From: a virus
Lineage: Duplodnaviria; Heunggongvirae; Uroviricota; Caudoviricetes
Length of the DNA stretch: 64,000 nucleotides
Reading direction: 5' to 3' (one strand)
IMG/VR virus record: IMGVR_UViG_2684623127_000006
Part shown: one piece after another, positions 1 through 64,000 of the stretch
Numbering within the stretch: the stretch's first letter is position 1
Layout: the number at the start of each line of letters is the position of its first letter
The notes under the pieces: generated by a model
What the model was told of the DNA's origin: nothing
Databases searched by the model: none
Seen by the model: the letters and a program-made list of their open reading frames with translations, nothing else
Made by a program: the position numbers and the translations under genes

Positions 1-450
1 GTTAAAAAGCCGGAACCGGAATCAAATCACAGGATGACCATCTGCCAGTGGCTGGTCGTAAAAAAAAGCCGCGCCATGCGCAGCCGGAAATAAAGGGATA
101 ACGATGATAGTTTGAGAAAAACAGAAACAACACTTTTGTGGCAAAGCATGGTGCCGGGTGCCTCCCGGTGAATTCAGTATCAGCACCTGAATCCGCGATT
201 ATCCCATATACCTGGTTGCTGATCGCCCCTCCGCACAGGGGGATTCACCATGCAGAAGTGTTTTTAATAAACAGCAAACAAAAAAATCAAGCATTATGCA
301 GGCTGTTTCTTTTTATCACCGGCCACAGCAATACCACAATGCCGCAGACCAGCACCCCATCCGCCAGCACCGACATGATTCTGCTGGTGAAATCCACCAT
401 CACCACCAGAAACAGCAGGAGTGCAGCCACAGCCAGGCGCAGTTTTACCG

Positions 451-882
451 TCACAGGTGATTCTCCAGACGAAGACCCAGAACACCGGCAATCTCTTCCA
501 GCACCTTGCGCTCTTCCGGCTCAATTTCGCCGTCTGCCTCCGCAATGGCCACCGCCACATCCAGCACATCTTCCGCTTCACGCGTATCGTGTTTCACATC
601 CTCAATCTCACGTAACGCCGCACGACGACCAGTTTTAAAGTTCGTATCCAGCTGACCGATAATGGTTGCGCTAATCGCATTAATTTCTGACGTAAACGCG
701 GACAGCGCAGGCTGATTACGCAGTACCTGTTCGATCTTCGCTTTCTCGGATGCCTCACATTCACCATCTGCACAGGCCACCAGGTATGCGGCGTTAATCA
801 CCACCTGTGCCAGATCGCGTTTTTCAAACTTTTTAATTTCCGTTGCCGCTCTGCGGGTTTTCTTTTTGAAGATTCCAAACAT
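451..882 (-). CDS. TerB-like (tellurite-resistance TerB family) protein
   Basis: 144-aa ORF starting MFGIFKKK; C-terminal ADGEIEPEERKVLEEIAGVLGL resembles TerB family; lies downstream of phage tRNAs where stx sits in Stx phages. Confidence 0.55.
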   Translation of the reverse strand: MFGIFKKKTRRAATEIKKFEKRDLAQVVINAAYLVACADGECEASEKAKIEQVLRNQPALSAFTSEINAISATIIGQLDTNFKTGRRAALREIEDVKHDTREAEDVLDVAVAIAEADGEIEPEERKVLEEIAGVLGLRLENHL

Positions 883-1051
883 CGTGACGTTCCTTTGGGT
901 GGGTGAGCCAACGCCCGGGAGCGATCTGCCCACAGAGAAAGTCACACTGACCACTCCGTAAGCTCACCCCCGAAAGGCTCTGTGGTTGGTATGCGCCGGG
1001 CGTGGCGCAGATACAAAAAAGGCCCGCCGAAGCGAGCCTGGAAAATAAGTG

Positions 1052-1128
1052 TGGCGCGTTGTAGTGGAGTCGAACCACTGACCGATTGCTTAGAAGGCAA
1101 TTGCTCTGTCCGGCTGAGCTAACAACGC
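1052..1128 (-). tRNA. tRNA-Arg (anticodon UCU), phage-encoded argO-like
   Basis: 77-nt cloverleaf by manual folding: acceptor GCGTTGT/ACAACGC, anticodon loop CTTCTAA, T-loop TTCGACT, 3-prime CCA encoded. Confidence 0.75.
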
Positions 1129-1141
1129 AGAATACCGATAA

Positions 1142-1221
1142 TGGACCGCCATCGGGGACCCGGCCCCGCACCAACAACCCTGTTATGGTGTCGTCTGCTC
1201 TTCCTGATAAGCTAATGGCGG
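1142..1221 (-). tRNA. degenerate tRNA-like element (probable tRNA pseudogene replacing the Arg-UCG tRNA of prophage 2)
   Basis: Acceptor-stem ends CCGCCAT/ATGGCGG and CCA conserved with 49064-49140, but internal arms diverged; 6-nt T-loop without TTCGA consensus, no clean anticodon arm. Confidence 0.3.
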
Positions 1222-1228
1222 TTTGTGA

Positions 1229-1304
1229 TGGTGGCCCTTGCTGGATTTGAACCAGCGACCTGGCGATTATGAGTCGCTCGCTCTCACCACTGAGCTAAAG
1301 GGCC
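1229..1304 (-). tRNA. tRNA with CAU anticodon, probably tRNA-Ile2 (ileZ-like) rather than Met
   Basis: 76-nt cloverleaf: acceptor GGCCCTT/AAGGGCC, anticodon loop CTCATAA, T-loop TTCAAAT, CCA encoded; C4/C5 in acceptor stem as in Ile2. Confidence 0.75.
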
Positions 1305-1332
1305 GAGCCAAAAAATAATAATCAGATGAAAA

Positions 1333-2046
1333 TCAATAATCAAGCCCTTGCCTGGATACATATCTGTCTGGCGGGAAGCCATAATAGCGGTGAAATACAG
1401 AAATAAAGTAGGACCGGCTTGAATAACCACATTTTTCTGCTACAGCCTGTCCATATCCATACCGGGAACATAACATATTTACAGCAACACGCATCCGCTC
1501 TTCCAGCAACAAGCGACTGAACATGCCCCCTTCATTTTTCAGTTTTGTCTTTAACAAACTCTCACTCATATGCAACTGTAGAGCAATCGCACCAAGCGTC
1601 CAGCTTGCTGATATATCTGTCTGAATTATCGCCCTGACTTTGGCACTTATGCTGGATAAACATCCACTTAAAAACAATGACATCCGTTCATCTGTTTCAA
1701 ACAGAGACAGGCAGGCCATCATAAGAAACATATCCGTGACCTCTCCGGAAAATCCCTGGCTGGTAATTAAAGCCGCAGCCAACGCAGGATTGTTGGGTTC
1801 CAGCAACAGGTAAAGCGGAATGTCAGTCAGACGAGTCCTCGTCAGCTTATGCTGACTTTCCAGATATTGACTTACGACGGATTCGCTTATATCGACAATT
1901 TTAACTTTGCCATAATGCATAAGGAAAAGCTCCCTGATGCATTTGGTGGCCAGAACGACTGAGCCTGGCTTAAGTGACAACGTATCCTTTTCAAGAAAAA
2001 TATTAATTGGGGAGCAAACCATGATAACTGAACAGACAACAGCCAT
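1333..2046 (-). CDS. AraC-family transcriptional regulator (prophage moron)
   Basis: 237-aa ORF; C-terminal AraC-type HTH (…AVAEKCGYSSRSYFISVFHRYYGFPP); inserted between Q-like gene and tRNAs, absent from prophage 2. Confidence 0.7.
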   Translation of the reverse strand: MAVVCSVIMVCSPINIFLEKDTLSLKPGSVVLATKCIRELFLMHYGKVKIVDISESVVSQYLESQHKLTRTRLTDIPLYLLLEPNNPALAAALITSQGFSGEVTDMFLMMACLSLFETDERMSLFLSGCLSSISAKVRAIIQTDISASWTLGAIALQLHMSESLLKTKLKNEGGMFSRLLLEERMRVAVNMLCSRYGYGQAVAEKCGYSSRSYFISVFHRYYGFPPDRYVSRQGLDY

Positions 2047-2181
2047 TATAATTTTACTTTCATTAGCAATTGGTTAGCTCAATTATAGCCCCAAAAGGTA
2101 AATTATCATCAACACATAAGCAAAGGACTGACAGGTGCCGCCCCCCCCACCAGCCGCCCATTTACCACAAATAAAAAGCCT

Positions 2182-2379
2182 TCAGGACTGAATGCGTCTG
2201 TAACAACCGCACTGATAGTCTGCCAGACCCGCCATAACCAGCTGGGTCAGTATTAACTGGCAGCGTTCGCGTGAAAGGTAAGTATTCTGCGCAATCTCCC
2301 CGACTGTCGCCGGTTCGGTAACGCTTAATTCATTAAACACCACTCTGGCGGTTTCTGTCATATCCTGCTGTTTTAGCAT
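2182..2379 (-). CDS. small putative DNA-binding protein
   Basis: 65-aa ORF from MLKQQDM with AAGGGAAAAAG RBS-like sequence upstream; longer listed ORF start abuts terminator hairpin. Confidence 0.3.
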   Translation of the reverse strand: MLKQQDMTETARVVFNELSVTEPATVGEIAQNTYLSRERCQLILTQLVMAGLADYQCGCYRRIQS

Positions 2380-2500
2380 GTCTTTTTCCCTTTTCCGGTT
2401 AACGTGACATACCAATAACTCTTGTCGAAAAAGCCAGCAAGTTGAAAGACCGGTATTAGCAACCACCAGCGCGTTTAACGCCCCGTGCCGTTTTTCAGTC

Positions 2501-2526
2501 ATAAAAAAACCCGCAAAAAGCGGGCT
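2501..2526 (-). terminator. rho-independent terminator downstream of Q-like gene (tR-prime-like)
   Basis: Minus-strand hairpin CCCGC-TTTTT-GCGGG followed by U7 tract. Confidence 0.5.
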
Positions 2527-2603
2527 CTTTCAAATGTCCATGTCTGCTATTCGCCTCGCGGTACAGCTTTGCGAAGCTTACCGGAATTGAAGCAGTTTTT
2601 ACG

Positions 2604-3170
2604 TCAAAAAGCAATAACTTTTTTCTCTATACCAAAAGCCATAACCATTGGTTTGTACAAAATAAATTCTGCCACCTTTAGCCAATGCTCAATGCGTCTT
2701 TCACAGGTTCTTAAACTCCATTCCGGATGTGCATCATTCAGCAATTCAGCCATTTTGCGCTTAGTCATCCCCCGCCCCACATAACGCTGACTCAGAACAT
2801 TGAGCAGCCCGGGATAACCTGCCAGTACTTCACCAATAACCCTATCGATTATTAACGCCTCTGAATCGGTACAATGTGCCAGCCAGCTTTTTTGATTGCC
2901 GTTGATCATATCCCGCAAAAAAGCCTCAAGTTCAGGTTTGTCCAGACCCGCTTTTTTCATCCTCCGGAGCGCCTCGTTAATTGCCGTTTTTGTCAGCTTT
3001 TTAGAGGTCAGTAATTGGTTGAACATATTTCCCGTCTTACCGTCGCCAATATACGACCAACGCCCCCACATACGCAGTTTCCCCTGGATCCAGACACTTT
3101 CCAGCGTTTTCAGGCGTAAATGCTCACCGCTTTTGCCTGTAATTTCCGGGTATATCATATTTATGCTCAC
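2604..3170 (-). CDS. putative late-gene antiterminator Q-like protein
   Basis: 188 aa; position between rusA and tR-prime/tRNAs; WGRW motif region resembles Q family (QuuD-like ERWGAW); assignment by synteny and weak similarity. Confidence 0.5.
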   Translation of the reverse strand: MSINMIYPEITGKSGEHLRLKTLESVWIQGKLRMWGRWSYIGDGKTGNMFNQLLTSKKLTKTAINEALRRMKKAGLDKPELEAFLRDMINGNQKSWLAHCTDSEALIIDRVIGEVLAGYPGLLNVLSQRYVGRGMTKRKMAELLNDAHPEWSLRTCERRIEHWLKVAEFILYKPMVMAFGIEKKVIAF

Positions 3171-3220
3171 TCACTTTCAATTTTGTAAATCTTCACGCCC
3201 AGCCGCCCACCAGAAACGAG

Positions 3221-3526
3221 CTAGCCGCGCACAATATTGATTTCATCAAACTGCTCGTCGTCTATGAGAAGTCCGGCATGCGTCAGCGCATCCAGTGGTG
3301 CTTTCAGGATATTGTCCAGGTCACGACGGCGCTTATCCGGTGGCTCTGCAATAATCTTTATCGCCAGCCTTCCGGACAGGTTTAATTTCAGCCGCTGCTG
3401 GCGAACAATAAGTGCCACATCCCGGCGATAACGCTCACCGGCTTTTGATACAAAATATGTGCTGCCACGACGTCGCCAGTAGGTGTTCACCGTCGGCGGG
3501 TAAGGCAAAACAAACTCTATACGCAT
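3221..3526 (-). CDS. rusA: RusA Holliday-junction resolvase, C-terminally shortened (TAG where prophage 2 copy has CAG)
   Basis: MRIEFVLPYPPTVNTYWRRRG… RusA family; 101 aa versus 119 aa in 50120-50479 copy. Confidence 0.8.
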   Translation of the reverse strand: MRIEFVLPYPPTVNTYWRRRGSTYFVSKAGERYRRDVALIVRQQRLKLNLSGRLAIKIIAEPPDKRRRDLDNILKAPLDALTHAGLLIDDEQFDEINIVRG

Positions 3527-3538
3527 CAGTAACCTCTT

Positions 3539-4588
3539 TTACCCGAGCACGCCGGTTGCAAAGGCGTGATCAAGAAAACGAAAAATTAAATCAACCTGGG
3601 AACCATGCTTTTCTTCGAACGCCAGCGGATCCGCATGAAGCTCGTTGTGATGCTCCCGACACAGCGGTAGCGTGAAAATATCGTGGGATTTTGTTCCCAT
3701 TCCGCCCTGACCATGACCAATCAGATGATGAGGATCGTCCGCTGGCTTACCACAACACGCACACGGCTGTGTCTTTACCCAGCGTGTGTATTTCTCATTT
3801 ACCCAGCGGCGACGTTTAGGTCGTTTCATGAAGGATTCCGGAGACTCCGGATCAACGGCAATGCTGACCACCGTCTTTTCCTGTGGTGGGTTCTGTTGCT
3901 GGTGGGTGTGAGGCGGTAGCGCAATATTTTTTGTGCGCTGCTTCAGTATGCTGGTGGCGGTCTGTTCTCCCGGTATGATGTCGCTTTCACGGTATACGGA
4001 GCGGATTTTTTCCGCCGGTAATCCCAGAGAGCGACGCGATACTGCCTCAGGTAATGCGTCCACCACCTGATTGCAGACTGCCCACCAGGATAATTCAGCC
4101 AGCGATAATTCCCGCTCCTGCGTGCCATTCATTACATGGCGTATGACGTCAATCATCCAGGCTGTCAGATTTTGTTGAGTAAGTTGCTCAAGTGATTCGG
4201 AGGTCTGGTCGCGCAGCTGGTTGTCGCAGTGCCAGCACAACACCATTGCGCCAGCACCGTAACTGTGAATAACGGTTTCGCTGTGATGATAATCGCCGTG
4301 TGGCCACTGGCAGGATTTCACGTGACGTAATAACCAGTCAGACAGTGCACCAGCGCCGCCAGCTGCACGAATCACCCGCTCATCGCTGAAAAATGGCAGC
4401 AGTGATTTATCTTCCGCCAGCGGCTGGCGAACAGCAGGAACCGCTCCAGATGGCAGCGCCCGCATGTTTTTCGGTTCCGGCTCCACCAGCACCCTGCCGC
4501 GATGAAAAACTGGCAATGATTCACGACCGGGCTTAAGGACCACCAGCCCGAGTTCCGGAACCAGAACAGGTCGAAGTAATACCCGCAC
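3539..4588 (-). CDS. DUF968-like prophage protein (nin region)
   Basis: 349 aa from GTG start with GGAGG RBS; Cys/His-rich C-terminus (CACCGKPADDPHHLIGHGQGG…CREHH); near-identical paralog at 50492-51541. Confidence 0.55.
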   Translation of the reverse strand: MRVLLRPVLVPELGLVVLKPGRESLPVFHRGRVLVEPEPKNMRALPSGAVPAVRQPLAEDKSLLPFFSDERVIRAAGGAGALSDWLLRHVKSCQWPHGDYHHSETVIHSYGAGAMVLCWHCDNQLRDQTSESLEQLTQQNLTAWMIDVIRHVMNGTQERELSLAELSWWAVCNQVVDALPEAVSRRSLGLPAEKIRSVYRESDIIPGEQTATSILKQRTKNIALPPHTHQQQNPPQEKTVVSIAVDPESPESFMKRPKRRRWVNEKYTRWVKTQPCACCGKPADDPHHLIGHGQGGMGTKSHDIFTLPLCREHHNELHADPLAFEEKHGSQVDLIFRFLDHAFATGVLG

Positions 4589-4589
4589 A

Positions 4590-4862
4590 TTACCTCCAGA
4601 CGCGCTGACGGTAGCAGGCATGTGTCCGTGGCAGATGTGCACGAACAGGAAGATATACAGAAACGGTCCAGGTCAGACGATCAGCGTTCAGACTCCGCTC
4701 CACACAGACACCGCGACGCAGATACGCCTCTTGAAGCATATCTGCCTCATCGATCGTACAGAACAGATAGTGAAACCAGCCATACTGAGGCGCACGAAAA
4801 CGCCTCCCCTGCTTAATTTCCGGGTCGGCTTCAGAATTGTGGGATTTTATGTGTTGTGTCAT
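4590..4862 (-). CDS. hypothetical phage protein
   Basis: 90-aa ORF; divergent paralog at 51543-51902. Confidence 0.3.
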   Translation of the reverse strand: MTQHIKSHNSEADPEIKQGRRFRAPQYGWFHYLFCTIDEADMLQEAYLRRGVCVERSLNADRLTWTVSVYLPVRAHLPRTHACYRQRVWR

Positions 4863-4983
4863 CGGATTCTCCGGTGACAGCAGGTGTCAGTTGTTCAGGC
4901 TGACTGCGCGAATTGTAAGGCAATACGCCGGAATGTACAAACAGAAAACCCGTCAGTAAGACGGGCTTAACAAGCAGGGGCGG

Positions 4984-5328
4984 TTACTTTAATAATTTCA
5001 GTGCCTTTACATCAACTTCAACACTGCTCAGGTCTTTATCAATTTCACCCTCAATTCTTACTTTGTCTTTCGGAGAAACATTCTGCCCGGCCCATACGCT
5101 GTCATCAATATCCGTGACAATTGTCCCGCTATTGTCACGAAACTCATAACGTTCATCACCCACTTTTTTAACGATGCTCCCTTCAAGGATAACCCATGCA
5201 TCATCCTTCAGTTCTTTTGCCTGCGCTACTGTTGAACGCTCTGCTTCTGGCCCCTGGAAACCACCCTGCTGTGCAAAAGCGCCAAAAGACACACCGGAAA
5301 TAAGTGCTGCAATCAATACCTTTTTCAT
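4984..5328 (-). CDS. BOF (YgiW/YdeI family) periplasmic OB-fold protein
   Basis: 114 aa with signal peptide MKKVLIAALISGVSFGAFA and family-typical length/sequence. Confidence 0.65.
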   Translation of the reverse strand: MKKVLIAALISGVSFGAFAQQGGFQGPEAERSTVAQAKELKDDAWVILEGSIVKKVGDERYEFRDNSGTIVTDIDDSVWAGQNVSPKDKVRIEGEIDKDLSSVEVDVKALKLLK

Positions 5329-5447
5329 TCATAGTCCTCTTTCAGAGATGAACATTCAAACAGCATTTTCAGTATGGTAAAGCGCGGGTGCGTTGAGGAT
5401 GCCTGACACATCAGAGGTGGCGGGAGATTACTCCCCCGCCTGGTCTC

Positions 5448-5603
5448 TTACTTCTCAGATTCGTAGTCTACGAAGACAGCGACCTCCGTCTGACCGGTTC
5501 GGATTCGCACCTCGCAGAGGTCTTTCCTCGTTACCAGTGCCGTCACTATGACGGTTAAACAGATGACGATCAGGGCGATTAACATCGCCTTTTGCTGCTT
5601 CAT
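5448..5603 (-). CDS. hok: Hok/Gef family type I toxin
   Basis: MKQQKAMLIALIVICLTVIVTALVTRKDLCEVRIRTGQTEVAVF… matches Hok (HokD-like); overlapping upstream mok-like frame. Confidence 0.85.
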   Translation of the reverse strand: MKQQKAMLIALIVICLTVIVTALVTRKDLCEVRIRTGQTEVAVFVDYESEK

Positions 5604-5893
5604 AGCCTGCTTCTCCTTGCCTTTCGGCACGTAAGAGGCTAACCTACATGTGTTCAGCATGGATTGAGCCTCAGATTAATGTTAAGCGTCTTGCAGGACG
5701 CGTAATGTTAACTGGGGCTTTTCTCTATCTGCCGTTGGTGTTCATGCCCGAGGCAGATAGCCTCAAGCACCCGCAGCAATTCTACTTAACTATCCTTTTC
5801 CCGCAAACCGTTTTTATCCCCAGCGGCAAATCGAATACACCACCAGCGCCACCGCCATCGCAATTCCTACCGTTGTGAATGCTTCAGGCCAGG

Positions 5894-6451
5894 TCATTGA
5901 TTCACCTCCTGCGGCGGTTCTGGTAGCGACATCCAGTGGGTTGCTTGCCTAAGATCATTACCCGGACTAACTGCTATACCTCCGCGCCGGAACGTGCCTC
6001 CGAGATAGCGTGCGGAATATATTAATGGCCCAGCCTCGCTATCGATATTCATCGAAATAAGCACGTTCTGGCTCTTTTCAGGCATTCGCTCAGTACAGCT
6101 TATCCAGCCATCCAGAGTTATCGGAGATCTGGTTGACGTTTCCGAGATTTCCCGAAAATTGTTGGTTGACGAATTCTTATTTTCCCGAAAGTTTCCGGCC
6201 TGAAGCATGGCGACGCGGCAGGCGTTCCAGCCATCAGCATATGTTTTAGTTACACCGTCGAGATGGCAGGTAAGCAAATCCATTTCATCAGGCACTACCA
6301 TTGCTATCGGCTCTGCTTCCAGTGATGCCAGCGCGATACGAAACACATTAGCCAGCAGGCTGTCTGAAGACTTGTTATCGTGCGCCGAGTCGCTCAGGAA
6401 GCCTGTGATGTATGATTTAATCTCCGCGCGTTCTCTGGTAATAGTGCTCAT
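5894..6451 (-). CDS. DUF551-like phage protein
   Basis: 185-aa ORF; C-terminal motif HWMSLPEPPQE shared with 52610-53254 paralog. Confidence 0.45.
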   Translation of the reverse strand: MSTITRERAEIKSYITGFLSDSAHDNKSSDSLLANVFRIALASLEAEPIAMVVPDEMDLLTCHLDGVTKTYADGWNACRVAMLQAGNFRENKNSSTNNFREISETSTRSPITLDGWISCTERMPEKSQNVLISMNIDSEAGPLIYSARYLGGTFRRGGIAVSPGNDLRQATHWMSLPEPPQEVNQ

Positions 6452-6452
6452 A

Positions 6453-6671
6453 TCAGTTTTCCTTATACGGATTAATTTTATTGTGCAGTGCGCTGAATGA
6501 TTCCCATGTCACATCGGTATATAGCTCAATAACTGGTTCAAATGTCCTTCCAATTATCCAGACCAGTAATAGCGGGGATATCGGTATCATCAACACTATA
6601 AACAGAATGAAAAACAGAAACTCTGTTGTTCTGCTCTTTCGTGGGTAATTTTTTTCTAAATAATGTTTCAT
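6453..6671 (-). CDS. small membrane protein
   Basis: 72-aa ORF with one hydrophobic helix, adjacent to (2 nt upstream of) DUF551-like gene start. Confidence 0.3.
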   Translation of the reverse strand: MKHYLEKNYPRKSRTTEFLFFILFIVLMIPISPLLLVWIIGRTFEPVIELYTDVTWESFSALHNKINPYKEN

Positions 6672-6798
6672 TTCTTACCGCCCTTTCGGGCGGCCTCCTG
6701 ATGTTCTGAGGGTGCAGGAATCCCTCCGGTTAAGGATTTAATAAAAATCGTTTCTGATTTAAATCTTCAGTATTTAGTTGTTAGTTGGTTTATCGCCT

Positions 6799-7110
6799 TT
6801 ATGCTTCAGCCTTATTTCGCAACCAGACACAAACCGGGCCATCTTCCGTATCATGAATGGAACCAATAAACCAGCCATCGCCCTCTGGTCGTTCCGGTTC
6901 CCATGCAGAAATATCAGCATCACACGCATCAAGGTCAGCACATCCTTCATCTCTGAAGCAGAGGACGTATTGAAGATTATTTTCCTCCATCCAGGCGTTA
7001 AACTCTTCCGTTGAAATATATTCCCGACCATCACAGAATTTTTCATATTCAGGATGTGTCCAGTAGCCATATCCGTCACGAACTACCGGCATTTCTTTAA
7101 TTTCACTCAC
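6799..7110 (-). CDS. hypothetical phage protein
   Basis: 103-aa acidic ORF in nin-like region. Confidence 0.35.
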   Translation of the reverse strand: MSEIKEMPVVRDGYGYWTHPEYEKFCDGREYISTEEFNAWMEENNLQYVLCFRDEGCADLDACDADISAWEPERPEGDGWFIGSIHDTEDGPVCVWLRNKAEA

Positions 7111-7326
7111 TGTTAACCTCCTGCAACGCTACACGATACGCCTTCTTTATCCACGCCTTACTGCCATATAATTTCGTCTTCATAATAAACACACCTGCAC
7201 GACTCGCCGATATCCCCGGACAGGTTAACAGCACAGCATCCACCACACGGTTATGCTTCCGAAACTCCATTACAGTACTGCTGATAACCACCTGCCCCAC
7301 CGGGCCGTAATCCTGATACAGGATTT

Positions 7327-7608
7327 TCACGCAGACACCCTCCTGTCGAAATAAACGTAGTTATTCACTATGCGCAGCGGCATGCCTAATTTTCTGGCAA
7401 TTTCCCTTCTTTGCATGCCTCTCTGATGCAGTTGCCGCGCCAGCTCAATATCACGCTGAGAATATTTTGCCGACGGGTGAAAATCACCACGTAACATCAT
7501 GCTGATGCCCAGCTCCCGTGCCTTCGTTCTCACTGCCGCTTCAGTTCGTCCGATAAGTGCGCCAACGCTTTTTACCTTCATCGTTCCCGCACACTGCCGG
7601 AGTATCAT
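7327..7608 (-). CDS. putative HTH DNA-binding protein
   Basis: ORF with REIARKLGMPLRIVNNYV HTH-like segment; start uncertain. Confidence 0.3.
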   Translation of the reverse strand: MILRQCAGTMKVKSVGALIGRTEAAVRTKARELGISMMLRGDFHPSAKYSQRDIELARQLHQRGMQRREIARKLGMPLRIVNNYVYFDRRVSA

Positions 7609-7640
7609 GATTTCCGCCCGGCACCACGTCTTCCACCCAC

Positions 7641-8375
7641 TCACCGCTGCTGTTCTCTGGTGGCGGTAATATCCCGGAGAATATCCCGGCACTTGTTCAG
7701 CTCCCGCAGCGCGGCGCAGACTCGCTCCCACTTCTGAACCTGACCTTTTGCCCGGCGCAGCTCGCGGTTAGCCACATGCAGCGATGGTAAAATCAGACCA
7801 TCCGGATGCTTTCTGGTGAACGACGGCTGTGACTGCACTGTGACCGCCACACTTTCCGTTTTTATTTCTTCCTGTGTTTCCGCTTCCCCGACTGGTAACG
7901 CAACACCTGCTGGCTGAGGAAAGGCTTTACCATCCGTTTCCGTTATGGATGCGGCTTTCGGCTCTGCCGGTAAATCAGCGCCCGGTATGCAGTACCGAAA
8001 TTTACCGCCCTGATTCACGCGAATCAGACGCCCTTTGCTGATTGCCATGGCCAGTGATGAATTCGCCCGGCGGGAGGTAATCCCGAACATCAGTGCCAGC
8101 TCATCCGCCGTTTGTGGGCCATGATGTTCAATCGCCTCAGTCAGCATTTGCGCTGTCACTTTCGGTACCGGTGACACTGGTTCACTTTCACCAGTCTGAG
8201 TCAGCCACCACATCGACCCCTTGTTATCCGCTTCACCACGGCGCTTCAGTTTCCACAGTTCGTTGACAGCATCTTCGCGGCTGATTCCAAGGCGCGATGC
8301 CACTACCTGTGAAGAGGCTTTTTTCAGTGCTTTCAGTGCGTCAAATACGGTTTCCATTAATATTTCCTCCGACAA
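7641..8375 (-). CDS. winged-helix phage protein (DUF1627-like)
   Basis: 244-aa ORF; paralog at 54976-55644 with shared C-terminal motif [15 protein letters not shown]. Confidence 0.45.
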
Positions 8376-8390
8376 AATCGTTTCTCAGAT

Positions 8391-8933
8391 TCAAATAAAA
8401 CCAGCTGCCTTCCGGCGTTCGTATTCCTGTTTCAGCCGTTCAATTGGCGTTGGCCCTTGCGGGTGTTTCGCCCCTTCCAGTTGTCGTCGCACTGGCGGAA
8501 CACTCATCCCGTTACCAACATGCTTTGCCCATTTCGTCAGTTGCCGTTCCGCAAGTCGTTTTAACTCACCTTGCGTCATCTGGCGCTCAATCCCTCTGGT
8601 ACGCATTTCGAGGCAGATGTGGTACAGCACAGGCTGTGGCCACGGGTATTTATCACTCCCGTCGTATCGCCAGGATTCATTGCGCCAGCGCCGGTACTCT
8701 TCCATCACGGCATCCACCGTAAGACCAAATGGATTTGCCCCACTCTCCGAAATCAGCGCAACAAACTCAGCCAGGTCCGGGGGCCACGTTTCACCCGCCC
8801 GGCAGCGGTCCATGCACTGACGGCACACCAGACGGATTTGCTGTTCAGTCATCGCACCAATCTGGGCAATCCAGAGCTTCGAAGGTGCGGCCCCGTTCTT
8901 CTGAGTCCAGCGGTTCGAATACACCTCCCCCAT
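8391..8933 (-). CDS. replication protein P-like (helicase loader)
   Basis: Pattern similar to lambda P (…FVAL…YPWPQP…TQGELKRLAERQL…PPV); start uncertain, overlaps upstream ORF. Confidence 0.4.
   Translation of the reverse strand: MGEVYSNRWTQKNGAAPSKLWIAQIGAMTEQQIRLVCRQCMDRCRAGETWPPDLAEFVALISESGANPFGLTVDAVMEEYRRWRNESWRYDGSDKYPWPQPVLYHICLEMRTRGIERQMTQGELKRLAERQLTKWAKHVGNGMSVPPVRRQLEGAKHPQGPTPIERLKQEYERRKAAGFI

Positions 8934-64000: not shown

Follow-up and report, generated by a model that had tools for sequence, protein, structure and literature searches.

The window, by which we mean the whole stretch of 64,000 nt that was analyzed, corresponds to the Sp11-Sp12 tandem of the E. coli O157:H7 Sakai genome. 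It carries two copies of one short gene block, and the two copy regions align at 97% across about 1.3 kb. The gene tciA is the first part of a cassette that continues with an overlapping tciB and an STnc100-family sRNA and has terminators on both sides. Both tciA copies are labeled 'TciA/TerB-like protein' in the Sakai genome (ECs_2190 in Sp11 and ECs_2265 in Sp12). In prophage 1, the cassette (copy 1) consists of the following features.

1020..1039, minus strand: intrinsic terminator after tRNA-Arg(TCT), at the left edge of the cassette
883..1019, minus strand: 5′ leader of tciA, rich in GC (fold z-score -2.4), which includes a long hairpin and, at 967-971, a G5 tract
451..882, minus strand: tciA, intact copy of the Sakai Sp11 ECs_2190 type; ORF of 143 aa with an ATG start
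287..454, minus strand: tciB (DUF3927), a small hydrophobic protein of 55 aa, annotated as ECs_5731 in Sakai
110..282, minus strand: STnc100-family sRNA, downstream of tciB (match to Rfam RF02076 at 104.7 bits; gathering score, 47)
67..85, minus strand: intrinsic terminator at the end of the cassette, ahead of nanS-p, which is off the window; stem of 8 bp, 6 of them GC pairs, and then T8

Copy 1 of tciA starts with the ATG at 882 and ends with the stop codon at 453-451. Its protein begins MFGIFKKKTRRAATEIKK, encoded by the first ten codons ATG TTT GGA ATC TTC AAA AAG AAA ACC CGC, and a Shine-Dalgarno sequence, AAAGGAA, lies at 890-896, 8 nt upstream of the ATG. The GTG start codon of tciB overlaps the tciA stop codon (GTGA), with a GGAG 8 nt upstream of the tciB start. 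The TciB product matches Pfam DUF3927 at 62 bits and PHROG 1470 ('TciB-like') at an E-value of 4e-30. A consensus scan, which is a crude tool, found no sigma-70-like promoter between the upstream terminator and the tciA ATG in either copy.

Judged from its sequence, the TciA protein is TerB-related. The initial annotation had described a TerB-like ORF and had left it to a profile search to say otherwise; the search bears the description out. Pfam TerB (PF05099) matches copy 1 at 53.4 bits, well over the gathering score of 24.4, and the body frame of copy 2 at 52.4 bits, while PHROG 632 ('tellurite resistance') covers the full length of TciA. The Klebsiella TerB structure 2JXU_A aligns at an E-value of 2.9e-7 (34 bits), pairing query residues 15-137 with residues 21-144 of its 153-residue chain. 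An acidic ADG-x5-E motif is characteristic of TerB, and TciA contains two of them (A38-D39-G40...E46 and A116-D117-G118...E124). G118, E46, and E124 are invariant in 42 homologues, and the other positions of the motifs are at least 90% conserved. An AF2 model built with these 42 homologues has six helices, with a pLDDT of 82.6 and a pTM of 0.77, and its first 16 residues are of low confidence. Fold support for this model comes from 2H5N, the top Foldseek PDB match (probability 1.00, TM 0.53-0.60), and from 2OU3, a 'tellurite resistance protein of COG3793' (probability 0.84), both with weak E-values of 0.016 and above; 2JXU was absent from the Foldseek PDB matches. NCBIfam gave only DjlA and YmfL matches below threshold, and thus no named equivalog for TciA. 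TciA of phage P1 is 40.6% identical to copy 1 across residues 1-143 (tblastn), and homologues also occur in P7, D6, and lambdoid, N4-like, and jumbo Erwinia phages.

The position of the cassette was compared with that of the Shiga toxin genes in Sakai. In Sp5, the order is Q, ileZ, argN, argO, stx2A, stx2B, and a nanS-p homologue, and in Sp12, it is Q, ileZ, argN, argO, the TciA/TerB-like gene, ECs_5733, and nanS-p. The tRNA that ARAGORN calls Met(CAT), and that had earlier been read as tRNA-Met(CAT), is ileZ, a tRNA-Ile, in the Sakai annotation. By blastn, the window is 92% identical to Sp5 across the tRNAs and the argO terminator until position 48926, about 17 nt downstream of that terminator. 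No similarity was found over the leader, tciA, and tciB, in whose place Sp5 has stx2AB. Similarity restarts at 48189 in the STnc100-like stretch, which in copy 2 is 72% identical to sequence downstream of stx2B in Sp5, and again at nanS-p. Likewise, a homologue of the copy 1 terminator at 1020..1039 precedes stx2A in Sp5. The shared order of tRNAs and terminator, together with the break points at 48926 and 48189, therefore identifies the slot as the stx slot at nucleotide resolution, in agreement with the 'stx-equivalent late locus' of the initial annotation. That annotation also placed the gene between the tRNAs and nanS-p in both prophages. This holds within the window for prophage 2; in prophage 1, nanS-p falls just beyond the left edge of the window and is visible only in the corresponding Sakai Sp11 entry (ECs_2189).

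The initial annotation had not mentioned the tciA-tciB-STnc100 cassette, the fact that the family was already named, or the RefSeq annotation from a TTG start codon, which is discussed below.

The cassette of prophage 2 (copy 2) has the same architecture, and its tciA is frameshifted.

48943..48960, minus strand: intrinsic terminator after argO
48369..48801, minus strand: tciA, frameshifted copy of the Sakai Sp12 ECs_2265 type, with the conserved ATG at 48801-48799
48795..48797, minus strand: TTG used by RefSeq/PGAP and the Sakai record as the CDS start, 4 nt past the ATG
48777..48783, minus strand: A7 run, site of a +1 insertion (A6 in in-frame sister alleles)
48751..48801, minus strand: truncated frame of 16 codons from the conserved ATG, MFGIFGKKSPQSGNGN, then stop
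48205..48372, minus strand: tciB (DUF3927), intact, with A8T as the sole amino acid difference from copy 1
48028..48200, minus strand: STnc100-family sRNA (Rfam, 101.8 bits; gathering score, 47)
47985..48003, minus strand: intrinsic terminator at the end of the cassette, ahead of nanS-p (47890-46040)

The first ten codons of copy 2 (ATG TTT GGT ATT TTT GGT AAA AAA AGC CCG) differ from those of copy 1, and from codon 15 to the stop, the two copies are separated by a single synonymous base difference. The ATG frame of copy 2, MFGIFGKKSPQSGNGN, ends after 16 codons at the TAA at 48753-48751, and the frame of the TerB body is +1 relative to the ATG and stays open until the stop codon at 48371-48369. 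In-frame sister alleles with A6, which encode MFGIFGKKARRAA..., are found in O145:H28 and other E. coli strains and are annotated by PGAP from the ATG. Since such alleles exist, A7 is a derived +1 insertion. The initial annotation was thus literally right about one extra nucleotide at the A7 run and a truncation after 16 codons; its coordinates for this copy (48369-48815) need correction, as the start lies at 48801 and not at 48815. Apart from A7, the body of the window's own copy is undamaged, with no further decay.

The distribution of the insertion was surveyed with a probe of 87 nt that covers the A7 allele from its Shine-Dalgarno sequence through codon 22 and was required to match complete E. 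coli genome records exactly. The A7 probe was found in 548 records, which comprise O157:H7, including Sakai, O111:H8, and others; a genome usually has two or three copies (median, two). The A6 version of the same haplotype was found in 3 records. Among prophage contigs of IMG/VR, there were 48 A7 loci, 45 A6 loci, and no A8 version. Taken over all alleles, tciA occurs at roughly 5,500 places in 1,293 E. coli genomes.

Most likely, the insertion makes the A7 copy a pseudogene, or leaves it as no more than a severe hypomorph, because it uncouples the conserved ATG and its Shine-Dalgarno sequence from the TerB body. This reading of the sequence agrees with one of the options that the initial annotation had offered. 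The N-terminus MFG-x-F-x-KK recurs in homologues from phages of E. coli, Klebsiella, Salmonella, Serratia, Pantoea, and Erwinia; K7 never varies among the 42 homologues, in which F2 and G3 each reach 90% conservation or more. Furthermore, a GAG-to-TAG change at codon 46 is present in 30 of the 45 full-length A7 loci of IMG/VR vs 1 of 34 A6 loci. The TAG allele has exact matches in 340 genome records and carries the PGAP label of a pseudogene with an 'internal stop'. This TAG probably represents a single event that spread by linkage, and we count it as one extra lesion. The pN/pS ratio is 0.046 for in-frame alleles (19 haplotypes; 67 synonymous vs 15 non-synonymous segregating variants). It is raised to 0.18 for A7 without TAG and to 0.88 for A7 with TAG, both values resting on few haplotypes (9 and 5, the latter with few differences) and blurred by recombination with intact alleles. 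Against loss of function stands the undamaged body of the window's own A7 copy. All alleles examined have an intact tciB.

An alternative is that the A7 copy remains functional through the TTG at 48797, from which a TciA of 142 aa with its first five residues changed would be made. This is how the databases treat it: PGAP and the Sakai record annotate a CDS of 429 nt from the TTG with no pseudogene flag, and RefSeq WP_001303509.1 lists the copy as intact, with the start MVFLVKKARR. Such a product is plausible in several respects. No stop interrupts the body frame, which almost matches that of the intact copy, the KKARR stretch is kept, the first 16 residues, of low confidence in the AF2 model, may be flexible, and the allele is very common. 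The TTG in the body frame could also share the Shine-Dalgarno sequence at a spacing of about 12 nt, so that some full-length protein might be produced. Initiation depends on Shine-Dalgarno spacing, however, and ATG is a stronger start codon than TTG. The ATG four bases upstream has both the better spacing and the stronger codon, and it should take most of the initiation. F2 and G3 of the conserved MFG motif would be lost, and no homologue outside the A7 lineage begins in this way, the MVFLVKK N-terminus being exclusive to A7 alleles of E. coli among the homologues compared. In addition, two thirds of the A7 alleles carry a nonsense codon in that very frame, and their pN/pS is raised. We therefore consider a functional TTG-initiated TciA unlikely, and the 'intact' CDS of RefSeq is probably an annotation rescue.

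A further thought is that A7 has been kept as a useful allele, with tciA reduced to a trickle (by TTG initiation or rare slippage) or switched off while tciB and the STnc100 sRNA are still expressed. We hold this to be quite improbable. If it were true, a poly-lysogenic EHEC would gain a dosage-tuned or tciB-only cassette, and selection, not hitch-hiking, would lie behind the high frequency of A7 with its several copies in each genome.

Still less probable, in our estimate, is that the A7 run serves for recoding or switching, that is, that +1 ribosomal frameshifting, transcriptional slippage, or reversible A6/A7 phase variation tunes a Q-dependent late gene, as the 'slippage-prone expression control' of the initial annotation implied. 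Homopolymeric A runs are known slippage sites, and the very start of a gene would be an economical place for a switch. This A-rich 5′ end also harbors other frameshift variants, all of them rare (P0015/P0103 and P0032/P0037), and three genome records have A6 on the A7 haplotype. Transcriptional slippage, however, is efficient at about 9 or more A, for which a run of seven is short. The shift needed is +1/-2, and the run is followed by no hungry or stop codon (AAA AAA AGC, the next zero-frame codon being an ordinary AGC). Stable structure sets in only with a stem about 40 nt past the run (z-score of -1.4); thus, neither close structure nor a codon that would promote a +1 shift was found beside it as a stimulatory element. 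Moreover, A7 is limited to one allele lineage of E. coli, the homologues in other genera being in frame from MFG, and the TAG breaks the downstream frame in most full-length A7 loci. With a run that is not conserved, no close downstream structure, and a downstream frame that is not preserved, programmed frameshifting or slippage was rejected. Phase variation was rejected as well, since the ratio of 548 to 3 on one haplotype and the absence of A8 from IMG/VR indicate that switching is rare.

A consensus or sequencing error at the homopolymer in this assembly, also among the options first raised, has virtually no chance of being correct and was rejected: although homopolymer errors are common on some platforms, the identical A7 allele recurs in independently assembled genome records from many laboratories and platforms, Sakai among them and often in several prophages of one genome, as well as in the IMG/VR prophage contigs, and a consensus error is therefore excluded.

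The account that we favor, and hold to be likely as a whole, is that an accessory tciA-tciB cassette occupies the stx cargo slot and that its prophage 2 copy has been inactivated by a heritable A7 insertion. In lambdoid prophages of the Sp11 and Sp12 types in E. coli O157, the cassette fills the space that separates nanS-p from the Q-proximal tRNA genes. There, tciA encodes a TerB-domain protein and tciB a translationally overlapping DUF3927 membrane protein of 55 aa, followed by the STnc100 sRNA. It is known that stx2 is transcribed from the late promoter by Q-modified polymerase. Synteny and the simple promoter scan suggest that the tciA cassette is most likely transcribed in the same manner, by Q-modified polymerase reading through the flanking terminators from the late promoter. 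The change from A6 to A7, eight codons into the tciA of prophage 2, cuts the ATG and Shine-Dalgarno sequence off from the TerB body; tciB and the sRNA are intact at this copy, as is the tciA of prophage 1. A7 probably arose in one allele lineage and then spread among EHEC-type prophages through phage recombination, and it is decaying further. Redundancy with the intact Sp11 paralogue would account for the decay of the Sp12-type copy. A7 tciA is thus most likely an accessory gene in ordinary decay rather than a device for regulation.

What TciA and TciB do for the phage or its host is a matter on which we offer a tentative suggestion. They may form a dispensable, membrane-associated pair that buffers stress on the envelope or the proton-motive force late in induction. 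The suggestion is prompted by the TerB domain, by the obligatory pairing with a tiny membrane protein, and by the membrane-related phenotypes of ter. Phenotypes of the ter operon include tellurite resistance, phage inhibition, and colicin resistance. An assignment to anti-phage defense was rejected, as PADLOC returned a single sub-threshold match of 13.9 bits for TciA and nothing for TciB. In P1, tciA, tciB, and tciC were non-essential in a genome-wide CRISPRi screen (PMC10695390), and tciABC has been lost from about half of the P1 subgroup-1 phage-plasmids (PMC9603915).

The family (as P1 TciA), the locus, and the stx cargo slot are already known and annotated, and A7 is a common allele. The relevant papers that we found, namely, the P1 CRISPRi screen, the survey of P1-like phage-plasmids, and a preprint on Pas sRNA, do not describe the frameshift. 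As it stands, the finding matters little for biology, and its practical points are the RefSeq call and the cargo break points. If RefSeq has mis-annotated the A7 copy, as is likely, analyses of the pangenome or gene content of EHEC prophages would over-count intact tciA. The break points show tciA-tciB and stx2AB to be cargo that can replace each other, flanked by a conserved tRNA/terminator segment and by an STnc100-like sRNA. The shared slot may thus be a convenient natural framework in which to study non-toxin cargo under Q control, for a protein pair that is widespread in P1-like, lambdoid, N4-like, and jumbo phages.

The closest parallel in position is the stx2AB cassette of Sakai Sp5 and 933W, which likewise lies after Q, ileZ, argN, argO, and a terminator and before an sRNA-like region and nanS-p. 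Q-dependent late control, presumed here for the tciA cassette from stx2 biology, would be a further likeness. The cargo itself is unrelated, a cytoplasmic/membrane TerB pair here in contrast to a secreted AB5 toxin, and we know of no virulence role for TciA or TciB.

In gene content, the cassette resembles the tci module of P1, in which a full-length TciA homologue is also followed by a small membrane ORF of the TciB type (PHROG 1470, DUF3927), and in both phages, these are accessory genes beside phage tRNA genes. However, the cassette described here belongs to lambdoid prophages, where it occupies the cargo slot of the late operon, whereas the P1 module resides in a plasmid-prophage. P1 has tciABC, whereas the 200 nt after tciB carry the STnc100 sRNA match in our case, and P1 tciA has annotated promoters of its own, in contrast to the outcome of our consensus scan.

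TerB of the tellurite-resistance operon terZABCDE (Klebsiella 2JXU, the IncHI2 plasmid R478, and the ter island of O157) shares with TciA the Pfam family, a similar size (153 vs 143 aa), an alignment to 2JXU over almost the whole length, the ADG-x5-E motifs, and a predicted helical TerB-like fold. The two are only distantly related, as the bit score to 2JXU indicates, and the partner of TciA is the 55-aa DUF3927 protein. No neighbors of the terC, terD, or terZ type were found beside tciA, its neighbors being tRNAs, tciB, the STnc100 sRNA, and nanS-p.

Finally, the A7 allele has much in common with ordinary homopolymer frameshift pseudogenes in the prophages of poly-lysogenic EHEC, namely, a +1 insertion in a short A run that has been spread by prophage recombination, a redundant intact paralogue in the same genome (the Sp11 copy), and a secondary nonsense mutation accumulated afterward. 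It differs from them in that A7 tciA is rescued in annotation through a near-cognate start codon and is consequently listed as intact.

The antiterminator (Q) genes of the two prophages belong to unrelated families, and the DNA running from the tRNAs to the end of tciA-tciB is nearly identical between prophage 1 (Sakai Sp11 type) and prophage 2 (Sakai Sp12 type). This combination indicates modular recombination, with its junction near codon 10 of tciA, the TerB-like gene. The Q-proximal features are as follows.

2604-3170 (-), antiterminator gene of prophage 1 (DUF1133/PF06530)
49434-50129 (-), antiterminator gene of prophage 2 (PF06323)
1333-2046 (-), AraC-family regulator, prophage 1
2182-2502 (-), 106-aa ORF, prophage 1
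1129-1228 (-), prophage 1, diverged remnant at the position of argN (TCG) of prophage 2, with no ARAGORN call
49345-49417 (-), isrK-like Rfam match directly downstream of Q, prophage 2

The AraC-family regulator and the 106-aa ORF, which separate Q from the tRNAs in prophage 1, are additional ORFs that prophage 2 lacks. The tRNA genes of prophage 1 are just two, an ileZ-like gene (CAT) and argO (TCT). The best NCBIfam matches of the AraC-family regulator, YdeO and GadX, are both sub-threshold, and the 106-aa ORF weakly matches a TrmB-like HTH. The corresponding Sakai CDS of the regulator, ECs_2191 (588 nt), is shorter than the ORF in the window. In prophage 2, the isrK-like match is weak, at 22.7 bits against a gathering score of 50. 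The hairpin that overlaps it, at 49347-49370, is 10 bp long and resembles a bidirectional terminator; this region after Q may be the short late-promoter transcript region.

The cassette itself comprises the following further elements.

967-971 (-), poly-G tract (G5) in the tciA 5′ leader, copy 1
48884-48893 (-), the same tract (G10), copy 2
287-454 and 48205-48372 (-), the two copies of tciB, a 55-aa hydrophobic DUF3927/TciB-like ORF
110-282 (-), STnc100 prophage sRNA, copy 1 (Rfam 104.7 bits; gathering score 47)
48028-48200 (-), STnc100 prophage sRNA, copy 2 (101.8 bits; same gathering score)

The poly-G tract, unequal in length between the copies, lies within the stem of a long predicted hairpin (z-score of −2.4 in copy 1). 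tciB overlaps the tciA stop through GTGA, has its own GGAG, and is unbroken in all alleles examined, even where tciA is doubly broken.

The rare E. coli variants of the tciA locus (database proteins P0006, P0066, P0015/P0103, P0032/P0037, P0010/P0014, and P0042) include TciA-TciB fusions and further independent frameshifts in the A-rich tciA 5′ end. Others among them have lost the TAG codon, either by a change to TGG or by an in-frame deletion. A third prophage type, in the locus record L104 of E. coli O157:H7 PV15-279 (1405-3082), has the frameshifted, nonsense-bearing tciA (A7+TAG) after Q without annotated tRNA genes. Since the nanS-p/DUF6645 gene downstream is itself flagged as frameshifted, late-region cargo decay extends beyond tciA.

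Both STnc100 matches are strong and have tciB on one side and the terminator preceding nanS-p on the other. This sRNA-like element bounds the cargo slot on its right, because the equivalent stretch of the Stx2 prophage Sakai Sp5, downstream of stx2B, shares 72% identity with the STnc100 region of the window.

Follow-up and report, generated by a model that had tools for sequence, protein, structure and literature searches.

A non-decoding, tRNA-derived unit occupies the argN slot of an Escherichia coli O157:H7 prophage and belongs to a family built on the argN body

In Escherichia coli O157:H7, the argN slot of one prophage tRNA cluster is occupied by an 80-nt unit that is derived from a tRNA and is unable to decode as an Arg tRNA. 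We analysed this unit within a window of 64,000 nucleotides (the whole stretch of DNA under study), which carries two prophage tRNA clusters; the cluster of prophage 1, with the unit in its middle, is 100% identical to that of strain TR01. The unit shares its tRNA body with a family of phage and chromosomal units, from whose common form it differs by the loss of the T-loop. We lean, with some reserve, toward reading the O157 unit as a co-transcribed, non-decoding, slowly decaying passenger within a prophage module that has been very successful.

All five tRNA genes that ARAGORN called in the window lie on the minus strand. These genes, the middle unit of prophage 1 and the nearby transcription signals are as follows:

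1315-1343, minus strand: promoter-like site TTGATT-17-TATTAT of prophage 1, 9/12 by consensus match only, ending ~10 nt before ileZ
1229-1304, minus strand: ileZ-type tRNA-Ile2(CAU) of prophage 1, intact (ARAGORN; Rfam tRNA model, 72.5 bits; tRNA-Ile in PGAP)
1142-1221, minus strand: non-decoding tRNA-like unit in the argN slot of prophage 1, 80 nt (5' end at 1221; encoded CCA at 1144-1142)
1052-1128, minus strand: argO-type tRNA-Arg(UCU) of prophage 1, intact (ARAGORN; Rfam tRNA model, 67.3 bits)
1020-1039, minus strand: intrinsic terminator-like hairpin and T-run, directly after argO of prophage 1
49148-49223, minus strand: ileZ-type tRNA-Ile2(CAU) of prophage 2 (ARAGORN; Rfam, 72.5 bits)
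49064-49140, minus strand: canonical argN tRNA-Arg(UCG) of prophage 2 (ARAGORN; Rfam, 44.4 bits)
48974-49050, minus strand: argO tRNA-Arg(UCU) of prophage 2 (ARAGORN; Rfam, 62.4 bits)

The original prediction of an Ile2(CAU)-Arg(UCG)-Arg(UCU) cluster downstream of Q in prophage 2 holds: ARAGORN and Rfam pass all three tRNAs, and Pfam places Phage_antiter_Q upstream at 49434-50129. This cluster also lies downstream of a tR'-like hairpin. The D stem of its argN contains a C-A mismatch (the A is window position 49116, and Rfam flags the non-pair), and a U-C mismatch, with the U at position 49045, interrupts the acceptor stem of its argO. The outer two tRNAs were expected to be kept in prophage 1, and both are indeed called by ARAGORN and Rfam. 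The compensatory T-stem change predicted for argO is present as well, with G-C at 1078/1064 in prophage 1 and C-G at 49000/48986 in prophage 2.

Aligning the two clusters, we found that ileZ, both spacers, argO, and the terminator are near-identical. The middle units are near-identical over their first ~19 and last ~27 nt, and the core alone differs. In prophage 1, the spacers flanking the middle unit measure 7 nt on the ileZ side and 13 nt on the argO side, and the prophage 2 cluster has an equivalent promoter-like site before it, likewise ending ~10 nt before ileZ, and an equivalent terminator hairpin after it. Upstream of the prophage 1 cluster, Pfam identifies a DUF1133/Q-like protein and then an AraC-family gene. 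Two ORFs, 833-1177 (minus strand) and 1086-1250 (plus strand), overlap the middle unit, and both cross tRNA genes.

As predicted, there is no canonical tRNA at 1142-1221. ARAGORN, run on both loci, makes no call there and returns an Arg(tcg) tRNA at 49064-49140, and the middle unit has no Rfam tRNA match at E<=10. The unit was further expected not to fold as a canonical tRNA. Its minimum free energy fold is nevertheless a four-way cloverleaf (-30 kcal/mol), and only its anticodon loop and T-loop are non-canonical. Its parts, from 5' to 3', are:

1215-1221, minus strand: 5' strand of the acceptor stem, CCGCCAU, of C1-G72 type and identical to argN (alignments and fold)
1197-1212, minus strand: D arm GCUU-AUCAGGAA-GAGC, with a 4-bp stem and an 8-nt loop; G18 and G19 are present
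1173-1195, minus strand: middle ("anticodon") arm, with the family-shared ACGAC/GUUGU stem and an 11-nt insert-bearing loop, ACCAUAACAGG
1153-1168, minus strand: T-like hairpin CGGGG-CCGGGU-CCCCG, in which the T stem is kept; site of a G-tract length polymorphism
1142-1152, minus strand: 3' strand of the acceptor stem, AUGGCGG, followed by discriminator U and the encoded CCA (alignments and fold)

The statement that only the acceptor stem and CCA survive was thus too narrow, as the D arm and the 5-bp T stem are also kept. The unit shares its slot, acceptor stem, discriminator U, CCA, and T stem with the argN of Stx and other lambdoid phages (ileZ-argN-argO); its D arm is near-identical to that of argN, and the flanking spacers are identical. 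In argN, a 5-bp anticodon stem closes a CUUCGAA loop, the T-loop reads UUCGAGU, and every tool calls the gene; the prophage 1 unit lacks both loops and goes uncalled. Set against an elongator tRNA, it retains the 7-bp acceptor stem with U73 and CCA, but its middle arm has no 7-nt loop, U33, or anticodon, and a 6-nt CCGGGU replaces the 7-nt T-loop with U54, U55, C56, and A58. An alternative fold of the middle arm has 8 bp, a bulge, and a 6-nt loop. In being homologous to a tRNA and missing features needed for function, the unit resembles a tRNA pseudogene. We rejected the idea that the insert in its anticodon loop is an intron remnant, since 11 nt is far below the size of a bacterial group I intron.

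It is very improbable that the unit is a genuine decoding tRNA of unusual structure that software has missed. The cloverleaf and the encoded CCA would suit such a tRNA, and ARAGORN does force calls on relatives of the unit (Ser(gga) between yahL and yahM, Leu(taa) at the relative L077, and two-base anticodons in phage group B). However, the missing 7-nt anticodon loop, U33, and UUC T-loop and the lack of an Rfam tRNA match all argue against it, as does the free variation of loop sequence and length among relatives. By textbook rules, ArgRS also requires C35 and either U36 or G36.

Other RNA classes did not account for the unit either. Rfam scans at permissive thresholds, covering both loci of the window, the yahL-yahM unit, and the phiP27-type unit, returned only the tRNA family, for the flanking genes. 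YrlA, STnc100, and isrK-like matches were weak, below threshold, and located on terminators or neighbouring tRNAs. Folds derived from tRNA that do not decode normally include tRNA pseudogenes, Bacillus cereus tRNA-Other, the tRNA-like domain of tmRNA, and YrlA, and in some of these RNAs the anticodon arm is missing or replaced. The prophage 1 unit has no sequence relationship to tRNA-Other, the tmRNA domain, or YrlA, and no Rfam match to such families. At the identical TR01 locus, the annotation by PGAP, which relies on tRNAscan-SE, is limited to tRNA-Ile and tRNA-Arg and leaves out the middle unit.

The middle unit had been described as scrambled. Its distribution shows instead that it is an old, distinct, and very common allele, not a private argN copy of prophage 1. 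The 80-nt unit has matches in 5,193 of 5,426 complete E. coli genomes, and ~1,690 of the 5,426 (about 30%) carry a prophage copy at >=90% identity. Canonical argN, at >=80% identity, is found in ~1,555 records from complete E. coli genomes; the O157-type allele is thus present in at least as many genomes as canonical argN. Other O157 genomes match 1142-1221 at 100% identity, and the identical sequence recurs in hundreds of complete genomes; phage mEp460 and several vB_EcoS phages carry near-identical copies. We therefore rejected a private mutation, an assembly error, or random scrambling of this strain, and regard the chance of any of them as negligible: the first impression from comparing two loci is all that speaks for such an accident, and the many identical genomes and independent phage records contradict it. 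Phage P13374, which we take to be a close relative of phage TL-2011c (reported with a "tRNA-Pro"), has the canonical Met-Arg-Arg cluster.

The closest T-loop-bearing relative comes from Stx2e phages. The phiP27 copy is 91% identical to the prophage 1 unit (~91-93% for the phiP27 type) and shares its body, slot, and middle arm, and the phiP27-type loop, ACGAUAACAGG, is one base apart from that of prophage 1. Unlike the prophage 1 unit, the phiP27 type keeps a canonical T-loop, and it is therefore detected by tRNAscan-SE/PGAP with an undetermined isotype: PGAP labels it "tRNA-OTHER" in the Stx2e-prophage strains STEC379 and RM9088. The phiP27 record annotates ileZ and argO as its only tRNAs, and Stx2e phages have been credited with only two tRNA genes (PMC7366253); the middle unit was therefore overlooked rather than described. 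By sequence comparison, the O157 allele is evidently a descendant of the phiP27-type allele, and it is ~10x commoner than this T-loop-bearing progenitor among complete E. coli genomes. Four of the five differences between the commonest T-loop-less allele and the phiP27 type fall in the 17-nt T arm (p ~0.006). The T-loop was thus lost in a localized event that turned UUCGAGU into a G/C tract, and this clustering is unlike the spread expected of random decay.

To place the unit among its relatives, we pattern-scanned viral contigs and species-representative genomes with successive anchors: the D arm, then the T arm and acceptor stem, then the D arm and T-loop only, and then the downstream Thr and Gly tRNAs. 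Taken together, the scans point to one tRNA body. It comprises the acceptor stem CCGCCA(U/C)/(A/G)UGGCGG with an encoded CCA; a D arm of the form GCUC-A.C.GGAA-GAGC (variants GCU(C/U) A(U/G/A)C(A/G/U)GGAA GAGC, with an 8-nt loop); and a T arm of the form CG(G/A)GG-UUCGAG.-C..CG (as a test form, CGGGG UUCGAG(G/U/A) CCUCG). In enterobacterial phage arrays, units with this body usually stand directly after a Met/Ile2(CAU) tRNA. Their anticodon loops are highly diverse:

CUUCGAA: Arg(UCG), canonical argN
CUUCUAA: Arg(UCU)
CCUUUAA: Lys(UUU) with C33
CAUUUAA: Lys(UUU)-like with A33, on two different compensating stems
CGUAAGC: Leu(UAA)-like with G33
Loops of 5, 6, 10, and 11 nt: cannot decode

ARAGORN labels the members with 6-nt loops "tRNA-???" with two-base anticodons. 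The unit at 1142-1221 has the acceptor stem and CCA, the D arm, and a non-decodable middle hairpin of this family. Its T arm departs from the family form, with the stem kept and the loop gone, and so defines a T-loop-less sublineage. Its D arm equals that of the yahL-yahM unit and phage group B, barring a C-to-U change that keeps a U-G pair, and the ACGAC/GUUGU middle stem is common to all three.

When the acceptor was left free in the search, all units with a non-decoding loop still had the same acceptor stem, and in the independently anchored sample, acceptor pair 7:66 changed from U-A to C-G and, in one lineage, pair 3:70 changed from G-C to A-U. Folded by minimum free energy alone, 22 of the 24 distinct members adopt the same cloverleaf. 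The middle hairpin occurs with at least four unrelated stem sequences; on a MAFFT alignment, 97.4% of cells pair, vs 31-49% in slid controls, and 2/5 pairs of the middle helix show double-sided changes. Covariation is uninformative for the acceptor, D, and T stems, which are nearly invariant and were fixed in the first search patterns. Taken singly, the middle hairpins were not significantly more stable than shuffled sequence, with the exception of that from Lelliottia. A comparison of conservation between group B and its flanking tRNAs was biased by ascertainment, and we set it aside as evidence.

We also built a family covariance model (R1) from 18 members, excluding phiP27 and the O157 lineage. 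The best match of this model in the window is 1142-1221 (66.2 bits, E ~3e-15), ahead of argN at 54.2 bits, on a scale where ordinary tRNAs also match at 42-54 bits. The T-loop is the sole unaligned segment, and chance does not come near to explaining the similarity. The O157 middle arm is homologous to that of the family and does not come from a scrambled private argN copy. Literature searches (ileZ/argN/argO, yahM tRNA-like, prophage tRNA-like) turned up no account of the middle unit, and we found no description of the non-decoding family on the argN body in the searchable literature or in Rfam.

One member of the family is chromosomal in E. coli. The ~80%-identity matches found in nearly all E. 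coli genomes sit between yahL and yahM and correspond to an 81-nt unit whose T arm is canonical and whose ACGAC/GUUGU stem carries the loop AACCAGGAUU. This unit is 80% identical to the prophage 1 unit over its full length and has the same acceptor stem and a likewise non-decoding loop; it differs in being chromosomal, stand-alone, invariant, and preceded by a promoter-like site, and in its T arm. ARAGORN forces the Ser(gga) call at an abnormal position, and neither Rfam nor PGAP calls anything at this locus. No base of the unit differs (100% identity) among E. coli, E. albertii, E. whittamii, E. ruysiae, and Escherichia sp. E1V33. Across the six Escherichia lineages from these five species, 0/81 columns vary in the unit, compared with 53/150 upstream and 34/40 downstream (p ~3e-12); the presence of yahL and yahM varies among lineages, and yahN has just 84-86% nucleotide identity. 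A near-consensus sigma-70 site (TTGACA-16-CATAAT, 11/12) lies ~88 nt upstream and is kept in 6/6 lineages, and the annotated yahM start codon falls within the acceptor 3' strand of the unit. Given this invariance and the conserved promoter-like site, some family members evidently behave like real, selected RNA genes, and the family as a whole is not junk. The relatives found in Pseudocitrobacter, Citrobacter, and Lelliottia lack synteny and have no neighbouring gene in common, and in that of C. youngae, the middle arm is almost deleted.

The loop diversity on a conserved body recalls known phage defences against tRNA-targeting nucleases. Phage tRNAs can stand in for host tRNAs that defence nucleases cut while resisting cleavage themselves, and the resistance is located in the anticodon arm: T5 tRNA-Lys(UUU) counters PARIS AriB; the tRNA-Thr(UGU) of the lambda relative phage 21 and of T-even phages acts against P2 Old; and T5 tRNA-Tyr acts against retron PtuAB (PMC10264068, PMC12445682, PMC12409363). 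Like the units described here, such rescue tRNAs are phage-encoded, sit in arrays, and carry anticodon-arm changes on a conserved body. This picture fits the arrays we found, in which slot X stands between Met/Ile2 and Thr(UGU)-Gly or between Ile2 and Arg, and it fits the Lys-like loops without U33 in that slot. However, rescue tRNAs keep an anticodon and decode, whereas the prophage 1 unit has no anticodon and replaces no host tRNA. Non-decoding members therefore cannot be rescue tRNAs; they could be dead ends of the nuclease arms race, or decoys.

The decoy idea leads to a reading that we consider quite unlikely for the O157 unit, namely that it is a functional non-decoding tRNA mimic, acting as a decoy or competitor for a tRNA-binding protein such as a tRNA-targeting nuclease. 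The nuclease would come from the host or a rival prophage, and the altered loops would bind it without being cleaved or used in translation. Such a role would suit the slot after the Met/Ile2 tRNA, with its conserved body and hypervariable anticodon loop (C33/A33 Lys-like, G33 Leu-like), a variation that resembles nuclease-evading phage tRNAs (PMC10264068, PMC12445682). Competitive inhibition of AriB by viral tRNAs has been raised explicitly (PMC12409363), and two array neighbours, Thr(UGU) and Lys(UUU), correspond to tRNAs that nucleases are known to target. The T-loop-bearing relatives are strongly conserved, and the allele is very common. On the other hand, the O157 lineage has lost the T-loop and with it, probably, the L-shape that tRNA-binding proteins recognise, and it has accumulated stem-breaking variants and slippage. 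No partner gene recurs beside the chromosomal members of the family (neither a recurring partner nor synteny was found around those in Citrobacter and Pseudocitrobacter), and any link of family members to nucleases is putative.

Polymorphism within the T-loop-less lineage bears on whether the unit is still selected. In 80 viral contigs of this lineage, which were selected via the middle unit itself, the unit has 14 alleles with ~20 variant events, compared with 7 events in ileZ and 10 in argO of the same contigs. Its variant density is thus ~2x that of the two flanking tRNAs, in a sample selected via the unit. Three independent acceptor-breaking substitutions occur in 2, 3, and 4 contigs (9/80), and 5 further contigs have truncated or fused middle units. 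The G-tract is lengthened by +1, +4, or +8 in 17 of the 80 contigs, some columns are deleted, and tracts of 9-13 G occur in two E. coli genomes. The middle-loop alleles ACACG, ACACC, and ACGCG preserve no common pairing, and in most copies of the lineage every stem is intact. This pattern of sequence variation suggests that constraint in the O157 sublineage may have been relaxed modestly and is not absent.

The same data bear on another reading, to which we assign a low probability: that the unit is kept as processing punctuation, with selection acting on the acceptor/T-stem helix and not on the released RNA. In this unlikely case, the helix and CCA would let RNase P cut 7 nt downstream of ileZ and would fix the 3' end that precedes argO. 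RNase P is able to cleave acceptor/T-stem minihelices and alone separates some E. coli polycistronic tRNA transcripts. Consistent with such a role, preservation is best in the acceptor stem, T stem, and CCA, whereas the loops vary, and the spacers (7 and 13 nt) are very short within a compact promoter-to-terminator unit. Against it, the acceptor-breaking substitutions in 9/80 contigs and the truncations in 5 more are apparently tolerated, and in many phages ileZ stands directly before other genes.

Altogether, we return to the slowly decaying passenger as our preferred reading of the O157 unit. Both clusters lie between a promoter-like site and a terminator, and we infer that the unit would be co-transcribed with ileZ and argO from the site upstream of ileZ, with Q-dependent late transcription as a possible second source and an end at the terminator after argO. 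The kept acceptor/T-stem helix may let RNase P and 3' trimming free the neighbouring tRNAs. What would be excised is an 80-nt RNA without an anticodon or a T-loop/D-loop elbow; with no T-loop, no L-shaped elbow is expected, and with no anticodon, no decoding. This RNA would most likely be uncharged, unstable, and unused on the ribosome.

Several observations weigh against decay. The excess polymorphism is only ~2-fold, and the stems are intact in most copies. The ~30% prevalence, at ~10x that of the progenitor, could reflect a benefit rather than hitch-hiking; the clustered change of the T-loop to a stable G/C hairpin could have been selected; and the T-loop-bearing relatives are clearly constrained. 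The original prediction had left the choice between a decaying tRNA and a tRNA-derived element with another role, and both options are right in part: the unit derives from a tRNA, its lineage shows signs of relaxed constraint, and strong purifying selection acts on some members of the family.

In practical terms, the finding matters little for O157 itself: prophage 1 supplies Ile2 and Arg(UCU) tRNAs and no Arg(UCG), the middle unit is a modestly interesting tRNA-derived relic, and annotation pipelines are correct to skip it. More broadly, the argN slot is neither empty nor randomly broken: in about one-third of complete E. coli genomes, it holds a tRNA-shaped gene without an anticodon. A hypervariable anticodon loop on a shared scaffold fits the view of phage tRNAs as answers to tRNA-cleaving defences and prompts a testable hypothesis of tRNA decoys. 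It is conceivable, though in our judgment doubtful, that the anticodon-less units on the argN scaffold form an unrecognised functional class of tRNA mimics in Enterobacteriaceae and their temperate phages. If so, the gene between yahL and yahM would be a host member of the class, and the phage copies would have arisen as array members in an arms race with nucleases that target tRNAs, serving as uncleavable decoys or competitors, or alternatively ligands for another tRNA-binding factor; the T-loop-less O157 allele would then be a further specialised form or a dead branch. The yahL-yahM unit, unannotated in E. coli K-12-type chromosomes, offers a cheap and direct target in the best-studied bacterium.

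Within the window, the upstream modules of the two tRNA clusters differ between prophages 1 and 2 (P1 and P2), while the tRNA/TerB/esterase region is otherwise near-identical. At the position of the AraC-family gene of P1, P2 instead carries Q together with a promoter-like site and a tR'-like hairpin. The two features in question are:

Window 1333-2046, minus strand: AraC-family HTH gene, immediately upstream of the tRNA cluster of P1
Window 49341-49425, minus strand: short interval separating Q from the P2 tRNA cluster, with a strong terminator hairpin at 49347-49370

The second interval also has sub-threshold Rfam matches to isrK and isrJ, and it possibly gives rise to a short pR'-tR' transcript. 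Between argO and the TerB-family gene, a plus-strand homopolymer is C5 on the P1 side (960-975) and C9-10 on the P2 side (48883-48896); the predicted TerB ORF start shifts with its length, giving 167 aa and 153 aa, respectively.

The P2 tRNA cluster had been described as intact. Its argN (49064-49140, minus strand) has a C-A mismatch in the D stem (base 49116) and an Rfam score of only 44.4 bits, compared to 62-72 bits for the adjoining tRNAs. In the most frequent argN allele elsewhere, by contrast, the D stem is paired. Therefore, the "intact" cluster may carry a weakened argN, an allele common to 334 genome records at ≥99% identity. In the P2 argO (48974-49050, minus strand), acceptor pair 6:67 is a U-C mismatch (base 49045), as opposed to G-C in P1. 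Besides this and the compensated T-stem pair, the two copies differ in the D-loop.

In the non-decoding middle unit of the P1 cluster, the T-loop is replaced by a G/C tract (window 1158-1163 region, minus strand; also at L005:2501-2588 and L006:2501-2584) whose length varies among strains: GGGGCC, GGGGGC, and GGGGGGC all occur, and the longest tracts reach 13 G. This is a pattern that replication slippage could produce. Five further loci (L027, L040, L061, L114, and L013) have structural variants of the middle unit, which either breaks off after GGTTGTTG or inside the T region and continues into unrelated DNA, or runs straight into argO. These junctions are possible insertion/deletion breakpoints within the unit.

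Other alleles at the array position after the Met/Ile2 tRNA (slot X) have a Lys(UUU) anticodon with C or A at position 33 (L312, L324, and ~20 other viral contigs; L250; L380/L388/L417), and in some E. coli genomes this cluster is annotated as tRNA-Lys/tRNA-Ile. U is near-universal at position 33 of tRNAs. The A33 form occurs with two distinct compensating anticodon stems. The C33 and A33 alleles may be nuclease-evading tRNA-Lys variants.

Outside the window, the yahL-yahM intergenic region of E. coli ER2683 (L004) contains a further non-decoding unit, the K-12 unit:

L004:3001-3081, plus strand: unannotated tRNA-like gene, 81 nt
L004:2885-2912: promoter-like site upstream of this gene, matching the sigma-70 consensus at 11/12 positions

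The acceptor, D, and T arms are canonical, and the middle arm is non-decoding. The gene is 100% identical across six Escherichia lineages (five species), with 0/81 variable columns versus 53/150 and 34/40 in the flanks, and the promoter match is also conserved. The start codon of the annotated yahM (L004:3071-3316) falls within the acceptor 3' strand. In E. whittamii, E. ruysiae, and Escherichia sp. E1V33 this ORF is missing or has been replaced, so the yahM annotation may not correspond to a genuine conserved gene.

Several non-decoding loops share a CAGG core despite different stems: CCAGGA, CAGGAU, and CCAGGU, plus ..ACAGG in the phiP27 and O157 units (the T-loop-bearing relative and the P1 middle unit, respectively). 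The core is found in these two units, the K-12 unit, C. amalonaticus L262, and L374/L321. In DNA, CCAGG is a Dcm/EcoRII site. The recurrence of this core on different stems hints that the non-decoding loop sequence is not arbitrary.

Follow-up and report, generated by a model that had tools for sequence, protein, structure and literature searches.

In the 64,000-nucleotide stretch of DNA analysed here (the window), a 237-aa AraC/XylS-family gene of prophage 1 is almost certainly psrB of E. coli O157:H7, a name that rests on EDL933 coordinates and on identity to the psr paralogue. It occupies the first cargo position of a lambdoid late operon, 3′ of the Q gene, the pR′/tR′ leader, and a 65-aa gene, and directly 5′ of the phage tRNAs; in related prophages, a methyltransferase gene occupies this slot. 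We consider it very likely that the psrB identity, this cargo-slot architecture, an expression model with both an own promoter and late read-through, and a 65-aa gene belonging to the prophage backbone together explain the locus. The PsrB regulator is already known, and in this respect our finding is a rediscovery.

On the minus strand, prophage 1 carries, in this order, RusA, a Q-type antiterminator (DUF1133), a terminator, a 65-aa ORF, the 237-aa AraC-family ORF, tRNA-Ile2, and tRNA-Arg. The features of the region, in window coordinates, are as follows.

3221-3526, minus strand: RusA
2604-3170, minus strand: Q-type late antiterminator of the DUF1133 family (Pfam, PHROG, RefSeq)
2533-2612, minus strand: candidate pR′ and short leader (from reading of the sequence)
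2502-2532, minus strand: tR′-like intrinsic terminator, a GC hairpin with a U-run (folding)
2463-2470: second Chi site, in the leader (pattern search)
2404-2441, minus strand: conserved promoter- or operator-like element 5′ of the 65-aa ORF (invariant blocks in 22 loci)
2182-2379, minus strand: gene of the 65-aa predicted winged-helix protein, phrog_331
2147-2154, minus strand: Chi site GCTGGTGG (pattern search)
1307-2109, minus strand: exchanged cargo segment (psrB, upstream promoter-like region, and 28-nt tail)
2082-2109, minus strand: sigma-70 promoter-like site of psrB, ATGATA-16-TATAAT (consensus scan)
1333-2046, minus strand: psrB, 237-aa AraC/XylS-family transcription activator, WP_000301797.1
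1315-1343, minus strand: promoter-like site TTGATT-17-TATTAT (consensus scan, 9/12 matches)
1229-1304, minus strand: tRNA with CAU anticodon, annotated tRNA-Ile (ileZ type) (ARAGORN; Rfam tRNA, 72.5 bits; RefSeq)
1052-1128, minus strand: tRNA-Arg(UCU) (ARAGORN, Rfam)
1020-1039: terminator-like hairpin 3′ of tRNA-Arg (terminator scan)
from 451, minus strand: TerB-family gene

The initial annotation had placed an AraC-like ORF and a small ORF between Q and the tRNAs of prophage 1, and both are located there. It had also described prophage 2 as having nothing between its Q-position gene and the tRNAs; in agreement, no ORF was found in that interval, where Q and its terminator lead to the tRNAs within ~200 bp. 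Prophage 2 has a different Q type (PF06323, at 49434-50129), its own terminator hairpin (ΔG −21.2 kcal/mol), and three tRNAs at 48974-49223. An Rfam scan of positions 900-3300 returned nothing but tRNAs above threshold.

AraC/XylS regulators possess a C-terminal DNA-binding domain of ~100 aa containing two helix-turn-helix (HTH) motifs. The 237-aa protein carries such an AraC-type double HTH at its C terminus (residues 155-230), which places it in this family. The HTH profile search that the initial annotation had proposed as a check yielded two AraC HTH Pfam domains above their cut-offs, namely PF00165 (HTH_AraC; E=2.9e-13, 50 bits, cut-off 26.6) and PF12833 (HTH_18; E=2.4e-09, 37.8 bits, cut-off 33.6). 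The best NCBIfam match was YdeO over the full length (E=2e-30), with a score of 106.1 bits that remains below the cut-off of 348 of the YdeO equivalog NF007407. The second-best NCBIfam match, the GadX equivalog NF007432, aligned with the C-terminal half only and reached 87.3 bits against a cut-off of 500. By these profile scores, PsrB resembles YdeO without being YdeO. Matches in the PDB were the DNA-binding domains of GadX, Rns, CsvR, and ToxT, the best being that of GadX (E=2.2e-18). The AlphaFold2 model of PsrB was poor (pLDDT 61.7), and PADLOC reported no defence-system match for the protein.

The 2.2 kb at window positions 1000-3200 match many E. coli O157:H7 chromosomes with 100% identity. 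EDL933 is among these, and for it RefSeq lists the 237-aa ORF as WP_000301797.1 with the same ends. The AraC gene maps to 1,905,274-1,905,987 of the gapless EDL933 genome, inside the published coordinates of O-island 57 (OI-57; 1,849,324-1,929,825), which is the home of psrB (z2104) (PMC8565820). The old and the gapless EDL933 assemblies agree within a few kb in their OI-50 coordinates, and their coordinates also agree for the OI-57 marker adfO/paa. Of 5426 complete E. coli genomes, 829 carry a psr gene, and most O157 genomes sampled have two copies. The two EDL933 copies (237 aa each) are 91% identical; the published identity of PsrA and PsrB is 90% (PMC10877973). We therefore assign the gene to psrB, since it lies inside OI-57 and the identity between the two O157 copies comes so close to the published value. 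As reported for psr loci, a PerC/Pch-family gene is found in the same EDL933 prophage. Members of the Psr family are confined to prophages and associated with Pch (PerC-family) regulators and effector loci. The gene combines high identity to PsrA/PsrB of O157:H7 with a place on a prophage, here a lambdoid late region with a PerC-family gene in the same prophage. The family is narrow, comprising 52 clusters among 5.8 billion proteins, and all named members are from E. coli or Shigella. We could detect no difference between the 237-aa gene and PsrB (z2104, OI-57) as described in EDL933 (Tree et al. 2011, Yang et al. 2015). The initial annotation had suspected an EHEC prophage regulator of the Psr/Pat type and had suggested a comparison with such regulators. 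That comparison gave 91% identity to the psr paralogue and 37% to the AraC protein of CP-933H and, together with the AraC HTH domains, bears the suspicion out.

The position of the second copy does not agree with the literature. The psrA gene (z1789) has been placed in OI-50 (CP-933N). However, neither a psr gene nor the small ORF was found in the OI-50 prophage of the gapless EDL933 assembly; the psr paralogue was located at 1,266,008, within the yccA-adjacent prophage. In other words, published psr locus assignments do not map cleanly onto the current EDL933 assembly. This mismatch matters for the design of deletions and for the reading of O-island knock-outs. The PsrA locus resembles that of psrB in having the small ORF, psr, and tRNAs downstream of Q, with a PerC-family (PerC/Pch) gene nearby. 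It differs in its Q type (PF06530, 123 aa), in a CPBP protease gene between Q and the leader, and in a frameshifted small ORF, its three tRNAs being intact. PADLOC gave no defence-system match for the CPBP protein.

The antiterminator gene at 2604-3170 matches Pfam DUF1133 (E=3.7e-105), Phage_antitermQ (33.1 bits, cut-off 26), and phrog_753, ‘anti-termination protein Q-like’ (E=5.8e-81). RefSeq starts this gene at 3158. The tR′-like terminator named in the initial annotation was recovered as a hairpin with a T-run at 2502-2532 (ΔG −18.2 kcal/mol, z −4.76), and 0 of 200 shuffled sequences folded as well. The locus thus has the order of a lambdoid late module, a Q-family gene and then an intrinsic terminator before the late genes. 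Related loci keep a hairpin at the tR′ position with different stem sequences. A candidate pR′ was read by eye as TTGCTT (2612-2607) and TTCAAT (2589-2584) with a 17-nt spacer (8/12 matches), for which the consensus scan makes no call; a promoter at 2584-2612 would give a terminated RNA of roughly 75 nt. The stretch 2533-2612 is conserved with another DUF1133-Q prophage and is unrelated in PF06530-Q loci. From the terminator on, the loci share a common module consisting of the hairpin, the leader, the small ORF, a second hairpin over its stop, and ~45 nt including Chi. This arrangement agrees with a pR′ that is specific to the Q type and has a short terminated leader, beyond which the late-operon DNA is shared.

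An analogous order is known from Gifsy-1, where in AntQ-isrK-orf45-anrP (PMC4825925) the Q gene likewise precedes a short, terminated leader RNA, behind which come a small ORF and then a regulatory gene. The likeness of the psrB-locus leader (2504-2577) to isrK is weak, at 19.8 bits against an Rfam gathering score of 50, and none of six related loci gave an isrK match above threshold. Rfam matches of the tR′ hairpin to isrK, STnc370, and the Trp leader were set aside, being below their gathering scores and mostly terminator-driven. The likeness of orf45/AnrP to the 65-aa ORF/PsrB would be one of architecture only.

The boundaries of the cargo were given by a neighbouring prophage of the EDL933 genome, in which a DUF1133 Q gene is followed by the 65-aa ORF, a DNA methyltransferase gene, tRNA-Ile, and tRNA-Arg. 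Homology to this prophage (~83%) covers window positions 3600..2110 and 1306..1017, and between these blocks the 1307-2109 segment with psrB stands against a 1173-bp methyltransferase segment. As judged from this alignment, psrB with its promoter-like site (803 bp) is the sole exchanged cargo, in place of the methyltransferase gene. It is made up of psrB, ~63 nt upstream, and 28 nt downstream. The initial annotation had counted the 65-aa ORF as part of the insertion. This does not hold, since the homology runs through Q, the terminator, the leader, and the small ORF to 2110 and resumes at 1306. The segment behaves as a moron in being present in one and absent from another homologous phage: it is swapped in the prophage with the same Q and missing from prophage 2. 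In one further E. coli locus, the small ORF and the methyltransferase gene precede a psr-like gene. This arrangement shows the AraC gene to be an add-on.

The tRNA follows the psrB stop codon after only 28 nt. No terminator of psrB itself was found before the tRNA, and the next convincing hairpin is that at 1020-1039, after tRNA-Arg. A 5-bp match of the terminator scan at 1341-1354 overlaps the psrB stop. The TTGATT-17-TATTAT site also overlaps the 3′ end of psrB, just 5′ of the tRNA, and is a consensus match only. The G+C content of psrB is 43.8%, compared with roughly 42-50% in the surrounding few hundred bases. The Chi site at 2147-2154 lies ~40 nt upstream of the cargo junction and is invariant in four aligned loci.

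On the evidence of its sequence and its structural model, the 65-aa ORF is a real gene. RefSeq lists it in O157:H7 EDL933 as WP_000917763.1, with the same ends and annotated as hypothetical. Its longest ORF reading is 106 aa, from 2502. That reading was rejected because homologues carry 1- and 2-nt indels upstream that break the longer frame; for the same reason, and because 22 loci keep both the ATG and a Shine-Dalgarno-like stretch, we take the 65-aa start as correct. The stretch has also been considered as part of a conserved non-coding late-operon leader RNA containing no real gene, a reading that is extremely improbable. It would suit the position of the ORF between two terminator-like hairpins and beside a highly conserved non-coding stretch, and the merely hypothetical status of the product in RefSeq. 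However, the dN/dS of 0.06-0.11 with dS up to 1.2, the kept ATG and Shine-Dalgarno-like stretch, and the match to phrog_331 (E=3.9e-37), a PHROG family of unknown function, argue against it, as does an AlphaFold2 model with a pLDDT of 89.7 obtained from a shallow alignment.

The model of the protein has the H1-b1-H2-H3-b2-b3 topology of a winged helix, with helices at residues 7-16, 26-33, and 37-49 and a hairpin at 53-62. Foldseek matched it to the winged-helix domains of IclR, MarR, and Z-alpha (TMq 0.7-0.8, best E about 2e-3). With this winged helix-turn-helix topology, the protein is probably DNA-binding. Thus, the description ‘small putative DNA-binding protein’ in the initial annotation is plausible as to the protein, and fails as to moron membership, the gene being part of the backbone. 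The match to TrmB (PF01978) reached 16.7 bits (E=0.0066), below the gathering score of 25.6; the name ‘TrmB family’ for this protein stems from other records. PADLOC gave a marginal SWIM_XIII match only (E=0.0032, 14 bits).

There are 303 homologues of the 65-aa protein in Enterobacterales, and an exhaustive HMMER search returned 61 clusters among 1.84 billion representatives. The 65-aa module is found in 2901 of 5426 complete E. coli genomes (53%), as against 829 for psr, and beyond E. coli it occurs in Salmonella, Klebsiella, Citrobacter, Kluyvera, Buttiauxella, Erwinia, Mixta, and Plesiomonas. A methyltransferase-sized ORF (~350 aa) follows the small ORF ~150 nt downstream in 21 of 23 species loci, as it does in every one of the other loci examined, and all 16 of the following ORFs that were tested belong to PF01555, the N6_N4 DNA methyltransferases. 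In a PADLOC run, the methyltransferase of the cargo slot appeared as an ordinary type II-like enzyme. The small ORF next to the psr paralogue is a frameshifted pseudogene. Since the swap boundaries exclude the gene, its spread is wider than that of psr, and it is frameshifted beside the paralogue, we read it from these comparisons as a widespread prophage backbone gene that lies outside the cargo and is no partner of PsrB. A two-gene regulatory cassette, in which the winged-helix protein and PsrB would move and work together, as the initial annotation implied, is by contrast very unlikely. The small ORF does adjoin psr in all three contexts (this window, the O157 paralogue, and the Stx2k phage), and its winged-helix model is a confident one. 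Nevertheless, the frameshift lies beside the very psr copy whose deletion has a phenotype, and the boundaries of the swap and the genome counts speak against joint movement. Furthermore, other genera pair the small ORF with a methyltransferase gene and carry no psr gene, and a second copy of the motif upstream of the small ORF precedes the methyltransferase gene and is absent before psrB.

This motif belongs to the conserved element at 2404-2441, which has the pattern CTTGCTG-N12-(C/A)AGAGTTAT..GTATGTCAC. It consists of TTGCTG (2440-2435), a 17-nt spacer, TATTGG (2417-2412), and an invariant A at 2405; its blocks are invariant and their spacing is fixed in 22 loci from many genera, and 26 of 29 loci have the motif at −41 to −44 relative to the ATG. 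From its sequence, the element is promoter- or operator-like. A sigma-70 promoter in the leader was discarded as a reading, given that the scan calls none and the −10-like hexamer ends in G. RNAalifold gave −0.56 kcal/mol and no covarying pair for an RNA structure of the conserved leader; hairpins read by eye fell in inconsistent register, and an element acting at the DNA level is preferred to an RNA element. A related motif, CAGAGTTAY (the CAGAGTTAC site), lies upstream of the methyltransferase start codon. Speculatively, the 65-aa protein may control the first cargo slot of lambdoid late operons through 2404-2441 and CAGAGTTAY, acting as a C-protein-like timer for a phage orphan methyltransferase, while the conserved module with its Chi sites would serve as a recombination platform for cargo swaps such as that of psrB. 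We hold this scenario to be unlikely as a whole. If it were true, an intact small gene, as present in this window, could influence read-through into psrB.

With regard to expression, the scan assigned 10 of 12 consensus matches to ATGATA-16-TATAAT at 2109-2082. The TATAAT lies 36-41 nt upstream of the psrB ATG and is invariant in the paralogue, in the phiSTEC1575-Stx2k copy, and in a 63%-identity homologue that stands in a different context, after a methyltransferase gene. Hence, this conserved candidate sigma-70-type promoter of its own is the most likely origin of psrB transcription in the lysogen; once the prophage is induced, Q-antiterminated late transcription would run through the gene as well. 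Such a coupling to Q-dependent late transcription is plausible from the position and strand of the gene.

A stricter version would make psrB a late gene only, silent in the lysogen and dependent for its transcription on antitermination by Q at tR′. In that case, PsrB would be active during induction along with the late genes (and stx in Stx phages), and not in lysogenic conversion. We regard this as doubtful, although several observations agree with it. The gene is on the late-operon strand downstream of Q and tR′, and the hairpin overlapping the 65-aa stop codon is weakened in this copy (z +0.64), which leaves no strong terminator between tR′ and psrB. In phiSTEC1575-Stx2k, a 91.6% homologue runs in the same direction directly 5′ of tRNAs and stx2k. 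Besides, deletion of psrB alone has little effect on secretion according to reviews (PMC10877973, PMC8565820), from which psrB may be poorly expressed in lysogens, and the acid phenotypes of PsrB were obtained with induced expression (PMC10877973). On the other hand, the TATAAT promoter-like site accompanies psr in every context examined, and deletion of psrA has a secretion phenotype without prophage induction (PMC10877973, PMC8565820). The two modes, own promoter and read-through, are moreover compatible with each other. We therefore keep both modes for psrB, with the own promoter as the likely source of transcript in the lysogen.

The initial annotation had predicted that the regulator rewires virulence and acid-resistance regulons of the host, which matches the published role of PsrB (PMC10877973, PMC8565820). 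PsrB is reported to bind the hdeA and gadE promoters, and PsrA and PsrB are reported to raise GadE and YhiF, leading to indirect repression of LEE type III secretion (PMC10877973, PMC8565820); repression of the type III secretion system has been seen with PsrB in trans (PMC10877973, PMC8565820). Reviews also credit PsrB with better survival at pH 2.5-3.5 and with better passage through the mouse stomach (PMC10877973, PMC8565820, PMC4456613, PMC10057817). For the gene in this window, the corresponding route would begin with PsrB at the hdeA and gadE promoters and a rise of GadE and YhiF. This rise would turn on the glutamate-dependent acid-resistance system and the HdeAB chaperones and, through GadE/YhiF, would indirectly repress LEE type III secretion. 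That PsrB resembles YdeO, a chromosomal activator of gadE, over its whole length fits such a gadE-activating mechanism.

Several other regulators follow the same logic. YdeO, GadX, and GadW (chromosomal) and AppY (DLP12 prophage) belong to the same AraC/XylS family and share the gadE-activation logic of PsrB. In contrast to these, PsrB is prophage-borne and restricted to E. coli and Shigella, and its scores, far below the equivalog cut-offs of YdeO and GadX, make it no orthologue of either. PatE (z0321, CP-933H/OI-8), which belongs to the same strain, is likewise encoded on a prophage and is an AraC-like activator of gadE and hdeA. The psrB product shows 37% identity over its full length (E=3e-54) to the AraC protein of CP-933H, which we infer to be PatE from its position in CP-933H. 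PatE differs in being a distant paralogue at the end of a thrW-integrated prophage remnant, outside the Q-tRNA slot.

As to its location, psrB can be compared with stx and other Q-to-lysis cargo of lambdoid phages, for it occupies the same slot beside ileZ-argN-argO-type tRNAs. In phiSTEC1575-Stx2k, a psr homologue and stx2k share this slot. Unlike stx, psrB encodes a regulator and no toxin, and it has a promoter-like site of its own and no terminator of its own.

The present analysis goes beyond the initial annotation in fixing the exact 803-bp cargo and in showing that psrB took the place of a methyltransferase gene in a defined slot. Further additions are the assignment of the small gene, which is carried by 53% of complete E. 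coli genomes, to the backbone, the invariant element upstream of it, and the disagreement between the published psrA locus and the gapless EDL933 assembly. The importance of the cargo itself is established: PsrB is a horizontally acquired regulator that ties the acid resistance of O157:H7, and hence its low infectious dose, to type III secretion.

The 65-aa winged-helix gene (small ORF) that stands 5′ of psrB in the window forms a strongly conserved pair with a 350-aa N6_N4 DNA methyltransferase gene. The two genes lie ~150 nt apart, between Q/tR′ and holin, in lambdoid prophages across Enterobacterales. Such pairing suggests a functional link between them, which is described by no source. One E. 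coli locus (L017 2512-4723, GCA_001902735.1) carries, in order, Q (PF03589), the small ORF, the methyltransferase gene and a 240-aa Psr-like gene of 63% identity, with two STnc100-family sRNA copies in the usual tRNA position. This locus looks like an intermediate architecture. The relevant features of the comparison loci are as follows.

L006-L013, L017, L019-L040, and L041 14382-15788 (EDL933 1,857,681-1,859,087): small ORF-methyltransferase pair
L015 4143-6824 (phage phiSTEC1575-Stx2k, OQ243220.1 16390-19071): small ORF, psrB homologue, tRNAs and stx2k
L005 6470-6660 and L015 6806-7000: STnc100-family sRNA
L005 3963-4781 and L014 16570-17388: CPBP-family protease gene

Around the small ORF, the minus strand of the window holds a bipartite element upstream and one Chi site on either side; these are listed here with the Chi site of prophage 2 and a promoter-like site at the psrB 3′ end.

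Window 2404-2441, minus: invariant bipartite element, the same in L006, L009 and L020-L040
Window 2147-2154, 2463-2470 and 49303-49310, all minus: Chi sites (GCTGGTGG)
Window 1315-1343, minus: promoter-like site TTGATT-17-TATTAT, 9/12 consensus

The bipartite element, CTTGCTG-N12-(C/A)AGAGTTAT(C/T)TGTATGTCAC, sits ~30-66 nt 5′ of the small ORF; both its sequence and its spacing are invariant across 22 loci, which represent many enterobacterial genera. Its conservation far exceeds that of synonymous sites in the neighbouring small ORF. The geometry is promoter-like (TTGCTG, 17 nt, TATYTG, 6 nt, invariant A) with a non-canonical -10, and RNAalifold found no structure in the element. A related CAGAGTTAC occurs 13 nt 5′ of the methyltransferase ATG in seven loci.

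The Chi sites at 2147-2154 and 2463-2470 flank the small ORF in the orientation of the late transcript, and the downstream one, ~40 nt from the cargo junction, is invariant in the four aligned loci. In prophage 2, one Chi (49303-49310) follows tR′. The whole window contains 15 Chi sites, 11 of them on the minus strand, against 2.5 expected from shuffles. One may speculate that Chi sites take part in cargo exchange.

The layout of Q, short RNA, small ORF and regulator in the window parallels AntQ-isrK-orf45-anrP of Gifsy-1, where isrK is the late-leader sRNA. The inferred pR′-tR′ leader (window 2504-2577, minus) gave a weak Rfam isrK match of 19.8 bits versus a gathering score of 50, and this match is probably due to the terminator.

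At the other end of the segment, the promoter-like site overlaps the final codons of psrB, a gene in which ATA/AGA/AGG rare codons number 9 of 238, and is directed at the tRNA 10 nt downstream. The space separating the two tRNAs (window 1129-1228, minus) is occupied by a degenerate tRNA-Arg(UCG) remnant, which was not called by ARAGORN. At its 5′ and 3′ ends the remnant aligns to the intact gene present in both prophage 2 and the paralogue locus, while the middle has been replaced. The EDL933 methyltransferase prophage likewise has the Ile and Arg tRNA pair only. In the paralogue locus, the tRNAs are followed by an STnc100-family sRNA gene, as is stx2B in the Stx2k phage; window 1009-1113 gave only a sub-threshold partial STnc100 match, overlapping tRNA-Arg and its terminator.

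Reviews assign psrA (z1789) to OI-50/CP-933N. In gapless EDL933, the potBC-integrated prophage (L002, 1,626,000-1,675,900) contains neither an AraC gene nor a small ORF. It is the prophage adjacent to yccA, at the CP-933M position, that carries the 91% paralogue (L014 18009-18722; EDL933 1,266,008-1,266,721). Either the original assembly was chimeric at this place or the locus assignment needs revision. In the paralogue locus, a gene for a 272-aa CPBP-family intramembrane protease, without a match in PADLOC, separates the Q gene from the terminator plus leader.

In the Stx2k phage genome, the small ORF, a 91.6% PsrB homologue, three tRNAs and stx2k A and B follow one another in one direction. 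Therefore, a single late-operon slot is common to a Psr-type regulator and Shiga toxin. Many sequenced coliphages, including mEp332 (L016), the Lambda_ev series, ev099 and the P1-like phi456, carry PatE-like AraC genes 27-38% identical to PsrB, and in mEp332 the gene is located 3′ of the tail genes, not after Q. Thus, YdeO/Psr/PatE-like regulators recur as phage cargo, in more than one slot.
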